DNA of 64,000 nt, taken from contig MFTV01000010.1 in NCBI GenBank assembly GCA_001785445.1, positions 101,566 to 165,565 of the forward strand. Direction: 5' to 3'. This DNA is from Candidatus Nomurabacteria bacterium RIFCSPHIGHO2_02_40_30. GTDB taxonomy: Bacteria; Patescibacteriota; Minisyncoccia; Phycocordibacterales; UBA9973. The notes beneath the pieces were generated by a model. That model saw only the letters and a program-made list of their open reading frames with translations. It did not search any database and was not told where the DNA came from. Position 1 is the first letter of the stretch. Every line of letters starts with the position of its first letter. The position numbers were made by a program, and so were the translations under genes. Shown here piece by piece: positions 1-64,000 of the stretch.

Positions 1-444
1 CCAGTAACTGCCAAAAGCCAAGCCCTAAAAGACTTGATTAAGAATAACTGCAAAAATATAAATGTCTTGAATGTCGGATGTTCACATCTCGAAAATCTTG
101 TAGAACAAGGCATATTGAATGGCGATTATGTAAACAATCTTCTTTTGAAATATTTGGAGGGAATTAAAGATTCTGATGCTGATTGTCTAGTTTTAGGTTG
201 TACGCATTATCCTTTTCTTAAAAAATCTATTGGAAAAATTCTCGGCTCACGGATTCAAATTGTAGATAGCGGGGAAGCTGTTGCCAAGCAAACACGATCC
301 TTGCTTCTTACTAATAAGATGAAAAAAAATCCCAGAAGTAGGGGAGCAAATCTTTATTTTACTACCGGCGATTCAGCCCAATTTTCAAAAGTTGCCTCCA
401 AGTTGTTAAAAAAGAAAGTGAAAGCTAAAAAAGTAAAGATTTAA
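1..444 (+). CDS. murI: Glutamate racemase MurI, C-terminal part. The gene starts upstream of the window; the ORF track's TTG at 34 is internal.
   Basis: Carries the conserved 'LVLGCTHYPFL' MurI active-site motif. The reading frame is open from position 1. Confidence 0.75.
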   Translation, partial: PVTAKSQALKDLIKNNCKNINVLNVGCSHLENLVEQGILNGDYVNNLLLKYLEGIKDSDADCLVLGCTHYPFLKKSIGKILGSRIQIVDSGEAVAKQTRSLLLTNKMKKNPRSRGANLYFTTGDSAQFSKVASKLLKKKVKAKKVKI

Positions 445-485
445 CTCCAGTTGCTTTTTTGGACTTTTTCATATAACATACACTC

Positions 486-644
486 ATGTCACAAGATAGA
501 CTTATAAAGCTAGCCTGCGGGACTTGCAAGCGCATTAATTACTGGTCCAGCAAGAATAAGAAACTGGTAACCGAAAAAATCGAGCTCAAAAAATACTGCA
601 AATGGTGTCGCAAGCAGACCAAGCATAAGGAGGCTAAGAAATAG
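486..644 (+). CDS. rpmG: 50S ribosomal protein L33
   Basis: 52-aa product MSQDRLIKLACGTCKRINYWSSKNKKLVTEKIELKKYCKWCRKQTKHKEAKK with two CxxC pairs typical of L33. ATG at 486, TAG at 642-644. Missed by the ORF track because it is under 60 aa. Confidence 0.85.
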   Translation: MSQDRLIKLACGTCKRINYWSSKNKKLVTEKIELKKYCKWCRKQTKHKEAKK

Positions 645-672
645 ATTTTCTCTCTATTTCTGTTATACTAAA

Positions 673-698
673 GGCGACCTTAAATAGGTCGTTTTTTG
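673..698 (+). terminator. Rho-independent terminator after rpmG
   Basis: Stem cgacct/aggtcg (675-680 / 686-691) followed by TTTTTTGTT. Confidence 0.5.
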
Positions 699-712
699 TT
701 CAATTAGTATTT

Positions 713-785
713 GGGCGATTAGTTAAGTGGCATAACTTCGGTCTCCAAAACCGATGTCGGGAGTTCGATTCTCTCATCGCCCGCC
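713..785 (+). tRNA. trnW: tRNA-Trp (anticodon CCA)
   Basis: Cloverleaf with acceptor GGGCGAT/ATCGCCC, anticodon stem tcggt/accga, loop ctCCAaa, T-loop GGTTCGATTC. The rpmG-tRNA-Trp adjacency is a classic arrangement. Confidence 0.85.
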
Positions 786-846
786 TTATATTTATGAACA
801 CTTTTAAAAATTATACATATAATGCATTTGGACAGCGATAAAAGTT

Positions 847-3090
847 ATGAAATATATTTTTGCCATTATTGGTAGTGTGGTTGTAGCTGTGAGCTTAGTC
901 GCCCTTGGATTTAATATCAGACAAGTGGATCAAGAAAGAGCTACTTTAACGACCAACTTAGAACAACGAGCTTCTTTGCTTGCCGACAGTTTAAAAGAAT
1001 CTGTTGAGCCTTATTATGCTAATTCTATCCAATCCTCTTTCCAAGCTTCCCTTCAAAAGGTGGTCAATAAATTTGCAAATCGTGAACGCTTAGCTGGCAT
1101 AGCTCTTTATGATAATAAAGGAATACTATTAGCTACTTCTTCAGGACTACCAAAAGCCATAATTGAAAATACAAAAATTGTAGCCGAGGCCATGGACAGC
1201 AACACATCAAATAATGATTTTTTTGATACTGAAGGAGAGGACCGTTACGTGCATGTTGACCCTCTGCACAATGATGAAAGTATAGTTGGGGCACTCATGG
1301 TGGTTCAAAACGCCGGATATATAAATGCAAGAATTGGAGAAATATGGAGAGGAAATTTATTGAGATTACTGATCCAAGTAATAATATTTTCAATAACCAT
1401 TTTCATAATTTTGAGATTTTTTGTTTTTCGTCAAGTTATTCGCTTTGTAGAATCCGTGAAAAAAATTAGAATGGGCGAAGGTAAGGAAAGTTTCAAAGAT
1501 GAAGGTAAATATTCCTTTTTTACCCCGCTTGCAAAAGAAATTACTCATATTACAAAAAGTTTATCACAGGCGCGTTTGTCGGCTCAAGAGGAAGCCCGAA
1601 TGCGTCTGGAAAAACTTGATAGCCCATGGACATCTGAACGTCTTTCGGAATTCATAAAAGCCACTTTAAAAGAGAGACCTATTTTTGTGGTATCTAATCG
1701 TGAACCCTATGAACATTATACTAACTCAAAAGGTGAAGTAAGTTATCGAGTTCCTGCTGGCGGAATTGTCACCGCTATTGAACCAGTGATGGTGGCTTGC
1801 AAAGGTACTTGGATTGCTTGGGGCAGTGGAAATGCAGACAAGACAGTTGTTGATAAAGATAATAAAATTAAAGTTCCTCCCCATGAACCAAAATACACTC
1901 TAAAAAGGGTTTGGCTTTCAGACGAAGAAGTGACTGGTTACTATAATGGATTTTCCAATGAAGCAATGTATCCTCTTTGTCTGATGGCACATACTCGTCC
2001 ACTCTTTAGAAAAGAGAACTGGCAAGAGTACAAAAAAGTAAATGGCATATTTGCAAAAAATGTACTCGCAGAGATAAGAGATGTTCAAAATCCTCTTGTA
2101 TTAATTCAAGACTATCATTTAGCGCTTCTACCACAAATAATAAAGAAAAGTAGACCAGATGCTCAAATTGGAATATTCTGGCATGTGCCTTGGCCAAGTC
2201 CTGAAGCTTTTAGTGTTTGTCCGTGGCGTAAAGAAATATTACAAGGAATGCTGGGTGCTGATATTGTAGGTTTTCATATTCAACAGTTTTGTAATAATTT
2301 TATAAATACTGTCGGCAAGGAAATGGAATCTAGATGTGACCTTGAGCAATTTTCAGTAACATATCAAAATCATACCAGTCATATAAAATCATTTCCGATT
2401 GGTATTGCCTTTACTGGTGGAAATGATGATGTAACATTTGATCCGAATGTCAGTAAAAATCTTTTAGAAAAATTAGGAATACATACTAAACATATTGGCT
2501 TGGGAGTTGATCGTCTAGACTATACAAAAGGGCTTTTAGAAAGGTTTAAAGCCTTGGAATTTTTCTTTGACACCTATCCAACTTACAAAAATAATTTTAC
2601 TTTTTTACAAATAGCATCTCCGAGTAGGGAAAGTGTTCCTAAGTATAAGCAATTTAATGCAGATGTGACAAAAGAAGTTGAACGTATAAATACTAAGTTC
2701 AAAACAAAAAATTGGCAACCCATCGTTCTACTTAAAGAATATCATTCACACGAAGAACTGGATCCATTATTTAAGATTGCCAATGTATGTATGGTAACTT
2801 CACTACATGATGGCATGAACTTGGTAGCTAAGGAATATATCGCCGCCCGAGATAAAGAAGATGGCGTTTTGATTCTAAGTCAATTTGCTGGTGCTGTGCG
2901 AGATCTTAAGGGTGCTTTAATAATAAACCCATACAGCGCAGAAGAAACATCAGAAGCAATAAATACAGCTCTCAATATGGCATTACTAGAACAACAAAGA
3001 CGAATGAAGAAAATGCGTGAATCTATTAAAAATTATAATATTTATCGTTGGTCTGCAGAATTTATCAAAGCAGTTACGAGTCTAAGTTAA
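847..3090 (+). CDS. otsA: Membrane-anchored sensor-HAMP domain fused to alpha,alpha-trehalose-phosphate synthase (GT20, OtsA)
   Basis: N-terminal ~270 aa: TM helix (res 4-23), ~150-aa extracytoplasmic domain, second TM (res ~172-195), then a HAMP-like linker. C-terminal ~470 aa is OtsA, with motifs FVVSNREPYEH, GYYNGFSNEAMYPLCLMAHTRP, LVLIQDYHLALLP and IGIFWHVPWPSPE. Confidence 0.8.
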   Translation: MKYIFAIIGSVVVAVSLVALGFNIRQVDQERATLTTNLEQRASLLADSLKESVEPYYANSIQSSFQASLQKVVNKFANRERLAGIALYDNKGILLATSSGLPKAIIENTKIVAEAMDSNTSNNDFFDTEGEDRYVHVDPLHNDESIVGALMVVQNAGYINARIGEIWRGNLLRLLIQVIIFSITIFIILRFFVFRQVIRFVESVKKIRMGEGKESFKDEGKYSFFTPLAKEITHITKSLSQARLSAQEEARMRLEKLDSPWTSERLSEFIKATLKERPIFVVSNREPYEHYTNSKGEVSYRVPAGGIVTAIEPVMVACKGTWIAWGSGNADKTVVDKDNKIKVPPHEPKYTLKRVWLSDEEVTGYYNGFSNEAMYPLCLMAHTRPLFRKENWQEYKKVNGIFAKNVLAEIRDVQNPLVLIQDYHLALLPQIIKKSRPDAQIGIFWHVPWPSPEAFSVCPWRKEILQGMLGADIVGFHIQQFCNNFINTVGKEMESRCDLEQFSVTYQNHTSHIKSFPIGIAFTGGNDDVTFDPNVSKNLLEKLGIHTKHIGLGVDRLDYTKGLLERFKALEFFFDTYPTYKNNFTFLQIASPSRESVPKYKQFNADVTKEVERINTKFKTKNWQPIVLLKEYHSHEELDPLFKIANVCMVTSLHDGMNLVAKEYIAARDKEDGVLILSQFAGAVRDLKGALIINPYSAEETSEAINTALNMALLEQQRRMKKMRESIKNYNIYRWSAEFIKAVTSLS

Positions 3091-3093
3091 AAT

Positions 3094-3858
3094 ATGAAAT
3101 ATGTTTTTAAAGATCTTGCAAATATCAAAAAGAAACTACAGGAATCAAATTTTGTCTTGTTGCTTGATTTTGATTTGACACTTTCTCCACTTGCCAAGAA
3201 TCCCGCCAAGGCAATTCTTCCTAACGATACAAGAATTTTATTAAAAAAACTTTCAAAATATATTCATATCGCAGTTATTACTGGCAGGACCATAAAAGAT
3301 ATAAAAAAAAGAATTAAGCTCAACAGCTTAACATACGTAGGTAATCACGGATTGGAATATGAAGTCGGGGGTGTTGCTAGAAGCAGTCAATTATTAGTTG
3401 AATCTAAAAAAGGATTAAAAGATATAAAAAAGAAATTTTTAAATATAAAAAGAAAATATTCTGGTGTACTTATCGAAGACAAGAAACTTGGCCTCGCTTT
3501 ACATTATCGACTACTTTTGTCCCAAGATAAGTTTGCGTTTATGGCGGATATTAAAAAAATCCAAACAGAAATAAAAAATTATGGTCTTCGTGGAATCCTT
3601 TATAAAAGAACCCTAGAGGTAAGACCGGAGACAAAAGAAGACAAAGGCACAGCTTCGCTGCTCATACTTAAAAAATTTGGCAATCCTAAACAAGTAATTT
3701 ATATAGGAGACGGCAAAACAGACGAAGATGCGTTTCGCGCGTTACCTAAAGGTATAACTATCAGGGTAGGAAAATCCAAACATAGTGTTGCTGAATATTA
3801 TGTAAATAGTACGAAAGAAGTAAAAAAATTTCTCGTTTGGCTATTATATATAGTATAA
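3094..3858 (+). CDS. otsB: Trehalose-6-phosphate phosphatase (HAD-IIB, OtsB)
   Basis: HAD motif I 'LLLDFDLTLSP' and C-terminal 'GDGKTDEDAF'. Sits 4 bp after otsA, so they form an operon. Confidence 0.8.
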   Translation: MKYVFKDLANIKKKLQESNFVLLLDFDLTLSPLAKNPAKAILPNDTRILLKKLSKYIHIAVITGRTIKDIKKRIKLNSLTYVGNHGLEYEVGGVARSSQLLVESKKGLKDIKKKFLNIKRKYSGVLIEDKKLGLALHYRLLLSQDKFAFMADIKKIQTEIKNYGLRGILYKRTLEVRPETKEDKGTASLLILKKFGNPKQVIYIGDGKTDEDAFRALPKGITIRVGKSKHSVAEYYVNSTKEVKKFLVWLLYIV

Positions 3859-3877
3859 AATGTTATAATTCCTATAA

Positions 3878-4150
3878 ATGGAAGAAAGAATTCAAAATTT
3901 AGAAAAAGAAGTTGAATTACTCAAAGAGAGAAATTTAAGAGTGGAGAGTGAAAAGGCTTGGGAAGTAAGCTTAACCAGACGATTATTTATTGCAATTAGC
4001 ACATATATCATTGCTGGTGTTTGGCTTATCGTAATTAATGACAGCTTTCCTTGGCTCAAAGCATTTGTGCCGGCAGTAGGCTATTTGTTTTCTACTCTTT
4101 CTTTGCCCTTTATCAAAAAATGGTGGATTAAAAATCAAAGTAAAAGATAG
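3878..4150 (+). CDS. Hypothetical small membrane protein (N-terminal coiled coil plus two TM helices)
   Basis: ATG at 3878; hydrophobic segments. No recognisable family. Confidence 0.35.
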   Translation: MEERIQNLEKEVELLKERNLRVESEKAWEVSLTRRLFIAISTYIIAGVWLIVINDSFPWLKAFVPAVGYLFSTLSLPFIKKWWIKNQSKR

Positions 4151-4154
4151 TTTC

Positions 4155-4493
4155 CTACTCTCCTTTAAAAGACTGCAGGACAGCGCTTACGACGGCAAGC
4201 ACAATGCCGAAGAGGAATGCTGACAAAAAGCCATCTACTGCAAATCCTGGCACTACGTAGGCTGCAAGCATTATCAAGATGCCATTTATGACTAAGACAA
4301 AAAGTCCAAGCGTCAGAACAGTAAGAGGTAAAGTGAACATTATCAGTATTGGACGCAAGAAAACATTAATAACTCCTAGCACCACAGCTACGATCAATGC
4401 TGACAAAAAGCCATCGACATGCACTCCGGGCAAAACATATGCACTTATTAATATTGCGAGAGCCGACACAACCCAATGTATAATTGTTTTCAT
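4155..4493 (-). CDS. DUF360 / phage-holin-4-like 4-TM membrane protein
   Basis: Internal duplication 'AYVLPGVHVDGFLSALIVAVVLGVIN' / 'AYVVPGFAVDGFLSAFLFGIVLAVVS'. Overlaps the miaA stop by 4 nt (same operon). Confidence 0.55.
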   Translation of the reverse strand: MKTIIHWVVSALAILISAYVLPGVHVDGFLSALIVAVVLGVINVFLRPILIMFTLPLTVLTLGLFVLVINGILIMLAAYVVPGFAVDGFLSAFLFGIVLAVVSAVLQSFKGE

Positions 4494-5368
4494 AATACGT
4501 TTATTATAACATATGTTTTTAATTTGGAAGCATCAAACCATGTAATTTCTTTATCTCTTTTAAACCATGTCTTCTGGCGTTTGGCGTATTTGTGAATTTC
4601 TGAATTTAATTTTTCTAGCATCTCCTTTTTATTAATTTTATTTTGTAAATACAAAGCCATGAATCTGTACTCCAATCCCAATTCCTCCATTCTTTTCCAA
4701 GACAGCCCTTGCTTATGAAGTTTTTTTGCTTCATTTAACATACCCATTTTGATTCTTGTCAGCAGTCTTTTTTCTATTTTATTCTTTAACTTAGCTGTGG
4801 GCAAATATAAGCCAATCTTTATAAAGTTAAACGGAAGCCTTGCTTCCGTTTCTTTTGGTACTTTGCCTAGAGCCTTGGCTATCTCTACGGCTCTAATTAG
4901 CCTGACTTTGTTTTTGGCATCTATAGTTTTCGCTCTTTGCGGATCTAATTTCTTCAATGTTAGAAACAATGTTATCGCAGATTTTGTAACAAGTTGCTTT
5001 CGTAGTTTAATATTTGGCGGAACTTCTGGGAAAATAATGCCCTTGGTAACAGCATCTATATAAAACCCTGTACCACCGCAAATTATCGGAGTCTTGCCTC
5101 TTTTTACAATATCAGCCATGGCTGATATTGCCAGTTTTTGATACTTCACAACAGTGAATTTTATTTTTGGATTTGCTACATCAAGTAGGTGATGTGGGAC
5201 CCCCTCCATTTCTTTTTTGGTGATTTTACCGCTACCTATATTAAGATTTTTATAAACCTGCCTAGAATCAGCAGAAATTATTTCACCGTTTATTTTTTTA
5301 GCAATTTTTACTGCTAGATCGCTTTTGCCTGCAGCAGTTTGCCCTAGAATTACAATAACTTTTTGCAT
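4490..5368 (-). CDS. miaA: tRNA dimethylallyltransferase
   Basis: P-loop 'ILGQTAAGKSDLA' and 'SADSRQVYK' motifs. ATG confirmed at 5366-5368 (minus strand). Confidence 0.85.
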   Translation of the reverse strand: MQKVIVILGQTAAGKSDLAVKIAKKINGEIISADSRQVYKNLNIGSGKITKKEMEGVPHHLLDVANPKIKFTVVKYQKLAISAMADIVKRGKTPIICGGTGFYIDAVTKGIIFPEVPPNIKLRKQLVTKSAITLFLTLKKLDPQRAKTIDAKNKVRLIRAVEIAKALGKVPKETEARLPFNFIKIGLYLPTAKLKNKIEKRLLTRIKMGMLNEAKKLHKQGLSWKRMEELGLEYRFMALYLQNKINKKEMLEKLNSEIHKYAKRQKTWFKRDKEITWFDASKLKTYVIINVL

Positions 5369-6697
5369 CTAAATTCTTTTGATGTCGGCGCCTAGAGCAT
5401 TTAGTTTTTCGACTATGTTTTCATATCCTCGGTCAATGTGATTTGCAGGATCGTTTATAATACTTTTCCCCGGAGCCACCAAACTAGCAAGCAACATATC
5501 TATGCCCGCACGAACATCGTGAGAATTCAATTGACTTGCTTTAAACTTCGTAGGCCCATGTACTTTGGCGCCATAAGTTTCTTTCTTACTGTATTCAGAA
5601 TTATTGAAATTATAATATTTCGCCCCATATCCTTTTGGATGAAAAAGTTCATATCTTAACCCCATTTTTTTTAATTCTCCCAAATATCTCCACCTAGTTT
5701 CAAAAATTCTTTCATGGATAGTTGATTTACCTTTGGCCATATGAGCAAGTAGCAATGTCATGATTGGTTGCCAATCTGTCATGAAGCCTGGATACCAGTC
5801 AGTCACGATTTCTAAGGTTTTTAGTGGTTTGTGGATTTTTTTTATTTTCGCAACATTATTTTTAAAATCAATATCTACGCCTATTTTCTTTAAATCCCCA
5901 ATTAACGGCTCCAACAATTTTTTGTTTGCGTTTTTAACTGCAACTTTTCCACCAGTCATAATAGAAAGAATAATAGCGGTAGCCGCTTCCAAGCGATCAT
6001 AAATTGAAAAAGTTTTAGTTCCACGAAGAAAAGGTTTTACTCCAGTTATTTCTATTACTCTGGGCTCAATTCTTTTTATTTTAGCCCCCATGTCATTCAA
6101 ACATTTTATTAAATTATCAACTTCTGGTTCTGCCGCTGCGTTTTTAAGGACAACTTTTCCTCTGTTGAAAACTGAAGCCAAAATTAAATTTTCTGTTCCG
6201 CAATGAGTATTTTTTTCAAAAGTATAAGTGACGGATTTAGGTCTAGTTGGCATTGAAATTTCCATCACATTATTTTTTTCTTTTTTTATCACCCCCCCAA
6301 GAGCTTTAATACCTTGCAAATGTCTATTGATTGGTCTTTTGCCGATAGCGTCCCCTCTGATTGGATGAAAAGTTACTTTGCCTGTTCTAGCAAGTGTGGC
6401 GCCGATAAAAAGTACAGATTGTCGAGCGGACATTGATTCAAGGGGTATTTCAGAAGAATTGATATATTTGCTTTCAACTTCGATTGAATTTTTACCCGTA
6501 AATCTTACTTTGCATCCAAGTGAAGTGAGTGTATCGATAGTTCTGTAAGTGTCAGAAATTCTTGGAATATTATAAAAAAAACACTTTTCTTTACTAAGAA
6601 GAGCGGCAATTGGAAGTTTCGGACCCGCATTTTTTGCCCCAGAAACAACATAAGTTCCTTTTAATTTTTTTCCACCCCATACAATAAATTGACTCAT
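5369..6697 (-). CDS. murA: UDP-N-acetylglucosamine 1-carboxyvinyltransferase
   Basis: MurA-like sequence starting MSQFIVWGGKKLKGTYVVSGAKNA. The ATG at 6695-6697 is used because the longer ORF-track start (6820) runs through the tRNA-Leu gene. Confidence 0.85.
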   Translation of the reverse strand: MSQFIVWGGKKLKGTYVVSGAKNAGPKLPIAALLSKEKCFFYNIPRISDTYRTIDTLTSLGCKVRFTGKNSIEVESKYINSSEIPLESMSARQSVLFIGATLARTGKVTFHPIRGDAIGKRPINRHLQGIKALGGVIKKEKNNVMEISMPTRPKSVTYTFEKNTHCGTENLILASVFNRGKVVLKNAAAEPEVDNLIKCLNDMGAKIKRIEPRVIEITGVKPFLRGTKTFSIYDRLEAATAIILSIMTGGKVAVKNANKKLLEPLIGDLKKIGVDIDFKNNVAKIKKIHKPLKTLEIVTDWYPGFMTDWQPIMTLLLAHMAKGKSTIHERIFETRWRYLGELKKMGLRYELFHPKGYGAKYYNFNNSEYSKKETYGAKVHGPTKFKASQLNSHDVRAGIDMLLASLVAPGKSIINDPANHIDRGYENIVEKLNALGADIKRI

Positions 6698-6699
6698 AG

Positions 6700-6781
6700 T
6701 GCCGGAGGGGAGAGTCGAACTCCCACGTCTTGCGACACGCGATTTTGAGTCGCGCATGACTACCAATTCCATCACTCCGGC
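6700..6781 (-). tRNA. trnL: tRNA-Leu (anticodon CAA), long variable arm
   Basis: Minus-strand reading GCCGGAGTGATGGAATTGGTAGTCATGCGCGACTCAAAATCGCGTGTCGCAAGACGTGGGAGTTCGACTCTCCCCTCCGGCA. Anticodon stem cgcga/tcgcg, loop ctCAAaa, T-loop GGTTCGA equivalent. Confidence 0.8.
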
Positions 6782-6856
6782 GAATCCACACATTCTACAC
6801 AAACTTATACCTAAAATCAATTTCTAAAATAATTTTTATTATGCTAAAATTACCTC

Positions 6857-7837
6857 ATGTCCAATTTGCATTCAAATTCAATTTTCTGGATTGATACCGA
6901 TAAAATAAAACCAAACCCTTACCAGCCAAGGCGGGACTTTGATGAAGCAACCTTGCGAGACTTGGCTGACTCTATAAAACAATACGGAGTTCTTCAACCA
7001 CTCATAGTTTCTCGCAGCGAAGTCGAAAAAGATGGCGGAGGACTGCAGACCCTGTATGAACTTATTGCGGGAGAAAGAAGACTGCGAGCCGCGAAACTTG
7101 CCGGTGTTTCGCAAATACCGGTTATCATCCGAGAAGGCGATACTGCTTTAATGAAGCTGGAATTGGCAATTATTGAAAACTTACAAAGAGAAGATCTCAA
7201 TGTAGTCGACCGCGCCCGCGCCTTTTTTCGCTTGGTTAGTGAATTTAAGTTTACCCACAACGAAGTTGCCAAGAAAATGGGCCGAAGCAGGGAATATGTT
7301 TCTAACACCCTTAGAATTTTAACCTTACCAGAAGAAATTATAAATGGTCTTTCTGAAGGAAAAATTACTGAAGGACATACAAGGCCAATACTGATGCTCG
7401 CAGACCATCCGCAGGAGCAATTGGTGCTTTTCAAAGAAATTGTCTACAAGAAAATCACGGTGCGCGAAGCAGAGAGACTTGCCAGGAAAATAGCTTTTGA
7501 CCGTGTGCGCAAGAAAGAATTTATGCCTGACCCTGAAATAACCGAACTTGAAGAAGAATTTCAAGAAAAGCTGGGAACTCGAGTGCATATAGACAGGAAA
7601 GAACTAGGCGGTCAGATTAAAATAGATTTTTTCTCTACCAACGACTTGCGAGAAATTTTAGATTTGATACAAAAATCAAATACAGAGAAGAGACCTGAAG
7701 CAATGATGGAAAACCATATTGCCAAAAGTGAAGTAAAAATAGAAAACCAAGAAAAAGCACCTATTGACGACAGAAGTAAAGAAGAGAAAACACAAGATGA
7801 GGCTGACCTTTATAATATTTCTAACTTTAGTGTTTAA
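6857..7837 (+). CDS. parB: ParB/Spo0J-family chromosome partitioning protein with an acidic C-terminal tail
   Basis: ParB box 'LIAGERRLRAAKLAG' and C-terminal dimerisation pattern 'KLGTRVHIDRKELGGQIKIDFFSTNDLREILDLI'. Extended -10 'TGCTAAAAT' upstream. No parA adjacent. Confidence 0.8.
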   Translation: MSNLHSNSIFWIDTDKIKPNPYQPRRDFDEATLRDLADSIKQYGVLQPLIVSRSEVEKDGGGLQTLYELIAGERRLRAAKLAGVSQIPVIIREGDTALMKLELAIIENLQREDLNVVDRARAFFRLVSEFKFTHNEVAKKMGRSREYVSNTLRILTLPEEIINGLSEGKITEGHTRPILMLADHPQEQLVLFKEIVYKKITVREAERLARKIAFDRVRKKEFMPDPEITELEEEFQEKLGTRVHIDRKELGGQIKIDFFSTNDLREILDLIQKSNTEKRPEAMMENHIAKSEVKIENQEKAPIDDRSKEEKTQDEADLYNISNFSV

Positions 7838-7843
7838 ATATTT

Positions 7844-9319
7844 TTAGGATGTGTTACGGCCAAGGGATTTTAGTCTAGTCAGCAAACTGTTTTTCTCCAA
7901 ATAAGACCTTATATGCTTTTTGGCAATTGTTGTTTTGGCGTATTCCAGCCATTTACTGGAAGGGTGCGCATCTTTTTTCGTAACTATCTCTACAATATCT
8001 CTATTTTTTAGTTTTGAAGAAATAAGGGACATTTTGCCATTTATCTTAACTCCGGAAATATGATTGCCGATATCAGAATGGACAGAGTAAGCGAAATCAA
8101 CCGGACTTGAATCTTCCGGCAAATCTATGACATCTCCTCTCGGCGTAAAAATAAAGATACGATCGTTGAAAAAATCCATCTTTAGATGTTCTAGAAATTT
8201 TTTCGGTTCATCCAAAGTAGAGTTGAAATTTTTTAATTCCTCGATCCATTTAAATTGAGATTTGTCATTCACAGCTTTCTTATAGAGACTTTCTTTGTAG
8301 GCAAAGTGCGCCGCGATACCATAAGCCGCCTCGGCATGCATTTCTTTCGTCCTTATTTGGATTTCTACGATTCCGCCTGAACCAGTGAAAATGGTGGTGT
8401 GAATGGAACGATAGCCGTTTGGCTTTGGTAAGGCTATGTAGTCTTTGATTCTGCTTGGGAGCGGAGTCCAGAGAGCATGGATTATACCCAGCACCCTATA
8501 ACATTCCTCAATATTTTCTACCACAACACGCAATGCCACAATGTCGTAGATCTTTTCTATGTCCATATTATATTTTAGGAGTTTTTTATATAAACTATAT
8601 TTGTGTTTTATGCGGTAACTGATTTCATCAACTTTAATTTTGTTTTTCTTGAGCTCTTTCTCAAGCTGTTCTTTTACTTCTTCCAGATATTTATGGTACT
8701 TTTCTTTTTTTTCTTTTATAATTTCTTCCACTTGAGCATATTCTTTTGGATAAGCATAAGGGAAAGCTTCATCTTCGAGTTCACCTTTTAATTTACCCAT
8801 TCCCAAGCGGTTGGCTAGTGGTGCGTATACTTCTATGCTCTCAACAGCAATTCTCTTCCTTTTGTCTTCACGTAAAAATGATAGCGTTCTTAAGTTGTGG
8901 AGCCTGTCGGCAAACTTTATTATAACCACGCGTAAATCGCTTGCCATAGCAACAAAGAACTTTCTCAAACTTTCTACATGCCTTTCGTGCCCGCGATATT
9001 TTAAAGTGCCCAATTTGGTAACGCCATTTATCAAAAAGACAATATCTTTACCAAATTCTTTTTCCAATTCCTCTTCTTTGGTTTTTGTGTCTTCTAGCAC
9101 ATCATGCAAGAGTCCAGCTACTATAGTAATAGTATCCATGCCTAATTTAGCCAAGATTTTTGTAGTTTCAAAAACATGAGTAAAGTATGGGTCTCCAGAG
9201 AGTCTTTTTTGCCCAGAATGGGCATTTAAAGCTATATCATAGGCTTTATTTATGAGTTCTTCCTCTTTTTTGCTCAACCCACCCAACATAAGATCTTTTA
9301 TTTCTTTGACGCTTGCCAT
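7844..9319 (-). CDS. relA: Bifunctional (p)ppGpp synthetase/hydrolase (RelA/SpoT homolog) with HD, synthetase and TGS domains; no ACT domain
   Basis: HD motif 'LLHDVLEDT', synthetase motif 'RIKDYIALPKPNGYRSIHTTIF', TGS-like C-terminus. Confidence 0.85.
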   Translation of the reverse strand: MASVKEIKDLMLGGLSKKEEELINKAYDIALNAHSGQKRLSGDPYFTHVFETTKILAKLGMDTITIVAGLLHDVLEDTKTKEEELEKEFGKDIVFLINGVTKLGTLKYRGHERHVESLRKFFVAMASDLRVVIIKFADRLHNLRTLSFLREDKRKRIAVESIEVYAPLANRLGMGKLKGELEDEAFPYAYPKEYAQVEEIIKEKKEKYHKYLEEVKEQLEKELKKNKIKVDEISYRIKHKYSLYKKLLKYNMDIEKIYDIVALRVVVENIEECYRVLGIIHALWTPLPSRIKDYIALPKPNGYRSIHTTIFTGSGGIVEIQIRTKEMHAEAAYGIAAHFAYKESLYKKAVNDKSQFKWIEELKNFNSTLDEPKKFLEHLKMDFFNDRIFIFTPRGDVIDLPEDSSPVDFAYSVHSDIGNHISGVKINGKMSLISSKLKNRDIVEIVTKKDAHPSSKWLEYAKTTIAKKHIRSYLEKNSLLTRLKSLGRNTS

Positions 9320-9336
9320 AGAACAATTGTAGCATT

Positions 9337-11586
9337 TTATTTCATTTTGTTTAGTCTGTCTGGGCGATAGTTAGAACACTTATTACTACTACACCTTTCA
9401 GGTATAGTTTTTGTGCCTTCCATCATCAAAGACCCGCATTCTTTACAGACGTTGCCTGTAGGTTTGGCTTTGATGGCAAATTTACAGTCAGGGTAATTTG
9501 AACAAGAATAGAAAATTCCAAATCTTCCACGGCGCTCCGAAATGTCTCCCTTTTTACAAGTAGGGCAGATTACTCCAGTGCGTTTTTTTGCTTCTTCAGC
9601 CTCATCTTTCTTAATGAATTTACATTTTGGATAGCGAGAGCAAGAAATAAAGCTACCAGTGCCGTCTCGACGCTGTCGTATAACCAAAACCCCTTTTTCT
9701 TTCGGTTTACCTTTTTTTCCTGCCCCGTTGGAAGTACTCTTTCCTTCGGGGTCTCCACAATCAGGACACATTTCTCCGGTTTCTTTAGGGCCTTTTAATT
9801 CTGTGCCGTCAAGCATGAGGGCACCATCACAATCTGGATATTTGGAGCAAGAATAAAACTTACCTCCCCGTGAGAGTTTGATAATCATAGCGCTGCCACA
9901 TTTCGGACATTTCATATTCTCCGGAGCATCACCCAAGTTTGTAGCCTTTTCCAGCTTCTCTTTTGATTTTACGTCTTTAAGAAATGGTCCGTAAAAATCT
10001 TTCAATGTTTTCTCGTATTCGCGTTCACCTCGAGAAATTTCATCCAATTCATTTTCCATCTCAGCCGTAAAGCTATCAGATATATAACTCATAAAATGTT
10101 TCTCCAAGAAATCTGATACGACTTCACCTGTATCGGTGGGGAATAGTGTTTTACCTTCTTTGTTTACATAGCCTCTCTCTTCTATGGTCCTCATGATAGA
10201 CGCATAAGTAGACGGCCTGCCGATGTCTCTAGCCTCTAGTTCTTTGATTAAACCGGCTTCACTATATCTCCCTGGTGGCTCTGTAAACTTTTCTTCATTA
10301 TTTAGATCAAGTAACTTTAACTCTTCTCCAGTCTTGCAGATAGGCAATTCTACATCATCTCCGCGCGCGTCACTATCTATCGCGAGCCATCCTGGGAAAA
10401 GAAGCCGAGAGCCATTGGCAGTGAAGTCAGGTAATTCCTCATGCCCTTTTATCACCGCAGAAATTTTTGTTTTTAATAACTTTGCATCAGTCATCTGAGA
10501 AGAGATGGCTCGATCCCAAATTAGTCTATAGAGTCTGTCTTGGTCATCGCTACCAGCGGTAAGATTTTCTACATGTGTGGGACGAATAGCTTCGTGCGCT
10601 TCTTGAGCATTCTTGGATTTGGTTTTATAAATTCTGGCTTCAGCATATTCCTTGCCGTATTTTTTCTCCACGAAATTAATTATTTGAGTTTGCGCCACTG
10701 TGCCCAAGTTTGTACTGTCTGTTCGCATGTACGTTATATGTCCGGCTTCATAAAGTTTCTGCGCTATTTGCATTGTGCGTGAAGGGGAATAGCCGAGGCG
10801 TGAACTTGCAGTCTGCTGAAGAGTGGAGGTGGTAAATGGGGCGCGAGGGGAGCGTTTTTGCTCAGACTCTTTAACCGCACTTACAATCCAAGTGCCATTT
10901 TTTCCTTCAGTCATTATTTTCTCAACTAGTTTCGGGTCTCTCGGTTCTTCACTACACTCTAAAGTTATTTTGTCTCTCTTTATTGTTTCGAATAAACCAA
11001 ATATTCTCCAAAATTTTTCCGGAACAAAAGCTCGTATTTCTCTTTCTCGTTCCATAATTATACGCAATGCAGGAGACTGCACACGGCCAGCCGAGAGTCC
11101 GTAGCGTACCTTTTTCCAAATCAAACCAGAAAGGTCGTAACCAACGAGGCGATCTAATACTCGGCGCGCTTCTTGAGCTTTGCGTAAGTGAGTGTCTATT
11201 TTTCTCGGGTTTTGCAATGCTTCTTCTACGGCTTCTTTAGTTATCTCGTGAAAGGTGACTCGCGCTATCGGCGCTTTCACTTTTTTGTCTTGTTTCAAAA
11301 GTGTCTCTATGTGCCAAGCTATCGCTTCGCCTTCACGATCGGGGTCGGTAGCCAAAAGAACATCAGTCGCCTTTTCTGCCAACCCTTGCAGTTCGTGGAC
11401 AACTTTTTCTTTACCTTTAGAAACTTCGTAATGGGGGATAAAGCCACCTTCTATGTCGATGGCAATTTTATTTGATTTGGGTAAATCACGCACATGCCCC
11501 ACAGATGCGCGAACAGTAAATGCGCCTTCGAGATATTTCTCAATAGTTTTTGCTTTTGATGGTGATTCCACTATTAATAATTTCAT
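9337..11586 (-). CDS. topA: DNA topoisomerase I
   Basis: N-terminal Toprim 'MKLLIVESPSKAKTIEKYLEG' and several C-terminal Zn-ribbon CxxC...CxxC repeats. Confidence 0.9.
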   Translation of the reverse strand: MKLLIVESPSKAKTIEKYLEGAFTVRASVGHVRDLPKSNKIAIDIEGGFIPHYEVSKGKEKVVHELQGLAEKATDVLLATDPDREGEAIAWHIETLLKQDKKVKAPIARVTFHEITKEAVEEALQNPRKIDTHLRKAQEARRVLDRLVGYDLSGLIWKKVRYGLSAGRVQSPALRIIMEREREIRAFVPEKFWRIFGLFETIKRDKITLECSEEPRDPKLVEKIMTEGKNGTWIVSAVKESEQKRSPRAPFTTSTLQQTASSRLGYSPSRTMQIAQKLYEAGHITYMRTDSTNLGTVAQTQIINFVEKKYGKEYAEARIYKTKSKNAQEAHEAIRPTHVENLTAGSDDQDRLYRLIWDRAISSQMTDAKLLKTKISAVIKGHEELPDFTANGSRLLFPGWLAIDSDARGDDVELPICKTGEELKLLDLNNEEKFTEPPGRYSEAGLIKELEARDIGRPSTYASIMRTIEERGYVNKEGKTLFPTDTGEVVSDFLEKHFMSYISDSFTAEMENELDEISRGEREYEKTLKDFYGPFLKDVKSKEKLEKATNLGDAPENMKCPKCGSAMIIKLSRGGKFYSCSKYPDCDGALMLDGTELKGPKETGEMCPDCGDPEGKSTSNGAGKKGKPKEKGVLVIRQRRDGTGSFISCSRYPKCKFIKKDEAEEAKKRTGVICPTCKKGDISERRGRFGIFYSCSNYPDCKFAIKAKPTGNVCKECGSLMMEGTKTIPERCSSNKCSNYRPDRLNKMK

Positions 11587-11676
11587 GCAAGGCTAAGTAT
11601 TACACGAAAATCAAATTCTCGTCAAATTTCTGTCAAAAAAAGCTTGTGTCATAAGCTAAAAATAGGCTCCCTAAAC

Positions 11677-11705
11677 TTGACAAACATCGTAAATTATGCT
11701 ATACT
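11677..11705 (+). promoter_or_regulatory. Near-consensus sigma70 promoter (TTGACA, 17-nt spacer, TATACT)
   Basis: TTGACA at 11677-11682, 17-nt spacer, TATACT at 11700-11705. 'AAAGGA' RBS lies 9 nt before the ATG at 11756. Confidence 0.5.
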
Positions 11706-11755
11706 CCTTATTGGCTTCAGAAATACAGAACTCACTCACGAAAGGACCTACGAAA

Positions 11756-12190
11756 ATGCGAAGATTCGGTTTGTTCATTGCTACATTCCTGTTTGTCGGT
11801 CTTGGATCAGCGATGGCAGCGACTAAGTGCGAGGCTGCTAACGCTCGTCTTTTGGATGCGCAGATCACAGCGAAAGCTTCTTATAAGGCTGCTGTTGCGA
11901 AACGTGATGCCGCACTAAAAAAGTATGAAGACAACCTCGATCTCGCGCAGAAAGCGGGACGAATTCCTACAGAGCCGATCGAGAAGACCGACTTCAGTGA
12001 ACTCGAAAAAAAGGTTGATGAGGTGTGCGAGAAGGAAGTTGCACAGCTCGTCAATCAATGGGTCATCGTAACTAATCAGCTCGTGGCCGCACTTTGTCGC
12101 AACGACGCTGACAATAGAGCGTGTGCGAATCTCCGAGAAGTGGTCGACAGTATAAAGGCCATCAATTCTAAGGACAAGGCTGGCAACTAG
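11756..12190 (+). CDS. Small secreted cysteine-containing helical protein, hypothetical, GC-atypical
   Basis: ATG at 11756 with an RBS. Signal peptide MRRFGLFIATFLFVGLGSAMA|A. Mature ~120 aa with 4 Cys. Local GC ~50% against ~37% flanking. The ORF track's upstream extension (11696) lacks an RBS. Confidence 0.5.
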   Translation: MRRFGLFIATFLFVGLGSAMAATKCEAANARLLDAQITAKASYKAAVAKRDAALKKYEDNLDLAQKAGRIPTEPIEKTDFSELEKKVDEVCEKEVAQLVNQWVIVTNQLVAALCRNDADNRACANLREVVDSIKAINSKDKAGN

Positions 12191-12301
12191 CATCTAAAAA
12201 GTGACGCTCTGACACTTCAACATCAGAGCAACGGGTCGATAGGTCCCGAGAAACTATCAGAAAGCCAGTAGCCTTTAGTCGGGTTGTACTGGTTTTTTTA
12301 T

Positions 12302-13168
12302 TTATATTAATTTAATCTCACCCATTTCTTCCTTAATTAATTCTTTTATTTCCATTACAGATAGGATGGCGTTGGCGGTCGGAGTTGGGAATTTCATTGC
12401 TCTGATTAAATCATCTCTTCCCATAGGTTCACGAAGCAAGTCCACCACCTTTTTTTCTTCCGGCGATAAATCTAAAAATAATTTTGCTTGCTTTTCTTCA
12501 TCTTTTGGTTTTTCAAAACCCAGAGCTTCCAAAACATCTTCCGCGCAGGTTACGGGAGTTGCGCCTTGGTGCAATAATTTATTCGTGCCTTTGGAGTTGG
12601 GAGAAAATATTGAACCTGGAACCACTAATAAATCACGATTGTATTCTGTGGTGAGCCTTGCAGTAATAAGGGTGCCGGATCTTTCTTCCGCCTCTATTAT
12701 TAACGTTGCTTTTGAAATGCCGGCCATCAACCTGTTTCTCATGGGGAAGCTCCATTGGGTAGCTTTGAAAGTAGGTTCAAATTCTGATATTAAACATCCA
12801 CCATTTCCTACAATTTCTTCCATAAGTCTTACATTTGTTTTAGGGTACATTGCTTCAGCGGATAGCCCGGAACCTGGGAATACTAAAGTTTTTAACCCTA
12901 CCTGCATTGCCTTTTTGTGGGCGATAGTATCTATGCCCATAGCAAAACCGGAAACGACGGCTATAGGATAACCCTTTAATCCCGCAATTATTTTCTCGCA
13001 AGCTTCCCTGCCGTACGAAGTAAATTTACGCGAACCAACAACGCATAAATATATTAAATTCTCGGTAGGTAGCTCACCGATAATCCAGAGGTCGGCTGGA
13101 GGTTGAGGTATCTCCAAGAGTGCTTTTGGAAACTTATTTTTAGCCAACTTTTTGATTTCCACATACAA
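12302..13168 (-). CDS. dprA: DNA processing protein DprA/Smf
   Basis: Motif 'VVGSRKFTSYGREACEKIIAGLKGYPIAVVSGFAMGIDTIAHKKAM'. Start is TTG (13168) or GTG (13162); there is no in-frame ATG. Confidence 0.8.
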   Translation of the reverse strand: MYVEIKKLAKNKFPKALLEIPQPPADLWIIGELPTENLIYLCVVGSRKFTSYGREACEKIIAGLKGYPIAVVSGFAMGIDTIAHKKAMQVGLKTLVFPGSGLSAEAMYPKTNVRLMEEIVGNGGCLISEFEPTFKATQWSFPMRNRLMAGISKATLIIEAEERSGTLITARLTTEYNRDLLVVPGSIFSPNSKGTNKLLHQGATPVTCAEDVLEALGFEKPKDEEKQAKLFLDLSPEEKKVVDLLREPMGRDDLIRAMKFPTPTANAILSVMEIKELIKEEMGEIKLI

Positions 13169-13185
13169 TAGTATATAGTATATAT

Positions 13186-14451
13186 ATGTTAGACATCAAA
13201 TTCATTCGTGAAAACAAAGATATAGTGCAGGCAGGCGCCAAGAAAAAGCATACTGATATAGATATTGAAAAGCTTGTTACGCTTGATGACGAACGCCTGA
13301 AAGAACTAAAAGAAGTCGAAGACTTACGGGCAGAAGTAAATAGAGTCTCTAATGATATATCTCGCAATCAGGACTCGGCGCTCAAAATTCAACTCATAGA
13401 AGAAATGCGTATTGTTAAGGAAGATATTAAAGTCAAAGAAGGAAAATTGAAAGAAATAATAACAGAGTGGCAAGTTCTAATGTTGCAAGTTCCGAATGTA
13501 CCGGATATGAGTGTGCCCGAAGGATCGGGTGAAGATGAAAACAAAGAACTCCGGACATGGGGTGAAAAACCAGTCTTTAGTTTTGAACCCAAAGATCACA
13601 TTGAGATAATGACCAAACTCGATATGGCTGATTTTGAGCGTGGAGTTAAAGCACACGGCTTTAGAGGGTATTTTTTGAAAAACGACGGGGCATTACTGTC
13701 GTGGGCCATATGGAATTATGCGCAGGAATTTTTTCTGAAAAAAAATTTTAGTCCTTTTATTCCTCCGGTTATTTTAAATAAAGAGCATTTTTTCGGTACA
13801 GGACATCTACCAGGTGGAGCAGAAGATATCTTTCAAACCCAAGATGGTCAATATTTGGCCGGTACGGCCGAAGTACCAATGATGGCTTACCACGCAAGTG
13901 AAATACTTTCGGAGAAAGACCTGCCGAAACGTTATCTTGCTTTCTCTCCGTGTTTCAGAAGAGAAGCAGGTGCCCATTCCAAGGATGTAAAAGGTCTTAT
14001 TCGCGTGCATGAGTTTTATAAATTGGAACAGCTCGTTCTATGCAAAGCAAGTCATGAAGAGTCGGTAAAATTCCACGAAGAATTAAATCGTAACACTGAA
14101 GAATTTATAGAATCTCTTGGAATCCCTTATAGACAAGTTGTAATATGCACTGGGGATTTAAAAGGGGCTCATGTTAAATCATACGACACAGAGCTTTGGG
14201 TACCAAAAGAAGGGAAATATCGGGAGATAGCAAGCGCATCTTATTATCATGATTTTCAAACCCGCAGATTTGGCATTCGCTATCGTGACCAAGAAGGAAA
14301 AATACATTACGCGCATTCACTAAACGCTACCGCGATTCCTACCCCACGAATTCTGGTTTCTCTTATAGAAAACTACCAACAGGCAGACGGTTCTATAAAG
14401 ATTCCGGAAGTTTTAAGAAAATACCTAGGAGGAAAAGAATTTATAAAGTAA
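13186..14451 (+). CDS. serS: Seryl-tRNA synthetase
   Basis: N-terminal 'MLDIKFIRENKDIV' coiled-coil arm and class II core. Confidence 0.9.
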   Translation: MLDIKFIRENKDIVQAGAKKKHTDIDIEKLVTLDDERLKELKEVEDLRAEVNRVSNDISRNQDSALKIQLIEEMRIVKEDIKVKEGKLKEIITEWQVLMLQVPNVPDMSVPEGSGEDENKELRTWGEKPVFSFEPKDHIEIMTKLDMADFERGVKAHGFRGYFLKNDGALLSWAIWNYAQEFFLKKNFSPFIPPVILNKEHFFGTGHLPGGAEDIFQTQDGQYLAGTAEVPMMAYHASEILSEKDLPKRYLAFSPCFRREAGAHSKDVKGLIRVHEFYKLEQLVLCKASHEESVKFHEELNRNTEEFIESLGIPYRQVVICTGDLKGAHVKSYDTELWVPKEGKYREIASASYYHDFQTRRFGIRYRDQEGKIHYAHSLNATAIPTPRILVSLIENYQQADGSIKIPEVLRKYLGGKEFIK

Positions 14452-14457
14452 AATAGC

Positions 14458-15252
14458 ATGAAAAAGAGGAATGTTTTAAATTCTCCACGTCTCTTAGCGC
14501 TAAAAAGGCGCAAGCGAAGAACTGTTTTGAGTAAAATATTACTTTTATTAGTTGTACTTTTGGCAATCTTGGGAAGCCTTGCTTATATTTTTCGCATTCC
14601 TAGTTTAAATATTAAGTCGGTAGAAATAGATGGCACTAGAGTAATAGATGCAGATACTATTAGAGCGAATATAGAAAAAGAGATTGCCGGTAACTATCTC
14701 TGGATTTTACCAAAAACAAATATATTTTTGTATCCAAAAAGTAAAATTAAAGAGGAACTTAGTAAGAGTTTTAAGAGATTAAAGAATATAGATGTCTCTA
14801 CTTTAAATAATACTGTACTCAAAGTAACTGTCTTTGAAAGGGAAGCCAAATATTTGTGGTGTGAGACGGAGGAAAAATGCTACTTCATGGATGGAGACGG
14901 TTTTATTTTTGATGAGGCTCCGTATTTTTCCGGCGAGGTTTATTTTAGATTTTATGGTTCGAGTAACGGAGACTTTGTGAAGTTATTTCCATTTAAAAAA
15001 ATAATTGAAGATATGGGACTGAAGCCCATCGGGTTATCAATATTAGAAAACAGCAATGTTGAAATGTTTCTCTCCGGTAAAAGTAAGCCAAAAATAATCT
15101 TCAATGCGACTTCTGATTTTCAAAAAATAGCAGAAAACTTGCAGGCAGCCCTTGCCACCGAGCCACTACGCTCTGATTTTAAAAATAAATATTCATCTCT
15201 TTTGTACCTTGACTTGCGGTACGGAAATAAGGTCTACTTCAAGTTCAAATGA
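14458..15252 (+). CDS. FtsQ/DivIB-like cell division protein (N-terminal TM plus POTRA-like domain)
   Basis: Basic N-terminus, one TM helix, then a beta-rich extracytoplasmic domain. Assignment rests on architecture only. Confidence 0.45.
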   Translation: MKKRNVLNSPRLLALKRRKRRTVLSKILLLLVVLLAILGSLAYIFRIPSLNIKSVEIDGTRVIDADTIRANIEKEIAGNYLWILPKTNIFLYPKSKIKEELSKSFKRLKNIDVSTLNNTVLKVTVFEREAKYLWCETEEKCYFMDGDGFIFDEAPYFSGEVYFRFYGSSNGDFVKLFPFKKIIEDMGLKPIGLSILENSNVEMFLSGKSKPKIIFNATSDFQKIAENLQAALATEPLRSDFKNKYSSLLYLDLRYGNKVYFKFK

Positions 15253-16208
15253 TTAACCTAGGGTTCTGGGGAGAAATTAAAAAGCCGATTTTCTGCCTTG
15301 CGCCGATGGCAGACGTCACCGACTGCGCTTTCAGGCAGATAATTGCGAAATATGGTAAACCGGATGTTTTTTGGACAGAATTTGTATCAGCAGATGGATT
15401 GTGTAGTGCTGGCAGAGAAAAACTTTTAGTTGATTTTATCTACAGCGAAAACGAAAGACCAATGGTAGCTCAAATTTTCGGATCTAAACCGGAAAACATA
15501 AAGAAAGCTTCGGAACTTTGTAGAGAGCTTGGTTTTGACGGAGTAGATATAAATATGGGATGCCCTGATAAATCTATCGAGAAGCAGTGCGCCGGCGCAG
15601 CTATGATGAAAAATCCTCAACTTGCTCGGGAAATTATTCGTGCGGCCAAAGAAGGCGCAGGTGATTTGCCAGTGTCTGTGAAAACTCGCATTGGTTACAA
15701 TAAAAATGAAATTGAAACTTGGATAAGGGAGCTGTTGTCGGAAGATATAGCGGCGCTTACGGTGCATTTGCGTACCCGTAAAGAAATGTCTAATGTTCCT
15801 GCGCACTGGGACTTGATGAAAAGAATAGTTCAAATTAGAAATGAAATGAAGAAAAAAACTTTAATACTAGGCAATGGCGATGTCTTAAATTTAGAAGATG
15901 CGAAAAGAAAAGTGGAGGAGACAGGCTGCGACGGAGTGATGCTCGGTAAAGCAATCTTTGGTAACCCGTGGTTGTTTGCTGAAAAAGTTCCATCTATTAA
16001 AGAGAAGCTCGAAGTCATGATAGAACACACCAAGCTTTTTGAAAAAATGCTGAGTGGGCATAAAAACTTCGCCATTATGAAAAAACATTACAAAGCATAT
16101 GTGAATGGTTTTGATGGGGCGAAAGAGCTTCGAGTGAAACTCATGGAAGCTGAGAATGCTCTTCAAGTAGAAAACATAGCTAATGATTTTTTAGGTAAAA
16201 TAGAGTAG
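15249..16208 (+). CDS. dus: tRNA-dihydrouridine synthase
   Basis: Motif 'CLAPMADVTDCAFRQI' and TIM-barrel Dus motifs. Confidence 0.8.
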   Translation: MINLGFWGEIKKPIFCLAPMADVTDCAFRQIIAKYGKPDVFWTEFVSADGLCSAGREKLLVDFIYSENERPMVAQIFGSKPENIKKASELCRELGFDGVDINMGCPDKSIEKQCAGAAMMKNPQLAREIIRAAKEGAGDLPVSVKTRIGYNKNEIETWIRELLSEDIAALTVHLRTRKEMSNVPAHWDLMKRIVQIRNEMKKKTLILGNGDVLNLEDAKRKVEETGCDGVMLGKAIFGNPWLFAEKVPSIKEKLEVMIEHTKLFEKMLSGHKNFAIMKKHYKAYVNGFDGAKELRVKLMEAENALQVENIANDFLGKIE

Positions 16209-16217
16209 AATAAAAAT

Positions 16218-17255
16218 ATGCATGATTTGGCGTTATATCGTAAATACAGACCGAAAAAGTTTAAGGAGGTTCTGGGGCAGAACCACATCGTAGATGTCTT
16301 AGAGAGTTCTGTGGAGACAAATAAAGTCTCCCATGCATACCTTTTCGTAGGTTCGAGGGGAACAGGGAAAACTTCCGTGGCAAGAATTTTTGCTACAAGT
16401 ATTGGGGTTTCAATAAATGACATGTACGAAATAGATGCCGCCTCGAATAGAGGAATTGAAGATATTAAAGAGTTGCGTGATGGTGCACGAGTATTGCCTT
16501 TTGATTCTAAATATAAAGTTTATATCATTGATGAAGTGCACATGCTCTCGAAGGATGCTTGGGGAGCGCTACTTAAAACTCTAGAAGAGCCACCAAAGCA
16601 TGTAATATTTATTTTAGCTACCACTGAAATGCAAAAAGTGCCGGAGACTATTATTTCTCGCTGTCAGGTTTTTGTTTTCAAAAAAGCCACGGACACTGTC
16701 AATAAAAAGATGCTCATTGATGTTGCCAAAAAAGAAGGGTTTGAACTGGATGCTGGGTCAGCAGAGCTTCTCGCAATCTTGGCGGACGGCTCGTTCCGAG
16801 ATGCTCTTGGTGAACTTCAGAAAGTTGTGAACTTTAGCAAAGGAAAGAAAATAAAAATTGAAGATGTGGAGAAAATAACCGGCGCTCCAAAGACAGTACT
16901 CGTGAATAATTTTATTTCCGCAATCGCTGAAAAAAATCTAGAGAAGGGAATAGGAGTTGTCCAGAAAGCATCGGCAGAGAACCTAGACATGAAGTTATTT
17001 TTGAAACTTATAGTGTCGAAGCTACGTTTAGCTATAATTTTGCGCTATGCGCCAAAATTAAAAAATGAAATGGTAGGGGATTTGAGTGAAGCTGATATTG
17101 AATTCCTGCAAAACGTAGTCAAAACAGATAAAGAAGGCATGCTTCGTTCAGGGGCATTGGCTATTTTACTTGAAGCGTACCAGAATATAGACAATGCATT
17201 CATCGCCGAGCTGCCCCTCGAGCTTGCATTGGTTAAGATACTCGGCAAAGAATAA
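16218..17255 (+). CDS. dnaX: DNA polymerase III subunit gamma/tau, short form (345 aa)
   Basis: Motif 'YRPKKFKEVLGQNHIV', Walker A 'GSRGTGKTSVARI', Walker B 'IIDEVHML', sensor 'ISRCQVF'. Confidence 0.75.
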   Translation: MHDLALYRKYRPKKFKEVLGQNHIVDVLESSVETNKVSHAYLFVGSRGTGKTSVARIFATSIGVSINDMYEIDAASNRGIEDIKELRDGARVLPFDSKYKVYIIDEVHMLSKDAWGALLKTLEEPPKHVIFILATTEMQKVPETIISRCQVFVFKKATDTVNKKMLIDVAKKEGFELDAGSAELLAILADGSFRDALGELQKVVNFSKGKKIKIEDVEKITGAPKTVLVNNFISAIAEKNLEKGIGVVQKASAENLDMKLFLKLIVSKLRLAIILRYAPKLKNEMVGDLSEADIEFLQNVVKTDKEGMLRSGALAILLEAYQNIDNAFIAELPLELALVKILGKE

Positions 17256-17264
17256 GCTTAATAG

Positions 17265-17291
17265 GAAAACTCGTCAGTGGGGTGCTGACGA
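17265..17291. other. Perfect 8-bp hairpin just downstream of dnaX
   Basis: Stem ctcgtcag / ctgacgag around loop tggggtg. No T-run follows. Lies at the boundary of a GC-atypical segment. Confidence 0.4.
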
Positions 17292-17330
17292 GTTAGATAT
17301 TGCAGGCCATCAAACCCCAGGCCAGTTTAC

Positions 17331-17621
17331 TTAAACGAGAGCAGAAGTGACCCCCTGCGCCGTTTTAACGAATTCGTCGTAGCTCACGCCCTTTCCTGTA
17401 ACCACGGTTCTATCCAGATCGGGATCGTACACAGCAGGATAGATCGTGACTTTGGAGAATGAACCGACGTTTCCTTCCATAACCGTCTTGAGGTTGTGGA
17501 CCCAGGCGCGTTCAATGCCTGATGAACTTTTGCGGTTTTTCTTGTGGATGGGTTTTCGAGATCTACTGATGAAATCCAGATAGCCCACTTGGATGACGAA
17601 ACCTGCGGCTTTTTCTGCCAT
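17331..17621 (-). CDS. Hypothetical 96-aa protein on a GC-rich (~50%) segment; no recognisable family
   Basis: ORF with likely start MAEKAAGF at 17621. Composition is clearly different from flanking DNA. Confidence 0.3.
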   Translation of the reverse strand: MAEKAAGFVIQVGYLDFISRSRKPIHKKNRKSSSGIERAWVHNLKTVMEGNVGSFSKVTIYPAVYDPDLDRTVVTGKGVSYDEFVKTAQGVTSALV

Positions 17622-17766
17622 TGGCGTCTTTCCTCTTTTCCTTTTCGAGATTACTGTCAGCCTAAAAAACAAGGAACAAACAGTTAAGGAAACAATAGTA
17701 GAGAATCATGTTTATGTCAACAGTTAGATTTCAACCTGTATTTATGCTATAACTTAAGCGTTATAT

Positions 17767-17840
17767 TGGGATATCGTCTAATGGTAGGACAGAGGCCTTT
17801 GAAGCCTTTAATCGTGGTTCGAATCCATGTATCCCAGCAA
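17767..17840 (+). tRNA. trnQ: tRNA-Gln (anticodon TTG)
   Basis: Acceptor TGGGATA/TATCCCA (7 perfect pairs), anticodon stem gaggc/gcctt, loop ctTTGaa, T-loop GGTTCGAATCC. Resembles canonical bacterial tRNA-Gln. Confidence 0.8.
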
Positions 17841-17952
17841 TAAGGAATATCCGTATAGGAAAGGCGCTCTCGAAGCTAAAGGGCGGAATGCGTCGACCTT
17901 GTTGTTGGGCTGGTTGCAGTCATCGTTAAAATAAATCTGATATAATGTCCTT

Positions 17953-18411
17953 ATGAAAGAATTAGCGCCAGATGTAAACTCGCAAGAGCATTGGGAGAAT
18001 ATATTAGAGAAAAAGAGGATGCCGGCAGAGCTTCCATTTGAATCTGTGCGGGCAAAAAGGGTAGGAATCGACCTTGTATCTTTGGACTTGGTTGACTCTG
18101 AAGCCGAAGCATTTGCAAATAAACTAAGAGAGGAAGGACCGAATAACGTCCCAATGGAATTCCCAGAAAGTATGGGCGAAGTGATTTCTGAAATAGAAAG
18201 CCTAAAAGAAGCTTTAGTAACGCAAAATATTCCAGAACAAGAAATACATTTAACTATTCACACATCATGTGTCAACGACCAAGATTGCATAATATTATTC
18301 CATAATAATGGCAATAAATATCACTTTAATACAAAAGATATAAAAGGGTATACGAGAGAAAAAATGGTTGAGAGTCTAGCTTCGCACAATATTGCTTGTG
18401 GTGAAAAATAA
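17953..18411 (+). CDS. Hypothetical acidic protein
   Basis: ORF only. Moderately GC-elevated. Confidence 0.35.
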   Translation: MKELAPDVNSQEHWENILEKKRMPAELPFESVRAKRVGIDLVSLDLVDSEAEAFANKLREEGPNNVPMEFPESMGEVISEIESLKEALVTQNIPEQEIHLTIHTSCVNDQDCIILFHNNGNKYHFNTKDIKGYTREKMVESLASHNIACGEK

Positions 18412-18413
18412 AT

Positions 18414-18875
18414 ATGAATAACAAACTAAAAATAATAATTTCTATACTTCTACTACTTGTTATCGGTTATACTATAGGTACTTCTACCAGGAAAATTTCT
18501 GAAGAAGAAATAAAAACAATAGAGGAAAAAGTTACTTACGACAGAGCGTCTACGGATTTGATTGTGGTAAACCTTCCGTTTCCGGGGGCAGTCACGGGTA
18601 AAGAATTCAGCGTCATAGGCAAAGCCCGCGGAGTATGGTTTTTTGAGGCTTCATTCCCTATTGATGTTTTAGACAAAGATGGCAAAATTTTAGTGCAGAC
18701 TTTTGCCACAGCGCAAGGGGAGTGGATGACAAATGACTTTGTGCCATTTAAAGGAGAAGTGAAAGTACCCGAGTCTTACATAGGTCCTGCAACACTTATA
18801 TTAAGAAAAGACAACGCATCCGGTCTGCCGGAACATGATGCATCTGTATCATTCCCATTTGTTATAGAATATTAA
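18414..18875 (+). CDS. Gmad2 (immunoglobulin-like, GerM-associated) domain protein with N-terminal membrane anchor
   Basis: Motifs 'GKARGVWFFEASFPIDVLDKDG...GEWMTNDFVPF' match the Gmad2 family signature. Confidence 0.55.
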   Translation: MNNKLKIIISILLLLVIGYTIGTSTRKISEEEIKTIEEKVTYDRASTDLIVVNLPFPGAVTGKEFSVIGKARGVWFFEASFPIDVLDKDGKILVQTFATAQGEWMTNDFVPFKGEVKVPESYIGPATLILRKDNASGLPEHDASVSFPFVIEY

Positions 18876-18877
18876 TT

Positions 18878-19171
18878 ATGAAAAAAGTTAACATAGATAA
18901 CCTAAGAGGCACAGAATTTCAGAAAAAGGTATGGAAAGAAATTCTTAAAATTCCCGAAGGTGAAACAATTACTTATAAAGAACTGGCGAAGCGTATTGAG
19001 AAACAAAAAGCTATCAGAGCAGTAGCTAATGCTGTGGGAGCTAATCCTGCGCTTGTACTTATCCCGTGCCACAGAGTTGTTAGGAGTGACGGTTCACTTG
19101 GTGGGTATTCAGGTAAAGGTGGAATTAAAACCAAGCTCAAACTTTTAAATAAAGAAGGGGTTGCATTTTAA
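18878..19171 (+). CDS. ogt: Methylated-DNA--protein-cysteine methyltransferase, DNA-binding domain
   Basis: Active-site motif 'LIPCHRVV'. Confidence 0.75.
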   Translation: MKKVNIDNLRGTEFQKKVWKEILKIPEGETITYKELAKRIEKQKAIRAVANAVGANPALVLIPCHRVVRSDGSLGGYSGKGGIKTKLKLLNKEGVAF

Positions 19172-19200
19172 TTTTTTGTAGAAAATGCTAGAATAAATTT

Positions 19201-19629
19201 ATGCAAAACAAAATTACAAAAGAAGATATGCGTAGCTTGGCTCCAGCTATTGTGCGAGTGGGTGTATCTGTTGTTTTTATTTGGTTCGGTTATCAGCAGC
19301 TCATTGATGCCAGCTCTTGGACAGTCTTGGTGCCCTCTTGGGTCACGTCGTTTTCTGGCACAAATGCGGTTAGTTTTATTTATTTGAATGGTATATTTGA
19401 AGTTGTTTTTGGTATATGTTTGCTCTTAGGACTATTTACCAAAACTGTGGGTTTCTTACTTGCCCTGCATATGCTCCATATAACATATTTAGTAGGATAC
19501 AATGACGTGGGGGTACGGGATTTTGGTCTATCGCTCTCAACAATAGCGGTATTTCTGCACGGGGCTGACTCTTGGTGTGTTGATAAATATTTAACGAAGG
19601 TAAACCTACCTTCTGCGCGCCATCTCTAG
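19201..19629 (+). CDS. DoxX-like 4-TM membrane protein
   Basis: Hydrophobicity pattern and size. Confidence 0.4.
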   Translation: MQNKITKEDMRSLAPAIVRVGVSVVFIWFGYQQLIDASSWTVLVPSWVTSFSGTNAVSFIYLNGIFEVVFGICLLLGLFTKTVGFLLALHMLHITYLVGYNDVGVRDFGLSLSTIAVFLHGADSWCVDKYLTKVNLPSARHL

Positions 19630-20202
19630 ATTATGTAACGTTTTTTCTCTGACCAGTTCTCTAAAATCTAGGTCTTCCTTGTATTGAATAGGCACTAAAT
19701 TGGGGCAGTCTTTTAAACTAACGTCATTTAGAAATTTAGGTTTATCATCAAAAAAAACTACTTGCTCATCTTTATGGCTCGCGCATATCATAGAAATTAT
19801 TTCGTTTTTGCTTTCTGTAACCACATATGTTTGAGAAAAATATATGGACACCCCGCTCCTGTCCAGTTTGTCTTGTTGAAATTCTTTTCCACCATAAGTT
19901 ACTAAATAGCAATTATTTTTTCCCAATCTTTCTATCTCATCCAGTAATTCATTATTTATAAAGTTCGGGCATTCAGACATTATCTCTTCGTAAATATCTT
20001 CCATCTTTTTATCTATCTTTCCGCGCTTAAGCAAAGTAGAGATGAAGTTTTTTAACGAAAACTCCTTTTCACGAACTTCTGTGTAATATGTTTCCGCCAC
20101 AGTACGAGAGATACCAGCTTTTTCTAAACACTTATATATGTGCTCTTTAAACTGCTTGGTATTATTGAACAACACGTCATCAAAGTCAAAAATGTATTTC
20201 AT
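19606..20202 (-). CDS. HAD-superfamily hydrolase
   Basis: Motif I 'IFDFDDVLF'. Translationally coupled to yvcK upstream. Confidence 0.55.
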   Translation of the reverse strand: MKYIFDFDDVLFNNTKQFKEHIYKCLEKAGISRTVAETYYTEVREKEFSLKNFISTLLKRGKIDKKMEDIYEEIMSECPNFINNELLDEIERLGKNNCYLVTYGGKEFQQDKLDRSGVSIYFSQTYVVTESKNEIISMICASHKDEQVVFFDDKPKFLNDVSLKDCPNLVPIQYKEDLDFRELVREKTLHNLEMARRR

Positions 20203-20203
20203 A

Positions 20204-21058
20204 TTATTTTTTATTTATTATTTTACTAATAGCTTGTGCCAACTTGGACGAATCATGACGAATAAGACTTCTTTTCATTATATCTCCAGATATTGGTATT
20301 ATAGTTTCTTTAGATCTAAGGGGGGCTTCACCTTTAATTAAATTGTCTACTGGTCTTCCTAGATAAAATTCCAGTTTATCCAAATAGGTATTTGTATCTT
20401 CTCCTTTTAAATTTTCTATAGCGATAACTTTCCCTCGACTTTTTAATAAAGATTCTTTAAATCCTTCTACGATTAGATTAGGTACAATGGAACCATAAAA
20501 ATTTCCAGGACAAATTACTATATAATCTGCTTCCTGAATTGCCTTTGCAGCTTTTGGATTTAGTTGCACTTTATTCCTATAAAAAATTTTCCTCACATCT
20601 ACAATTTTCAAATCACTGGTACTGATTTTACTTTCACCCTCTATTTTTTGACCGTTGGTAAGTAGAACACCCAATTGTGCATCATCTAAAGTAACAGGGA
20701 TAATAGTACCTTTTGGTTTTAGAAATTTCGTAGCTATTTCTAAGGCTTCCTCAAAATTTCCTGTTAACTTTTCCAGACCAGCTATAAACCAATTTCCAAT
20801 CATGTGACCATCTGTATTTCTATGTTTTAAAAACTCATACATTTCTGTATTAAGAGTAAGAGCGGAGAAACATTGCCTAATATCTCCCATTGGATGAACT
20901 CCAAATTTCTCTCGTAGAATACCAGTAGAACCACCATCATCTGCCATAGATGCAACTGCGAAAATAGAAATATTTGTAATGTTTTTTAATCCAGATAGTA
21001 GCCTGTAGCTACCTGTACCGCCACCTATAGTAACGATATTTTTAACTTTAGATTGCAT
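20204..21058 (-). CDS. yvcK: YvcK/CofD-family (UPF0052, gluconeogenesis factor) protein
   Basis: Motifs 'VTIGGGTGSYRLLSGL' and 'MADDGGSTGILR'. Confidence 0.75.
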   Translation of the reverse strand: MQSKVKNIVTIGGGTGSYRLLSGLKNITNISIFAVASMADDGGSTGILREKFGVHPMGDIRQCFSALTLNTEMYEFLKHRNTDGHMIGNWFIAGLEKLTGNFEEALEIATKFLKPKGTIIPVTLDDAQLGVLLTNGQKIEGESKISTSDLKIVDVRKIFYRNKVQLNPKAAKAIQEADYIVICPGNFYGSIVPNLIVEGFKESLLKSRGKVIAIENLKGEDTNTYLDKLEFYLGRPVDNLIKGEAPLRSKETIIPISGDIMKRSLIRHDSSKLAQAISKIINKK

Positions 21059-21104
21059 TTGTAGATATTAGCCTAAATTGCTAATTTTTGCTATTGTAAT
21101 TCGT

Positions 21105-22949
21105 ATGTGTGGCATCGTTGGATACATTGGCAAAAAACAGGCCTACCCGGTTCTAATCAAAGGATTGGAACGGCTGGAGTACCGTGGCTATGACTCTGCG
21201 GGAGTAGCACTTTTAGAGAATGGTGCTTTTTCGGTATACAAGAAAAAGGGTAAAGTAGCAGAATTGTCGAAATTTGTAAAAAATAAAAATATCAAGAATT
21301 TTTCCGGTGGAGTTGGCATAGCGCATACTCGCTGGGCAACTCATGGCATTCCATCAGACAGAAACGCTCATCCACACTTATCTAATAATGGGGACATTGT
21401 TATAGTGCACAATGGAATAATCGAAAATTATCTTTCGATAAAAAAAGTTCTATTAAAAAAGAATTATAAATTTAAATCTGATACGGATACCGAAGTTTTA
21501 GCAAACTTAATCGAAGATATAAAAAATAATGCGAAGGTAAGTATTGATGAGGCGGTACGTCTAGCACTTTTACAGGTGACCGGAGCTTACGCGATTTTAG
21601 TATTGTCGAAAGATGAACCGAACACGATGGTAGTGGCAAAAATAGGTTCTCCTGCCGTGGTAGGAATAGGCAAAGGGGAGTTTTTCGTAGCTTCTGACGC
21701 CACGCCAATTGTTGAACATACGAAAAAAGTGGTGTATTTGGAAGATAGGGAAATAGCTATAATAAAAAACGGCAAACTTAGAATAAAAACCATAGATAAT
21801 AAAATAAAAAATCTTTATGTCCAGAAACTTGAAACAAAAATCGAAGAACTGGAAAAGAACGGTTTCCCTCATTTTATGCTCAAGGAGATATTTGAACAGC
21901 CGGAATCACTGCGCAACACAATGCGAGGAAGAATTCTGGTGGATAAAGGTGGCATTAAATTTGGCGGATTGGAGAAATTTGGAAAAGAGCTTCGCTCACT
22001 GAAAAGTCTCACTATCACAGCTATGGGCACCGCACGTTTTACCGGTCTTGTCGGTGAATACGCATTTGAAGAACTAGCAAAAATCCCTACAAAGGTTGAA
22101 TACAGCTCTGAATTTGCTTACCGTGATGCGTCGGTTGACATAAACACGGGGTTTATTGCAATTTCACAATCCGGAGAGACTGCCGATACTTTAAATGCCG
22201 TTAAGGAAGCTAAAAGAAAAAATATGTTGACTTTGGGTGTAGTAAACGTCATCGGTTCAAGTATTGCTAGAGCCGTAGACGCTGGTATTTACAACCATGC
22301 AGGGCCGGAAACAGCTGTAGCAAGTACTAAAGCTTCGACTTCGCAAGTGCTTATTCTCATCATGCTTGCCGTTTATCTAGGGAGAATGCGTGATTTATCA
22401 AAGGCTAAAGCTCAAGAGATCTTAAAAGAAATGCAAAGACTTCCGAATTTAGCAGAAAAAATTCTAAAAAATGCCAATGAAATAAAAAAACTTGCGAAAA
22501 AATACAGCAAAAATAATAATTTCTTTTTCCTTGGTCGCAAATATAATGCCGGAGCTGCCATGGAAGGGGCATTAAAGCTCAAAGAATGTTCTTACATTCA
22601 TGCCGAAGGAATAAATGCCACCGAGCTCAAACACGGACCGCTTTCACTGATTGATAAAAATTTCCCATCACTTGTTATAGCACCGAATGACAGTATGTAT
22701 GAAAAAAGCAAAACTGGAATTCAAGAAATAAAAGCTCGCGGCGGGCGTGTGATAGCCGTCGCCACTGAAGGCAACAGGGAGATTAAAACAATCGCTGATG
22801 ATGTAATTTATATTCCAAAAACTCTTGAGATTCTGACTCCGATTCTGGCTTTTATTCCAATGCAACTCTTTGCCTACTATATAGCGGTTGAACGTGGTAA
22901 TGATGTCGATAAGCCAAGGAATTTGGCAAAGTCTGTAACAGTGGAATAA
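21105..22949 (+). CDS. glmS: Glutamine--fructose-6-phosphate aminotransferase
   Basis: Starts MCGIVGYIG (Ntn Cys). Two SIS domains. Ends ...SVTVE. Confidence 0.9.
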   Translation: MCGIVGYIGKKQAYPVLIKGLERLEYRGYDSAGVALLENGAFSVYKKKGKVAELSKFVKNKNIKNFSGGVGIAHTRWATHGIPSDRNAHPHLSNNGDIVIVHNGIIENYLSIKKVLLKKNYKFKSDTDTEVLANLIEDIKNNAKVSIDEAVRLALLQVTGAYAILVLSKDEPNTMVVAKIGSPAVVGIGKGEFFVASDATPIVEHTKKVVYLEDREIAIIKNGKLRIKTIDNKIKNLYVQKLETKIEELEKNGFPHFMLKEIFEQPESLRNTMRGRILVDKGGIKFGGLEKFGKELRSLKSLTITAMGTARFTGLVGEYAFEELAKIPTKVEYSSEFAYRDASVDINTGFIAISQSGETADTLNAVKEAKRKNMLTLGVVNVIGSSIARAVDAGIYNHAGPETAVASTKASTSQVLILIMLAVYLGRMRDLSKAKAQEILKEMQRLPNLAEKILKNANEIKKLAKKYSKNNNFFFLGRKYNAGAAMEGALKLKECSYIHAEGINATELKHGPLSLIDKNFPSLVIAPNDSMYEKSKTGIQEIKARGGRVIAVATEGNREIKTIADDVIYIPKTLEILTPILAFIPMQLFAYYIAVERGNDVDKPRNLAKSVTVE

Positions 22950-22959
22950 AATATAATAT

Positions 22960-23295
22960 ATGAACATAACCTCAAAAAAAGAGAATAAGGCGTATGCAAT
23001 AAAAATTGTGGCAGAAGAAAACGGTAATATTTTAGGTGGAGCCTATTTATATATTATGTTTAATGATTTACACACCAAGCCGTTTGGGTTTTTAGAGAAT
23101 GTTTTTGTTAAAGAGGAGTATCGTGGAGGAGGCATCGGTTCTAAATTAGTTGAGGCTGTGATAGAAGAAGCAAAAAAGCAAGGTTGCTACAAAATAATTG
23201 GTACAAGTCGTAATACTAACTCTAAAGTTCATGATTTCTATAAAAAACTAAACTTTAAGGATTATGGTAAAGAATACAGAATAGATTTAATTTGA
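22960..23295 (+). CDS. GNAT-family N-acetyltransferase
   Basis: Acetyl-CoA-binding motif 'RGGGIGSKLVEAVIEEAKKQG'. Confidence 0.6.
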   Translation: MNITSKKENKAYAIKIVAEENGNILGGAYLYIMFNDLHTKPFGFLENVFVKEEYRGGGIGSKLVEAVIEEAKKQGCYKIIGTSRNTNSKVHDFYKKLNFKDYGKEYRIDLI

Positions 23296-23309
23296 TATAA
23301 TGCAAACAT

Positions 23310-24254
23310 ATGGAAAAGATTTTAGTAATTGGCGCATGCGGGCAAATAGGAGTGGAGCTGACTTTGGCTCTGCGAGAAAAATACGGCAATGAAAATGTGA
23401 TAGCCTCTGATATTCGGGAAGAAAGTGAAATTCTTAAGGGTACAGGCCCTTTCGTCGTCCTTGACGCCATGGACCACGAAGCGACTAGAGCCTTGGTAAA
23501 AAAAGAGAGTATAACTACCATTTACTTGCTGGCGGCTCTTCTCTCTGTGACTGGTGAAAAAAATCCTGCTTTATGTTGGGGTTTAAATATGGGAGCCTTG
23601 AGGCAAATTCTTGACTTAGGTATAGAAGAAAAATTAAAAATATTTTGGCCTAGCTCTATTGCTGTTTTTGGAGCAACTACTCCACAGGATAACACTCCCC
23701 AAAAAACAATTATTGAACCAACAACTATGTATGGCATCACTAAATACGCCGGAGAACTTTTATGTCAATACTACAATAAACGCCTTGGGCTTGATGTGAG
23801 GAGTGTGCGCTACCCGGGGCTAATCAGTTGGAAAACCGAGCCGGGAGGAGGAACTACTGACTACGCTGTAGAAATATTTTATGGAGCTCTCAAGGAGGGC
23901 AAGTATACTAGTTTTCTTTCAGAAAATACCTACTTGCCAATGATGTACATGGACGATGCTATTGCTGCCACACTTCAAATAATGGAAGTATCCAAAGAAA
24001 AAATAAAAATAGCGATGGCTTACAACTTGTCGGCTATAAGTTTTTCACCAAAAGAAATTGCCGAAGCTATAAAAAAACAAATTCCCAATTTTGAGATAAG
24101 CTATGCTCCAGATTCTCGCCAAGCTATTGCTGATTCTTGGCCACAAAGCATTGATGACAGCTCTGCGCGCGCAGATTGGGGCTGGAAACATGAATACGAT
24201 TTATCAAAGATGGTAGACACAATGCTAAAGAATTTAAAAGAAAAGTTAAAATAG
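23310..24254 (+). CDS. tdh: NAD-dependent epimerase/dehydratase-family L-threonine 3-dehydrogenase (SDR-type TDH)
   Basis: Rossmann motif 'VIGACGQIG'. Sits 3 bp upstream of kbl, the canonical tdh-kbl pair. Confidence 0.65.
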   Translation: MEKILVIGACGQIGVELTLALREKYGNENVIASDIREESEILKGTGPFVVLDAMDHEATRALVKKESITTIYLLAALLSVTGEKNPALCWGLNMGALRQILDLGIEEKLKIFWPSSIAVFGATTPQDNTPQKTIIEPTTMYGITKYAGELLCQYYNKRLGLDVRSVRYPGLISWKTEPGGGTTDYAVEIFYGALKEGKYTSFLSENTYLPMMYMDDAIAATLQIMEVSKEKIKIAMAYNLSAISFSPKEIAEAIKKQIPNFEISYAPDSRQAIADSWPQSIDDSSARADWGWKHEYDLSKMVDTMLKNLKEKLK

Positions 24255-24257
24255 TTT

Positions 24258-25484
24258 ATGTATTCTAAAAAACTGGTTGAAAATATAGAAAATGAATTGG
24301 AGGCTTTGAAAGGAGCTGGGAAGTTCAAGGTAGAAAGAGAACTTGAAGGAGCGCAAGGTGCAGAAGTAAATATTGCTGGTAAGAAGGTTTTAATGTTCGC
24401 CTCAAATAATTATTTGGGTTTAGCGAATCATCCAGAAATTATAAAAGCCAGCAAGGAAGCTGTGGACAAATACGGCTTTGGTCTTTCTTCGGTTAGATTT
24501 ATCGCTGGCACAGAAACAATACACAAGACTTTGGAAAAAAAGTTAGCAGAATTTTTAGGTACAGAAGATGCCATTCTTTACTCTACGAACTTTATGGCCA
24601 ATTTAGGATTTTTTGCCACCATGACCAATGAAGCTTTCGGTGACGAGACGAGCCATCTAGATGCAATCTATAGTGACGAACTGAATCATGCCAGCATCAT
24701 TGACGCTTTCAAGCTTTGTAAAAAAGAAAATGTAGTAAAGAGAATTTATCCGCACGGTGATATTCCAACGCTCGAGCAAATGCTAGAAGAAGACAAGAGC
24801 AAGAATTACAGATTTAAAATAATCGTAACTGACGGAGTTTTCTCAATGGAAGGGTATTTAGCGAATTTACCGGAAATAAAAAAGCTTGCAGAAAAATATG
24901 AGGCACTGCTTTTCGTAGATGATGCTCATGCAGTAGGAGTACTTGGCAAAACTGGGGCTGGCACACCGGAGTATTACGATTTGCATGGCAAAATTGATAT
25001 TCTGTCAGGAACTTTCGGCAAAGCGCTCGGCGGAGCAATTGGCGGATATATTGCCGGTAAGGCTGAAATAGTAGAACTACTTCGCCAGAAATCTCGTACT
25101 TATCTTTTCTCAAACTCTTTACCTCCTTCTGTAGTCATGGCATCAATTAAAGCGTTAGACTTATTAAAAGAAGAGCTGGAACTTTTAAATAAAGTTATAG
25201 AAAATTCAGAATACTTTAGAGAGGAAGTAAAAAAGTTAGGCTTCAATGTTTTGGAAGGCAACCACCCTATAGTCCCTGTGATGCTAAGTGACGCAGGGCT
25301 GACACAGAAAGTGAGTAGAAAGTTATTAGATAATGGACTTTATGTGGTGGGGCTTTGGTTTCCAGTTGTGCCGGAAGGTGCCGCCCGACTACGCTTTCAA
25401 ATCTCTGCTGCGCACACAAAAGGACAAATCGACCAAGCCATAGAGATAATGCGAGAGGTTGGCAAAGAAATGAAAATAATATAA
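24258..25484 (+). CDS. kbl: 2-amino-3-ketobutyrate CoA ligase (glycine C-acetyltransferase)
   Basis: Motif 'FASNNYLGLANHPEI' and PLP-lysine region 'SGTFGKALGG'. Confidence 0.85.
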   Translation: MYSKKLVENIENELEALKGAGKFKVERELEGAQGAEVNIAGKKVLMFASNNYLGLANHPEIIKASKEAVDKYGFGLSSVRFIAGTETIHKTLEKKLAEFLGTEDAILYSTNFMANLGFFATMTNEAFGDETSHLDAIYSDELNHASIIDAFKLCKKENVVKRIYPHGDIPTLEQMLEEDKSKNYRFKIIVTDGVFSMEGYLANLPEIKKLAEKYEALLFVDDAHAVGVLGKTGAGTPEYYDLHGKIDILSGTFGKALGGAIGGYIAGKAEIVELLRQKSRTYLFSNSLPPSVVMASIKALDLLKEELELLNKVIENSEYFREEVKKLGFNVLEGNHPIVPVMLSDAGLTQKVSRKLLDNGLYVVGLWFPVVPEGAARLRFQISAAHTKGQIDQAIEIMREVGKEMKII

Positions 25485-25495
25485 AGTGTATTTAT

Positions 25496-28429
25496 ATGAT
25501 TTCACGGATATATGTAATGCCTAAAGATAAGGGTACACGGGCAGATTCTTACCTTATTGACTCTAAATTGTCCTTAAAAGAACTCACGAAGCTGGCTAAT
25601 GCCCTTACGAATCCGATTCTAGAAAAATATTATATAAATGAACCCCTGAAAGTGGGGAATTTTTCTTATGCGATTGAAATAGGTTATAAACCGGGAGTAA
25701 CGGATAACGTAAGTCACACTGTTAAAGAAATTGCTACAGATTTACTTAACTTGAAAAAGCACACGGACTTTCAAGTATATACTTCCAAGATTCTTTTCAC
25801 TTCCGGCAATAAAGAAAGGACAGAAAAATTTGCTCTTGAATTGTATAATCCGCTTATTGAGCGAGCCAATATAGCGCAGATTAAAAACGGAAAAATAAAT
25901 TTTCCCAATAAAGCTCCAAAGGTAATTCTTGAAAAAAGAAAACTGGTTGTAAAAGTTCCGCTTAATGTTTCCGATGAAGAACTTATAAAGATAGGAACTT
26001 TGGGAATCAAAGAAGGGAATATTCGGCGCGGGCCGCTGGCGCTCGACTTAGCTTCAATGCACGCCATAAAAGAATACTTTGCCAAACTAAAAAGAACACC
26101 AACGGACATTGAGCTTGAAGCTTTGGCGCAGACATGGTCGGAACACTGCAAGCACACTATTTTTGCGAATCAGATAGATGATATACAAGAAGGGCTATAC
26201 AAGACTTATATAAAAGGAGCGACAAATCTTATCCGTAAACAAAAAAGAGAGAGAGGTCAGCAGGATTTTTGCGTTTCTGTTTTTTCTGATAATTCCGGTG
26301 GAATAATTTTTGACAAAGATTTCTTAATAACCCACAAAGTTGAAACACACAACTCTCCTTCTTTCTTAGATCCGTTTGGAGGAGCTATTACCGGCATTGT
26401 GGGAGTGAATCGCGACACGATAGGCTTCGGGCTGGGGGCTAAGCCAGTGGCTAATACTTACGGATTTTGTTTTGGCGAACCGGACGAAAAAAGGCATCTA
26501 TATTTAGATAAAGAACAAAAGCAAAAAATGCTCCTGCCAAAACGAATCATGGATGGTGTGATAAAAGGCATAAACGTTGGGGGGAACTGCTCTGGTATTC
26601 CGACTATTTCCGGATTTGTAAAATTTGACGAAAGATACAGAGGTAGGCCACTTGTGTTCGCCGGAACAGTAGGATTGATACCGAAAAAAATTGGAGCAAG
26701 ACTTTCTCATGAAAAAAAGGCAAAACCTAGGGACTGTGTCGTAATCATTGGGGGTAGAACAGGAGCAGATGGTATCCATGGAGCCACATTTTCTTCTGTT
26801 GCCACAGATTTTAATTCACCGGCCACGGCAGTGCAAATTGGTGACCCGATAACCCAGAAAAAGTTAAGTGATGCAATAATAAAAGAAGCCCGAGATATGA
26901 ATTTATATAACAGCATCACGGACATCGGTGGCGGTGGAATGTCTTCTTCGGTAGCAGAAATGGCTAAAGAGTCCGGCGGGGTTAAAGTTGATTTGGAAAA
27001 AGTTCCGCTAAAATATCCGGGGCTTCGGCCGTGGGAAATATGGATTTCAGAATCACAGGAACGCATGACTCTCGCTGTGCCGAAGAATAAAATAAAAAAA
27101 CTTTTCAAACTTTTGGAAAGTCGTGAAGTGGAAGCTACGGTAGTGGGAGAATTTACCAATTCCGGCAAGTGTGTGCTCTATTACAAAGGTAAAAAAATAA
27201 TGGACATGGACATGGAGTTCTTACATAACGGACTACCAAAGCATCATTTAAGAACCTCACCCCCGCCCGCGTTAGCAGACCTCCCCCTCTCCTTGGCAAG
27301 GAGAGGGGCTAGAGGTGAGGTATACACAAAAGATCTTGAGAATTTACTTGGAAGTAAAAATCTAAATGGATTTTCTTTCATCTCCGAACAATATGACCAC
27401 GAAGTGCAGGGATCATCTGTGCTAAAACCTCTTTCGGGTCCGGGACGTATCAACACTGACGCCCAAGTTTTCCGTCCAGTTTTAAATTCAAACAAAGGAG
27501 TTGTATTGTCATCTGCACTTTATCCTTCGTATGGAGACATCAGCACCTACGACATGGCTGCTTGTGCGCTTGACACTACTGTTCGAAACGCAGTTGCTTC
27601 TGGCGGCACTCTTTCTCACCTCGCTATATTAGACAACTTCTGTTGGTGCTCTTCGTATGACAAAACACGGCTATATCAGCTCGTAGAAGCTGTAAAAGCC
27701 TGTTATGACTACGCTGTGGGCTATGGCACCCCATTTATTTCTGGCAAGGACAGTATGTTTAATGATTTTAAGGGTTATGACGAGAAGGGTAATCCTGTGG
27801 CCATTTCTATCCCTCCGACGCTTCTAATATCTGCCATAGGGGTAGTGTCGGACTTTTATAAAGTTGTTTCGCCGGAATTCAAAAATGCGGGAGATATAAT
27901 ATATTTGCTAGGAGAAACTCATGATGAACTTGGAGCAAGTGAATACTATAAGATGCTTGGAGAAATTGAAAATAACCCCGCACCAGAGCAAGCTCGGTAC
28001 GGGGCAAGTGTTCCGAAAGTTAACTTAGAAAAAAATCTAAAAACATATCTGGCGCTGGAAAAAGCGATTCAAAAAGAATTGTTGAATTCTTCTCTTTCTG
28101 TAACTTCCGGAGGCTTCGGAATTGCATTGGCAAAAGCCTGTGTTGGCGGAATGCTCGGATGTAAAATAAATGTAGAAAGCATGTCTGCGGGCTCAAATTC
28201 GGCCATGGTGAAGCTTTTCTCTGAAAGCCAAGGGAGGGTATTGGTATCCGTACCTCCTAAAAATACAAGGGAATTTGAAAAAATATTTAAGGATATATCG
28301 AATGCCAGGCTCGGAACAGTTTCCAAAGACAACAAATTTATAATAACAGAAGATAATAAAAAAATAGTGGATTCGTCCGTAAAAAAGCTGTACGACATTT
28401 ATCATAAGTTTTCCAATTCAATGCAATGA
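25496..28429 (+). CDS. purL: Phosphoribosylformylglycinamidine synthase, PurS-PurL fusion (977 aa)
   Basis: ATG at 25496; the ORF-track start at 25355 would overlap kbl. N-terminal ~120 aa is PurS-like, followed by the PurL AIRS domains. Contains an in-frame GC-rich palindromic insert at 27279-27316. Confidence 0.85.
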   Translation: MISRIYVMPKDKGTRADSYLIDSKLSLKELTKLANALTNPILEKYYINEPLKVGNFSYAIEIGYKPGVTDNVSHTVKEIATDLLNLKKHTDFQVYTSKILFTSGNKERTEKFALELYNPLIERANIAQIKNGKINFPNKAPKVILEKRKLVVKVPLNVSDEELIKIGTLGIKEGNIRRGPLALDLASMHAIKEYFAKLKRTPTDIELEALAQTWSEHCKHTIFANQIDDIQEGLYKTYIKGATNLIRKQKRERGQQDFCVSVFSDNSGGIIFDKDFLITHKVETHNSPSFLDPFGGAITGIVGVNRDTIGFGLGAKPVANTYGFCFGEPDEKRHLYLDKEQKQKMLLPKRIMDGVIKGINVGGNCSGIPTISGFVKFDERYRGRPLVFAGTVGLIPKKIGARLSHEKKAKPRDCVVIIGGRTGADGIHGATFSSVATDFNSPATAVQIGDPITQKKLSDAIIKEARDMNLYNSITDIGGGGMSSSVAEMAKESGGVKVDLEKVPLKYPGLRPWEIWISESQERMTLAVPKNKIKKLFKLLESREVEATVVGEFTNSGKCVLYYKGKKIMDMDMEFLHNGLPKHHLRTSPPPALADLPLSLARRGARGEVYTKDLENLLGSKNLNGFSFISEQYDHEVQGSSVLKPLSGPGRINTDAQVFRPVLNSNKGVVLSSALYPSYGDISTYDMAACALDTTVRNAVASGGTLSHLAILDNFCWCSSYDKTRLYQLVEAVKACYDYAVGYGTPFISGKDSMFNDFKGYDEKGNPVAISIPPTLLISAIGVVSDFYKVVSPEFKNAGDIIYLLGETHDELGASEYYKMLGEIENNPAPEQARYGASVPKVNLEKNLKTYLALEKAIQKELLNSSLSVTSGGFGIALAKACVGGMLGCKINVESMSAGSNSAMVKLFSESQGRVLVSVPPKNTREFEKIFKDISNARLGTVSKDNKFIITEDNKKIVDSSVKKLYDIYHKFSNSMQ
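27279..27316. repeat. GC-rich perfect inverted repeat inserted in frame within purL
   Basis: Arms cccctctccttg (27284-27295) and caaggagagggg (27297-27308), 1-nt centre, flanked by outer acctc/gaggt. GC over 65% in a ~37% GC gene. Encodes 'SPPPALADLPLSLARRGARGEV'. Confidence 0.6.
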
Positions 28430-29187
28430 AAAATAAAAAACCCAAAATAATAATAATGTCAGGCTATGGACTCAACTGTGAGGAAGAAACTAAGTTTGCT
28501 TTTGATTGGGCGGGTGGAAACGCTGACATTATACATATCAACGACTTGATTGCTAAACCAAAAATGCTGAAAGAATACCAAATTCTTGTGTTCCCCGGAG
28601 GTTTTGCTTACGGTGACGACACGGGAAGCGGCAAGGCTTATGCCAATAAATTTAAGAATCACCTATTAAAAGAGCTATGTGAGTTTTTATCTCGAGACAC
28701 TTTGGTGATAGGAATATGTAACGGATTCCAGATTATAACTAATCTTGAAATAGTTCCCGGCGCGTTGACATATAACAAGAACGGTAAATTCATAGACCGT
28801 TGGCTTGATTTAGAAACAAGAAATAGCACCAGTCCTTGGCTTAAGGGTATAAAGAAAATATCTATACCTATAACCCACGGGGAGGGAAGATATATTACTA
28901 ATCCAAAAGAGTACAAAACTTTAAAGAAAAATGAACAGATAGCATTCCTTTATGCAAAAGGTGATATTTATAAATTCCAAAATTTAGAACATAACCCAAA
29001 TGGCTCACAATATGACATCGCTGGAGTTTTAGCATATAATGGTAGGGTTCTGGGTATGATGCCTCATCCAGAAAAAGCTATATTTGCGCATCAAAGCCCT
29101 TTATGGTACAAGAATAAAAAGGTTTCGAAAGAAGGGCAAGGGCTACAAATTTTTAAGAACGGGGTTAATTATTTTAAAGATAGATGA
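28426..29187 (+). CDS. purQ: Phosphoribosylformylglycinamidine synthase I (glutaminase subunit)
   Basis: Class I GATase motifs: 'GICNGFQ' (nucleophile Cys) and 'HPE'. Confidence 0.85.
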   Translation: MKNKKPKIIIMSGYGLNCEEETKFAFDWAGGNADIIHINDLIAKPKMLKEYQILVFPGGFAYGDDTGSGKAYANKFKNHLLKELCEFLSRDTLVIGICNGFQIITNLEIVPGALTYNKNGKFIDRWLDLETRNSTSPWLKGIKKISIPITHGEGRYITNPKEYKTLKKNEQIAFLYAKGDIYKFQNLEHNPNGSQYDIAGVLAYNGRVLGMMPHPEKAIFAHQSPLWYKNKKVSKEGQGLQIFKNGVNYFKDR

Positions 29188-30575
29188 ATGAATTAAAAGA
29201 GAAATGTGGAATCGTAGGCATATACGGTAAGGATTTACCTATATCTAGGCTGGCATTTTTCGGATTGTTTGCCTTGCAACACAGAGGTCAAGAAGCATCC
29301 GGTATTACGACAAGTGACGGTAAAAAATTATATACCCATAAAGGCGCAGGGTTGGTACCTCAAGCATACACAGAAAAAAGTATCCAAAACTTAAAAGGCT
29401 ATTTAGGAATAGGGCATAACAGATATTCAACCTCTGGTGGTAAAGCCCTCGACCACGCTCAACCGGTTGTGAAAAAAGATTTTGCTCTAGCTCATAATGG
29501 CAACTTGCCAAGTGTAAAGGCTCTTAAAGAATTTCTTTTGTCAAAAAAAGCTTTGCAAAAAAATCGTATGGACTCCGAACTCATAACTGATGCCATAGAT
29601 TTTTATATTAAAAAAGGAGAAACAATAGAGCAAGCTGTTAAAAATGTTTTTCCACTACTGACCGGCTCTTTTTCGCTGGTTATGATGGATAAGGACACAC
29701 TAGTTGCCGTGCGTGATTCATATGGAATGCGTCCTTTGGCATTAGGAAAAATCGGCAAAGGTTATGTAGTAGCCTCCGAGACATGTGCGCTTCAGACTAT
29801 TGGCGCAACATTCCTGCGAGAAGTAAAAGAAGGGGAAATGATTGTAATCAATAGTAAAGGAATAAAAAGCACGCAATTAGCCAAGCCGACTCCAAAACAC
29901 GACATTTTTGAATACGTTTATTTTGCCCGACCGGACAGTGTGCTAAACGGTAAGTTAATATATGAAGTTAGAAAAAACTTTGGAAAGGAACTGGCTCGTG
30001 AATTTAAGTTAAAAGTTGACGCTGTAGTGCCAGTGCCGGACACAGCTACGTCTGTGGCTTTGGGTTATAGTGAAATTTCAGGCATTCCTATCGAAATGGC
30101 TTTGATCAAAAATCGTTATGTACATAGAACTTTCATAGAGCCGGACCAGAAATCCCGTCGTAACAGCGTGGCGCTCAAGCTTATTCCTCTGCCGCAAGTG
30201 TTAAAAGGTAAAAAAATAGTATTAATAGATGACTCTATTGTAAGGGGAAATACGTGCAGAAAATTAGTCAAAAGACTCTTTGACGCAGGGACAAAAGAGG
30301 TACACCTTTTAATATCTTCTCCGCCGGTGCGTTTTCCGGACTTTTACGGTATCGACACTCCCGACCAAAAAGAACTTATTGCCTCGCATAAAACTGTGGA
30401 AGAAATCCGTAAATTTATCGGCGCCACAAGTTTGCACTTTTTATCTCTTGGCGGTCTTATAAAATCTATCGGCCTGCCAAGGAATCAACTTTCTCTTTCA
30501 TTGTTTAACGGAGTGTACCCAATTGATTTAAAAGAACGAAAGAAAGAAATAAATTATGATGTTCCAAAAAACTAA
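29184..30575 (+). CDS. purF: Amidophosphoribosyltransferase
   Basis: Ntn 'CGIVGIYG' and PRTase domain. Confidence 0.85.
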   Translation: MNELKEKCGIVGIYGKDLPISRLAFFGLFALQHRGQEASGITTSDGKKLYTHKGAGLVPQAYTEKSIQNLKGYLGIGHNRYSTSGGKALDHAQPVVKKDFALAHNGNLPSVKALKEFLLSKKALQKNRMDSELITDAIDFYIKKGETIEQAVKNVFPLLTGSFSLVMMDKDTLVAVRDSYGMRPLALGKIGKGYVVASETCALQTIGATFLREVKEGEMIVINSKGIKSTQLAKPTPKHDIFEYVYFARPDSVLNGKLIYEVRKNFGKELAREFKLKVDAVVPVPDTATSVALGYSEISGIPIEMALIKNRYVHRTFIEPDQKSRRNSVALKLIPLPQVLKGKKIVLIDDSIVRGNTCRKLVKRLFDAGTKEVHLLISSPPVRFPDFYGIDTPDQKELIASHKTVEEIRKFIGATSLHFLSLGGLIKSIGLPRNQLSLSLFNGVYPIDLKERKKEINYDVPKN

Positions 30576-31125
30576 AACGTCCAAAAAGACTAAATTAGCA
30601 CTTTTGGTTCACGAAGGAGGTACTCAAACTAATCTAAAAGCAATACGGGAGGCGATTGATAATGCTAGAATAAATGCTGAAATTTCTGCGGTAATTTCTG
30701 ATAGCCAAGATGCGACACCAATACTGGAGAGAGTGTCTCCAGACTATATATGTCTTGCTGGTTGGAAAAAAATTATTCCCGACGAAATAACTGAAAAATA
30801 CGCAAATAAAATACTGAACATACATCCAGGTTTAATTCCGGATATAGTGGACGGAAAAGTATTAAATCCTGACAATACCAAAGCTTTATGGAATAAGGGA
30901 ATGTACGGCAATAAAGCCATACAAAATTTCTTAGACCAAAAAGCCACTTACGCAGGCTCATCTCTCCATTTTTTAACTAACGAATTTGATTTTGGTCCGG
31001 TACTAGGAAAAACTTTTGAAAAAATTGAACCCGACGATACTGTGGAATCCTTATATGCTAGACTTAAGAAAAAAGAAAATGAACTTTATGTGGAAGTTTT
31101 AGAAAAATTATGCAAAACAAGTTAA
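30556..31125 (+). CDS. purN: Phosphoribosylglycinamide formyltransferase
   Basis: Motif 'ILNIHPGLIPD'. Confidence 0.8.
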   Translation: MMFQKTKTSKKTKLALLVHEGGTQTNLKAIREAIDNARINAEISAVISDSQDATPILERVSPDYICLAGWKKIIPDEITEKYANKILNIHPGLIPDIVDGKVLNPDNTKALWNKGMYGNKAIQNFLDQKATYAGSSLHFLTNEFDFGPVLGKTFEKIEPDDTVESLYARLKKKENELYVEVLEKLCKTS

Positions 31126-32417
31126 AAATTTTAATAATTGGCGCTGGTGGGGGACGGGAGCATGCACTAGGCTGGAAAATAGCCCAGTCGGGAAGAGCGG
31201 GAGAATTATTTTTCGCCAGAGGTAATGCAGGTACAGCGCAGATTGGCACCAACTTGGATATAAAAGAGACAGATACATCAGCGCTTTCAAATTTTGCAAA
31301 AGAGGAAAAAATAGATATTACTTTGGTAGCATCAGATGATGCGCTAGCAGCTGGAGTGGTAGATGAATTCAGGCAAGCTGGTTTAAAAATCTGGGGCCCA
31401 ACAAAAATAGCATCGAAATTAGAATGGTCAAAAGCATTTGCTAAAGACTTTATGCAGAGACACGACTTGCCTACAGCAAAATTTAGAGTTTTCAATAATT
31501 TTGAAAAGGCAAACGAATACCTCAAAGAGCAACCATTGCCTATTGTAGTAAAAGCAGATGGTTTGGCTTTGGGTAAAGGCGTGGTGATTTGCCATAGTGT
31601 TGAAGAAGCATATGGAGCCCTAGAAAATATAATGGTAAAAAAGATATTCGCAGATTCAGGCAATACCGTAGTCATAGAAGAATTCCTAGTCGGACCAGAG
31701 ATCTCAATTCATGCGTTGTCAGATGGAAAAAATTATGATATTTTTCCTCCTTCGCAAGATCATAAGAGAATAGGTGAAAACGACATGGGACCAAATACTG
31801 CAGGCATGGGCACCATCGCTCCACTGCCATTTGTAGATGAAGAAATAATGAAAAAGATAGATAAGGACATAATCGCTCCCACCTTAGAAGCTATGAGAAA
31901 AGAAGGAACTCCTTTTGAAGGCATACTATATCCGAGCCTTATGCTCACTAAAGATGGTCCAAAGATTATAGAATTTAACGCACGCTTTGGTGACCCAGAA
32001 GCACAAACTTATATGAGGCTTTTAGATACTGATTTATTAGATATTATTGAGGCCTGTGTTGATAAAAAATTAAACAAGACAAAAATTAAATGGAAAAATA
32101 GCTTTGCCTGCAATATTGCGCTGGCCTCAGGCGGATACCCAGGAAACTATATAAAGGGTAAAATAATTTCTGGTATTGAAGAAGTTAAATTGCAAAAAGA
32201 TATAATAATTTTTCACGCTAACACAAAAGTCGAAGGAGAAAAATTAGTCACCAGTGGCGGACGAGTGCTCGGAATTTCAAGTGTTGGCGATACTCTTGTC
32301 GAGGCACTTGCTAAAGCCTACAAAGCTATAGAGAAAATCTCGTTTGAAGGGATGCAATACAGAAAAGATATAGGAAAGTCAGCTCTTGATTTGGAAAAAA
32401 CTAATTATCCCAATTAA
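31110..32417 (+). CDS. purD: Phosphoribosylamine--glycine ligase
   Basis: Motif 'ILIIGAGGGREHALGWKIAQS' and ATP-grasp. Confidence 0.85.
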   Translation: MQNKLKILIIGAGGGREHALGWKIAQSGRAGELFFARGNAGTAQIGTNLDIKETDTSALSNFAKEEKIDITLVASDDALAAGVVDEFRQAGLKIWGPTKIASKLEWSKAFAKDFMQRHDLPTAKFRVFNNFEKANEYLKEQPLPIVVKADGLALGKGVVICHSVEEAYGALENIMVKKIFADSGNTVVIEEFLVGPEISIHALSDGKNYDIFPPSQDHKRIGENDMGPNTAGMGTIAPLPFVDEEIMKKIDKDIIAPTLEAMRKEGTPFEGILYPSLMLTKDGPKIIEFNARFGDPEAQTYMRLLDTDLLDIIEACVDKKLNKTKIKWKNSFACNIALASGGYPGNYIKGKIISGIEEVKLQKDIIIFHANTKVEGEKLVTSGGRVLGISSVGDTLVEALAKAYKAIEKISFEGMQYRKDIGKSALDLEKTNYPN

Positions 32418-33720
32418 AAAACTGGTCTCGGTCCGGACCGGTGCCGACTGATACAATTTTAACATTAAGGTCAGAAAGTTTCTTTTGAATGTAATTTAAA
32501 TAAGAAGTCAACTCTTTCGAAACTTTTCTTTTACTTTTGACTCCATAATTAGCATATCCCCAGCCCGGCATGTTTTCTGTGACTACGTCCGTCACTTGAT
32601 TTAAGTAAAGCGGAAATTCTTTTAAGGTTTTTTTATTTTGTTTATATCCGGTTACAACTTTTATTTTGTCACTTAGGCAAATATCGGCTTTATTTATAAA
32701 AATCTTATTAGCTCCAGAAAGTCCGATAGCGTAGCGTAATGCAAATAAATCGAGCCAGCCGCACATTCTGGGGCGTCCAGTGGTGGCGCCAAATTCATTC
32801 CCCGCATCTCGAAAGAGTTTTTCTATTTTATCGTCTTTCATTCGGCTTGGGAAACTTCCAGAGCCGACTTTGGTGGTATAGGCTTTTATAACTCCATAAA
32901 TGTTTTTTAGAGCAGTATGAGGCACACCCAGCCCGAGGCATACATTCGCTGGCAGGGTATTAGAACTTGTAACGTTAGGGTAATCTCCGAAATCCACATC
33001 TAGCATGACCGCTTGCGCCCCTTCGGCTAAAATATTTTTTCCTTCTCTTAATCTTTTTTGTATTGAAAAAGACACATCGCAAATTTTTAATTTTTTTAGT
33101 TCTTTTAAAGCTTCTAACCATTTAGTTCTGGCTTCTTTTATTTTTTGCTCCGGTATTTCAAAGCCATACTCTTTCTTGTACATCTTTAAAAGATTCATGT
33201 GGAACTTTGAAAGTATTGCTTCTTTTTTAGTAAAATCCGGCGACAGCACATCACCGACTAAAAGCACTCTCCTCGCTCGCACGTCGCTATAAGTGGGTCC
33301 TATGCCTCTCGAAGTAGTGCCTATTTGAGTTCCGAGCTTTTTTCTTCTGTACTCGTCGGCCTGGTCCAAAAATATATGCAAATACGAAACCAGCTTGGCG
33401 CGGTTTGAAATATAAAGTCGAGGAGTTACATTGAAGCCCAAGCTTTTTAGTTCTGAAATCTCTTTAATCAAAGATATGGCGTCCACCACCACGCCATTAC
33501 CCACATAAAGTTCTATTCCTTTTTGAAAACATCCGGAGGGCACAATATGCCCGACGAAAGTTCTGTCTCCTAGCTTCAAAGTATGACCCGCGTTTGCTCC
33601 ACCTTGGAAACGAGCAACCCCAGAATAAGCTCCGTGAGATAAAAGTTCATCTATATTTTTGCCTTTCCCTTCATCTCCCCACTGTAAACCGACAACAACG
33701 TCAATAAATCCTTTTTTCAT
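32401..33720 (-). CDS. purA: Adenylosuccinate synthetase
   Basis: Motif 'VVVGLQWGDEGKGK'. Confidence 0.9.
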   Translation of the reverse strand: MKKGFIDVVVGLQWGDEGKGKNIDELLSHGAYSGVARFQGGANAGHTLKLGDRTFVGHIVPSGCFQKGIELYVGNGVVVDAISLIKEISELKSLGFNVTPRLYISNRAKLVSYLHIFLDQADEYRRKKLGTQIGTTSRGIGPTYSDVRARRVLLVGDVLSPDFTKKEAILSKFHMNLLKMYKKEYGFEIPEQKIKEARTKWLEALKELKKLKICDVSFSIQKRLREGKNILAEGAQAVMLDVDFGDYPNVTSSNTLPANVCLGLGVPHTALKNIYGVIKAYTTKVGSGSFPSRMKDDKIEKLFRDAGNEFGATTGRPRMCGWLDLFALRYAIGLSGANKIFINKADICLSDKIKVVTGYKQNKKTLKEFPLYLNQVTDVVTENMPGWGYANYGVKSKRKVSKELTSYLNYIQKKLSDLNVKIVSVGTGPDRDQFFNWDN

Positions 33721-33723
33721 AAT

Positions 33724-35214
33724 TTAGCTTCCTGTGCTGTAGTTAGGGGCTTCTTTGGTAATGATAACATCGTGCGGATGGCTCTCTTCTATTCCAGAGT
33801 TTGTGATTCTAACAAACTTGGCTTTTTTCTGCAGAGTTTTAATATCTTTTGCTCCGCAGTACCCCATACCAGCTCGTAGCCCTCCTACTAGCTGGTACAT
33901 TACTTCAGAAAGTCCACCCTTAAAAGAAACTCGGCCAACAATCCCTTCGGGCACGAGTTTCTTAATATCATCTTCTGTATCTTGGAAGTATCTGTCTTTA
34001 GAGCCGAGCTGCATTGCGTCAATAGAGCCCATGCCACGATAAGTTTTATATTTTCTGCTTTCGTAAATCACTGTTTCCCCGGGAGATTCTTCAACTCCGG
34101 CAAAAAGCGAGCCGGCCATCACAGAGCTGGCTCCAGCCGCAATGGCCTTTGGTATATCTCCGGTAAAACGAATTCCTCCGTCGGCAATAACTGGCACACC
34201 TGAATTTTTAATAGCTTGCGCAACTTCATATACGGCAGAAAATTGAGGATAGCCTACGCCAGTAATAATACGAGTAGTGCAGATTGACCCCGGCCCTATG
34301 CCGACTTTTACGGCATCGGCTCCGGCCTTTACCAAGTCTTTGGCTCCCTCTCCCGTTGCCACATTACCAACTATAACTTCTAATTTCGGGAATTCTTTTT
34401 TTATTTTCTTCAACATTTGAATTACTCCTTTTGAATGGCCATGGGCGGTGTCGATGACTACTACATCAACTCCATTTTTGTCTAAAATTTTTACTCTCTC
34501 TAAAGTATCTTGTGCTACTCCAACTGCCGCACCTACCCGCAGACGCCCTAAGCTGTCTCTGCAGGAATTCGGTCGAGATTTTACTTTCATTATGTCTTTA
34601 TAAGTTATAAGACCAATGAGTTTATTTTGTTTATCAACTAAAGGCAACTTTTCAACTTTATGCTGTGTTAGTATTTTTTCTGCTTCTGCTAAATCCGTAC
34701 CGAGACTACCTGTTACTAAATTTGTCTTAGTCATAACTTCTAAAACAGTAAGTTCTAAATTTTCCTGAAATCGTAAATCGCGATTAGTTAAAATTCCCTT
34801 CAAGACCATGTTTTTATCAACTATCGGAATACCCCCAATTTTATTTTCTTTCATAATATCAAGAGCTTCCTTTAGTAAGGCATGTCCTTCTAAAGTTATG
34901 GGGTCGTGAATCATGCCACTTTCAGAACGCTTAACTTTGCGGACTTCTTCTGCTTGCTTTTCCTTACTCATATTTTTATGAATAATGCCTATGCCTCCTT
35001 CCTGTGCCATAGCTATGGCCAATGCTGCTTCAGTAACAGTATCCATAGCGGCGGAAACGATCGGAACATTTAGTTTTATCTTTTTAGTCAGATTTGAAGA
35101 TATGTCAACTTCTCTAGGTAAGACTTCCGAGTACAAAGGCACTAGGAGAACATCGTCATAAGTAAGGCCTTCTTTGAAATTTTCGCTTATTGTTCCTTTT
35201 GTTTTGGAAGTCAT
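33724..35214 (-). CDS. guaB: IMP dehydrogenase (with CBS pair)
   Basis: N-terminal '[10 protein letters not shown]', catalytic '[11 protein letters not shown]', CBS domains. Start placed at MTSKTKG (ATG 35212-35214). Confidence 0.9.
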
Positions 35215-35281
35215 AATGTATATTATGTATATTAACATAAAATTTGAGTAAGGCAATTATTGTGCTAATATGGTTTATTAT

Positions 35282-36778
35282 ATGAAAAAGAAAATCACTT
35301 CAGCGTTGATTTCAGTTTTCAGCAAAGATGGACTTGAAGATATTGTAAAGCTCCTTTCTAAACACGGAGTAAAGATTATTTCTACAGGTGGTACTGCCGA
35401 ATTTATACGTAAACATAATATATCCGTGACTGAGGTAGAAACTATTGCCAAATTTCCGGCAATTTTTGGTGGCAGAGTTAAAACACTTCAACCGCAAATT
35501 TTTGGTGGCATTTTAAATAGGAGAGACAACAAAGAAGACCAGAAGGAAAAAGCTGAACATAAAATAGAAGACATAGACTTAGTAATTGTAGATTTGTATC
35601 CATTTGAGGAAACACTTGCAAGTGGTGCGAATGAAGAAAACATTATTGAAAAAATTGATATAGGAGGAATATCTCTTATTCGCGCGGCAGCTAAAAACTT
35701 TAATGATGTAGTTGTAATATCATCAAAACATCAATACCAAGAGCTAACTAATATATTGAACTTAGGAAATGAAACAAGTCTGGAAGAACGCAGAAAGTTT
35801 GCCGGTGCTGGGTTTGAAGTAACAAGCAAATATGATGCTGCGATAAGAGGATATTTCCAAGGCACATCACTGCGTTATGGAGAGAATCCACATCAAAAAG
35901 CGGAGTTTGTGGGGAACTTGGAAGAAAGTTTTACCCAACTTCACGGAAAAGAACTTTCTTATAATAATCTCATAGACACAGAAGCTGCAATTTTGACGGT
36001 GACTGATTTCCAAAAGCCTGCTTTCGCTATTATCAAACACATGAATGCTTGTGGCCTTGCTGTCAGGGAAGAAGGGGAATTATTTGAAGCTTATAAGGCC
36101 GCCTATGATGCAGACCCTGTCTCAGCATTTGGTGGCATACTCGCGGCCAACAGAACTATTACTGAAGACATCGCCAAACTTATCAAAGAAGTTAAACTTT
36201 TTATCGAAGTAATAATTGCTCCAGACTTTTCGAAAGAAGCTCTAGCTATATTAATGGAGAAAAAAGATTGCCGAATTTTAAAATGGAATAATCCAAACCT
36301 GCCAACAAAACAAAATCGTACTTGCTTTACCGGAATTTTGTCGCAAGACCGAGATACACACGTGGAAACAGGAGAGGACTTAACAGTAGTGACGAAACGC
36401 GCGCCGGACGAAAGAGAAAGAAAAGATTTATTAATTGCCGCAGTGACTACAAAACATTTAAAATCAAATTCTGTTGCGTTGGTGAAAGATGGCACGCTTC
36501 TTGCTATGGGTTGTGGGCAAACTTCGCGCATTGATGCCTTAAAGCAGGCAATAGATAAAGCCCAAAGAATACAGCAATTTGGATTCTCACTTCAAGGTGC
36601 AGTGCTCTCTTCGGAAGCATTCTTTCCATTTCCTGATTGTGTAGAATTGGCTGCTAAAGTGGGAGTTACTGCCGTAATTCAGCCAGGAGGCTCGAAAAAC
36701 GACCAAGCATCCATAGACATGGCTGACAAATATAATCTGGCAATGGCAACAACTGGGTTTAGACATTTCAAACATTAA
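35282..36778 (+). CDS. purH: Bifunctional AICAR transformylase / IMP cyclohydrolase
   Basis: Motif 'ALISVFSKDGLEDIVKLLSKHGVKIISTGGTA' (MGS-like) plus AICARFT domain. Confidence 0.9.
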   Translation: MKKKITSALISVFSKDGLEDIVKLLSKHGVKIISTGGTAEFIRKHNISVTEVETIAKFPAIFGGRVKTLQPQIFGGILNRRDNKEDQKEKAEHKIEDIDLVIVDLYPFEETLASGANEENIIEKIDIGGISLIRAAAKNFNDVVVISSKHQYQELTNILNLGNETSLEERRKFAGAGFEVTSKYDAAIRGYFQGTSLRYGENPHQKAEFVGNLEESFTQLHGKELSYNNLIDTEAAILTVTDFQKPAFAIIKHMNACGLAVREEGELFEAYKAAYDADPVSAFGGILAANRTITEDIAKLIKEVKLFIEVIIAPDFSKEALAILMEKKDCRILKWNNPNLPTKQNRTCFTGILSQDRDTHVETGEDLTVVTKRAPDERERKDLLIAAVTTKHLKSNSVALVKDGTLLAMGCGQTSRIDALKQAIDKAQRIQQFGFSLQGAVLSSEAFFPFPDCVELAAKVGVTAVIQPGGSKNDQASIDMADKYNLAMATTGFRHFKH

Positions 36779-36821
36779 TTTTTTAGCTTGTATCATTTTG
36801 TAAAAATGCTAGAATAATTTT

Positions 36822-37340
36822 ATGACAAAAAACCCGAAGGTAGGCATTATTATGGGCTCAGATACGGATTTAGCAATCTTTGCTGAATCAGGAGGAATAC
36901 TTGAAGAATTCGGAATTCCTTATGAAATCACAGTGGCCTCAGCTCATCGCGCGCCTAATTTAGTCCATAAATATATTACGACCGCTAAAGCTCGCGGAAT
37001 TAAAGTTATCGTAGCTGGCGCAGGCGGCGCAGCGCACTTAGCCGGAGTGTGCGCCTCTCTGACAACACTTCCAGTCATCGGAGTCCCAACTAAAGCGAAA
37101 ACTTTAGACGGGCTTGACTCTTTGCTTTCAACAGCCCAGATGCCTCCAGGAGTGCCAGTAGCCACCGTCGGCATCAATGCCGGAAAAAATGCCGGAATTT
37201 TAGCTGTTCAGATATTGGCAACAAGTGATAAAAATCTGGAAGAGAAATTGGTTGTATATAAAAACAAACTTGAACAAGACAATAAAACAAAAGGAGAAAA
37301 ATTAGGAAAAATCGGCTATAAAAAATATTTAGATAAATAA
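36822..37340 (+). CDS. purE: N5-CAIR mutase / AIR carboxylase
   Basis: Motif '[11 protein letters not shown]...ASAHRAP'. Confidence 0.85.
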
Positions 37341-37342
37341 AA

Positions 37343-38464
37343 ATGACGAACAAAAAAAATGAATACGCAAAGGCGGGTGTAGATTATACTGTCATGGAGC
37401 CATTTAAGATGGCGATGATTGAAGCCGGTAAAAAAACACTAAAATTCCCCAATAAAAGGGGAGTCTTTATAAATAAAGATGCAACACATGCCCATGGCGC
37501 AGTATTTGAATATCGTGGTAAAGAGCCACATATTTGGTGCCAAACACAGGAAGATCTAGGAAATAAAAACTGGATTGCCGAATGGATGTATCAAAAAACT
37601 GGCAAATCTTATTACGAATCCATAGCTATCGACACAGCACTGATTGTGGTAAATGACGTCATAGCCCAGGGCGCTATGCCGGTGGTTTTCACAGATCAAC
37701 TGGAAGCAAGTAGAAGCGATTGGTATAAAGATAAAAAACGAGCGCAAGATTTCGCAAATGGTTTTCTAAAAATCTGCCGTGAAGTAGGCATGGCTCTGCC
37801 GGCAGGAGAATCTGCCAGCGTAACTTATATAATAAATCCAAAAGCTCCGGTTAAAGAAATAGTCAGCTTGAGCGGTTCAGTCATCGGAATAGTGACGCCT
37901 AAAGAAAATTTAATTACTGGTCAAGATTTGACTGTCGGTGACCATATTATCGGCGTAGCTTCTTCGGGACTTCACGCCAACGGAATTAGCTTAGTTATTA
38001 AAAAAGCACTCGAACTCCCCAAACAATTTTTAACAAAGCTCCCGAATGGCAAGACTCTGGGCGAAGAAGCGCTTATTCCTACCCGCTCATACGTAGCTCT
38101 GATTGAAGCCTTGCTTAAAAATAAAATAAAAATTCACGCTCTACTCCCAGGGACAGGGGATGGAGTAGGTAAAATTGCTTTTGATAAGAGACCATTTACT
38201 TACAGAATTCATTCTTGGCTTAGTATTCCGCCTTTGTTTAAATTTTTTCATGAACAGTTAAAAATTTCGCTTGAGAATTGTCTGAAAACTTTCAATTGGG
38301 GAGTAGGGTATTACATTTTTGCCCCAAAAGAAGAAGTTGCTAAAATACTAAAAATCGGTGAAGATAAGGGGTACGTAATGGCGGACGTGGGTATTGTAGA
38401 AAAGGGCAAGCGACAAGTTATTTTCGAACCGGAAAAAATTATTCTGATGCCGCCGGGGAAATAA
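37343..38464 (+). CDS. purM: Phosphoribosylformylglycinamidine cyclo-ligase (AIR synthase), divergent
   Basis: Regions 'VNDVIAQGAMPVVFTDQ' and 'ASSGLHANGISLVIK' match PurM core motifs. The N-terminus is atypical. Confidence 0.7.
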   Translation: MTNKKNEYAKAGVDYTVMEPFKMAMIEAGKKTLKFPNKRGVFINKDATHAHGAVFEYRGKEPHIWCQTQEDLGNKNWIAEWMYQKTGKSYYESIAIDTALIVVNDVIAQGAMPVVFTDQLEASRSDWYKDKKRAQDFANGFLKICREVGMALPAGESASVTYIINPKAPVKEIVSLSGSVIGIVTPKENLITGQDLTVGDHIIGVASSGLHANGISLVIKKALELPKQFLTKLPNGKTLGEEALIPTRSYVALIEALLKNKIKIHALLPGTGDGVGKIAFDKRPFTYRIHSWLSIPPLFKFFHEQLKISLENCLKTFNWGVGYYIFAPKEEVAKILKIGEDKGYVMADVGIVEKGKRQVIFEPEKIILMPPGK

Positions 38465-38472
38465 TTATGAAT

Positions 38473-38537
38473 CCCGTTAGAAATCAACTAACGGGAAATT
38501 AAAAGAGAAAATTATAAATGTTAAAATTTCTAACGGG
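38473..38537 (+). promoter_or_regulatory. Alternative-pairing hairpin element in the purM-purC leader
   Basis: Segment 'cccgttag' (38473-38480) is complementary to two downstream copies of 'ctaacggg' (38488-38495 and 38530-38537). The second copy abuts the purC ATG. Confidence 0.3.
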
Positions 38538-39470
38538 ATGAATATACTAAAAGAAACAAATTTTAACAACTTGGGGAAAAAATATACTGGTAAAGTTAGA
38601 GATGTTTATATCCAGAATGACAAAATTATAATGGTTTCCACTGACAGATATTCCGCTTTTGACCGCAATCTGGCGCTCATTCCTTGTAAGGGACAAGTTT
38701 TAACTCAAGTTACTGATTTTTGGTTTAATCAAACTAAAGATATAGTACAAAATCACGTTATTGAAATACCAGACCCAAATACAGTAGTAGCTAAAAAATG
38801 CACCGTGTTGCCAGTGGAGATGGTAGTGCGCGGCTACATTACCGGAGTTACTGGAACTTCCACTTGGACTCTATACCAAAAGGGGCAGAGAGACTTCGGG
38901 GATTTTGTTTTGCCTGACGGAATGAAAAAAAATCAAAAACTGGATAAACCGGTCATAACTCCTACGACGAAACACGAAGCTCACGACAGGCCCTTGACTA
39001 GCAAAATTATTTTAGAAGAAAAAATGATGTCACCGGAGATTTGGCAAAAAATTTCTGATATCTCTTTGAAGCTTTTCGCCCGCGGGCAGGAAGTTGCCTT
39101 AAATAGGGGACTGATTCTGGTAGACACTAAATACGAATTTGGTTTAGATAAAAATAACGAGATAATGCTGATAGACGAGATTCATACGCCGGACTCTTCT
39201 AGGTACTGGCAGGCGGACTCATATAAAGGTAGAATTGAGCAAGGTTTAGAGCCAGAAAATTTTGATAAGGAGTTTCTGCGCTTGTGGTTTAAAGATAACT
39301 GCGACCCGTATAAAGATGAAAAACTTCCAGAAGCGCCAGTGGGGATGGTGACTGAACTTTCCCGAAGATATGTAAAAATTTGCGAGCAAATTACTGGAAT
39401 TCCTTTTCAAATGGAAAATGGAGACATCGGGAAGAGGATAGAGGATAATCTAAAAAAATACGCAATATAA
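38538..39470 (+). CDS. purC: SAICAR synthetase
   Basis: Motif 'YTGKVRDVY'. Confidence 0.85.
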   Translation: MNILKETNFNNLGKKYTGKVRDVYIQNDKIIMVSTDRYSAFDRNLALIPCKGQVLTQVTDFWFNQTKDIVQNHVIEIPDPNTVVAKKCTVLPVEMVVRGYITGVTGTSTWTLYQKGQRDFGDFVLPDGMKKNQKLDKPVITPTTKHEAHDRPLTSKIILEEKMMSPEIWQKISDISLKLFARGQEVALNRGLILVDTKYEFGLDKNNEIMLIDEIHTPDSSRYWQADSYKGRIEQGLEPENFDKEFLRLWFKDNCDPYKDEKLPEAPVGMVTELSRRYVKICEQITGIPFQMENGDIGKRIEDNLKKYAI

Positions 39471-39483
39471 AATTACTGATAAT

Positions 39484-40842
39484 ATGTCACTAAATTCAAT
39501 TTCACCAATAGACGGACGCTATGAAAAACAGACTTCTATTTTGTCTCCTTTTTTTAGCGAGAAAGCATTAATGCAGTATAGAGTAATTGTGGAAGGTGAG
39601 TACTTTATTGCCCTTTCGTTATTAAGAAAAACATCTTTGAGGAAATTTAGCAACACAGAGATAAAAAAAGTCAGAAGTTTATACAGGCTTTCTTCTAAAG
39701 ACTTCGAGCATATAAAAAATATCGAACAAAAAACAAATCATGATGTAAAAGCAGTGGAGTACTTTTTAAAAGAAAAACTGGCCAAAACATCCCTTAAAAA
39801 AAGCGTGGAATGGATTCACTTTGGTTTGACGTCCTATGATATTAACACTGTTGCCCGGGGGATGATGCTCGGTGACGCTTTGGAAAAAGTTATTATTCCA
39901 AAAATCATCTTGTTAACAAAAAACATCAATACTATCTCTAAAAAATACAAAGCTTTGCCCATGCTCTCGCGCACCCATGGCCAGAGCGCTTCGCCCACCA
40001 CCTTCGGCAAAGAAATGAAAGTTTTTGAGCAAAGATTAAAAAAACAAACTGACATACTGGAGTTTGTAAGGATATCAGTAAAGTTTAGCGGCGCTACCGG
40101 CAACTTTAATGCACATCATGTAGCTTACCCGAAAGTTGACTGGATTAAATTCGCCAAAAGTTTTATAAACAGTTTAAATAAAAATAGAAAAATCAAACTG
40201 GAGTTAAATTTGCCGACAACCCAGATAGACCCGCATGACAGGGAAATAGAAATTTTTGATTGTTTGCGCAGAATCAATACTATTCTAATAGATTTTAATC
40301 AGGATATTTGGCATTATATTAGCGACGAATGGCTGGTGCAAAAAGTTATCAAAGGCGAAGTAGGCTCTTCCGCTATGCCGCACAAAGTTAACCCCATCAA
40401 TTTCGAAAACAGTGAAGGTAATTTAGGTTTGGCGAATGCTCTTCTTAATTTCTTTTCTAATAAACTGCCAATTTCTCGTCTGCAAAGAGATTTGTCAGAC
40501 TCTACCGTAGAGCGAAACTTCGGTTCAGCTTTGGCTTACTCTTTAATAGCATATGAAAATTTGTTAAAAGGCCTTTCAAAAATTGATGTTAATAAACATA
40601 AAATGGCTAAAGACTTAGACAATCACCCAGAAGTAATTACCGAGGCTATGCAAACGATACTTCGGCGCGAAGGTGTAGCCATGCCGTATGAAAAATTAAA
40701 AGAATTGACTCGTGGTAAAAACATAACAATGGGTGATATTCATAAATTTATTGATACTTTGAAAGTGAGTATTGAGGTAAAAAAAGAGTTAAAAAAAATT
40801 ACTCCTGCGAACTACATAGGTTTAGCTTCAAAACTGGTATAA
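39484..40842 (+). CDS. purB: Adenylosuccinate lyase
   Basis: N-terminal 'SPIDGRY' plus fumarate-lyase signature region. Confidence 0.85.
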   Translation: MSLNSISPIDGRYEKQTSILSPFFSEKALMQYRVIVEGEYFIALSLLRKTSLRKFSNTEIKKVRSLYRLSSKDFEHIKNIEQKTNHDVKAVEYFLKEKLAKTSLKKSVEWIHFGLTSYDINTVARGMMLGDALEKVIIPKIILLTKNINTISKKYKALPMLSRTHGQSASPTTFGKEMKVFEQRLKKQTDILEFVRISVKFSGATGNFNAHHVAYPKVDWIKFAKSFINSLNKNRKIKLELNLPTTQIDPHDREIEIFDCLRRINTILIDFNQDIWHYISDEWLVQKVIKGEVGSSAMPHKVNPINFENSEGNLGLANALLNFFSNKLPISRLQRDLSDSTVERNFGSALAYSLIAYENLLKGLSKIDVNKHKMAKDLDNHPEVITEAMQTILRREGVAMPYEKLKELTRGKNITMGDIHKFIDTLKVSIEVKKELKKITPANYIGLASKLV

Positions 40843-40848
40843 TGGTTT

Positions 40849-41685
40849 ATGACACTTAAAAAAGCTCTAATTTTTGTGTTGATAATAAATTCTCTGTTTG
40901 GAGCTTGTAGAGCATATGCCCAAAGTTCCAACGCCGGTTTTGTGCCCGGAAATATCTGGTATTCTCTGGACCCATTTCTCGAAGGAGATAAGATAAAAAT
41001 ATATACCTTGATTTTCAACCCTGACCCTAGAGAATTATCAGGTACTGTGGTATTTTTTGATAACAGTGTCTTCTTGGGTAAAAAAGATTTCACTGCTCCG
41101 GCTAAAGGTGTTAAGGACGTATCGATAGACTGGACGGCCACAGTTGGAACTCACAATATTTTCGGTAAAATTGAAAATGCTAAGTTTCTGGTGGCTAAAA
41201 ACAAGTACGAAGAAGTGTACTTGGCGGAAAACGAAACAAGTAAAAGCTCGCGCACGGTCAGCAAAAAAATAGTTGCAAAAATAATTGATACAGCTGATGC
41301 AAGCACAAAGATATCTGACTCTATTGTAAACAAGGCTGGCAACGCTATTTCTGATTCGGTGGAAAATGTTAAAGAAGCAGTTGTAGCTAAAATACCGCAG
41401 TTTGTAGCGAAGCCTTTAACTTTAACCGGAAATGTAATTGAGGGCTGGCGTTCCAGTGTAGGTACTGCCTCGGAAAATAAAAAAGAAGTGGTTCAAACTG
41501 ATATTGAAAAAATAAAGAAGGGAAGTACAAAAAACGATAGTAAATTTTTAGAACCTTTTAAATATGTGGAGCTTTTCTTTTTTACCGTTTTATCTTTTAT
41601 TTTTAATAGTAAATTTATATTTTACAGTATTCTATTTATTATTTTAGCTTTAATTCTGCGTTATATATGGAATTTAATTTTTTAA
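40849..41685 (+). CDS. Hypothetical secreted/envelope protein (signal peptide, Lys/Ala-rich middle, C-terminal TM helices)
   Basis: ORF, signal peptide 'MTLKKALIFVLIINSLFGACRAYAQ'. Confidence 0.4.
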   Translation: MTLKKALIFVLIINSLFGACRAYAQSSNAGFVPGNIWYSLDPFLEGDKIKIYTLIFNPDPRELSGTVVFFDNSVFLGKKDFTAPAKGVKDVSIDWTATVGTHNIFGKIENAKFLVAKNKYEEVYLAENETSKSSRTVSKKIVAKIIDTADASTKISDSIVNKAGNAISDSVENVKEAVVAKIPQFVAKPLTLTGNVIEGWRSSVGTASENKKEVVQTDIEKIKKGSTKNDSKFLEPFKYVELFFFTVLSFIFNSKFIFYSILFIILALILRYIWNLIF

Positions 41686-41936
41686 TTCGATTTTTGGCTT
41701 GTATGCTGCTCATAGCGTCAATACTTTTTATGCCTTTTGGGGTATCCATGATTTTGGCATTAGCGGGCATGGTTTACTTTTCTTTATTCTTTGAAGCCGT
41801 ACTCGCTTTTTTCCTGTCAGACCTGCTGTATGGAGTGGCAGAAGGTAAGTACTTTGGTATATATTTTACTTTGCTTTCGATTTTATTTTTAATCATAGTG
41901 GAATTACTAAAAAAGAGACTGAAATTCTATCCTTGA
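41667..41936 (+). CDS. Hypothetical small multi-TM membrane protein
   Basis: Hydrophobic ORF overlapping the previous gene's stop. Confidence 0.3.
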   Translation: MEFNFLIRFLACMLLIASILFMPFGVSMILALAGMVYFSLFFEAVLAFFLSDLLYGVAEGKYFGIYFTLLSILFLIIVELLKKRLKFYP

Positions 41937-41943
41937 GTCTTGT

Positions 41944-43674
41944 ATGATAAGAAAAATGTTCAAAAAAAAGAATAGTGACAAACACTTTTTCGTGGAGCCC
42001 GACGAGATTTTTCTTGACTCAAAAAATTTGCAAAATTTTGACCGTCAGCAATTCGAGGGACGAATAGAAAAATCAATACCTAAAAAGAACATTTTATTTC
42101 TTGGGATTTTATTCCTGCTTTTTTCTGTAACATTTGGCAGCCGTCTGATATATCTGCAAATCCAAAAAGGGGAAGCGTACTTGAAAAGAAGCGAAAATAA
42201 TATTTTAGACAAAGTTATTATCTTTACCGAGAGAGGAATAATCTATGACAGAAATAATGTAAAGCTGGCTTGGAACAGTAGAAATTCGGACGTTGGACGT
42301 CTGAATTCCGGACGTCCAACGTCCGAATCTGAAAACATGCCTATTCGCACATACATGTCACCCGGATTTTCTCATGTATTGGGTTACGTTAGTTACCCAG
42401 CCAAAGACAAGGACGGCAACTATTGGCAAACTGAATTTATGGGTAAAGACGGCTTAGAAAAAGAATACAACGACAAAATCAAAGGAGAAAATGGCTCAAA
42501 AATAATAGAAATAAATGCGTTAAAAGAAATAAATTCCGAAAATATCATAAACATTCCAAAACGAGGGAATAACTTGGTTACAAGTATTGACTCAAAAATT
42601 CAGAAAGAATTGTTTACTTTAATTAAAAATCTGGCAGAAAATAATAACTTTACCGGTGGAGCTGGGATAATAATGGATGTCAGAAATGGAGAAATACTGA
42701 CTTCTACCAGCTTCCCAGAATATAATTCCGAAACTTTATCTCTTGGAGAAGATATATCAGCGATCAATAAGTATATAAACGATAAAAGAAAATTCTTTAT
42801 GGATAGAACTGTTTCCGGACTTTATACTCCAGGCTCGATCGTTAAGCCATTTTTCGCGCTTGGAGCTCTAACTGAAGGCATTATTGACCAATATAAAAAA
42901 ATTCTTTCGACTGGTTCCATCTCAATCCCAAACCCTTATTTTAAAGACCAAAAGACTGTTTTCAAAGACTGGAGAGTAAACGGCTGGACAGATATGAGGG
43001 AGGCTTTGGCTGTTTCTTCTGATGTTTACTTTTACTCTATTGGCGGGGGCTACGGCGACCAAAGAGGCCTTGGTATAACCAATATTGGCAAGTATGCCAG
43101 CCTCTTCGGCATTGGAGAAGCAACTGGGATTGATTTGCCGGACGAAAAAAAGGGCACCATCCCGTCTCCGCAATGGAAAATAGAAAATTTTCAAGGAGAC
43201 CCTTGGCGCATTGGAGACACTTATCATACGGCTATCGGACAATATGGATTCCAAGTTACTCCGGTAGAAATAGTCCGCGCCGTAGCGGCTATAGCAAGTT
43301 ATGGCAAAATGTTAACTCCGCATTTTATACTCAATGACAAAGAAAAGGAAAATAAAACTTCTACAGTCAACTTAAAAAAAGAATACTTTGACATTGTGCG
43401 TGAAGGAATGAGAAAAGCAGTGACAACGGGCACGGCGACAATACTGAATGTGCCCTATGTGCATGTCGCTGTGAAAACCGGAACAGCAGAGCTCGGAGTG
43501 GCTAAAAATAAAGTGAACTCTTGGGTGATGGGCTTCTTGCCGTACGAAGACCCTAAGTACGCTTTCGTGATTATTATGGAGTCGGGCCCCTCGACCGGCG
43601 GCGCTAATGCGTCTTCTGTCATGCGAGGTCTCTTGGACTGGATGTACCTTAACACACCGGAATATTTCGATTAA
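41944..43674 (+). CDS. Penicillin-binding protein 2 / peptidoglycan D,D-transpeptidase
   Basis: N-terminal TM, dimerisation domain, transpeptidase motifs 'SIVKP' (SxxK) and 'KTGT'. Contains an in-frame GC-rich palindrome at 42284-42328. Confidence 0.8.
   Translation: MIRKMFKKKNSDKHFFVEPDEIFLDSKNLQNFDRQQFEGRIEKSIPKKNILFLGILFLLFSVTFGSRLIYLQIQKGEAYLKRSENNILDKVIIFTERGIIYDRNNVKLAWNSRNSDVGRLNSGRPTSESENMPIRTYMSPGFSHVLGYVSYPAKDKDGNYWQTEFMGKDGLEKEYNDKIKGENGSKIIEINALKEINSENIINIPKRGNNLVTSIDSKIQKELFTLIKNLAENNNFTGGAGIIMDVRNGEILTSTSFPEYNSETLSLGEDISAINKYINDKRKFFMDRTVSGLYTPGSIVKPFFALGALTEGIIDQYKKILSTGSISIPNPYFKDQKTVFKDWRVNGWTDMREALAVSSDVYFYSIGGGYGDQRGLGITNIGKYASLFGIGEATGIDLPDEKKGTIPSPQWKIENFQGDPWRIGDTYHTAIGQYGFQVTPVEIVRAVAAIASYGKMLTPHFILNDKEKENKTSTVNLKKEYFDIVREGMRKAVTTGTATILNVPYVHVAVKTGTAELGVAKNKVNSWVMGFLPYEDPKYAFVIIMESGPSTGGANASSVMRGLLDWMYLNTPEYFD
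42284..42328. repeat. GC-rich perfect 18-bp inverted repeat inserted in frame within the PBP2 gene
   Basis: Arms attcggacgttggacgtc (42284-42301) and gacgtccaacgtccgaat (42311-42328), 9-nt spacer tgaattccg. Encodes 'RNSDVGRLNSGRPTSE'. Confidence 0.6.
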
Positions 43675-43692
43675 TTTGCATTTTTCACCTTC

Positions 43693-43938
43693 ATGAAATA
43701 CAATATATCCATGAAAAAAGCTTACATACTTTTAGTTTTAGGCATCTGGGTGGCAGTTTTGCCATATTTAGGTTTTCCATATTCTTGGAAAGATATTTTA
43801 TTTACCATTACCGGTCTGGGATTAATTTGTTTAAGCTATATTATGTACAAAGAATCTAAAAAAGAAGAAATTACTCCGGAGAAAATTTTTGATAATTTTT
43901 CAGAAAATCTTGATAGCATCGGCGAAGAAAAAATATAA
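43693..43938 (+). CDS. Hypothetical small membrane protein
   Basis: Two hydrophobic helices. Confidence 0.3.
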   Translation: MKYNISMKKAYILLVLGIWVAVLPYLGFPYSWKDILFTITGLGLICLSYIMYKESKKEEITPEKIFDNFSENLDSIGEEKI

Positions 43939-43950
43939 TAACATATAACA

Positions 43951-45162
43951 ATGCAAAATTTTTCAAAAACAAGACATATTGCCACTGTCACTTTGCTTGT
44001 TGCCATATTTTTCATCTGGGGTGTTTATCTAGGCATACATAAAAAATCAGAAATAGAGAAAGTCGTGGGTCTTGCCGGAAAAGAGACGCTGGTGACCACA
44101 AAAGCTGACTTTTCTCCTTTTTGGAAGACTTGGAATACTATCAACGAAAAATATCCAAAAGCGAGCACAGTGGAAGACCAGAGTAGGGTCTATGGCGCTA
44201 TTTCAGGGCTCGTGGACTCACTAAATGACCCATATAGCGTGTTTTTCGGCCCAGATGAGGCAAAGTCATTCGAAGAGGAAATAGCCGGTAATTTCAGCGG
44301 AGTCGGCATGGAAGTAGGCATAAAAGACAAGACACTTACGGTCATAGCGCCTCTTAAAGACACCCCTGCCTATAGGGCAAATATTAAGCCCGGCGATAAA
44401 ATTTTAAAGATTGATAAAACAGTCACCACAGGCTTGAGTATAGAAGATGCCATTAAACTGATGCGCGGAGAAAAGGGCACAACAGTGATACTTAGTATTT
44501 CCCGCGAAGGGAGAAAAGACCCGATAGAAATGAAAATCGTACGAGATACTATCAATATACCGACTCTCGATACCGAGTTGCGGAAAGACGGCATCTTTAT
44601 AATAAGGCTTTATAGTTTTTCGGGCAACTCAACCAACCTTTTCCGTGAGGCTATGAAAAAATTTGCGGAGTCTGGAACCGATAAAATGCTCTTGGATTTA
44701 CGGGGAAACCCCGGAGGGTATTTAGAGGCCGCTGTTGATATAGCAAGTTGGTTCCTGCCATCACAGAAAATAATCGCAACCGAGGACTATGGTAACAATA
44801 AAAAAGCGGAAGTTTTCCGAAGTAAAGGCTACAATATATTTAACGACAAACTAAAATTTGTAATTCTGATAGATGGCGGGTCCGCATCAGCATCCGAAAT
44901 AGTTGCCGGCGCCATGCGAGACCACGGACGCGCCAAGCTGGTGGGGAGTCAAAGTTTTGGCAAAGGCTCGGTACAAGAGGCGATAAAGATAACTCCGGAC
45001 ACTCTTTTGAAAATAACAGTAGCTAAATGGCTGACACCAAATGGAACTTCTATCTCTGAAAAAGGACTGACTCCTGACTATGTGGTAGAATTTACTCCGA
45101 AAAATATTAATGATAAAAAAGATGTACAATTAGAGAAAGCAGTGGAAGTATTGCTACAATAA
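43951..45162 (+). CDS. ctpA: Carboxyl-terminal processing protease (S41) with PDZ domain
   Basis: Motifs 'GVGMEVGIKD', PDZ, 'LDLRGNPGGYLEAAVDIASWF', 'DGGSASASEIVAGA'. Confidence 0.8.
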   Translation: MQNFSKTRHIATVTLLVAIFFIWGVYLGIHKKSEIEKVVGLAGKETLVTTKADFSPFWKTWNTINEKYPKASTVEDQSRVYGAISGLVDSLNDPYSVFFGPDEAKSFEEEIAGNFSGVGMEVGIKDKTLTVIAPLKDTPAYRANIKPGDKILKIDKTVTTGLSIEDAIKLMRGEKGTTVILSISREGRKDPIEMKIVRDTINIPTLDTELRKDGIFIIRLYSFSGNSTNLFREAMKKFAESGTDKMLLDLRGNPGGYLEAAVDIASWFLPSQKIIATEDYGNNKKAEVFRSKGYNIFNDKLKFVILIDGGSASASEIVAGAMRDHGRAKLVGSQSFGKGSVQEAIKITPDTLLKITVAKWLTPNGTSISEKGLTPDYVVEFTPKNINDKKDVQLEKAVEVLLQ

Positions 45163-45166
45163 TGCT

Positions 45167-45610
45167 ATGCGAGTAATTTTTTTAAAAGATGTGCCGAGAG
45201 TGGGGAGAAAGTACGACATAAAAGAAGTCAATGATGGCTACGCTATGAATTTTTTATTGCCGAGAAAGTTGGCCATGACAGCAACTCCAAAAGCTGTGGC
45301 AGAATTGGAATTAAAGAAGAAAGAAATTGTCATCGAAAGGGAAGTGCAAGAAAACTTGCTTCTTAAAAATCTGGAAGAAATAAAAGATAAAGTCCTTCAC
45401 ATGACTGGCAAAACTGACGAGAAAGGACATTTATTTTCCGGAATCCGCGCTAGAGATATAGTGGAAGCCATGAAGACAGAATATCACGCCGACATAAATG
45501 AAGGCGCCATAAAACTCGAAAAACCAATTAAAGAAATAGGAGAGTTTACTATTCCACTTGAAATCCAAGGCAAAAAATCTTTCTTCAAGCTTGTGGTGGA
45601 GAAAATCTAA
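45167..45610 (+). CDS. rplI: 50S ribosomal protein L9
   Basis: Motif '[32 protein letters not shown]'. Confidence 0.85.
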
Positions 45611-45879
45611 ATAACGTTTACTACTTTTTTTACTAAAGTCTTTCCGTTAAAAGAAGTCTTGCGACGAGAGCCGAATTTGACAGTGCCGTCTTTGAGGGCG
45701 AATAGGGTATGGTCCACGCCTATGCCGACATTGTTGCCAGCCATAATGACTGTGCCACGCTGACGGACGATAACAGAGCCTGCTTGAGCACTTTGGCCAT
45801 CAGTTCGTTTAATACCTAGGTATTTTGGGTTTGAGTCTCTTAAATTTTTGGCCGTTCCGCCGGCTTTTCTATGTGCCAT
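45607..45879 (-). CDS. rpmA: 50S ribosomal protein L27
   Basis: Motif '[24 protein letters not shown]'. Confidence 0.9.
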
Positions 45880-45899
45880 ATATTTGTGTTAAAATAATT

Positions 45900-45927
45900 A
45901 CATAATACATTACGTAATGTATTATGT
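45900..45927. promoter_or_regulatory. Perfect 28-bp palindrome centred on TTACGTAA, in the divergent rpmA / Ada-like promoter region
   Basis: acataatacaTTACGTAAtgtattatgt is its own reverse complement. The same core motif recurs at 61365-61398. Confidence 0.45.
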
Positions 45928-45946
45928 AACCAATATAGACTAATAT

Positions 45947-46339
45947 ATGGAAAAAATCAAGACATTCTTGGAAAGCGACAAGGGTAAAGACATAATGATA
46001 GTTACCATCGTCATTTTGGTGGGCTTAGGCTCATTTGAGCTAGGTAGACTATCTAAAGAAGGAAATGGCTCGAGGGGAGTCAAAATTGAGTATACGGAGG
46101 ACGTAAGTAATCAGCAAGCAGGGAATGTAATTTCAGCCATAGAATCTTCTAGTCTTTTGCAAAATACTGAAGTAGCAAATTCTGCTGGCAAAAACTTTTT
46201 TGCTTCCAACAGGGGAACTAAATATTATTCCATCGGCTGTTCAGCCGGCAAAACTATTAAGCAAGAAAACAGAGTCTACTTTGCAACAAGTGAAGCTGCC
46301 CAAAGGGCAGGGTATGAGCTTAGTAGCTCGTGTAGGTAA
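45947..46339 (+). CDS. Membrane-anchored protein with Ada-like Zn-binding (methylphosphotriester repair N-domain-like) domain
   Basis: C-terminal 'KYYSIGCSAGKTIKQENRVYFATSEAAQRAGYELSSSC' resembles the Ada N-terminal metal-binding domain pattern. One N-terminal TM helix. Confidence 0.45.
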   Translation: MEKIKTFLESDKGKDIMIVTIVILVGLGSFELGRLSKEGNGSRGVKIEYTEDVSNQQAGNVISAIESSSLLQNTEVANSAGKNFFASNRGTKYYSIGCSAGKTIKQENRVYFATSEAAQRAGYELSSSCR

Positions 46340-46350
46340 ATAGATATCGT

Positions 46351-46438
46351 GTCGCACAATATATGTTTTGGGTCGTTATCTACGACCTAAAACATGGCGC
46401 CCATTGTGCGACATTTCAAATGCTCGCACAATGTGCTT
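46351..46438. other. Highly structured intergenic element between convergent genes, with three copies of CGCACAAT
   Basis: Nested helices gtcgcacaat/attgtgcgac (46351-60 / 46403-12) and atgttttgggtcg/cgacctaaaacat. Then gcaca-a-tgtgc plus TTTTT, a plus-strand terminator-like hairpin. Confidence 0.35.
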
Positions 46439-46452
46439 TTTGGGATTAAAGA

Positions 46453-48348
46453 CTATGAGAAAAGCTTGAGGTCTTTCGTTAGCGCGTCTACTTTGGACTT
46501 AGGGCCAAAGATGAGGAGACCGAGGAAGTCGATATCTTTTTGCGACTTCATTTGAGTTTGCTCGGCAACTTTTTTATCATTTGTGGTTTCAATCATCTCT
46601 CGGGTAAAGTGAGCAATCTCTAAGCCCTCCCCTTGCGCCTTGTCAGAAAGCGCCCAAATGGCATCCGAAGAGTCGGCAGTCTTTATCATAATTGCATGCT
46701 GAATATTTAATTTTATATTTTTGTCATCTTTGGTTTTTATCGAATCAAATTTGAAAAGTTTTTTCTGTGAACGGGCGCCAAAAGCAGCTGATAGATGAGC
46801 TACGGTATTCATTATCTGCCATGGCTCCAGTCCGGCGCCGGAGTTTACTATGGCTGTAGCCACATACATTTCCTTAATTTTATTTTTCTCGTCGTCAATA
46901 GGTTTCATCAGTGGAAATATTTGGGTTTCTCGGATGGGTTTATCCATTAAGAAACTGAAAAGGCGTTCACTGAAGCCGTGGCCAGCGGTAGGAGGCATTC
47001 CGTACTCTAATGCCTCAACGAAGTCATGGTCCGTCATTTGGGCTTCGGTATCCCCTGCTTCACGCAACTTTTCTTGATCTCTAAATCGTTCTAGCTGGTC
47101 TATTGGGTCATTAAGTTCGCTATATCCTTGTCCCACTTCACTTCCAGCAATAATAAAATGAAAACGTTCTGTAACATCTGGATTATCAGGCGAAGACTTT
47201 GATAAAGGAGAAGTAATTTTAGGCTCATTTACCAGAATAGCTGGTCCGCCAATATTTTTACGGCAATGTTTCCATAAAGAATCAATCAAGCGCGCTTTAT
47301 TATCTGCTTCGTAGTCCACGCCTAATTCTTTTAACTTTATTTCGATTTCTTTTTGGTCTGCTTTTTCGATATTGATTTTCAATTGTTTCTCTATTTCTTT
47401 GGTATAATCTATAAGAGGCCACTCTAAAGCAAGGTCAACGTCAAAACCATTTATCTTAAATTTCAGGGTGCCGAAAGTTTCCTGCGCCACGTATCGGTAG
47501 CATTTCTGTAAAAATTTATACATATCTTCATAGTTAGCATAAGCCCAATAAGCTTCACATTGAGTATAGTCTTGCAAATGCTCCGGAGACATGCCTTCGT
47601 TGCGAAAAATTCTGCCGATTTCAAAAGTCTTCGGAATTCCGGCAACCATTAACTTTTTTTGCCAGAGTTCTCCTGCTGATATTCTAAGATAAACATCTAA
47701 GTCCAAAGCATTATGATGCGTTTTAAATGGTGTAGCATCTGCCCCTCCGGTAGTAATCTCTAAAACCGGTGTTTCCACCTCTAGAAAACCATTCTTCAGA
47801 TGAAATTCTCTGACAGCATTCCAAAAGAGAGCTTTTTTCCTTACTATTTCTTTGGCTTCAGGATTAAAAAGGATGTCTAGGTATCTCTGACGAAATCTAG
47901 TCTCGTAATCCTGCAAACCATGCCATTTTTCTGGTAGCGGTTTCAAGCTCTTAGAAAGCATATGCCAGTCTGTGGCCTCAAGAGTCTTCTCCCCTCTTTT
48001 GGTCGTAAAAAAATTTCCTTGAATCTCTACGAAGTCGCCAATATCCACAACTTCATTAAAGAAGTTAAACTTTTCGCCGCCCAAAACATCTTTTTTAAGC
48101 AAGCCCTGAAAAGTTCCGGTGCCGTCGTTTAAAGTTATAAAAATAATAGCGCCTTGTCCGCGTATAGACATAACACGTCCGGCAATCCATTTAATTTCTT
48201 TATTTTTTTCCAGAGTGTCAAAATTTAAAGTAGCCTCATGTAATGCAAGCTCTCTACTTGACTCTGCGGGATATGGATTTACACCTTTACTCTTCAAGAG
48301 CTCAAGTTTTTTTATTCTCGTATCTCTAATTTCATCAATTGAAGACAT
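46453..48348 (-). CDS. lysS: Lysyl-tRNA synthetase (class II) with ~150-aa C-terminal extra domain
   Basis: N-terminal OB anticodon-binding domain, class II motifs, canonical end '...RLFSFLMDKPIRETQIFPLMKP', then an additional ~150 aa. Confidence 0.85.
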   Translation of the reverse strand: MSSIDEIRDTRIKKLELLKSKGVNPYPAESSRELALHEATLNFDTLEKNKEIKWIAGRVMSIRGQGAIIFITLNDGTGTFQGLLKKDVLGGEKFNFFNEVVDIGDFVEIQGNFFTTKRGEKTLEATDWHMLSKSLKPLPEKWHGLQDYETRFRQRYLDILFNPEAKEIVRKKALFWNAVREFHLKNGFLEVETPVLEITTGGADATPFKTHHNALDLDVYLRISAGELWQKKLMVAGIPKTFEIGRIFRNEGMSPEHLQDYTQCEAYWAYANYEDMYKFLQKCYRYVAQETFGTLKFKINGFDVDLALEWPLIDYTKEIEKQLKINIEKADQKEIEIKLKELGVDYEADNKARLIDSLWKHCRKNIGGPAILVNEPKITSPLSKSSPDNPDVTERFHFIIAGSEVGQGYSELNDPIDQLERFRDQEKLREAGDTEAQMTDHDFVEALEYGMPPTAGHGFSERLFSFLMDKPIRETQIFPLMKPIDDEKNKIKEMYVATAIVNSGAGLEPWQIMNTVAHLSAAFGARSQKKLFKFDSIKTKDDKNIKLNIQHAIMIKTADSSDAIWALSDKAQGEGLEIAHFTREMIETTNDKKVAEQTQMKSQKDIDFLGLLIFGPKSKVDALTKDLKLFS

Positions 48349-48357
48349 TTTTAATTT

Positions 48358-48825
48358 TTAGGACACACTTATTATTTTATAATTAACTAGTCCGTTAGGA
48401 GTTTTAAAAGATATTTTATCACCTTTTCTCCTGCCAAAAAGCGCTTCGCCAAACGGAGACCGGTTAGAAATTTTACCTTCGGCCATGCTAGCCTCTTCAG
48501 AGCCTACGATAGTATAAGTTTTTGTTTCCTTACTTCTCTCTTTTTGCACGACTACTTTAGAACCAACCTCTACCACTTCCCCACCTCCGCCACTCACCGT
48601 CTGTGAAGACTGCAAAATTTGTTCTATTTTTGTAATTCTCTCTTCGAGCTTGCCCTGATCTTCGCGAGTCTGATGATATTCCGCATTTTCCGACAAGTCA
48701 CCCAATGATTTCGCGTACTCCAAAGCTTCCAAAATTTCTTTTCTTTTCGGTCCTTTTAATTCTTTCAGCTCTATTTCCAACGCATGCCTTTTCTCTTTAG
48801 TTATATAGTCTCCCGCTTGCTGCAT
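48358..48825 (-). CDS. greA: Transcription elongation factor GreA
   Basis: Motif 'LGDLSENAEYHQTREDQGKLEERI' and FKBP-like C-domain. Confidence 0.85.
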   Translation of the reverse strand: MQQAGDYITKEKRHALEIELKELKGPKRKEILEALEYAKSLGDLSENAEYHQTREDQGKLEERITKIEQILQSSQTVSGGGGEVVEVGSKVVVQKERSKETKTYTIVGSEEASMAEGKISNRSPFGEALFGRRKGDKISFKTPNGLVNYKIISVS

Positions 48826-48862
48826 AATCTTATAATCTTATATTTTTTTAGCCAAAAGTCAA

Positions 48863-50044
48863 TTAAATTGAGCGTAAAATACCATTTTTGCCTATTAAAA
48901 TTTCACGTGGCAGTTCTCTGCTATTGTAGCGTGAAGCCATTACATAGCCATAAGCACCTGAATTTTTAATAGCCAGAACATCTCCGACCTTTGGTTTGCT
49001 GATCTTTCTGTCTCTGCCGAAAACATCTCCGGATTCACATATATTTCCGGCTACATCAACTTTTATAATTGCTCCTTTAATTTTGTTTGCATTTATGATT
49101 TCGTGATGAGAACCATACATGGCAGGACGAAGTAAATGATTAAAGCCTGTGTTTATTCCTACAAAAGTACGTTTTGGATTTGTTTTTATCTCGGTAACAT
49201 TGGCCAATAAGGTTCCTGCTTCAGCAACCAAGAATCTTCCGGGCTCTAGAATCATATTCAACTCTCGGCCGTATATTTTGGAAAAATTATTCATTTTTCT
49301 TGTCATTTCTTGTCCTAATAATTTTAAATTTAAATTTTTATCTTTCGGTAAATAAGGAATACCTAATCCCCCGCCGAAATCCAACGATTCCAGTTCGGAA
49401 AAATCTTTTGCCGTCTCAAGCAACTTATCGAAGGCTTTTAGTAAAATTTTACTATCCAGAACATTGGAACCAATATGCTGATGCAAGCTGACAATTTGTA
49501 ATTTATATTTTTTCGCCAATTTTTTAGCTTGTGACAAGTGTTCGAGAGGAATTCCAAACTTGCTCATAACTCCTCCGGTAATGACATGGCTATGGTGCCC
49601 AGCACCGATACCTTGATTTATGCGTATACCGATTTTGCCATTTGGATTCAACTTTCCATACAGCTCAATTTGTGACAAAGAATCCAGATTAACTTTAATG
49701 TTATTTTTTATCACAAAAACCATTTCTTCTTCGGTTACCGAACTCGAAGTATATAAAATATCTTTAGATTTAAAACCGACCTTCAGTGCTGAAGTTATTT
49801 CTCCCCTACTCACTGTTTCTATCTTTGCTCCCAAGTGTAGTAATAACTTCAAAATAGAAATATTTGTGTTTGCTTTGCAGGCATAGTGTATATGAAACTT
49901 GTGATATAGCATATTTTTTATTAATTCCAAATACCTTTGCCTGATAACATCAGCTTCGTAAACATATAAAGGTGTGCCAAATTTTTTGGCCAACGTAGTG
50001 GAAGAATACTTTCCAAAATATAATTTATTATTCTTAGTATGCAT
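48863..50044 (-). CDS. lysA: Diaminopimelate decarboxylase (fold-III PLP enzyme)
   Basis: PLP-lysine region 'YACKANTNISILKLL'; the 'GGGLGIP' and 'ESGD' motifs are consistent with alanine-racemase-fold decarboxylases. Sits in a lysine biosynthesis context. Confidence 0.75.
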   Translation of the reverse strand: MHTKNNKLYFGKYSSTTLAKKFGTPLYVYEADVIRQRYLELIKNMLYHKFHIHYACKANTNISILKLLLHLGAKIETVSRGEITSALKVGFKSKDILYTSSSVTEEEMVFVIKNNIKVNLDSLSQIELYGKLNPNGKIGIRINQGIGAGHHSHVITGGVMSKFGIPLEHLSQAKKLAKKYKLQIVSLHQHIGSNVLDSKILLKAFDKLLETAKDFSELESLDFGGGLGIPYLPKDKNLNLKLLGQEMTRKMNNFSKIYGRELNMILEPGRFLVAEAGTLLANVTEIKTNPKRTFVGINTGFNHLLRPAMYGSHHEIINANKIKGAIIKVDVAGNICESGDVFGRDRKISKPKVGDVLAIKNSGAYGYVMASRYNSRELPREILIGKNGILRSI

Positions 50045-50139
50045 ACTGCAAATATATCAGCCTTGTTTGTGAAAGTTAATTTTTTTAACGTTTATGTAAT
50101 AAATTAGACTTTTTGTAAAATCTGTGATATTATTAAACA

Positions 50140-50799
50140 ATGATAAAAATTCAGCCTATTGTAAGGAATATAGTTATGAGTGAGCTCGAAGCCTATGTGG
50201 CATTAACCAACGGCTACATGAATATGAGCAGTTATGCGCACAGAATACGTCCCCTAGTGGAAGAACATGCCAAAAAACAAGTAACCATTACCAGCCTCGT
50301 AGTTTCCTTATCGCGCCTGCGTAAAGAGTTTAAAAAAGAAAAGCCACTTATTCAAGAAGTTGTCATCGCTAATATCACTACCAAGCTGCCGCTGACAGAC
50401 ATTGTGTATGAAAATACTGACAGCATAATTAGCAAACTCGAGTCCTTTCATAAAAAAATTTCTATTTCACGTGAAGATTTTTTCACTACCACTATAAGTA
50501 CCACTGAACTCAATATTATTTGTTCATCGAACATTGCTGGCAAGGTATTAAAACATTTCGGCATCAAGCCAAAGTTCACTGCGCAGAATCTGGCGGCAGT
50601 CGGCATCTCATTCAGTGAAAAACAATTCACTATTCCAAATACACTTTTTTCTTTATATTCCGTCATCGCCCGAGCGCGTATCAACATCATTGAAGTGGTC
50701 TCGACATATACAGAACTAATTTTCATCATCGAAGAAAAAAACTTCAGCCAAACCGTAGCCCTATTTTCCGAACTGCACCGGAAAGTAAACAGAGAATAA
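50140..50799 (+). CDS. Stand-alone ACT-domain protein (aspartokinase regulatory-domain-like), paralog A
   Basis: C-terminal 'PNTLFSLYSVIARARINIIEVVSTYTELIFIIEEKNFSQTVALFSELH' fits the aspartokinase ACT pattern. About 60% identical to the 56572-57237 product. Confidence 0.5.
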   Translation: MIKIQPIVRNIVMSELEAYVALTNGYMNMSSYAHRIRPLVEEHAKKQVTITSLVVSLSRLRKEFKKEKPLIQEVVIANITTKLPLTDIVYENTDSIISKLESFHKKISISREDFFTTTISTTELNIICSSNIAGKVLKHFGIKPKFTAQNLAAVGISFSEKQFTIPNTLFSLYSVIARARINIIEVVSTYTELIFIIEEKNFSQTVALFSELHRKVNRE

Positions 50800-50945
50800 A
50801 ATCTACCATCTCGAACATATGTAAAAGATAGTAGATAGTTGTGAATTTACGCATATGCGTGATTTCACAACAAAAATGTTTAAGTATTACTAATACAATA
50901 GCAACGGCCGTGGTTATTGTGATAATAACAATAATATTAAATTAA

Positions 50946-51740
50946 TTAGACCACTTCCACTATACCGCTGAAAACGGACACGGCGGGGCCGCGCATGATT
51001 ATGTCGCCTTGTTCGTTTTCAGACATATATAATTTTCCGCCCGGTAATTCTATGATGAGTTCTACATCAGCGTTTTTATATTTCCTAGCTGCCGCGTACA
51101 CTGCGCAGGCTCCTGTACCACAGGCAAGAGTCGCCCCGCATCCCCTCTCCCAGACTTTTACTTTAAATTCGTTAGAACTTTTTTGCTCCACAAACTCAAC
51201 ATTTATTTTATTTGGAAAAATTTTATTGTTTTCTATCTTAGGACCCAGTGTAGGTAAGTCATATTTGTCCAAATCTTTTACAAAAGTTATGGCATGTGGG
51301 TTGCCGACAGAAACAAAATTAAAATCGAATCCTTCTAATTTTGTATTTTTATCCGGAAAATCTGTGTGCACAAAAACAGCTTTCCCCATATTTACCGAAA
51401 AAGTATGGTCATCATTATATTTTATTTCTTTTGTACCTGCGCGTGTATCTATTGTAAATTTAGTTTTATTTTTTGAAAAATTGTCTTTCAAAAATTTTGC
51501 TACACAGCGCACACCGTTTCCGCACATCTCGGCTAGTGTTCCATCAGAATTATAATAATTCATAAAGCAGTCCCCTTTTTCTGAAGATTCAACTAAAATA
51601 ACGCCATCACCTCCTATGCCTTTATTTCTGTCACAGAGAAAAATAATTTGCTCTTTTGATAAAACAATTTTCCCATTTATATTATCAATGACTACAAAGT
51701 CGTTCCCCAGTCCATGCATTTTTGTAAAGCCTATATTCAT
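50946..51740 (-). CDS. dapF: Diaminopimelate epimerase
   Basis: Motif 'FTKMHGLGNDFVVID' and two catalytic Cys regions. Confidence 0.85.
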   Translation of the reverse strand: MNIGFTKMHGLGNDFVVIDNINGKIVLSKEQIIFLCDRNKGIGGDGVILVESSEKGDCFMNYYNSDGTLAEMCGNGVRCVAKFLKDNFSKNKTKFTIDTRAGTKEIKYNDDHTFSVNMGKAVFVHTDFPDKNTKLEGFDFNFVSVGNPHAITFVKDLDKYDLPTLGPKIENNKIFPNKINVEFVEQKSSNEFKVKVWERGCGATLACGTGACAVYAAARKYKNADVELIIELPGGKLYMSENEQGDIIMRGPAVSVFSGIVEVV

Positions 51741-52639
51741 ATATGTATTAAAGTTCCTTCAGATTCTAAGTCCCAAAACGGCCTTACTTGCAGAGGAATT
51801 TTTTTCTCTTTTACTTCCCTTAAAGTTTTCGGATGTACCAAGCCAACAGCATTAAACTCCAAATGTTTTTCAAAATCGTCATAGGTTATAAAATCTATTT
51901 TTTGGACATTTTCATTGCCGGCTAGTTTGGGATTTTTGTCCATAACCCCCGGCACATCTTTCCAAAGAACTACTTTGCTCGCATTCATAAGATTGCCCAG
52001 AATCCCCGCAGTGTAGTCGCTACCCTCGCGTCCCAGAGTCGTCATGCCTTCTTCGCAAAAACCGATAAATCCCTCGGTGACAATGTTTTTATGCGTAATA
52101 AATATTTCTTCTTTTATTTGTACTTTTAGATTTTCATTGGTGGCTTTTTTATCAACATTCGCGATATTAAAATTCGAATCTGTCTTGAGGAAATCAGTCG
52201 CATGGACAAGCTTGTTTTTTATACCAACATGAGAAAGGTATTCGCTGGCAACCAAAGAGCTCAATATTTCCCCATAGGGAACAATTTGGTCATAAATAAA
52301 CTTTTTATCTTCGCCTCGCCCTATTAAATACAGTCTCTCTTGCATCTTTTTAAAAAGATCTTCAATTATGCCGAAGGTCACATGCCCCTCGGGAAAAAGA
52401 TCTCGCGCAATTTCCAAATGAAAAGCTTTTAATTCATGCATTATCTTGCTACTTTCATTGGTGTCTCCACTCGCATAATTATGTAATATTTTTTCTAAGT
52501 TGTTTGTGGTCTTGCCAAAAGCGGAAAATACATTCATGGAATTTCCATGAATGTGCTTCTCGAAAGTTTTCGGCAAATGTCTGATGGCTTTAGCACTACT
52601 CATAATTCCGCCACCAAATTTGTTTATAATTAAGGACAT
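51737..52639 (-). CDS. lysC: Aspartokinase, catalytic amino-acid-kinase domain only (no ACT domains)
   Basis: Motifs 'INKFGGGIMSS' and 'LGREGSDYTAG'. Ends '...EGTLIHI' where ACT domains normally begin. Start placed at 52639 (MSLIINKFGG) to avoid overlapping asd. Confidence 0.8.
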   Translation of the reverse strand: MSLIINKFGGGIMSSAKAIRHLPKTFEKHIHGNSMNVFSAFGKTTNNLEKILHNYASGDTNESSKIMHELKAFHLEIARDLFPEGHVTFGIIEDLFKKMQERLYLIGRGEDKKFIYDQIVPYGEILSSLVASEYLSHVGIKNKLVHATDFLKTDSNFNIANVDKKATNENLKVQIKEEIFITHKNIVTEGFIGFCEEGMTTLGREGSDYTAGILGNLMNASKVVLWKDVPGVMDKNPKLAGNENVQKIDFITYDDFEKHLEFNAVGLVHPKTLREVKEKKIPLQVRPFWDLESEGTLIHI

Positions 52640-52643
52640 AATT

Positions 52644-53651
52644 TTATATAAGGTTATTATTACACAAGTACTCGGCAATCTGCACTGCATTCGTGGCAGC
52701 GCCTTTGCGCAGATTGTCCGCCACGATCCACATATTTAGGGTTTTAGGATTTGATTCGTCACGGCGGAGCCTGCCGACAAAAACTTCATCCTTTCCTTCT
52801 GCATATATGGGCATGGGATATTTTAAATTCTGCACATCGTCTACAACCACAACTCCAGGCATTTCGGAAAGTAATGACCTTACTTTTTCCAGATCATATT
52901 CTTCTTTGAACTCCACATTCACTGACTCCGAATGCCCGCCGATAACTGGAATCCGAACAGCAGTGGTAGTTATACATATGCTTTCATCACCTAAAATTTT
53001 TCTGGTTTCATTTTCCATTTTCATTTCTTCTTTGGTGTAGCCGTTTGGAAGAAAAATGTCAACTTGGGGAATTAAATTTAAGTCAATCGGGTAGGCATAC
53101 GCCATCTCACCCTCTACTCCTCTCCTTTCATTCATGAGCTGGTCCACTGCGCCTTTCCCTGTACCGGTAACTGACTGATAGGTGGAGACAACTATTCTTT
53201 TTATTCCAAACTCTTTATGGAGCGGATAAAGCGCGAGAACCAATTGCGTCGTCGAACAATTCGGTTTGGCAATAATTTTGTCTTCTTTGGTTAAAATACT
53301 GCCATTTACCTCAGGTATTATAATTTTTTTAGAAGGATCCAGCCTCCACGCCGAAGAACTATCAATCACTATTGCGCCAGCTTCCACGAAAAATGGAGCC
53401 CACTCCAGAGATACTGCCGAACCAGCGGAAAAAAAAGCGATGTCCGGCTTCCCTGCTAGCGCATCTTCGATGGAGATGATTTTATGCGACACTCCGTTAA
53501 AAGTTATTTCTTTGCCAACTGATTTTTGGCTTGCTATTGGAAGCAACTCTGAAACAGGAAAATTTCTTTCTTCCAAGATTTTTAGTATAGTCCTGCCGAC
53601 AAGACCGGACGCTCCAATTATTGCAACTTTTTTCTTATTATTATTTAGCAT
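52644..53651 (-). CDS. asd: Aspartate-semialdehyde dehydrogenase
   Basis: Motif 'VAIIGASGLVGRTILKIL' and catalytic Cys region 'KPNCSTTQLVLAL'. Confidence 0.85.
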   Translation of the reverse strand: MLNNNKKKVAIIGASGLVGRTILKILEERNFPVSELLPIASQKSVGKEITFNGVSHKIISIEDALAGKPDIAFFSAGSAVSLEWAPFFVEAGAIVIDSSSAWRLDPSKKIIIPEVNGSILTKEDKIIAKPNCSTTQLVLALYPLHKEFGIKRIVVSTYQSVTGTGKGAVDQLMNERRGVEGEMAYAYPIDLNLIPQVDIFLPNGYTKEEMKMENETRKILGDESICITTTAVRIPVIGGHSESVNVEFKEEYDLEKVRSLLSEMPGVVVVDDVQNLKYPMPIYAEGKDEVFVGRLRRDESNPKTLNMWIVADNLRKGAATNAVQIAEYLCNNNLI

Positions 53652-54883
53652 TATAATTTTAAATTCTTTTGTATACTTTTAACCGCTTTTATTATATTTT
53701 CTCTGTGCCCGAAAGCAGTCAAACGCAAATAGCTCTCCCCTTCGGAGCCAAAACCAGAGCCGGGCGTACCCACAACATATGCTTCTTCCAATAATTTGTT
53801 AAAAAACTGCAAAGAACTTAAATTACGCGGAGTTTTAACCCAGATATATGGCGCATGTTCTCCGCCAAAAACTTTCAAGCCAAGTTTCTGTAAAGCTTTC
53901 TTTATGAGCATCGCATTTTTCATATAGTAACCAACTAAATTTTTACTTTCTTTTTGACCGGCAGGTGATAAAACCGCCAAGGCGCCTTCTTGAGATATAT
54001 TAGACGCTCCATTGAACATAGTGCCCTGCCGTCTGCTCCACAAACCGTTAACTATGCCTTTTTTTGTCTTTTCAATAACTAAATCCATCGGCACTACCGT
54101 CCACCCTAATCGCACACCCGTAAACCCCGCCCACTTGGAAAAACTATTAACTTCTATGGCGCACTTTTTGGCTCCGGGTATTTCGTAGATGCTTTTTGGT
54201 AAAGATTTGTTTGATATGTATTCGACGTAAGTGGCATCGAAAATTATTACCGCTTTGTTCTTTAGAGCATAATCTACAAAAGCTTTTAATTGCTTTCTTG
54301 TAGCGGCAGAGCCGGTAGGGTTATTGGGATTACAAAGATAAATTATATCCACTTTTTGTTTTGGAGGGTTTGGCACAAAATTATTTTTTTCATTACATGC
54401 CATATACACCAGGCCTTGATATTTTCCGTTGACGCATTTTCCAGTCCTACCTGATATAACCGCAGTATCTAAATATGCCGGATACACAGGGTCCGAAATT
54501 GCTACGACATTATTCAAACTAAATATTGACTGTATATTTGCCAAGTCTGTTTTGGCTCCATCATTGATAAAAATTTCTTGCATCCTCAAGCTAATGTTTC
54601 TTTTTTTATAAAAATTCACCAACGCAGTTAATAGTCTCAAATTCCCCTCTTTGCCTTCGGCGTCTTGGTAGCCTATATATGTTTTAACGTTCCCAAGCCT
54701 TTTTACTCCTTCGTGCAATCCTTTAATGACGGTAGGAGTTAAAGGCTCTGTGGTATCACCAACTCCGAGCTTTAGAACCTCTACACTGGGATTTTTTTTC
54801 ATAAACTCCTGCGTCAGTTTGGAAACCTCGCCAAATAAATATCCTTTTTGCAATTTATTGTAATTTTTATTAATGGTGGCCAT
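53651..54883 (-). CDS. dapL: LL-diaminopimelate aminotransferase
   Basis: Class I aminotransferase with N-terminal 'KLQKGYLFGEV', characteristic of DapL. PLP-lysine region 'SFSKWAGFTGVRLGW'. Confidence 0.7.
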   Translation of the reverse strand: MATINKNYNKLQKGYLFGEVSKLTQEFMKKNPSVEVLKLGVGDTTEPLTPTVIKGLHEGVKRLGNVKTYIGYQDAEGKEGNLRLLTALVNFYKKRNISLRMQEIFINDGAKTDLANIQSIFSLNNVVAISDPVYPAYLDTAVISGRTGKCVNGKYQGLVYMACNEKNNFVPNPPKQKVDIIYLCNPNNPTGSAATRKQLKAFVDYALKNKAVIIFDATYVEYISNKSLPKSIYEIPGAKKCAIEVNSFSKWAGFTGVRLGWTVVPMDLVIEKTKKGIVNGLWSRRQGTMFNGASNISQEGALAVLSPAGQKESKNLVGYYMKNAMLIKKALQKLGLKVFGGEHAPYIWVKTPRNLSSLQFFNKLLEEAYVVGTPGSGFGSEGESYLRLTAFGHRENIIKAVKSIQKNLKL

Positions 54884-54885
54884 TA

Positions 54886-55797
54886 TTATTTTATCAACTT
54901 TAACTCTTTCAAGACTTTCTCTATGATAGGCCTATTTTTTTCTTCGATAAAAGTTAACGGCAATCTGAAACTTTCTGTGATAAGCCCCATTTGGGCCAGA
55001 GCCGTCTTTACCGGAATGGGATTAGACTCGATAAAGTTAACATTCATCAAGTCAAGAAGTTTATAGTGTAATTTCTTTGCTTCTTCTAATTTACCTTTGA
55101 GAGCGCAGTGAATCATGTCAGAAAATAATTTTGGGGTCTCGTTACAGACCACAGAAATACAGCCTTTGCCTCCAAGAGCAATAAGAGGCAATGCCAAGGC
55201 ATCATCACCAGATAGAACGACAAAGTTTTTAAGATTTTTGGAACCGTTTTTTGCTTCGTTTATAATTTCCATCATCTGGTTTAATGAACCGGAGGCTTCT
55301 TTGACTGCTACAACTTTTGGCACTTCTCGCGCTATTTTGATAATAGCTCCCGGCTGTATATTAGAACCGGTTCTCCCGGGAACATTGTAAATAATGATAG
55401 GCAGATTCACAGCTTTTGAGATTGCTTTAAAGTGAAGCACCAGACCGGCAGGAGTCGGCTTGTTGTAGTAAGGCGTTACGTGAAGCAGACCGTCCACTCC
55501 GGCGGACTTGGCCAGCTTAGAAAAGTGAATCGCTTTTTTAGTATCATTGGAACCGGCTCCGGCAATGACCGGAATTCTTCCTGCAACTTTTTTTACTACT
55601 GTTTTTACAACAGTAATATATTCTTCATCGTTGAGCGTAGCTGCTTCTCCAGTGGAGCCGGCAACCACAATGCCATCCACTCCGCCTTTGAGCTGATATT
55701 CAACCAACTTCTCCAATGCCGGTAAATCCAAATCTCCATTTTTCTTAAATGGTGTGACTATTGCCGGAATTGAGCCAAAAAATTTTATTTTTTTCAT
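54886..55797 (-). CDS. dapA: 4-hydroxy-tetrahydrodipicolinate synthase
   Basis: Motif 'GSIPAIVTPF' and Schiff-base Lys region. Start placed at MKKIKFFG (55797), giving no overlap with dapB. Confidence 0.85.
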   Translation of the reverse strand: MKKIKFFGSIPAIVTPFKKNGDLDLPALEKLVEYQLKGGVDGIVVAGSTGEAATLNDEEYITVVKTVVKKVAGRIPVIAGAGSNDTKKAIHFSKLAKSAGVDGLLHVTPYYNKPTPAGLVLHFKAISKAVNLPIIIYNVPGRTGSNIQPGAIIKIAREVPKVVAVKEASGSLNQMMEIINEAKNGSKNLKNFVVLSGDDALALPLIALGGKGCISVVCNETPKLFSDMIHCALKGKLEEAKKLHYKLLDLMNVNFIESNPIPVKTALAQMGLITESFRLPLTFIEEKNRPIIEKVLKELKLIK

Positions 55798-55798
55798 T

Positions 55799-56476
55799 TT
55801 ATATTTTGAATAAATGTTCAAAAGGATACATCCCTTTTTTGTTACTAATAAATTTGGTAGCTAATAATGCCCCTTTGGCAAATCCCATTCTACTGTATGC
55901 TTGATGAGAAAATGTGATGCCATCAGCGACGCTGTCGAACACCACTTCGTGGAAACCTGGGTTTCTGCCCGCACGAATTGAAGTAAAGTTTAATCCATTG
56001 ACTTTGCTCGCAATTTTCAAGGCAGTACCGGAAGGACTGTCGAGCTTGGCTTTGTGGTGAACTTCCAGCCCATACACATCATAATCCGGAAATTTAGCAA
56101 AAAGCGAAGAGGCAAAATCCATTATCTTGAAAAATATATTTACTCCCACCGAAAAATTCGGACTGTAGACTAAACCTATTTTATTTTTGCTGACTAATTT
56201 TTTTACGGTATCCATTTTGTCATACCACCCAGTGGTGCCTATGACCATATTCACGCCGAGCTTTCCTACTTGCTCTATATTCTTTATAACCACATCCGGT
56301 GAAGTAAAGTCTATGGCAACATCTGCTTTTTTAATACCTTCTACGTCCAGCTTGTCATTTATATTTTTATAACTCACTGAAACCACTTCAAAATCTCGAG
56401 AATCTTCACATAGAGCATTCACTTCTTTACCCATTTTTCCAAAGCCAATTAAGGCAATTTTTATTCTACTTTTCAT
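55799..56476 (-). CDS. dapB: 4-hydroxy-tetrahydrodipicolinate reductase
   Basis: Motif 'IKIALIGFGKMGKEV' and 'EVHHKAKLDSPSGTA'. Confidence 0.8.
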   Translation of the reverse strand: MKSRIKIALIGFGKMGKEVNALCEDSRDFEVVSVSYKNINDKLDVEGIKKADVAIDFTSPDVVIKNIEQVGKLGVNMVIGTTGWYDKMDTVKKLVSKNKIGLVYSPNFSVGVNIFFKIMDFASSLFAKFPDYDVYGLEVHHKAKLDSPSGTALKIASKVNGLNFTSIRAGRNPGFHEVVFDSVADGITFSHQAYSRMGFAKGALLATKFISNKKGMYPFEHLFKI

Positions 56477-56571
56477 TTATATATAGGATAACAAGTATAT
56501 TAGTAGAAGTTAAATTTTTTAACATTAACACTGTTATTGCAACTTTTTGTTAAATCTATTAGAATATCAGC

Positions 56572-57237
56572 ATGATAAAAATACAGTCAGCTGTGCGAGA
56601 TATAGTGCTAGAAGAAATAGAGGCTTATTTTGCCCTAACCAACGGCTACATGAATATGAGCAGTTATGCGTACCGGATAAAGTCAAAGGTAGAGTTACTC
56701 ACAAAAAAGCACACAACTATAGCGAGTTTGGTGGTTTCCCTCTCCCGCCTTGCGAAAGAACTGAAAAAAGAGAGACCGCTGATACATAAAGTAGCAATAA
56801 AAAATATTACTACCAAACTTCCACTCACGGAGATAGCTTATGAAAATAGTACCAAATTCATTGAGAAGTTGGAATCATTGCATAAAAATATTTCTGTATC
56901 TGCAGAAGACTTTTTTACTACAACTATTGGCACCACAGAAATCGATATTATTTGCTCGTCTAATCTGGAGGCTAAAATTTTGAAACATTTCACTATGAAA
57001 CCGAAGTGGGTAAACCATAACTTTGCCGCCATCGGAGTTTCTTACGGTCCGGAAGTTTTCGGCACTCCAAATGTTTTTTTCTCCCTTCTCTCGGTAACTG
57101 CTCGCGCCCGCATCAACATAGAAGAGCTGGTCTCCACGCCCACCGAGCTCATCTTCATCGTGGCCGAAGCTGACTTCGGCAGAACCGTGGCTCTGTTTTC
57201 AGAGTTGCACAGAGAAGTAAACAATGATAACCTATAA
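56572..57237 (+). CDS. Stand-alone ACT-domain protein (aspartokinase regulatory-domain-like), paralog B
   Basis: Same architecture as the 50140-50799 product. Shares an identical 34-nt stretch 'aaccaacggctacatgaatatgagcagttatgcg'. Confidence 0.5.
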   Translation: MIKIQSAVRDIVLEEIEAYFALTNGYMNMSSYAYRIKSKVELLTKKHTTIASLVVSLSRLAKELKKERPLIHKVAIKNITTKLPLTEIAYENSTKFIEKLESLHKNISVSAEDFFTTTIGTTEIDIICSSNLEAKILKHFTMKPKWVNHNFAAIGVSYGPEVFGTPNVFFSLLSVTARARINIEELVSTPTELIFIVAEADFGRTVALFSELHREVNNDNL

Positions 57238-57242
57238 TTTAT

Positions 57243-57476
57243 ATGGCAAAAACAGTAATAGAAATTAGGAAGAAACCAAACGAAAACAACGCCAGTATTT
57301 TGCGCCGTTTTTCTCGCAGAATTCAGGAATCCGGAATTATTCGCAACGTGAAAAGCGCTCGCTACAACGTCAGAAAAGAATCCAAACTAAAAGTGAAAAA
57401 CAGCGCCCTAAAAAGAATGGCCAGGAGATATGAAATAGAGAAACTCAAGAAGCTCGGCAAGATGGCAACCAAGTAG
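57243..57476 (+). CDS. rpsU: 30S ribosomal protein S21
   Basis: 77 aa, basic, pattern 'LRRFSRRIQESGI...ARYNVRKESKLK...ALKRMARR' typical of S21. Confidence 0.7.
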   Translation: MAKTVIEIRKKPNENNASILRRFSRRIQESGIIRNVKSARYNVRKESKLKVKNSALKRMARRYEIEKLKKLGKMATK

Positions 57477-57480
57477 TAAT

Positions 57481-57891
57481 ATGTTTGATAAAGTCAAAAA
57501 TGACATCTTGGGCAAAGATTATGACCTTTCTATAGCATTTGTTAGTGAAAAAAAATCTAGAGAACTAAATAAAAAATGGAGATATAAAGACAAGGCGACT
57601 AATGTCTTGTCTTTCTCTTTACGTAAAGACACGGGGGAGCTTGTGTTATGCAACGCTGTAATTAAAAAGGAAACAAAAAAGTTCGACAAAACTTTTCCGC
57701 AATTAGTCGGTTTTTTAGTTATCCACGGCATGCTTCATTTGAAAGGTATGCGACATAGTAGTACAATGGAGAGAGCAGAAAAAAAATACTGTAAAAAATA
57801 TGGTAAGAAATATTTCAGTAGGAATAGACGTGGGCTCCGGAACGACGAGAGTCGTAGTGGGAGAGTTCGTAAAAGGAGAAAAAAATCCTAA
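57481..57891 (+). CDS. ybeY: Endoribonuclease YbeY (rRNA maturation factor)
   Basis: Zn motif 'HGMLHLKGMRH'. The basic C-terminal tail overlaps the ftsA start by 92 nt. Confidence 0.7.
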   Translation: MFDKVKNDILGKDYDLSIAFVSEKKSRELNKKWRYKDKATNVLSFSLRKDTGELVLCNAVIKKETKKFDKTFPQLVGFLVIHGMLHLKGMRHSSTMERAEKKYCKKYGKKYFSRNRRGLRNDESRSGRVRKRRKKS

Positions 57892-58960
57892 AATTATTGG
57901 CGTGGGCGAGGCTGAAACTTCGGGACTGCGACATGGCTATGTGATTGACGCAAATTCCGCATTAATTTCAATAAAAAATGCGGTGGCAAATGCAGAGAAA
58001 ACTTCTGGAATAAAAATAAAGCGAGCATTTGTCAGTGTCAGTGGCAGTACCCTGCGGGGAGAAACTGGCTCCGGTGGAGTTATCATATCCAAGGCTGACG
58101 GCGAGGTAACTACCCTTGACATAAACAAAGCATTGGAAGATTGTGAAAACAACTTAAATTTGGGAAATAAGAAAGTTATTCATGTCTACCCTGTTTCCTT
58201 CCGACTTGACGGTAAAGAGGTGCTGGGCCGACTAGAAGGCATGCGTGGCACCAGGCTTGAAGTAAAAGCTCTTTTTGTTACTTATTCTATCCAGCACTTG
58301 GAAGACTTAATAGCGGTAATTGCCGAAGCTGGAGTGGAAACCATAGACGTCATCGCCTCCCCTGTAGCGCTCGCTAACATAGCTTTAACGGAAAAACAGA
58401 AAATAGTGGGAGTGGCGCTGGTTGATATCGGAGAGGAGACAACGTCACTTTCTGTTTTTGAAAATGGAAAATTGATATCAATTTTTACTTTTTCTATAGG
58501 CTCAACGGATATTACGAATGATATTGCTTTGGGATTTAAAATTCCACTTGATGTAGCCGAAAAATTAAAACGCGGAGATAATGCCGAAGAATTTTCAAAG
58601 AAAAAATTAGATGAGTTTATCGAGGCACGCTTGTCTGATATTTTTGAATTGATAGAAAATCATTTAAAAAAGATAAAGAGATCGGGGCTATTACCGGCCG
58701 GTATCATCTTTGTCGGTGGCGGCGCGAATGTAAGAGGGCTGGTAGAGTTGTCAAAAATGGTGCTGAAACTCCCCTCTGCCATGGGAACAAGTGAGATTTT
58801 CAGTAATTCGAAAACCAAGCTTCGTGACTGTTCTTGGTTTACTGTTCTGGGGCTTTTAGCATCCAAAGACAATGACGGCTATTCTGAAAATTCATTTGTT
58901 AACTTTTATAAAGATCTAAAAAATGCACTAAAATCAAGCATAAAACAGCTACTGCCGTAG
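57800..58960 (+). CDS. ftsA: Cell division protein FtsA
   Basis: Actin-fold N-terminus 'ISVGIDVGSGTTRVVVGE' and later 'IIFVGGGANVRGL'. Confidence 0.85.
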   Translation: MVRNISVGIDVGSGTTRVVVGEFVKGEKNPKIIGVGEAETSGLRHGYVIDANSALISIKNAVANAEKTSGIKIKRAFVSVSGSTLRGETGSGGVIISKADGEVTTLDINKALEDCENNLNLGNKKVIHVYPVSFRLDGKEVLGRLEGMRGTRLEVKALFVTYSIQHLEDLIAVIAEAGVETIDVIASPVALANIALTEKQKIVGVALVDIGEETTSLSVFENGKLISIFTFSIGSTDITNDIALGFKIPLDVAEKLKRGDNAEEFSKKKLDEFIEARLSDIFELIENHLKKIKRSGLLPAGIIFVGGGANVRGLVELSKMVLKLPSAMGTSEIFSNSKTKLRDCSWFTVLGLLASKDNDGYSENSFVNFYKDLKNALKSSIKQLLP

Positions 58961-59084
58961 CTTCGCTAGTTTTCAACTTTTAATTTTTAATTTTTAAAAA
59001 GCAGATAATTTGCTTTTTTTTGCTCTAGTGCTAGTATGTCTCCTATAAAGTCATATACATATTATCAATTATAAGAACACATTT

Positions 59085-60254
59085 ATGCCAAAAATCAATC
59101 AAGCAATAGAGAGTTTCGCCCGTATTATGGTCATCGGAATAGGCGGGTCAGGCAAGAATGCCATTAACCATATGATAAATTCTAAGGTTAAGGGTGTAAG
59201 TTTTATTTGTATGAATACCGACACGCAGGACTTGCACCACTCGCTCGCTGAGAAGAAAATTCACATAGGGAAAAATCTTACCAAGGGCTTGGGCGCCGGC
59301 ATGGACCCGGAAATCGGAAAAAAAGCCGCTGAAGAAACTAAATCGGAAATCCAAGATGTCATCAAGGGAGCTGATATGATATTCATCGCTTGTGGCATGG
59401 GCGGAGGCACGGGCACAGGCGCCGCGCCGATAGTAGCTCGCGCAGCTAAAGAACAAGGAATATTGACAGTGGCAGTTACCACCAAGCCTTTCTTTTTTGA
59501 AGGCAACCACCGAATGAAAATCGCGGAAAAAGGCATTGAGGAATTGGCCAAAGATGTGGACGCTATCATTACAATTCCAAATGACAAGTTACTGCAATTA
59601 TCTGAAAAAAATACAAATTTTAAAGACGCTTTCGCCAGATGCGATGATGTACTAAGGCAGGCCGTAGAAGGCATTTCCGACTTGATAACCACCCCCGGTA
59701 TTATAAATGTTGACTTCGCAGATATCCGAGCTATTATGTCCGATGCCGGTAGCGCGCTTATGGGTATAGGCCTTGCTTCCGGTGAAAAACGCGCTGAAAA
59801 AGCGGCGCTTCAGGCTATCAATTCTCCCCTTTTAGAAGTCTCTATAAATGGTGCCAAGGGTGTCCTCTTTGCCATTTCCGGCGGAGAAGACGTAACAATC
59901 CAAGAAATTCAAGAGGCTGCTAAAATAATCACCGAGTCAATTGACAAAGATGCGAAGGTGATATTCGGCACAATTAAGGATGAGAAATTGAAAAAGGGTG
60001 AATTAAAAGTCACAGTCATAGCTACCAGCTTCACGGCTGATGCACCTCGCAAAAGTCTTTTTACGGGAACCCTGTTAAAAGAAGAAAATGCGGCTATGGC
60101 TAAAAAGGAGATACATAACAGCATCCAGAGCGGAAGTACCAGCAGTGATTTTTTTAAGAAAGATAAAAAAGCAGAAGTGGAAGAAATAGTTATTGAAGAC
60201 GACGGAGACGACTGGAGCGCTGTTCCAGCATTTTTGAGACGTAAGAAGAATTAG
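59085..60254 (+). CDS. ftsZ: Cell division protein FtsZ
   Basis: Motifs 'IGIGGSGKNAINHM' and 'GGGTGTGAAPIVA', plus a C-terminal conserved peptide. Confidence 0.9.
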   Translation: MPKINQAIESFARIMVIGIGGSGKNAINHMINSKVKGVSFICMNTDTQDLHHSLAEKKIHIGKNLTKGLGAGMDPEIGKKAAEETKSEIQDVIKGADMIFIACGMGGGTGTGAAPIVARAAKEQGILTVAVTTKPFFFEGNHRMKIAEKGIEELAKDVDAIITIPNDKLLQLSEKNTNFKDAFARCDDVLRQAVEGISDLITTPGIINVDFADIRAIMSDAGSALMGIGLASGEKRAEKAALQAINSPLLEVSINGAKGVLFAISGGEDVTIQEIQEAAKIITESIDKDAKVIFGTIKDEKLKKGELKVTVIATSFTADAPRKSLFTGTLLKEENAAMAKKEIHNSIQSGSTSSDFFKKDKKAEVEEIVIEDDGDDWSAVPAFLRRKKN

Positions 60255-60392
60255 AGGAAGTTTTTGAAACAAGCTTTTGTAGGGGTTTCGAGGCTGGCGA
60301 GCCGAGAACTTCAGAGTTTTTTAAGCTTCAAAAAACTCGTACCGAAAAAAGCTTTGTTTCAAAAACTTCTTTACATAGTGTATACTAAATAT

Positions 60393-61364
60393 ATGACTTA
60401 CGATTTAATTATTATCGGGGGTGGACCGGCCGGCGCGGCGGCGGCAGTTTACGCTGCTCGTAAAAGACTACAGACGCTCTTTATTACCAGCGAGTGGGGC
60501 GGGCAAAGTGTAGTCTCCGAGCAAATTTACAACTGGATTGGCACCACTTCCCTCTCGGGAAATGAATTAGCAGAAAATTTTAAAAAGCATGTATTGGCAA
60601 ATGCCATAGGTACTGAAAACCTGAAAGAGGCTGAAGATTTGGGCTCTACGCTTTTAGTAAAAGAAGGTGAAAAAGTAATTTCTCTCACAAGGACAGTCCT
60701 TGAAAATTCCTTTGAAGTTACAACAGAAAATGGCGAGAAATTTTTAGCTAAGACAATTCTAATAACTAGCGGCAGCGGTAGAAGAAAACTTGAGGCAAAG
60801 AATGCCGACAGACTAGAACATAAAGGACTCACTTACTGCGCCTCTTGCGACGGGCCTCTTTTTACCGGTCAGGATGTCGCGGTAGTGGGCGGCGGGAACG
60901 CTGGGTTTGAAACTGCTGCCCAGCTTCTGGCCTATTGTAAATCCGTAACCCTTCTGCACCGTAGTGAGTCTTTTGATAAAGCTGATGAAATTACCGTTGA
61001 TAAAGTTTTGAAAAACCCAAAAATGAAAGCGGTAAAAAATGTGGAAATTTTGGAAATACAAGGCGATAAATTTGTCGAAGGAATAGTATATAAAGACAGA
61101 GCTACCAGCCAAGAAACAGAATTGAAGGTCTCCGGTATTTTCGTGGAAATCGGGCAAATTCCAAATACTAACTTTGTGAAAGATTTGGTTCCGCTTGACG
61201 AAATCGGACGTATAAAAATAAATCCGTTAAATCAAAAAACTTTAGTCCCCGGCATCTGGGCTGCCGGCGACTGCACTGATGTGCTCTATCATCAAAACAA
61301 CATCGCCGCCGGTGATGCCGTCCGCGCCCTCGAAGATATTTATTTGGCAATTCATACTAAATAG
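60393..61364 (+). CDS. trxB: Thioredoxin reductase-like FAD/NAD(P) oxidoreductase
   Basis: Motif 'YDLIIIGGGPAGAAAAVYAAR', redox 'CASCDG', second Rossmann 'VAVVGGGNAGFETA'. ATG at 60393; the ORF-track start 60264 is a 5' over-extension. Confidence 0.8.
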   Translation: MTYDLIIIGGGPAGAAAAVYAARKRLQTLFITSEWGGQSVVSEQIYNWIGTTSLSGNELAENFKKHVLANAIGTENLKEAEDLGSTLLVKEGEKVISLTRTVLENSFEVTTENGEKFLAKTILITSGSGRRKLEAKNADRLEHKGLTYCASCDGPLFTGQDVAVVGGGNAGFETAAQLLAYCKSVTLLHRSESFDKADEITVDKVLKNPKMKAVKNVEILEIQGDKFVEGIVYKDRATSQETELKVSGIFVEIGQIPNTNFVKDLVPLDEIGRIKINPLNQKTLVPGIWAAGDCTDVLYHQNNIAAGDAVRALEDIYLAIHTK

Positions 61365-61398
61365 TTACGTAATCTATTACGTAATACATTACGTAACC
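61365..61398. promoter_or_regulatory. Tandem array of three TTACGTAA palindromic octamers at 12-bp spacing
   Basis: gTTACGTAAtctaTTACGTAAtacaTTACGTAAcc. Lies directly after the trxB stop and ~25 bp upstream of the -35 of the riboswitch promoter. Confidence 0.45.
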
Positions 61399-61420
61399 AA
61401 ATACTTTTCCACAGATTTAA

Positions 61421-61448
61421 TTGACAGGTTTAGATAAAAGCATAAACT
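61421..61448 (+). promoter_or_regulatory. Putative sigma70 promoter for the cobalamin-riboswitch operon
   Basis: TTGACA at 61421-61426, 16-nt spacer, TAAACT at 61443-61448. Confidence 0.4.
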
Positions 61449-61464
61449 TAGTATGTTCCTTTAA

Positions 61465-61645
61465 TAATTTAAAAGAAGTGATTGGGGAAACTGGTTAGAT
61501 TCCAGTACAGTGCCGCTACGGTAAGCCCACGACTTTGTGTCGGGGACAAGTCCGATTACCAATCATTTTTGTTTTTCCCGAGCAGGATATCCTCTTTCGT
61601 TTTTTTACGAAAAAGACTGTAAATTCTGCCCGCAGCAGGATTTTT
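61465..61645 (+). ncRNA. Cobalamin (B12) riboswitch
   Basis: Core 'GGGGAAACTGGTTAGATTCCAGTACAGTGCCGCTACGGTAAGC' matches the cobalamin riboswitch consensus. 'GACAAGTCCGATTACC' is a B12-box-like element. Sits in the 5' leader of a DUF4430 gene; the AGGA RBS is 10 nt before the ATG. Confidence 0.6.
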
Positions 61646-61648
61646 TTT

Positions 61649-62008
61649 ATGTCTAAAAATAATAAAAAATTATATACCGGCCTTGTTATTATTTTACTCT
61701 TTTTTGCTTTTGTTCTAGTTCCCTCTTTTAAAAAAGAAAGTCAGATATCGGATTCAATAATATCCCCTGTAAAATTTGCTCCTAATACTCTTCTGTACGA
61801 TGCTCTGGTGCAAGAAGAAAAAGAAGGTAGAATAGACTTTTCTGGAAAAATGTACCCTAATCTCGGATTTTTTGTAACAGACATTGGAACACTGCATTCT
61901 GGTAACGGTAAAAACCTTATTTATTATATTAACGGCAAAGAAGCGGCTGTCGGCGTTTCTTCCTACAAGCTCAAAGATGGCGACGTCATTGAGTGGAAAT
62001 TGGAATAA
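61649..62008 (+). CDS. Membrane-anchored DUF4430 (transcobalamin beta-domain-like) protein
   Basis: Start MSKNNKK (ATG 61649). TM 'LYTGLVIILLFFAFVLV'. DUF4430-like C-terminus 'LIYYINGKEAAVGVSSYKLKDGDVIEWKL'. Confidence 0.55.
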   Translation: MSKNNKKLYTGLVIILLFFAFVLVPSFKKESQISDSIISPVKFAPNTLLYDALVQEEKEGRIDFSGKMYPNLGFFVTDIGTLHSGNGKNLIYYINGKEAAVGVSSYKLKDGDVIEWKLE

Positions 62009-62035
62009 AACAAGGCTAAGTCTTGTCAAAATTTT

Positions 62036-64000
62036 ATGAAGAAAAAAATATTAAAAATAGGTTTTAGTTTTCTAACAATTTTATTTTTGGGAAGCTTTTT
62101 TGCATCAACAACATTCGCAGCGAATGATGCCTCGGCTATAATTTCCCCCACTGCGGCTTCTACGAACCAAAATCAAACATACACATACACTGTGACCAAC
62201 GGCAGTGCCTCCACTGCCAATCTTGGTTCAGTAGAGATTGTCTTGCCATCCGGATTCGGAACTCCTTCTTCTATAAGTATTTCTTCCGTATCATCCAGTA
62301 AGACATGGTTATTAGGTTCTACCGACGGATATACTAACGGCTTCAATGCATCTACAAGTAAAATTGGAATACAAGCCAGTGGAGCTAGTGATAAGCTCGA
62401 TGTAAACGAATTTGTGGCAGTGCAAGTCACCTCCACTGCGCCCTCTAGCGCGGGGTCGTATGAATGGACTGCTTCTCCCCTTGCTAATCTGGGTTTTAGC
62501 GGCACTCTTTTTAATTTAACTTCTTCGCAACCCACTGTAAATGTTACCGCTCCTGTAACGGTAACGTTCATAATTAGAAATGGCGACACTGTTCTTTACA
62601 ATGGATCCGTCGCTCTTCCCGCTTCAGGCACTGTGTCAATTACCGATTCAAATAGTGTGGCTCATAATGTAAATACCAGAAGTGTCTTGGCTATTTTGAA
62701 AAATATCGATGATGCCAGTAGCGACTTTTCAATTTCCAATTTGCAATACTTTAACTCATTCAATTCGTTTTATCTTAAATGCATACTGCCGAACGGCAGC
62801 TCGGAACTTTGTGATAATTGGCAGTACGCTGTGGGTAGCGTTACTCCCTTCTCTAGTATTGATGCTAGTATACTCTCCGGCGGAGAAACAGTGGGGATTT
62901 ATTTTGGCAACTCGCATCAGCTTGTACTTTCTGCCAACACCATTATTACTGGCGGGTCGTTAAATGTAGCCGCACAATCGTATGACTATGCAAATAATAC
63001 TTGGAATCCACTTACTGGAGTAAATGTGGGTGTAACCTTGCCGAATCCTAATGACCCATGGAGCCCGATTGTTGTTTCGACCCACGCAGTCGATAGCCTT
63101 GGAAATACAAATATTTCACTGTCAACTATAAACACATATACCATTGGCATTGCGGAAGATTTTTATTTTCCTTCTTATAGCCTTACAGTTTCTCCGGTGC
63201 CAAGTGGCACCGGAGGCGGAGGAGCAGTTGTAACACTGCCGTCATCTTTTGACACCTCAAATGCAATTGCTTATTTAAAAAGTGTGCAAGGCGCTGATGG
63301 CTCACTTGGTGACTCTCTTCTCTATAGCGATTGGGCGGCAATTGCTTATGGAGCCCTAAATGTGACTGGTAGCCCAAAAGATAAGCTCCTCACTTACTTT
63401 GATTCTAATAATACAATAAGTTCCCTCTTGACCGACAATGAAAGACATGCCATGGCGCTTCTGGCTCTTGGGCAAAATCCTTATTCATATAACGGCGTAA
63501 ACTATATTAATGCTATCATCAACAGCTTTGACGGCACGCAATTCGGCGACGCAAATTTGATAAATGACGACATCTTCGCGCTTATTCCCCTGGCAAATTC
63601 CGGCTATACTGTAAAGGACGAAATAATTATTAAAGATGTTAATTTTTTAATTTCCAAACAAAAAACAAACGGCTCCTGGGAAGAAAGTGTGGACATAACA
63701 GCGGCGGCAATTCAAGCCTTAAAATCTTTTGAATCCATTGCTGGCATTTCTGGCGCTCTCACAAAAGCGACTGACTATATTATAAGTAAGCAAATTAATG
63801 ACGGCGGCTTTGGAGGTATTTACTCTACAAGCTGGGTAATGCAAGCCATGAGCGCCCTTGGCACGTCGTGGAGCAAGAATAACCACACCCCCATGGACTA
63901 CCTTGCTCTACAGCAGGTAGCAGACGGAGCCGTACTTCCCTCATCCGAAACTCTGCAAAATCGCATTTGGGCTACAAGTTATGCAGTTACGGCGACTTCT
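62036..64000 (+). CDS. Large secreted transcobalamin-like protein: signal peptide, Ser/Thr-rich domain, DUF4430 domain, alpha/alpha-toroid repeats. 3' end truncated by the window.
   Basis: Open frame from ATG 62036 to the window end, with no stop; hand-translated. Signal peptide 'MKKKILKIGFSFLTILFLGSFFASTTFA'. DUF4430-like 'CDNWQYAVGSVTPF...GGETVGIYFG'. Toroid repeats 'ISKQKTNGSWEE' and 'ISKQINDGGFGG'. Not in the ORF track because it has no stop in the window. Confidence 0.6.
   Translation, partial: MKKKILKIGFSFLTILFLGSFFASTTFAANDASAIISPTAASTNQNQTYTYTVTNGSASTANLGSVEIVLPSGFGTPSSISISSVSSSKTWLLGSTDGYTNGFNASTSKIGIQASGASDKLDVNEFVAVQVTSTAPSSAGSYEWTASPLANLGFSGTLFNLTSSQPTVNVTAPVTVTFIIRNGDTVLYNGSVALPASGTVSITDSNSVAHNVNTRSVLAILKNIDDASSDFSISNLQYFNSFNSFYLKCILPNGSSELCDNWQYAVGSVTPFSSIDASILSGGETVGIYFGNSHQLVLSANTIITGGSLNVAAQSYDYANNTWNPLTGVNVGVTLPNPNDPWSPIVVSTHAVDSLGNTNISLSTINTYTIGIAEDFYFPSYSLTVSPVPSGTGGGGAVVTLPSSFDTSNAIAYLKSVQGADGSLGDSLLYSDWAAIAYGALNVTGSPKDKLLTYFDSNNTISSLLTDNERHAMALLALGQNPYSYNGVNYINAIINSFDGTQFGDANLINDDIFALIPLANSGYTVKDEIIIKDVNFLISKQKTNGSWEESVDITAAAIQALKSFESIAGISGALTKATDYIISKQINDGGFGGIYSTSWVMQAMSALGTSWSKNNHTPMDYLALQQVADGAVLPSSETLQNRIWATSYAVTATS

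Follow-up and report, generated by a model that had tools for sequence, protein, structure and literature searches.

A putative membrane receptor-enzyme joining a WalK-like Cache-HAMP module to a trehalose-6-phosphate synthase domain

Known OtsA and Tps1 enzymes are soluble, and their regulation is transcriptional or exerted by cytoplasmic effectors. Cache and HAMP modules are known from textbooks as the input side of kinases, chemoreceptors and nucleotide cyclases. We analyzed a 64,000-nucleotide stretch of a Candidatus Nomurabacteria genome (the window), in which a single gene, here termed sensor-OtsA, appears to join such an input module to a GT20 glycosyltransferase domain. A literature search found no description of a sensor-fused OtsA, although absence there is not proof, and the sources naming these proteins use "trehalose-6-phosphate synthase" or "hypothetical protein" throughout. 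Under such names the sensor half escapes annotation, as well as any census of signal transduction that takes signalling output domains as its starting point. According to Upadhyay et al. 2016 (PMC4822843), Cache domains had been identified only in proteins with output signalling domains, apart from the SMP_2 members, for which no output domain is known; their own Cache models were built solely from proteins with such domains.

In both structure and sequence, the sensor is closest to that of WalK (YycG/VicK), whose input module likewise comprises TM1, an extracellular Cache/PAS-like domain, TM2 and HAMP; the preliminary description, which had likened the architecture to a histidine-kinase or chemoreceptor input module, is supported. 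The WalK output is PAS-DHp-CA, whereas that of sensor-OtsA is a GT20 glycosyltransferase without phosphotransfer or a response regulator. Its HAMP is also far more divergent, and its hosts are Patescibacteria and other non-Firmicutes. Soluble OtsA/Tps1 enzymes (E. coli OtsA 1gz5/1uqu, Candida Tps1 5hut, M. thermoresistibile OtsA 5jij) share with sensor-OtsA the GT-B fold (Foldseek TM 0.88-0.91, 28-33% identity), conserved catalytic and substrate motifs and the partnership with otsB, but lack its 278-aa N-terminal membrane sensor module and family-specific WTxERL helix. Cache-HAMP-GGDEF/EAL proteins, HAMP-adenylyl cyclases such as Rv3645 and HAMP-PP2C phosphatases also combine an extracytoplasmic sensor, TM, HAMP and a cytoplasmic catalytic domain in one polypeptide. 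However, their outputs make or destroy signalling molecules and are dimer-dependent, whereas the output of sensor-OtsA is biosynthetic, with a one-chain active site. ProP, BetP and OpuA, which respond post-translationally, offer a functional analogy only: they too unite sensor and effector for compatible-solute accumulation in one membrane protein, but their folds are unrelated, they import rather than synthesize, and they sense through cytoplasmic or lipid-facing elements without Cache-HAMP. We rate sensor-OtsA as a receptor-enzyme with a metabolic output.

Architecture of sensor-OtsA

Sensor-OtsA is encoded by one unbroken ORF with an ATG start and no internal stop, and otsB lies directly downstream. 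The features of the locus are as follows.

795..823, plus strand: promoter-like site TGAACA-17-TATAAT, between tRNA-Trp and the sensor-OtsA start (consensus scan, 10/12 matches)
847..3090, plus strand: whole sensor-OtsA gene (747 aa), single ORF; homologues over the full length are 55-93% identical; the AF2 model of the whole protein has a mean pLDDT of 84
853..912, plus strand: TM1 (aa 3-22), hydropathy windows >1.5; start of a long helix (2-58) in AF2 models
919..1350, plus strand: putative extracytoplasmic single-Cache/PDC sensor domain (aa ~25-168), with the invariant helix motif L45-x2-S48-L49-x-E51-S52-x-E54-P55
1354..1428, plus strand: TM2 (aa ~170-194), from hydropathy, a continuous helix (157-208) in AF2 models and W167-R190 spacing
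1429..1575, plus strand: putative divergent HAMP-like domain (aa ~195-243; AS1 195-209, connector 210-226, AS2 227-243), from hhalign and conserved residues
1576..1620, plus strand: conserved linker (signalling) helix continuing AS2 (aa 244-258, A246-x2-E249-A250-R251-x-R253-L-E-K), from conservation and a helix (223-256) in the full-length model
1627..1668, plus strand: coupling helix (aa 261-274, W261-T262-x2-R265-L266), directly before GT20 strand beta1, from invariant residues and pLDDT
1681..3075, plus strand: GT20 catalytic domain (aa 279-743), trehalose-6-phosphate synthase type, from Pfam, NCBIfam, PDB, Foldseek and motifs
3094..3858, plus strand: otsB, trehalose-6-phosphate phosphatase and functional partner, 4 nt downstream of sensor-OtsA (Pfam Trehalose_PPase E 8e-33; NCBIfam)

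The predicted domain order runs TM1, extracytoplasmic WalK-like single-Cache, TM2, divergent HAMP, conserved linker helix, short coupling helix and GT20; neither a second copy of the module nor another HAMP was found in the window. Kyte-Doolittle analysis with 19-residue windows gives exactly two hydrophobic segments, at aa ~3-22 and ~170-194. Basic residues are bunched C-terminal to TM2 (R190, R195, R199, K205, K206, R208), so the loop of ~145 aa would lie outside and the GT20 domain in the cytoplasm, and we predict a bitopic membrane protein. Homologue N-termini are conserved as MKYIF/MRYIF, backing the chosen start codon. The preliminary description had proposed a transmembrane sensor fused to a full GT20 region, with TM1, an extracytoplasmic domain of ~150 aa and TM2 in that order; both the fusion and the order are borne out.

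The putative Cache domain takes up the whole region between the two transmembrane segments. As expected of a Cache-type fold, it opens with a long helix that leads into an alpha/beta core of PAS type, and L45, S48, L49, E51, S52 and E54 are invariant across phyla. The window protein itself does not reach the Pfam gathering scores of the Cache clan (SMP_2, 19.8 bits against 28.9; sCache_3_2, 13.9 against 28.4; ArlS_N, 14.9 against 27). Family members match dCache_1 (E 1e-8) and Cache_WalK (E 3.8e-6) in Pfam, and the family profile matches WalK PDB sequences at E 2.5e-6. Identity to WalK is only 20%, too low for a ligand to be deduced for the domain, and sensing itself is an inference from sequence.

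Directly after TM2, ~50 residues are arranged as AS1, a connector and AS2, the layout of a HAMP domain, in which two helices flank a connector of ~14 residues. In AF2 models, the TM2 helix runs on to residue 208, followed by a loop and a new helix from residues 223-226 on; confidence in this region is low in monomer models (pLDDT 52-65). Pfam HAMP (PF00672) gave no match to the window protein at E<=1 and remained sub-threshold on the family (6 of 53 members, best E 0.0016) and on family consensus sequences (13.1-15.2 bits against a gathering cutoff of 25). Since the single-sequence Pfam and NCBIfam scans of the window protein for HAMP or Cache and the HAMP scans of consensus sequences stayed below threshold, we used profile-profile comparison. 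Aligned by hhalign with ten reference HAMPs, the family region gave Prob 94.6%, E 7e-8 and a score of 39.7 over 58 columns; 200 column shuffles averaged 9.8 with a maximum of 17.2 (0/200 reached the score), and the reversed alignment scored 10.0. The reference HAMPs were checked by Pfam, nine of the ten lying above the gathering score and PhoQ just below; the accepted PhoQ HAMP, at 23.8 bits, is thus likewise under the cutoff.

In the family alignment, the AS1 Pro, connector Gly and AS2 core positions line up with the reference HAMPs. G210, P227 and E231 are conserved at 92-100% (Gly210, 92%), and 49% of the family have the AS1 Pro, which in the window's subgroup is replaced by Gln (Gln196 in the window protein). 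Additionally, weak co-linear NCBIfam matches fall on the TM2-HAMP region in the kinases AtoS, CreC and PieS. We assign the juxtamembrane segment as a putative divergent HAMP, supported at the family level. The HAMP-like module of the preliminary description was upheld by family-level hhalign. The HAMP-like helix it quoted, GEGKESFKDEGKYSFFTPLAKEITHITKSL, is present at aa 210-239, but it is not one helix and consists of the HAMP connector plus AS2.

The junction with the enzyme (aa 244-286) is the most conserved stretch of the N-terminal half and is invariant in length. Linker-helix residues A246, E249, A250, R251 and R253 are 91-100% conserved, and W261, T262, R265 and L266 of the coupling helix are invariant in 65 homologues, with a coupling-helix pLDDT of ~88, equal to that of the GT20 core. 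Alignment-based distances show two stretches of fixed length in 64-65 of 65 members, one running from the final strand of the Cache domain across TM2 and AS1 and the other from AS2 across the linker up to GT20: W167-R190 is 23 residues in 64/65, E231-E249 is 18 residues in 65/65, and W261-E286 is 25 residues in 65/65. Length variation is confined to the connector and the Cache loops.

In a small clade of 5 clusters (P0132, P0307-P0310; L081:6001-8049), a GCS2 ligase carries a homologous TM1-sCache-TM2-HAMP module (33% identity, E 3e-40). These fusions share the input module with sensor-OtsA and also occur in Patescibacteria-type contigs, but their output is a GCS2/YbdK-like carboxylate-amine ligase and they lack the EEARxRLEK...WTxERL linker. 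The closest relatives of the fused ligase are soluble, and the breakpoint between the shared module and the GCS2 output falls just after AS2. Because the module also occurs on this ligase, the TM1-Cache-TM2-HAMP unit behaves as a portable input module.

Proposed gating by an outside cue

We propose that sensor-OtsA is a membrane receptor-enzyme in which an outside cue gates trehalose-6-phosphate synthesis via Cache-HAMP. We hold this to be moderately probable; the gating and the signal are inferred, not shown. The protein would form a parallel homodimer, as inferred from other Cache-HAMP receptors. Some stimulus acting on the Cache domain, of unknown identity and perhaps a ligand or a cue of envelope, ionic or osmotic nature, would shift TM2, and HAMP would pass this displacement on by making the linker helix pack differently or rotate. 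Four residues separate the end of the WTxERL helix from strand beta1, and some ten residues past the helix lies R285, which we take to be the acceptor-site Arg, equivalent to Arg9 of E. coli OtsA. Given this position, movement of the helix would alter acceptor (glucose-6-phosphate) binding, GT-B domain closure or oligomeric state. Trehalose-6-phosphate synthesis would then go up or down, with OtsB completing trehalose, so that an outside cue would set compatible-solute synthesis post-translationally, without a kinase, response regulator or transcription step. Against gating, neither experiment nor computation provides evidence for a ligand, for dimerisation or for altered activity. The HAMP outputs known so far (kinases, cyclases and MCPs) depend on the geometry of a dimer, but GT20 has its active site inside a single chain; the coupling mechanism is therefore without precedent and speculative.

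Whether these proteins form an undescribed class of transmembrane receptor-metabolic enzymes, in which a WalK-like Cache-HAMP allosterically gates a GT-B glycosyltransferase (a GCS2 ligase in the sister fusion) and compatible-solute synthesis is thereby set directly by a cue from outside the cell or from the envelope, is a question on which we see the chances as even. A conserved, widespread fusion of this kind would mean that transmembrane signalling mechanics can directly drive ordinary metabolism and, if true, would extend HAMP and Cache signalling past signalling outputs. The architecture suggests, but does not prove, that an outside cue lets these tiny bacteria turn on a protective sugar directly. 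This would explain the switching of trehalose-based stress protection without transcription, and would show how genome-reduced Patescibacteria meet stress without two-component systems. It would also offer a tractable HAMP-output system with an easy enzymatic read-out (UDP release) and open a route to what ultra-small Patescibacteria sense at their surface.

Alternatively, the Cache-TM-HAMP module may have lost sensing and merely anchor and dimerise OtsA at the membrane, for example by placing it next to transporters or channels or by localising trehalose synthesis, with activity constitutive or controlled by substrate. The HAMP of the window's own Nomurabacteria-like subgroup (G1) is indeed degenerate, with an hhalign score of 20.6 and Prob 19% when taken alone and Gln in place of the AS1 Pro; no Pfam sensor model exceeds its threshold on the window protein, and few ligands are established for WalK-type Cache domains. 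Nevertheless, a plain anchor needs neither a folded 145-aa Cache domain with residues invariant across phyla nor distances that stay constant along TM2, AS1, AS2 and the linker, and it would not be expected intact on a second, unrelated enzyme such as GCS2. We consider a pure tether unlikely, while keeping it in view.

It is also conceivable that the extracytoplasmic domain takes its input from a membrane or wall protein, or reports cell-wall or division status, so that trehalose synthesis is tied to envelope homeostasis and not to an external chemical. WalH and WalI act on WalK, the nearest relative of the sensor, and an FtsX-like neighbour in 7 related loci is weakly suggestive. However, no conserved partner gene lies beside the gene in the window or recurs consistently in relatives, and the identity to WalK is too low to transfer function, which leaves partner control decidedly unlikely.

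The GT20 output and its product

In the receptor-enzyme reading, the output is trehalose-6-phosphate synthesis. Pfam Glyco_transf_20 (PF00982) covers aa 280-743 (E 1.1e-122, 410.6 bits against a cutoff of 32.5, profile positions 4-471 of 473), and PDB Tps1/OtsA entries match at E 3e-81 to 1e-63. The catalytic and contact residues R285, G306, D422/H424, H446, R556, K561, R594, D655 and E663 are invariant or nearly so in 65 homologues, save R285 (53/65), and the catalytic motifs align to Candida Tps1. Their E. coli OtsA counterparts, as reported by Gibson et al., are R9, the G22 loop, D130/H132, H154, R262, K267, R300, D361 and E369. The domain thus appears catalytically competent; trehalose-6-phosphate formation is inferred, with indirect support from the adjacent otsB.

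In NCBIfam, the bifunctional OtsA/B model PRK14501 ranks top (481.6 bits), followed by OtsA TIGR02400, the best single-function model (E 2e-133, 445.3 bits). As the latter's equivalog cutoff of 564.85 is not reached, the exact donor and acceptor specificity is inferred. This shortfall, and a match to GgpS (TIGR02398, E 2e-95), would allow a GT20 domain that makes glucosylglycerol-phosphate or another sugar-phosphate, so that a different solute is controlled. We find this very improbable: the OtsA and OtsA/B models score best, the best PDB matches are all trehalose-6-phosphate synthases, the G6P and UDP-Glc contact motifs are conserved, and the phosphatase encoded 4 nt downstream passes its own equivalog cutoff (TIGR00685, 128 bits against 68).

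Distribution and gene context

A search of 1.84 billion proteins with the family profile returned 279 clusters at E<=1e-30; we used this count because the profile held about 70 GT20 positions, and the 2681 found at 1e-3 probably include plain GT20 proteins. The preliminary description had called for a phylogenetic survey of the N-terminal extension, and the fusion proves to span about ten phyla, among them Patescibacteria, Acidobacteriota, Omnitrophota, Planctomycetota, Elusimicrobia, Verrucomicrobiota, Gemmatimonadota, Ignavibacteria and Dormiibacterota. A small membrane sensor gene merged with a soluble otsA by a missed stop or frameshift, the artefact that the same description had warned of, is refuted for practical purposes: although the region is split over frames in 2 of 80 related loci (L026, L044), the ORF is continuous in the window, module and GT20 share a single ORF in the other 78, from independent assemblies, more than 120 clusters of full-length proteins (~735-760 aa) exist, and the junction is highly conserved. 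The sensor-GT20 fusion is real and old, and neither chance nor an assembly error comes close to accounting for it.

The promoter-like site upstream of the gene is only a consensus match, with no evidence of function. A 90-aa ORF and a holin-family gene downstream of otsB were considered as partners and rejected, having no match in 83 related loci. An otsB homologue lies downstream in 36 of 80 related loci. Genes near the relatives' loci comprise otsB, a TreT-like synthase, a trehalase-like GH, MscS and a cation P-type ATPase, and these predicted functions fit solute and osmotic physiology.

A trehalose-6-phosphate synthase fused to a membrane module

The gene designated sensor-OtsA encodes, in one open reading frame (ORF), a trehalose-6-phosphate synthase (OtsA) domain of family GT20 behind an N-terminal module. 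It is arranged with its immediate neighbors as follows.

~487-643: small ORF that by eye reads as ribosomal protein L33, upstream of sensor-OtsA
713-785: tRNA-Trp, upstream of sensor-OtsA
795-823: promoter-like site, upstream of sensor-OtsA
847-3090 (+): sensor-OtsA, 747 aa, ATG start, zero internal stops
3094-3858 (+): otsB, trehalose-6-phosphate phosphatase (equivalog cutoff passed), 4 nt 3' of sensor-OtsA

Hydropathy analysis revealed exactly two transmembrane-grade segments, at aa ~3-22 (TM1) and ~170-194 (TM2). Because basic residues cluster just past TM2, the ~145-aa loop joining TM1 to TM2 is placed outside the cytoplasm and everything past residue 195 inside it, which is the topology that a nucleotide-sugar-using enzyme needs. 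The preliminary description of this gene, in which GT20 is preceded by TM1, an extracytoplasmic domain and TM2, is thus borne out by the single ORF, hydropathy and Pfam, and we regard this architecture as very nearly certain.

A mis-fusion artefact can be rejected. When one genome per species was scanned, 102 loci encoding the module were found, and 78 of the 80 retrieved carry module and GT20 in one reading frame; a protein search additionally returned >120 full-length clusters (~735-760 aa, 55-93% identity). The two exceptions, L026:966-2960 and L044:5001-7090, have the gene split over frames and could represent pseudogenes, or assembly or frameshift errors.

Surveying OtsA N-terminal extensions in this way placed the fusion in many phyla. 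Patescibacteria predominate among its hosts (Nomura-, Paceibacterota, Kaiser-, Taylor-, Levy-, Davies-, Doudna-, Magasanik- and Gracilibacteria), joined by Acidobacteriota, Omnitrophota, Planctomycetota, Elusimicrobia, Verrucomicrobiota, Gemmatimonadota, Ignavibacteria and Dormiibacterota. The module of the window protein shares 90-93% identity with genes from Nomurabacteria/Paceibacterota MAGs. An exhaustive HMM search with a module profile yielded 279 50%-identity clusters at E<=1e-30; counts at weaker E-values are inflated, since the profile took in ~70 GT20 positions. Those homologues that carry a name in their source are called only 'trehalose-6-phosphate synthase' or 'hypothetical protein'. 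One homologue, P0043 (913 aa), carries an extra ~170-aa N-terminal extension ahead of the module, with its profile match starting at aa 174.

A Cache-like domain and a divergent HAMP

An AF2 model of aa 1-278 (19-sequence alignment, pLDDT 77) predicts a long helix from TM1 to residue 58, after which come one helix, a pair of strands, two short helices and three further strands, with a final helix that spans TM2 and reaches residue 208. Independently of the model, a profile of 53 family N-termini matched PDB entries for the sensor domain of WalK (E 2.5e-6 to 3.8e-5) and, more weakly, KinD (0.035). Cache-clan Pfam matches were found across these 53 sequences, with SMP_2 in 36, dCache_1 in 20 (best E 1e-8), sCache_3_2 in 16 and Cache_WalK in 12 (best E 3.8e-6); SMP_2 is a member of the Cache superfamily (Upadhyay et al. 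2016, PMC4822843). In the first helix, L45, S48, L49, E51, S52 and E54 are invariant in all 53, and P55 is nearly so. Taken together, the predicted fold, WalK profile matches and Cache-clan matches indicate that the extracytoplasmic domain is a WalK-like single Cache sensor fold and not a plain membrane anchor. A sensor-type fold, as suspected initially, is supported at family level; the window protein itself matches no Cache-clan Pfam family above gathering.

The HAMP-like helix had been quoted as a peptide that maps to aa 210-239. No Pfam HAMP match was obtained for the window protein at E<=1; 6 of 53 family members gave weak matches, the best at E 0.0016, and consensus sequences of the family scored no more than 13-15 bits (cutoff 25). 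Functional HAMPs can score under this threshold, as the accepted PhoQ HAMP does (23.8 bits). PhoQ was among ten textbook references checked with Pfam, nine of which scored above cutoff. When the family alignment of aa 186-262 was compared with these ten by hhalign, the match had Prob 94.6%, E 7e-8 and a score of 39.7 over 58 columns, against scores of 9.8 +/- 2.1 (max 17.2) for 200 column shuffles and 10.0 for the reversed alignment. In this register, the proline of the first helix (AS1), the connector glycine (G210) and the core of the second helix (AS2) fall on HAMP consensus positions. NCBIfam gave weak co-linear matches to three kinases, AtoS, CreC and PieS, over their TM2-HAMP region. By subgroup, the hhalign score was 36.1 for other Patescibacteria and 36.0 for non-CPR phyla; the window's Nomurabacteria-like subgroup, which has Gln196 at the AS1 proline position, reached only 20.6 (Prob 19%). 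We conclude that the juxtamembrane region is a divergent HAMP that is secure for the family as a whole and degenerate in the lineage of the window.

The OtsA-type enzyme and its possible coupling to the module

The full GT20 catalytic region claimed initially is present: Pfam Glyco_transf_20 covers aa 280-743, nearly the whole profile (E 1e-122), OtsA and bifunctional OtsA/B are the NCBIfam models that fit best, and the domain matches Tps1/OtsA structures in sequence (E 3e-81 to 1e-63) and fold (TM 0.88-0.91). Motifs that hold the counterparts of the residues used by E. coli OtsA for substrate contact and catalysis, in the numbering of its published structures, are present and near-invariant in the family; in the window protein these residues are R285, G306, D422/H424, H446, R556, K561, R594, D655 and E663. 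The output half is thus an OtsA-type GT20, and a different sugar-phosphate as its product remains a rival reading.

Past AS2, the helix continues through a conserved segment (A246, E249, A250, R251 and R253, at 91-100%) and, after a short break, gives way to a helix with invariant W261, T262, R265 and L266, whose end lies four residues ahead of GT20 strand beta1. An AF2 model of the whole protein (pLDDT 84) gives this WTxERL helix ~88, equal to the enzyme core, and the HAMP region 52-65, as would be anticipated when a dimeric module is modeled as a monomer.

Residue spacings in full-length homologues (65, covering all phyla)
G148 to W167: 19 residues, 64/65
W167 to R190 (TM2): 23 residues, 64/65
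R190 to G210 (AS1): 20 residues, 64/65
E231 to E249: 18 residues, 65/65
E249 to W261 (nt 1591-1629): 12 residues in 43/65, 11 in 22/65
W261 to E286: 25 residues, 65/65

In alignment A2, it is the non-CPR sequences that have the 11-residue form; a one-residue change in length shifts helical phase by ~100 degrees. Length otherwise varies only in the HAMP connector (18-22 residues) and Cache loops. Such rigid spacing fits a mechanical relay better than it fits a loose tether; a module that serves only as a tether is a rival reading.

We propose, on the model of Cache-HAMP receptors, that sensor-OtsA forms a parallel homodimer. TM2 would be displaced when the Cache domain receives a stimulus, and the HAMP would turn this movement into changed packing or rotation of the linker helix. 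With the invariant WTxERL helix lying against the N-terminal Rossmann domain and the acceptor-site R285 following ~10 residues later, this helix would alter glucose-6-phosphate binding, GT-B closure or oligomeric state; OtsB would then complete trehalose. Input might instead come from a partner protein. No regulatory step has been shown, and we lean only slightly towards the proposed signal-gated one-component enzyme being functional, its regulation being inferred.

A second output and the genomic neighborhood

The same module precedes another enzyme. In P0132 (690 aa), a cluster from the exhaustive search, GT20 is replaced by GCS2, a YbdK-like carboxylate-amine ligase domain; its module aligns with that of the window (33% identity, E 3e-40) up to the end of AS2, and the EEARxRLEK...WTxERL segment is found only in GT20 fusions, not in GCS2 fusions. 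Five clusters (P0132, P0307-P0310) share this architecture, a second sensor-metabolic-enzyme fusion that occurs in a small Patescibacteria-type clade (L081:6001-8049, L082:2119-4167, L083:6001-8049). One member recurs as a single ORF in independent samples, on 10 or more contigs, and >100 of the nearest GCS2 relatives, from Patescibacteria and DPANN archaea, are soluble proteins of ~440-480 aa. The module has thus become joined to at least two metabolic enzymes that are unrelated to each other, which is, as far as sequence can tell, how an input module behaves.

The HAMP receptor-enzymes known so far have signaling enzymes as outputs. Here, the input half would act like the WalK input module, to which it is distantly homologous, and the output half is a metabolic GT20. 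No description of a sensor-fused OtsA was found in the full-text literature searched; sensor-OtsA therefore represents known parts in a new, widespread combination, with a new class of output. The reference survey of Cache domains states that these had been identified solely in proteins with output signaling domains, and notes as an exception SMP_2 members, for which no output domain is known (PMC4822843). As its models were built only from proteins with signaling outputs (PMC4822843), this survey would miss the sensor-OtsA family by design.

Neighbors of sensor-otsA in the 80 related loci
otsB: 34/80
Cation P-type ATPase: 17/80
TreT-like synthase (trehalose): 16/80
DUF5752: 10/80
MGH1/trehalase-like hydrolase: 7/80
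MscS channel: 5/80

Example neighbor coordinates are L034:8438-10816, L078:7966-9204, L059:6264-6971, L029:2743-3951 and L064:4072-4977. Apart from otsB, none of these genes is adjacent to sensor-OtsA in the window. The neighbors fit compatible-solute and osmotic physiology, but do not identify the signal.

Further features lie downstream in the window.

3878-4150 (+): 90-aa ORF immediately 3' of otsB, with a charged helical N-terminus and hydrophobic C-terminal half; no Pfam match, and no tblastn match among 83 related loci
4155-4493 (-): Phage_holin_4_2 family member (PF04020, E 6.5e-34) of 112 aa with four TM segments, transcribed towards the otsA-otsB unit (convergent) and not conserved near sensor-otsA in relatives
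5369-6820 (-): 483-aa ORF as listed mechanically (TTG start), by eye looking like a MurA-type enolpyruvyl transferase
6699-6781 (-): tRNA-Leu, overlapped by the 483-aa ORF, whose true start must therefore be further downstream
7844-9319 (-): 491-aa ORF that by eye resembles a RelA/SpoT-family (p)ppGpp synthetase/hydrolase, among the few regulatory genes of this stretch

What the first reader, a model, noticed from the sequence alone, without database searches (positions are those of the whole stretch)
27255..27320. GC-rich perfect palindrome inserted in frame inside purL
A 12+12-bp perfect inverted repeat (cccctctccttg g caaggagagggg) with additional outer complementary arms sits inside the PurL coding sequence of a ~37% GC genome. 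The frame is preserved, so a ~22-residue Pro/Ala/Arg/Gly-rich peptide (SPPPALADLPLSLARRGARGEV) is added to a linker region of an essential enzyme. This is the hallmark of a selfish palindromic element colonising coding DNA; Rickettsia palindromic elements are the established precedent. A second, different palindrome of the same type is in the PBP2 gene.
Basis: partly seen in the sequence, partly recalled or inferred. Interest (0 to 1): 0.8.

Follow-up and report, generated by a model that had tools for sequence, protein, structure and literature searches.

The report
BoxC-type triplex palindrome inside purL
A 68-base GC-rich palindromic repeat of the BoxC / "intrastrand triplex" family, known until now from the spaces between genes, sits in frame inside the essential purL gene of a tiny groundwater bacterium, and the same protein linker has been hit repeatedly by such repeats in related species.

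Summary
The palindrome is real. It is a 12+12 bp perfect repeat at 27284-27308, with outer arms at 27254-27261 and 27314-27321. It lies in frame in purL of a Candidatus Nomurabacteria genome (Patescibacteria/CPR) and is fixed in that species across many independent assemblies.

It is one 68-bp copy of the BoxC / PIT / "TM" family of G/C-rich intrastrand-triplex repeats (Holder 2015). The unit is a pyrimidine arm, a purine arm and a mirror third strand, GGTGAGGT. In E. coli these repeats are always intergenic.

Relatives that lack the element have a uniform AT-rich linker. The element replaced most of that linker, for a net gain of about 5 residues rather than 22.

The same core with the same arms occurs in cyanobacteria, Bacteroidota, Chloroflexi, many CPR lineages, archaea and phages. 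In other CPR genomes it lies in frame in dus, uvrD, rarA and femAB-like genes.

The PurL linker is a hot spot. It shows at least four separate insertion points, both orientations, and several unrelated palindrome families.

How the element moves is unknown. Its arms are more conserved at synonymous sites than neutral decay allows, and this is unexplained.

The parts
27254..27321 (.). Whole BoxC/PIT-type palindromic element, 68 bp. It encodes TSPPPALADLPLSLARRGARGEV of PurL.
   Evidence: The covariance model built from 39 copies in many phyla scores it at 61 bits, E 2.5e-14, and it is the only copy in the 64-kb window. As single-stranded DNA it folds at -17.1 kcal/mol (+ strand) and -21.1 (- strand). 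As RNA it folds at -33.1 and -45.5.
27254..27261 (+). Left outer arm ACCTCACC. It is complementary to 27314-27321. On the minus strand it is the triplex third strand.
   Evidence: I4. The arm is conserved as ACCTCACCC(C) in copies from cyanobacteria, CPR, Bacteroidota and others.
27262..27283 (+). Variable spacer, the remnant of the family's second, variable hairpin. It pairs well only on the minus strand (GTCTGC/GCGGGC with G:T pairs).
   Evidence: It is 14/21 identical to the L003 copy (read from the alignment), similar to the gene-wide 69% nt identity.
27284..27295 (+). Pyrimidine arm CCCCTCTCCTTG of the conserved hairpin.
   Evidence: It is identical in L001 and L003, although synonymous sites elsewhere in the gene are saturated.
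27296..27296 (+). Loop nucleotide, g here, c in L001 and a in L003.
27297..27308 (+). Purine arm CAAGGAGAGGGG of the conserved hairpin.
27309..27313 (+). Second loop CTAGA, between the purine arm and the third strand.
27314..27321 (+). Right outer arm GGTGAGGT. It is also the purine-motif triplex third strand, mirror-symmetric to AGGAGAGG of the purine arm.
   Evidence: 8 of 8 consecutive valid triads (G.G, A.A, T.A), antiparallel. The geometry matches E. coli TM_ECO, GGGAGAGGG-CCG-GGGTGAGGG.
25496..28429 (+). Host gene purL (PurSL type, 977 aa). The element lies in the variable linker between FLHNGLPKHHL and TKDLENLL, at residues about 587-609.
   Evidence: Alignments to T. maritima PurL structures stop at query residue 587, and T. 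thermophilus 3VIU aligns the linker with gaps.
42284..42328 (+). A second, unrelated in-frame palindrome in PBP2 (ATTCGGACGTTGGACGTC-9 nt-GACGTCCAACGTCCGAAT, peptide NSDVGRLNSGRPTSES). It belongs to a separate repeat family.
   Evidence: It sits in a hypervariable loop. Related copies encoding PDVGRQNPRRTTS lie in the purL N-terminus of L033. DNA fold -23.9 kcal/mol, z = -9.

Best explanation
Identity. The segment 27254-27321 is one copy of the BoxC / PIT / "TM" family of G/C-rich palindromic repeats. The unit has three parts:

- a homopyrimidine arm;
- a homopurine arm that pairs with it as a hairpin;
- a G/T-rich third segment, mirror-symmetric to the purine arm. As single-stranded DNA it can lie in the groove and form a purine-motif triple helix.

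Here the third segment is present on both strands, which also produces the outer stem.

Origin (inferred from comparison). In an ancestor of this Nomurabacteria lineage the repeat entered the linker between the two halves of PurL at the DNA level. Most of the native 26-codon AT-rich linker was then lost.

Translation (the open frame is shown; translation itself is inferred). The element has no stop codon in this frame, so it is read through as a Pro/Leu/Arg/Gly-rich linker. This is tolerated because the linker only has to tether two domains.

Persistence (inferred). The peptide is near-neutral, selection is weak in small-genome CPR organisms, and an imprecise deletion would destroy an essential gene.

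How copies spread is not known for this family. The symmetry of the copies and the use of both orientations point to a DNA-level process, not an RNA-level one.
For: Family identity:
- E. coli TM_ECO reads CCCTCTCCC-TGT-GGGAGAGGG-CCG-GGGTGAGGG (PMC4666352 Table 1). I verified it in the hrpB-mrcB spacer.
- The window reads CCCCTCTCCTTG-g-CAAGGAGAGGGG-CTAGA-GGTGAGGT, with 8/8 valid triads.
- 126 of 169 core hairpins in the fetched loci have a third strand of at least 8 triads within 8 nt, against 2 of 308 control windows.

Dispersed repeat:
Hits came from cyanobacteria, Bacteroidota, Ignavibacteria, Armatimonadota, Chloroflexi, more than 10 CPR lineages and Bathyarchaeia, and they carry the same outer arms.
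- A further 28 viral contigs carry the core.

Insertion rather than protein feature:
- About 27 of 69 PurL orthologues (my count from the listing) have a longer, GC-rich, strongly folding linker. The rest have a uniform 75-78-nt AT-rich one.
- TSP codon usage differs between the two groups.
- Insertion points differ in L025, L034 and L069.
- Both orientations occur.
- Element-bearing orthologues are scattered in the PurL tree.
- L049 has a nested insertion.

Other hosts:
- In-frame copies lie in Dus (two genomes, same site, opposite orientation), UvrD, MgsA/RarA, FemAB and Wzy genes of other CPR genomes.
- All three reading frames of the core are used.
- 11 of 22 CPR copies lie inside ORFs of at least 150 aa, against 18 of 116 in other phyla and 0 of 23 in E. 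coli.

DNA-level symmetry:
- There is no G:U versus A:C strand asymmetry over 54 copies (27 versus 25 G:U pairs, p = 0.32).
Against: - No transposase or other mobilising gene recurs near copies, and none is known for BoxC.
- No target-site duplication or empty/filled allele pair could be defined.
- Only one copy lies in the 64-kb window, so multi-copy status in this particular genome was not shown.
- Window, L001 and L003 share every third-codon position across about 12 arm codons, although gene-wide synonymous identity is only 0.34-0.47. Neutral decay of a dead insert does not predict this.
- The PurL linker holds far more copies than the flanking roughly 1.2 Mb, more than simple tolerance obviously predicts.
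- Triplex formation was not detected in double-stranded DNA or in vivo in E. coli (PMC4666352 discussion).
Confidence: 0.75

Rival explanations
1. The hairpin or triplex-forming DNA (or the mRNA hairpin) is kept by the host because it does something at this exact place. It could pause ribosomes, RNA polymerase or replication at the boundary between the two PurL halves, or act as a recombination site.
For: - The arms are invariant at synonymous sites in three lineages whose other synonymous sites are saturated.
- Palindromes of several unrelated families cluster at three positions of PurL: about aa 57, about aa 600 and about aa 890.
- The linker is far richer in copies than the neighbouring 1.2 Mb.
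- In six phage contigs the unit lies right after the major capsid gene, a typical place for a functional hairpin.
Against: - More than half of the orthologues have no palindrome at all.
- Both orientations and unrelated sequences occupy the site.
- Decayed or truncated copies exist in L025, L036 and L069.
- PIT elements showed no promoter or terminator activity and no effect on RNA polymerase in E. coli, and purine-motif triplexes do not form in RNA (PMC4666352 introduction citing Hoyne and Maher 2002 and Semerad and Maher 1994).
Confidence: 0.12
2. The palindrome arose in place, by template switching or quasi-palindrome correction during replication of a Pro/Gly-rich linker, rather than by arrival of a pre-existing element.
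For: - The arms are perfectly symmetric.
- L073 and L077 carry 21+21 bp palindromes that differ by compensatory changes on both arms. This shows that arm-to-arm correction operates.
Against: - The sequence, including the outer arms and the mirror third strand, matches a family found in many phyla, in other genes and in intergenic DNA.
- Element-free linkers are AT-rich and unrelated in sequence.
Confidence: 0.06
3. The peptide is an old, vertically inherited PurL linker motif under protein-level selection, and the DNA symmetry is incidental.
For: Related peptides (PLSLPRRGERGEVY, PLSLTRRGVRGEV, SLSRRGAGGEV) occur at the same place in orthologues of 69-76% identity.
Against: - The same DNA is read in three different frames in other proteins and occurs outside genes.
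- The conservation is at the nucleotide level, not the amino-acid level.
- The distribution in the tree is patchy.
Confidence: 0.03
4. Assembly or sequencing artefact.
For: None found.
Against: - An independent assembly has the identical sequence.
- The insert peptide is identical in all 8 full-length members of the species cluster, one of which was seen on 75 contigs.
- Related copies occur in unrelated metagenomes.
Confidence: 0.01

Closest known systems
BoxC / PIT (potential intrastrand triplex) elements / TM_ECO G/C-rich triplex motif (Bergler 1992 and Bachellier 1990s are cited from memory; Hoyne and Maher 2000, 2002 and Holder et al. 2015 from PMC4666352)
   Same: - The same three-block design: pyrimidine arm, purine arm and G/T mirror third strand.
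- Near-identical sequence: CCCTCTCC / GGAGAGGG / GGGTGAGG.
- Variable loops.
- Inverted arrangements occur.
- Both strands are used.
- High copy number in cyanobacteria.
- No associated transposase.
   Different: - In E. coli all 23 copies are intergenic. Here the copy is in frame inside an essential gene, as are copies in dus, uvrD, rarA and femAB-like genes of other CPR genomes.
- The CPR/cyanobacterial form is one hairpin flanked by the third strand on both sides, plus a variable second hairpin. The E. coli form is two inverted units with a spacer.
- The stem ends in TT/AA rather than C/G.
Rickettsia palindromic elements (RPE; Ogata 2000 and 2002, summarised in PMC10969869)
   Same: - Palindromic repeats inserted in frame in unrelated housekeeping genes of a reduced-genome, host-dependent bacterium.
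- They are translated, they sit in tolerant regions, and no transposase is known.
   Different: - There is no sequence relation.
- RPEs are about 100-150 bp and confined to Rickettsia. This element is 45-70 bp, G/C-rich, capable of forming a triplex, and shared across phyla.
[quoted passage not shown]
   Same: Small, non-coding, with terminal inverted repeats (8-10 bp outer arms), dispersed, found in both orientations, with nested insertions.
   Different: No target-site duplication was seen, no parent insertion sequence has matching ends, and many copies are half units with only one arm.
REP/REPIN elements with RAYT transposases
   Same: Short GC-rich palindromes, sometimes paired in inverted orientation, abundant in some genomes.
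   Different: There is no GTAG/CGTC head on this element, it is not restricted to extragenic DNA, and no Y1 transposase was found nearby.
GC clusters of yeast mitochondria (from memory)
   Same: GC-rich palindromic mobile units in an AT-rich genome, some of them in frame in coding genes.
   Different: Organellar and unrelated in sequence. This comparison was not tested here.

Membership tests
BoxC / PIT / TM triplex motif | Homopyrimidine and homopurine arms form a Watson-Crick hairpin of at least 8 bp with a short loop. | tested here: met
   A 12-bp perfect stem, of which 10 bp are pure Py/Pu (CCCCTCTCCTT/AAGGAGAGGGG), with a 1-3 nt loop.
BoxC / PIT / TM triplex motif | A third G/A/T segment follows a short loop. 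It is antiparallel-mirror to the purine arm and gives G.G-C, A.A-T and T.A-T triads (class II purine motif). | tested here: met
   GGTGAGGT gives 8/8 valid triads, and the E. coli control gives 9/9. Across the family, 126/169 copies pass against 2/308 controls.
BoxC / PIT / TM triplex motif | Sequence similarity to the TM_ECO consensus. | tested here: met
   Direct comparison with Table 1 of PMC4666352 and with the MG1655 hrpB-mrcB spacer. The blocks CCCTCTCC, GGAGAGGG and GGGTGAGG are shared.
BoxC / PIT / TM triplex motif | Dispersed and multi-copy within genomes. | tested here: inconclusive
   Several copies per genome occur in Nostoc, Rivularia, a Bacteroidota MAG and some CPR MAGs. Only one copy lies in this 64-kb window, and the rest of this genome was not available.
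BoxC / PIT / TM triplex motif | Intergenic location (the E. coli description). | tested here: not met
   The copy is inside the purL reading frame. This is a property of the E. coli copies rather than a structural definition.
BoxC / PIT / TM triplex motif | The single strand actually folds into a triplex. | not testable with these tools
   This needs CD or NMR on the 38-nt oligonucleotide, as in PMC4666352.
Rickettsia palindromic elements | Homology to one of the RPE families, 100-150 bp. | tested here: not met
   The element is 68 bp. By its sequence it belongs to BoxC/TM. No alignment against RPE sequences was run.
Rickettsia palindromic elements | In-frame insertion in unrelated housekeeping genes. 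| tested here: met
   purL, dus, uvrD, rarA, femAB-like and wzy-like genes.
MITE | Terminal inverted repeats. | tested here: met
   Outer arms ACCTCACC/GGTGAGGT, 96% paired across 39 copies with C-G to U-A double changes.
MITE | Target-site duplication and a parent insertion sequence with the same ends. | tested here: not met
   The flanks of 12 coding copies show no duplication. Clustering of 933 neighbouring ORFs found no recurrent transposase.
REP / RAYT | GTAG or CGTC head, and an associated Y1 transposase. | tested here: not met
   The element has no such head. No Y1_Tnp-like recurrent neighbour was found.
Any Rfam RNA family | A match at the gathering score. | tested here: not met
   Only chance-level hits appeared, the best being TCV_Pr at 18.9 bits against a threshold of 40.

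The most novel reading that the evidence does not exclude
BoxC/PIT triplex repeats are active mobile DNA that can enter genes in either orientation, and in streamlined CPR genomes they are more than passengers. The arms stay invariant at one orthologous purL site despite saturated synonymous divergence, and several palindrome families pile up at the same three PurL positions. Together these would mean that the DNA structure itself is maintained inside coding regions. The maintaining force would be either host-level selection (a pause or recombination signal at domain boundaries) or continuous gene conversion from a pool of live copies. On this reading such repeats are a regular source of new inter-domain linker sequence.
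Probability: 0.17. Interest if true: 0.8.

Novelty: new variant of a known kind. Interest (0 to 1): 0.6.

Why it matters
BoxC/PIT elements have been known for about 30 years. No function and no demonstrated way of moving has been found for them, and in E. coli they are strictly intergenic.

- **Mobility.** Here the same family sits in frame inside essential genes, with several separate insertion points and both orientations in one 26-codon linker across related species. That is direct comparative evidence that these repeats insert into new sites.
- **Material for study.** The orthologues provide natural sets of filled and empty sites from which the insertion process could be worked out.
- **Generality.** Protein-coding palindromes, so far a Rickettsia curiosity, turn out to be common in CPR bacteria. 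CPR is another reduced-genome, host-dependent group, which fits the idea that weak selection lets such DNA persist in genes.
- **Practical consequence.** Pro/Gly/Arg-rich low-complexity stretches in CPR proteins (PLSLxRRG, PLLxKERG, PSPxKGEG, xGEV) should be read as repeat DNA. They are not protein motifs, and they will disturb alignments and structure prediction.

Tried and rejected
- **Structure prediction.** The AlphaFold2 model of PurL from a 60-sequence alignment had mean pLDDT 51 and pTM 0.43. It is too poor to say anything about the loop, so I did not use it.
- **Rfam.** No family matched.
- **RNA-strand test.** G:U versus A:C asymmetry over 54 copies was negative. I dropped the idea of a strand-specific structured RNA or ribozyme.
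- **Mobilising gene.** I clustered 933 ORFs lying within 2.5 kb of copies. Only ABC transporters, glycosyltransferases and phage structural genes recurred.
- **BLAST.** A search of the consensus against plasmids gave one unannotated hit, and against phages none. The low-complexity filter probably hides matches.
- **Literature by sequence string.** The first search found nothing relevant. A second search with shorter strings found Holder 2015.
- **Elhai 2008.** This paper on small dispersed repeats in Nostoc is not held, so I could not check its relation to those SDR families.
- **Polymorphism.** All 8 full-length members of the species-level PurL cluster carry the insert, so no empty allele was found.
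- **Ideas considered and dropped.**
  - DNA uptake sequence: too many different palindromes.
  - Integron attC or dif site: no matching consensus.
  - Translational bypass: the frame is continuous.
  - The SD/anti-SD resemblance of the arms is noted but was not tested.
Full report
**1. The observation**

The window reads ACCTCACC-cccgcccgcgttagcagacct-CCCCTCTCCTTG-g-CAAGGAGAGGGG-ctaga-GGTGAGGT at 27254-27321. The inner arms are 12+12 bp and perfect. The outer arms are 8+8 bp and perfect.

Five perfect hairpins of at least 12 bp occur in the window, against 0.13 expected. Local GC is 0.68 in a 38.7% GC window.

The segment lies in frame in a 977-aa PurSL-type PurL at 25496-28429. The organism is a Candidatus Nomurabacteria (Patescibacteria/CPR) bacterium. 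The window's PBP2 is 100% identical to a protein of RIFCSPLOWO2_02_40_28.

The sequence is not an artefact:
- An independent assembly has the identical sequence.
- All 8 full-length members of the species-level cluster carry the same insert peptide, and one of them was seen on 75 contigs.

**2. The element replaced a linker**

I aligned 120 orthologues and extracted the DNA of 69 loci. The site is the variable linker between FLHNGLPKHHL and TKxLExLL.

- Most orthologues have a uniform 75-78-nt, AT-rich, unstructured segment (PYxxxxPEPKLPKxxSR). Its folding energy is mostly between about 0 and -13 kcal/mol, with one GC-rich outlier at -17.7.
- About 27 (my count from the listing) have a longer, GC-rich segment that folds at -16 to -76 kcal/mol.
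- The window's segment is 93 nt. The 68-nt element therefore replaced about 53 nt of native linker, a net gain of 5 codons.
- Element-free genes encode T[ST]P with ACA TCT CCA-type codons. Element-bearing genes always read ACC TCA CCC. That tripeptide therefore belongs to the element.

**3. Anatomy and family**

Copies from PurL orthologues and from other genes gave the full design:
- an outer stem, ACCTCACCC(C)/(G)GGGTGAGGT;
- a conserved hairpin, CCCTCTCCTT-NNN-AAGGAGAGGG;
- a second, variable hairpin (GGCC-GAAA-GGCC, GTCC-GAAA-GGAC and others) on one side or the other, depending on orientation.

The same arms appear in cyanobacteria, Bacteroidota, Ignavibacteria, Armatimonadota, Chloroflexi, many CPR lineages, Bathyarchaeia and others. 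A further 28 viral contigs carry the core.

Many copies are half units, a hairpin followed by N1-5 and GGGTGAGGT. Rfam has no such family.

A search of the literature by sequence string found Holder et al. 2015 (PMC4666352). This is the BoxC / PIT / TM_ECO motif. The E. coli form is CCCTCTCCC-TGT-GGGAGAGGG-CCG-GGGTGAGGG, which I confirmed in the hrpB-mrcB spacer.

According to that paper:
- As a single strand, the motif forms a purine-motif triple helix in vitro, with Tm 70-82 °C.
- The triplex was not seen in duplex DNA or in vivo.
- The motif is always intergenic in E. coli.
- It is not linked to transposons, phages or plasmids.
- It occurs in more than 260 genomes and is abundant in cyanobacteria.

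The window copy obeys the triad rule at 8 of 8 positions. Across the fetched loci, 126 of 169 cores have a valid third strand within 8 nt, against 2 of 308 controls.

The copies are symmetric at the DNA level. G:U pairs number 27 against 25 on the two strands, p = 0.32. This argues against a strand-specific RNA.

**4. Evidence for repeated entry into genes**

Within the PurL linker:
- Insertion points differ: directly after the residue that follows HL in the window, L001, L003, L066, L080 and L023; after TEPIKF in L025; after TKPLEP in L034; after TEPP in L069.
- Both orientations occur.
- Element-bearing orthologues are scattered among element-free ones in a neighbour-joining tree. The window and L001 are sisters (the tree is rough).
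- L049 has another palindrome nested in the loop of the TM hairpin.

In other genes:
- Other CPR genomes carry in-frame copies in Dus (L066 and L089, same site, opposite orientation), UvrD/PcrA, MgsA/RarA, FemAB-like and Wzy-like genes, and at the purN-purD junction.
- The core is read in all three frames: PLSLxRRG, PLLxKERG and PSPxKGEG.
- 11 of 22 CPR copies lie inside ORFs of at least 150 aa, against 18 of 116 elsewhere and 0 of 23 in E. coli.

**5. A wider phenomenon**

The same linker also holds unrelated palindromes:
- CCCCTCCT-caata-AGGAGGGG;
- a 21+21 bp AACTTGGAGG... type, with compensatory differences between L073 and L077;
- a clean 27-nt CCTCGGCCGTAGCCCTACGGGCGAGG type.

Two more PurL positions, about aa 57 and about aa 890, collect other families.

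The window's PBP2 palindrome at 42284-42328 lies in a loop that is highly variable in length and sequence. It has relatives in the purL N-terminus of L033.

**6. What remains unexplained**

The window, L001 and L003 are 72-77% identical in protein. Their third-position identity at shared 4- to 6-fold codons is 0.34-0.47. Yet all of the roughly 12 arm codons are identical in all three, while the 21-nt spacer has diverged about as much as the gene. A dead insert should decay. The possible explanations are selection, gene conversion from other copies, or repeated re-insertion at the same site.

The covariance model finds one copy in the window. It finds about 20 sites in 1.2 Mb of purL-centred CPR DNA, and most of them are in the linker itself. 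This is a stronger hot spot than simple tolerance predicts.

No mobilising gene was found.

**7. Verdict**

The element is a BoxC/PIT-type triplex repeat, not a new RPE-like family. It is a known kind of repeat in a new setting: in frame in essential genes of CPR bacteria, with recurrent insertion into one linker. Interest is moderate to high. The mechanism of spread and the cause of the arm conservation are open.

Noticed in passing
window 42284-42328; L033 10176-10215, 10313-10352, 10355-10394: The PBP2 palindrome (peptide NSDVGRLNSGRPTSES) belongs to its own dispersed family. Three related copies (PDVGRQNPRRTTS, ASVERREPRRPTSG) lie in frame in the N-terminal part of purL of another Nomurabacteria-like genome.
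   Followed up: partly
PurL orthologues L001-L084, about aa 57 and about aa 890 of PurL: There are two further hot spots for GC-rich palindromes in PurL. An N-terminal site holds ACTTGGAGG-caaga/aagaa-CCTCCAAGT types. A C-terminal site holds CCCCATAGG-caaga-CCTATGGGG, CAGATAGCGC-ctaaa-GCGCTATCTG and 24+24 bp perfect palindromes (L042, L062). The loop 'caaga' recurs with different stems.
   Followed up: partly
window 63192-63215, 4829-4851, 5107-5130, 52530-52554: Four other perfect palindromes lie inside long ORFs of the window:
- CTCCGGTGCCA-ag-TGGCACCGGAG, in a stop-free frame of at least 664 aa that runs off the window end;
- AAACGGAAGC-ctt-GCTTCCGTTT and the 12+12 CAATATCAGCCA|TGGCTGATATTG, both in the 292-aa ORF 4490-5368 (-);
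- ACATTCATGGAA-t-TTCCATGAATGT, in ORF 51737-52690 (-).

I did not check whether they are insertions.
   Followed up: no
window 45898-45929 and 61364-61397: Two AT-rich perfect or near-perfect palindromes lie in short non-coding stretches: TTACATAATACATTAC|GTAATGTATTATGTAA, and repeated TTACGTAAT units. They look like operators and are unrelated to the GC-rich elements.
   Followed up: no
L049 11819-11943: A nested insertion. A second palindrome (CCCCCTTATCAGGGG...CCCCTGATAAGGGG) sits inside the hairpin of a BoxC-type element in the PurL linker, giving a 50-residue linker.
   Followed up: partly
L005/L048, L033, L040, L059 (PurL linker) and L033 10150-10180: A 27-nt imperfect palindrome with a GTAG/CTAC centre (CCTCGGCCRTAGNCCTACGGGCGAGG) is inserted cleanly after 'EP' in several PurL lineages, where it reads LG(R/H)SxTGEA. 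In L033 a copy is read in another frame, as PSAIDLRAR.
   Followed up: partly
L205, L214, L215, L226, L227, L232 (viral contigs): In six phage contigs the BoxC-type hairpin unit lies a median of 15 nt from the major capsid protein ORF (Phage_cap_E). L206, a 7.3-kb contig with a Mu-type portal gene, holds five copies.
   Followed up: partly
L152 833-4228: A CPR UvrD/PcrA helicase gene carries both an intein (Intein_splicing/Hint match at residues about 277-643) and an in-frame BoxC-type element at residue about 97.
   Followed up: no
L087 2100-3050 and L109 230-980 (Bacteroidota MAG): Non-coding stretches of up to about 1 kb are packed with three or four BoxC-type elements and other shared repeats.
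   Followed up: no
element arms, all copies: The arms resemble a Shine-Dalgarno / anti-Shine-Dalgarno duplex (AAGGAG..., GAGGT against CCTCC-like). The PLLNKEG type, CCCCTCCTT-AAC-AAGGAGGGG, resembles it even more closely. It is not known whether this matters for translation of the host genes.
   Followed up: no

Follow-up and report, generated by a model that had tools for sequence, protein, structure and literature searches.

Introduction

REPINs are doublets of REP sequences that form a hairpin, and together with RAYT genes they make up systems described as 'REPtrons' (Bertels & Rainey, PMC3116915, PMC3337134). A dispersed repeat that brackets a transposase gene is the defining picture of these REP/RAYT systems (PMC3337134). 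REP singles and dimers have already been reported inside known protein genes, where head-to-head dimers predominate and the 20-30 residues encoded by an intragenic dimer were judged to be tolerated rather than functional (Di Nocera et al. 2013, PMC3733652). The same study defined the GTAG and CGTC superfamilies of REPs by a conserved tetranucleotide that terminates one side of the unit, together with a 3-nt tail, and assigned the Rickettsia elements RPE-4 and RPE-6 to the CGTC-tagged REPs, families for which, the Rickettsia ones included, it describes no associated transposase (PMC3733652).

The classic in-frame palindromic inserts are the Rickettsia palindromic elements (RPEs), which reside in unrelated housekeeping genes of bacteria with reduced genomes (Ogata et al. 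2000; summarised in PMC10969869). Elements of the RPE-1 type measure about 100-150 bp (PMC10969869) and are not known to have a transposase. Coding palindromes of up to 284 bp are furthermore present in mitochondrial genes of Nematomorpha; these are non-dispersed and come without a transposase (PMC6649704). In the literature that we searched, no paper linked REP, REPIN or RAYT systems with Patescibacteria (candidate phyla radiation).

Here, we analysed a palindrome within the gene for penicillin-binding protein 2 (PBP2) that lies in a 64-kb stretch of DNA from a Candidatus Nomurabacteria bacterium (Patescibacteria), hereafter called the window. We propose, with a probability of roughly 75%, that it is an intragenic hairpin repeat of the REP type, namely a REPIN-like head-to-head doublet that is mobilised by a RAYT-like enzyme.

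A perfect palindrome within the PBP2 gene

The PBP2 gene occupies positions 41944-43674 on the plus strand of the window and encodes a protein of 576 amino acids with the domains PF03717 (PBP_dimer) and PF00905 (Transpeptidase). The palindrome is located at 42284-42328 and reads ATTCGGACGTTGGACGTC-TGAATTCCG-GACGTCCAACGTCCGAAT. It comprises 45 nt, equivalent to 15 codons (N114-E128 of PBP2), is not assigned to either strand and contains no open reading frame of its own. Both arms (42284-42301, ATTCGGACGTTGGACGTC, and 42311-42328) are 18 nt long and 100% complementary, and the 9-nt spacer TGAATTCCG contains the sequence GAATTC, which confirms the perfect 18-bp inverted repeat of the preliminary description. 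Its placement in frame, at residues 114-128, and its high GC content (55.6% in the arms vs 38.7% in the window) were likewise verified. The palindrome is also rich in restriction sites (AatII, EcoRI, BspEI).

In a sliding 50-nt fold of the 64 kb, the palindrome far exceeded all other hairpins in stability, with -36.7 kcal/mol compared to a mean of -6.2 kcal/mol (sd 3.75) throughout the window. The z-score of the fold was -8.1 as DNA and -8.6 as RNA, none of 200 dinucleotide shuffles reached an equal value, and the RNA hairpin was calculated at -37.4 kcal/mol. The palindrome is therefore far beyond chance. An Rfam search of this region returned only a weak match to a plant miRNA (23.6 bits vs 130), which was judged spurious.

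The element had initially been regarded as a simple palindrome. While its palindromic nature stands, it is better described as two 21-nt hairpin units joined into a doublet, which as a whole folds into a stem of 19-20 bp. Unit 1 (42285-42305, plus strand; TTCGGACGT-TGG-ACGTCTGAA) has a TGG loop and a 9-bp stem and is able to fold alone. Unit 2 (42307-42327, minus strand) is inverted and reads TCCGGACGT-CCA-ACGTCCGAA on the plus strand, with CCA as its loop. Each of the two units deviates by one mismatch from the family consensus TTCGGACGTTGGACGTCCGAA.

Six independently assembled contigs (NCBI, JGI, two from ENA and two from Logan) agreed in every base of the PBP2 gene and its flanks, and the exact PBP2 protein was present on at least 11 contigs. 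The identity of six independent assemblies indicates that the palindrome is not a chimeric junction, a possibility that had been raised at the outset, and is not an assembly artefact.

The insertion site is a variable loop of PBP2

The residues encoded by the palindrome (114-128) lie within 'RNSDVGRLNSGRPTSES' and form the insert peptide 'NSDVGRLNSGRPTSE'. The Pfam match to PBP_dimer restarts at residue 130, directly past the insert, which places the insert inside the N-terminal, non-catalytic part of PBP2, as had been assumed from the sequence. The doublet is situated in a loop flanked by the conserved motifs 'LAWN' and 'RxYxSPGFSH'. An alignment of 120 relatives revealed that both the length and the sequence of this loop are hypervariable across orthologues; the loop comprised 9-40 residues in the orthologue loci, mostly 10-11. 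The closest relative (P0002, 90% identical) carries the same loop peptide, and the peptide is absent from all other orthologues in this alignment, which are at most 74% identical. Conservation of the peptide in PBP2 of distant bacteria, which according to the preliminary description would speak against an insert, was thus not observed among the 120 relatives. Judged from this alignment, insertions are tolerated at the loop site, and the insert occurs in this lineage only. For PBP2 itself, the insertion event is an inference and not an observation.

Two further types of palindromes were detected in the same loop of PBP2 in other loci. Type A (TGGGAGCCGAGCTCCCA-NN-TGGGAGCTCGGCTCCCA) is present in L087, L088, L089 and L029, and type B (AACTTGGTAGTCGGAGCGCCA-AG-TGGCGCTCCGACTACCAAGTT, with the arm GGTAGTCGGAGCGCCA) in L035 and L090. 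Both types are perfect and GC-rich, changes are paired on both arms, and the centre dinucleotides (AG, CT) are reverse complements of each other. Neither type recurred in about 1 Mb of fetched loci, and a protein search with a composite of the translated type A and type B peptides yielded 71 candidates, none of which scored. A scan of viral contigs with the type A unit gave five isolated matches on unrelated phage contigs and was uninformative. In the assembly of L029, the palindrome coincides exactly with a run of N.

A dispersed family of hairpin units

The unit of the family is a 21-nt stem-loop, TTCGGACGT-TGG-ACGTCCGAA, in which 9 bp of stem enclose a 3-nt loop. In a metagenome scan, the 17-nt arm TTCGGACGTTGGACGTC matched at least 116 stretches. 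About one third of these were high-GC contigs with the 17-mer alone, a number of bare 17-mers that would correspond to the chance level for a collection as large as this one. On contigs of low GC content (27-49%), the 17-mer was always part of the full 21-nt hairpin among the matches listed, and this 21-nt unit was found in more than 80 low-GC, Paceibacteria-like contigs among the matches listed in the same scan. The low-GC contigs contain at least 127 non-redundant units, 95 of them single and 32 in doublets, some in tandem. The highest density was seven copies in 2.2 kb (L109), and exact arms were counted ten times on one contig of 307 kb and four times on another of 332 kb. No family unit other than the PBP2 doublet was detected within the 64-kb window. 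As long contigs hold about 1-3 arms per 100 kb, a single doublet in 64 kb is unsurprising.

Doublets built like the window copy occur at no fewer than 18 other non-redundant loci, with which it shares the outer arms and the 26-nt offset between the arms, and the centre is variable, 9 nt long and of the form CGnnnnnCG. The consensus unit ends in TTCGG...CCGAA; the tetranucleotide CGTC adjoins the loop and is not an end, and GTAG follows the unit in a minority of copies (e.g. L099, L114 and L118). Rfam returned nothing at the gathering score in seven unit-rich loci, and a scan of viral contigs with the 21-nt unit of the window gave no match.

The preliminary description had placed the PBP2 insert in one family with a palindromic insert in purL (27284-27308 of the window; CCCCTCTCC..GGAGAGGGG followed by GGGTGAGG). 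A comparison within the window, with up to three mismatches allowed, revealed no similarity between the purL and the PBP2 arms. This grouping was rejected, as the two inserts have no common sequence and purL represents a second repeat family.

Insertions in open reading frames

The proposed existence of palindromes that dwell in open reading frames without disrupting them was borne out. All non-redundant doublets among the matches listed, at least 19 of 19 with the window copy included, are located in open reading frames. Thirteen of the 19 share the frame SDVGRP..GRPTSE, which is small and hydrophilic, and the consensus element, read from the sequence, has no stop in any frame. The doublets were found in purH (four loci), gatB, gatA, guaA, topA, a Mur ligase gene, the gene for the ATP synthase gamma subunit, a TrxB-like gene and PBP2. 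As for the single units, 32 of 95 lie in frames shorter than 80 amino acids.

The four purH orthologues, which are 70-77% identical to each other, carry the doublet at three different sites of the alignment. Each of these sites is filled in some orthologues and empty in others, and at one of them, two genes carry a doublet and a third carries a single unit. At the level of aligned sequences, this pattern of presence and absence provides direct evidence that copies were gained or lost at several positions. The search for target-site duplications, which had been suggested at the outset, gave none beyond chance. Transposases of the Y1 type (IS200/IS605), which act on the template of the lagging strand, make no target-site duplication, and their lack is therefore as expected.

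At orthologous sites, the sequence of the elements is conserved to a degree that exceeds their surroundings. The element is identical in 37 of 39 columns among three TrxB-like genes, compared to about 60% in the coding flanks, and in two purH genes 38 of 39 positions are identical vs 73-79% in the flanks. The codons of the element show no synonymous variation, and the unit is identical between lineages with purH proteins of only 34-37% identity. Conservation above the flanks is not predicted by plain selfish decay. It may possibly be caused by recurrent insertion at preferred sites, by homogenisation of copies or by selection on the hairpin.

A candidate transposase bracketed by the hairpin units

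In L109, clusters of the unit surround an open reading frame (positions 8279-8974 of that locus, 232 amino acids) for a single-domain Y1/HUH transposase that resembles RAYT. The encoded protein matches the Pfam family Y1_Tnp (IS200-like) with 23.4 bits at a cut-off of 23. Its only NCBIfam match is REP_Tyr_transpos (REP-associated tyrosine transposase) with 24 bits vs a cut-off of 80. More than 3,200 homologues were found, of which the named ones belong to Candidatus Paceibacterota, Nomurabacteria and Zambryskibacteria; several carry the label 'REP element-mobilizing transposase RayT' from the JGI pipeline. The homologues conserve the motifs YYHIYNRGxxKRDIF, NPNHFHFI (the HUH motif), GALFQGRFKS and RPYVHLNYL. 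A sequence search of the PDB with the transposase gave no match. The AlphaFold model, which is of low confidence (pLDDT 53), has as its top fold match in the PDB the structure 4ER8 (E 4.7e-4), the E. coli RAYT bound to a REP hairpin, and the next matches of this model are the transposases of IS608 and ISDra2. The enzyme can be placed in the Y1/HUH superfamily, while its low-scoring NCBIfam match and the fold of the model hint at the RAYT subfamily.

The transposase gene was detected by tblastn in 17 fetched loci. In 13 of these 17, one unit is positioned 21-160 nt upstream, a second inside the gene and a third at its 3' end. The intragenic unit is in frame (about +175 to +197) and reads SDV[G/Q]RP, and the 3' unit spans about +660 to +686. 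The orientation of the loops in the flanking units differs between loci. By tblastn, a RAYT-like gene is absent from the 64-kb window. The idea of a mobile element is sustained by related genomes, which carry a candidate transposase flanked by the unit, and not by the window itself, which has none. Given this arrangement, the RAYT-like enzyme is probably the mobiliser of the hairpin family.

Origin and maintenance of the hairpins

A mobile hairpin of this kind could operate as follows. The RAYT-like enzyme would recognise the folded hairpin on single-stranded DNA and move or copy it, as IS200/IS605 and RAYT enzymes do, and such Y1-type movement would leave no target-site duplication. Selection would then purge insertions that shift the frame, add a stop or harm folding, while copies in tolerant loops would stay. 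Insertions in genes could therefore persist only if the frame is kept, the element is free of stops and about 15 additional hydrophilic residues are acceptable to the protein. The PBP2 copy may have survived owing to its position, a surface loop in the non-catalytic domain whose length was already variable among orthologues, where it would be translated as 'NSDVGRLNSGRPTSE'. A benefit for the host would not be required, and nothing suggests one in the case of the PBP2 insert.

The high conservation of the unit raises the question of whether the hairpins are more than passive selfish DNA. They may be part of a maintained partnership with RAYT, in which copies may be homogenised or repaired and the enzyme may regulate itself, or they may be directed by structure to particular sites in essential genes. 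This reading is suggested by a unit that is nearly invariant across divergent Paceibacteria, including synonymous positions in essential genes, by the conserved in-frame unit inside the RAYT-like gene itself, and by a PBP2 loop with three unrelated perfect palindromes in different species that show paired changes of the arms. We consider it unlikely, though with a chance that should not be neglected. If the targeting variant were true, the elements would regularly supply material for the evolution of protein loops in ultra-small bacteria. Part of the same evidence could be explained by a motif selected by the host, such as a DNA-uptake signal, the site of a genome-maintenance protein or a signal for mRNA stability or pausing, of which useful copies are kept. 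Identical 17-21-mers in genomes with far-apart proteins (purH 34-37% identical), element codons without synonymous variation, the conservation at common sites well above the coding flanks and the in-frame copy within the transposase gene of most homologues are all in line with such a motif. However, 13 loci show a Y1 transposase gene closely flanked by the units, which is the hallmark of REP/RAYT systems, presence and absence vary among close orthologues at the three purH sites, the hosts are unrelated genes in which the positions are loops, and the element is absent from PBP2 orthologues of 74% identity or less. A host-selected motif is hence rather improbable.

The remaining explanations concern the palindrome itself. 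The very stable RNA hairpin (-37.4 kcal/mol) and the GGA codons on both sides of the centre could point to an insert that remains untranslated because it is removed or skipped at the level of the RNA or the ribosome. Translational bypassing of this kind is known from hairpin inserts in the mitochondria of yeast relatives and from T4 gene 60. It would, however, make the skew towards one frame unnecessary, as a skew is predicted by selection on the translated peptide; 13 of 19 doublets show the hydrophilic frame SDVGRP..GRPTSE, and 19 of 19 keep the frame of the host and are stop-free, so that we regard bypassing as highly improbable. An artefact of assembly or amplification, i.e. a chimeric, foldback or adapter-like junction, has a practically negligible probability. 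Foldback chimeras can indeed produce palindromes, and the run of N at the palindrome of L029 would fit such a problem, but six assemblies, produced by different assemblers in different projects, contain identical DNA, the palindrome leaves the reading frame intact and the repeat is found in more than 80 other low-GC contigs. Local template switching during replication (quasipalindrome correction) would need no mobile element: one arm would be the ancestral loop and the other its reverse-complement copy. Template switching is a known maker of inverted repeats, which it can also perfect or homogenise, and it inverts spacers (PMC8604942, PMC8794818). The type A and type B palindromes in the PBP2 loop, with their paired arm changes and inverted centre dinucleotides, are compatible with this process, and the left arm appeared to resemble the 'RNSADVV' loop of L007. 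This resemblance was insignificant, though (score 12, p about 0.6 vs shuffles), and a local origin leaves identical arms at many unrelated loci and genomes unexplained. With these dispersed copies and the failed shuffle test, a local origin of the PBP2 palindrome is very unlikely and was dropped, although template switching may still keep the arms perfect after insertion.

With the REP-type hairpin doublet as the preferred reading, the strange insert of an essential cell-wall enzyme is explained as ordinary mobile DNA, and palindromes that invade open reading frames are shown to be real in bacteria of the candidate phyla radiation. There are also practical consequences. Inserts of 15 residues distort domain calls, as seen for the PBP_dimer match that is cut at the insert, as well as alignments and structure predictions, and palindromes can break assemblies, as is suggested by L029 with its run of N.

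Comparison with known systems

The hairpins represent a new repeat family in a new phylum for a known kind of selfish DNA and not a one-off oddity. The likeness to REPIN/RAYT systems comprises an imperfect palindromic unit of about 20 nt, the inverted pair with a short variable spacer that forms one long hairpin, an orientation of the unit that can be read from the palindrome centre alone (TGG/CCA here, TT/AA in Pseudomonas) and, in related loci and not in the window, a Y1/HUH gene flanked by units in the layout of a 'REPtron'. However, REPINs are by definition extragenic, whereas all doublets described here are intragenic and in frame. The spacer is 9 nt long compared to 34-110 nt in Pseudomonas, and the unit lacks the terminal GTAG tag of classical RAYT-associated REPs. 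Moreover, the hosts are Patescibacteria with genomes of about 1 Mb, and one unit sequence is common to many genera.

Intragenic dimers in head-to-head arrangement are shared with the GTAG/CGTC REPs. The family differs from these in that its unit has neither terminal tag, a candidate transposase is present and the phylum lies outside that survey. With IS200/IS605 elements, it has in common the transposase superfamily, the recognition of a single-strand hairpin, which is proposed here, and the lack of target-site duplications. In contrast to these elements, the window copy carries no gene, and the hairpins that flank the transposase are a dispersed repeat and not distinct left and right ends. 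The mitochondrial palindromes of Nematomorpha are similar as perfect inverted repeats of which both arms are translated, which for the doublet is deduced from its reading frame.

The likeness to the RPEs is one of behaviour: both are in-frame palindromic repeats in unrelated housekeeping genes, in a manner compatible with protein function. The element described here is shorter, with 43-45 bp, and is accompanied by a candidate enzyme. A family of in-frame palindromic elements thereby gains a candidate transposase, which is lacking for RPEs and CGTC-type REPs (PMC3733652). This would extend REP/RAYT biology to a new phylum and offer a tractable system for the study of in-frame palindromic elements.

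Further palindromes of the window

The palindrome within the purL-like ORF (25355..28429) is located at 27284-27308 of the window. It reads CCCCTCTCCTTG-g-CAAGGAGAGGGG with a trailing CTAGAGGTGAGG and is a member of a second dispersed repeat family, in which a hairpin CCCCTCTCC..GGAGAGGGG is followed after approximately 4 nt by GGGTGAGG. Among the fetched loci, further members of this family were detected in L152, L171, L182 and L196, and close variants in L110 and L123. The preliminary description had assigned the purL insert and the palindrome in the PBP2 gene to one family, a grouping that we abandon here as the two sequences are unrelated.

A third GC-rich in-ORF palindrome, CTCCGGTGCCA-ag-TGGCACCGGAG, was found at 63192-63215 in an open frame (62009-64000) that continues past the end of the window. 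It encodes ..SPVPSGTGGGG.., and its CCA-AG-TGG centre is shared with palindromes of types A and B that occupy the PBP2 loops of other species. The window further contains an AT-rich perfect palindrome of 16+16 nt without spacer at 45898-45929 (TTACATAATACATTAC/GTAATGTATTATGTAA) as well as two strong hairpins at 46361-46436, between ORFs ending at 45162 and 46453.

Palindromes in the PBP2 loop of related species

The only near relative of the window's PBP2 is P0002, a protein with 90% identity and an identical loop peptide, which is known from a single-source listing without an encoding contig on record. Other species carry different perfect palindromes at the PBP2 loop, the length-variable stretch between the conserved LAWN and RxYxSPGFSH motifs. 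These palindromes, referred to as type A (GAELP.GSSAP) and type B (VVGAP.GAPTT), are located at L087 627-716, L088 10339-10390, L089 5129-5168, L029 892-1002, L035 1328-1432 and L090 10353-10394. In both types, substitutions are paired across the arms (GCC/GGC versus GCT/AGC; GCG/CGC versus GCA/TGC), and the centre dinucleotides AG and CT are mutually reverse-complementary. Type A is a doublet as well, with units consisting of a 7-bp stem and a 3-nt loop, and its carriers are scattered rather than clustered in a neighbour-joining tree of PBP2.

The public genome record of L029 shows a run of 10 N, together with extra GC-rich bases, at approximately 931-940, the exact centre of its PBP2-loop palindrome. 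Judging by this record, hairpins of the PBP2-loop type appear to disturb assembly or scaffolding. Three further strong palindromes are present in related genomes: a palindrome with 12-bp arms and 100% GC close to the PBP2 3' end (GCCGGCCCCGCC-tcc-GGCGGGGCCGGC; L089 6408-6434), a spacer-free perfect palindrome of 23+23 nt where an M23 peptidase gene begins (L088 21136-21181), and an apparently intergenic palindrome (16/17; L089 12886-12919).

Doublets and single units in related genomes

At orthologous insertion sites, the doublet of two inverted 21-nt hairpin units is 95-97% identical between species, compared to just 60-79% for the flanking coding DNA (L125 10042-10083, L168 11413-11451 and L179 3056-3094; L106 2186-2224 and L155 1525-1563). 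Either the doublet is held constant, or its copies undergo homogenisation, or it has inserted repeatedly at these positions.

The RAYT-like transposase gene itself contains one in-frame unit, which reads SDV[G/Q]RP and directly precedes the HUH motif (L109 8476-8496, with counterparts at this position in 12 further loci). Adjoining codons lengthen its stem (CCAGCGGA-unit-TCCGCTGG), and at least 63 of the 120 RAYT-like homologues (P0121-P0240) possess it. This internal unit could serve self-regulation or represent a conserved insertion.

In a minority of the single units, the terminal ...ACGTCCGAA is replaced by ...ACGTCCGTAG (L099, L114, L118, L142 and L174). Two of these loci, L118 and L142, encode the more divergent transposase (52% identical). 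The ACGTCCGTAG-ending units may constitute a sub-family with a flank resembling the GTAG tag of classical REPs.
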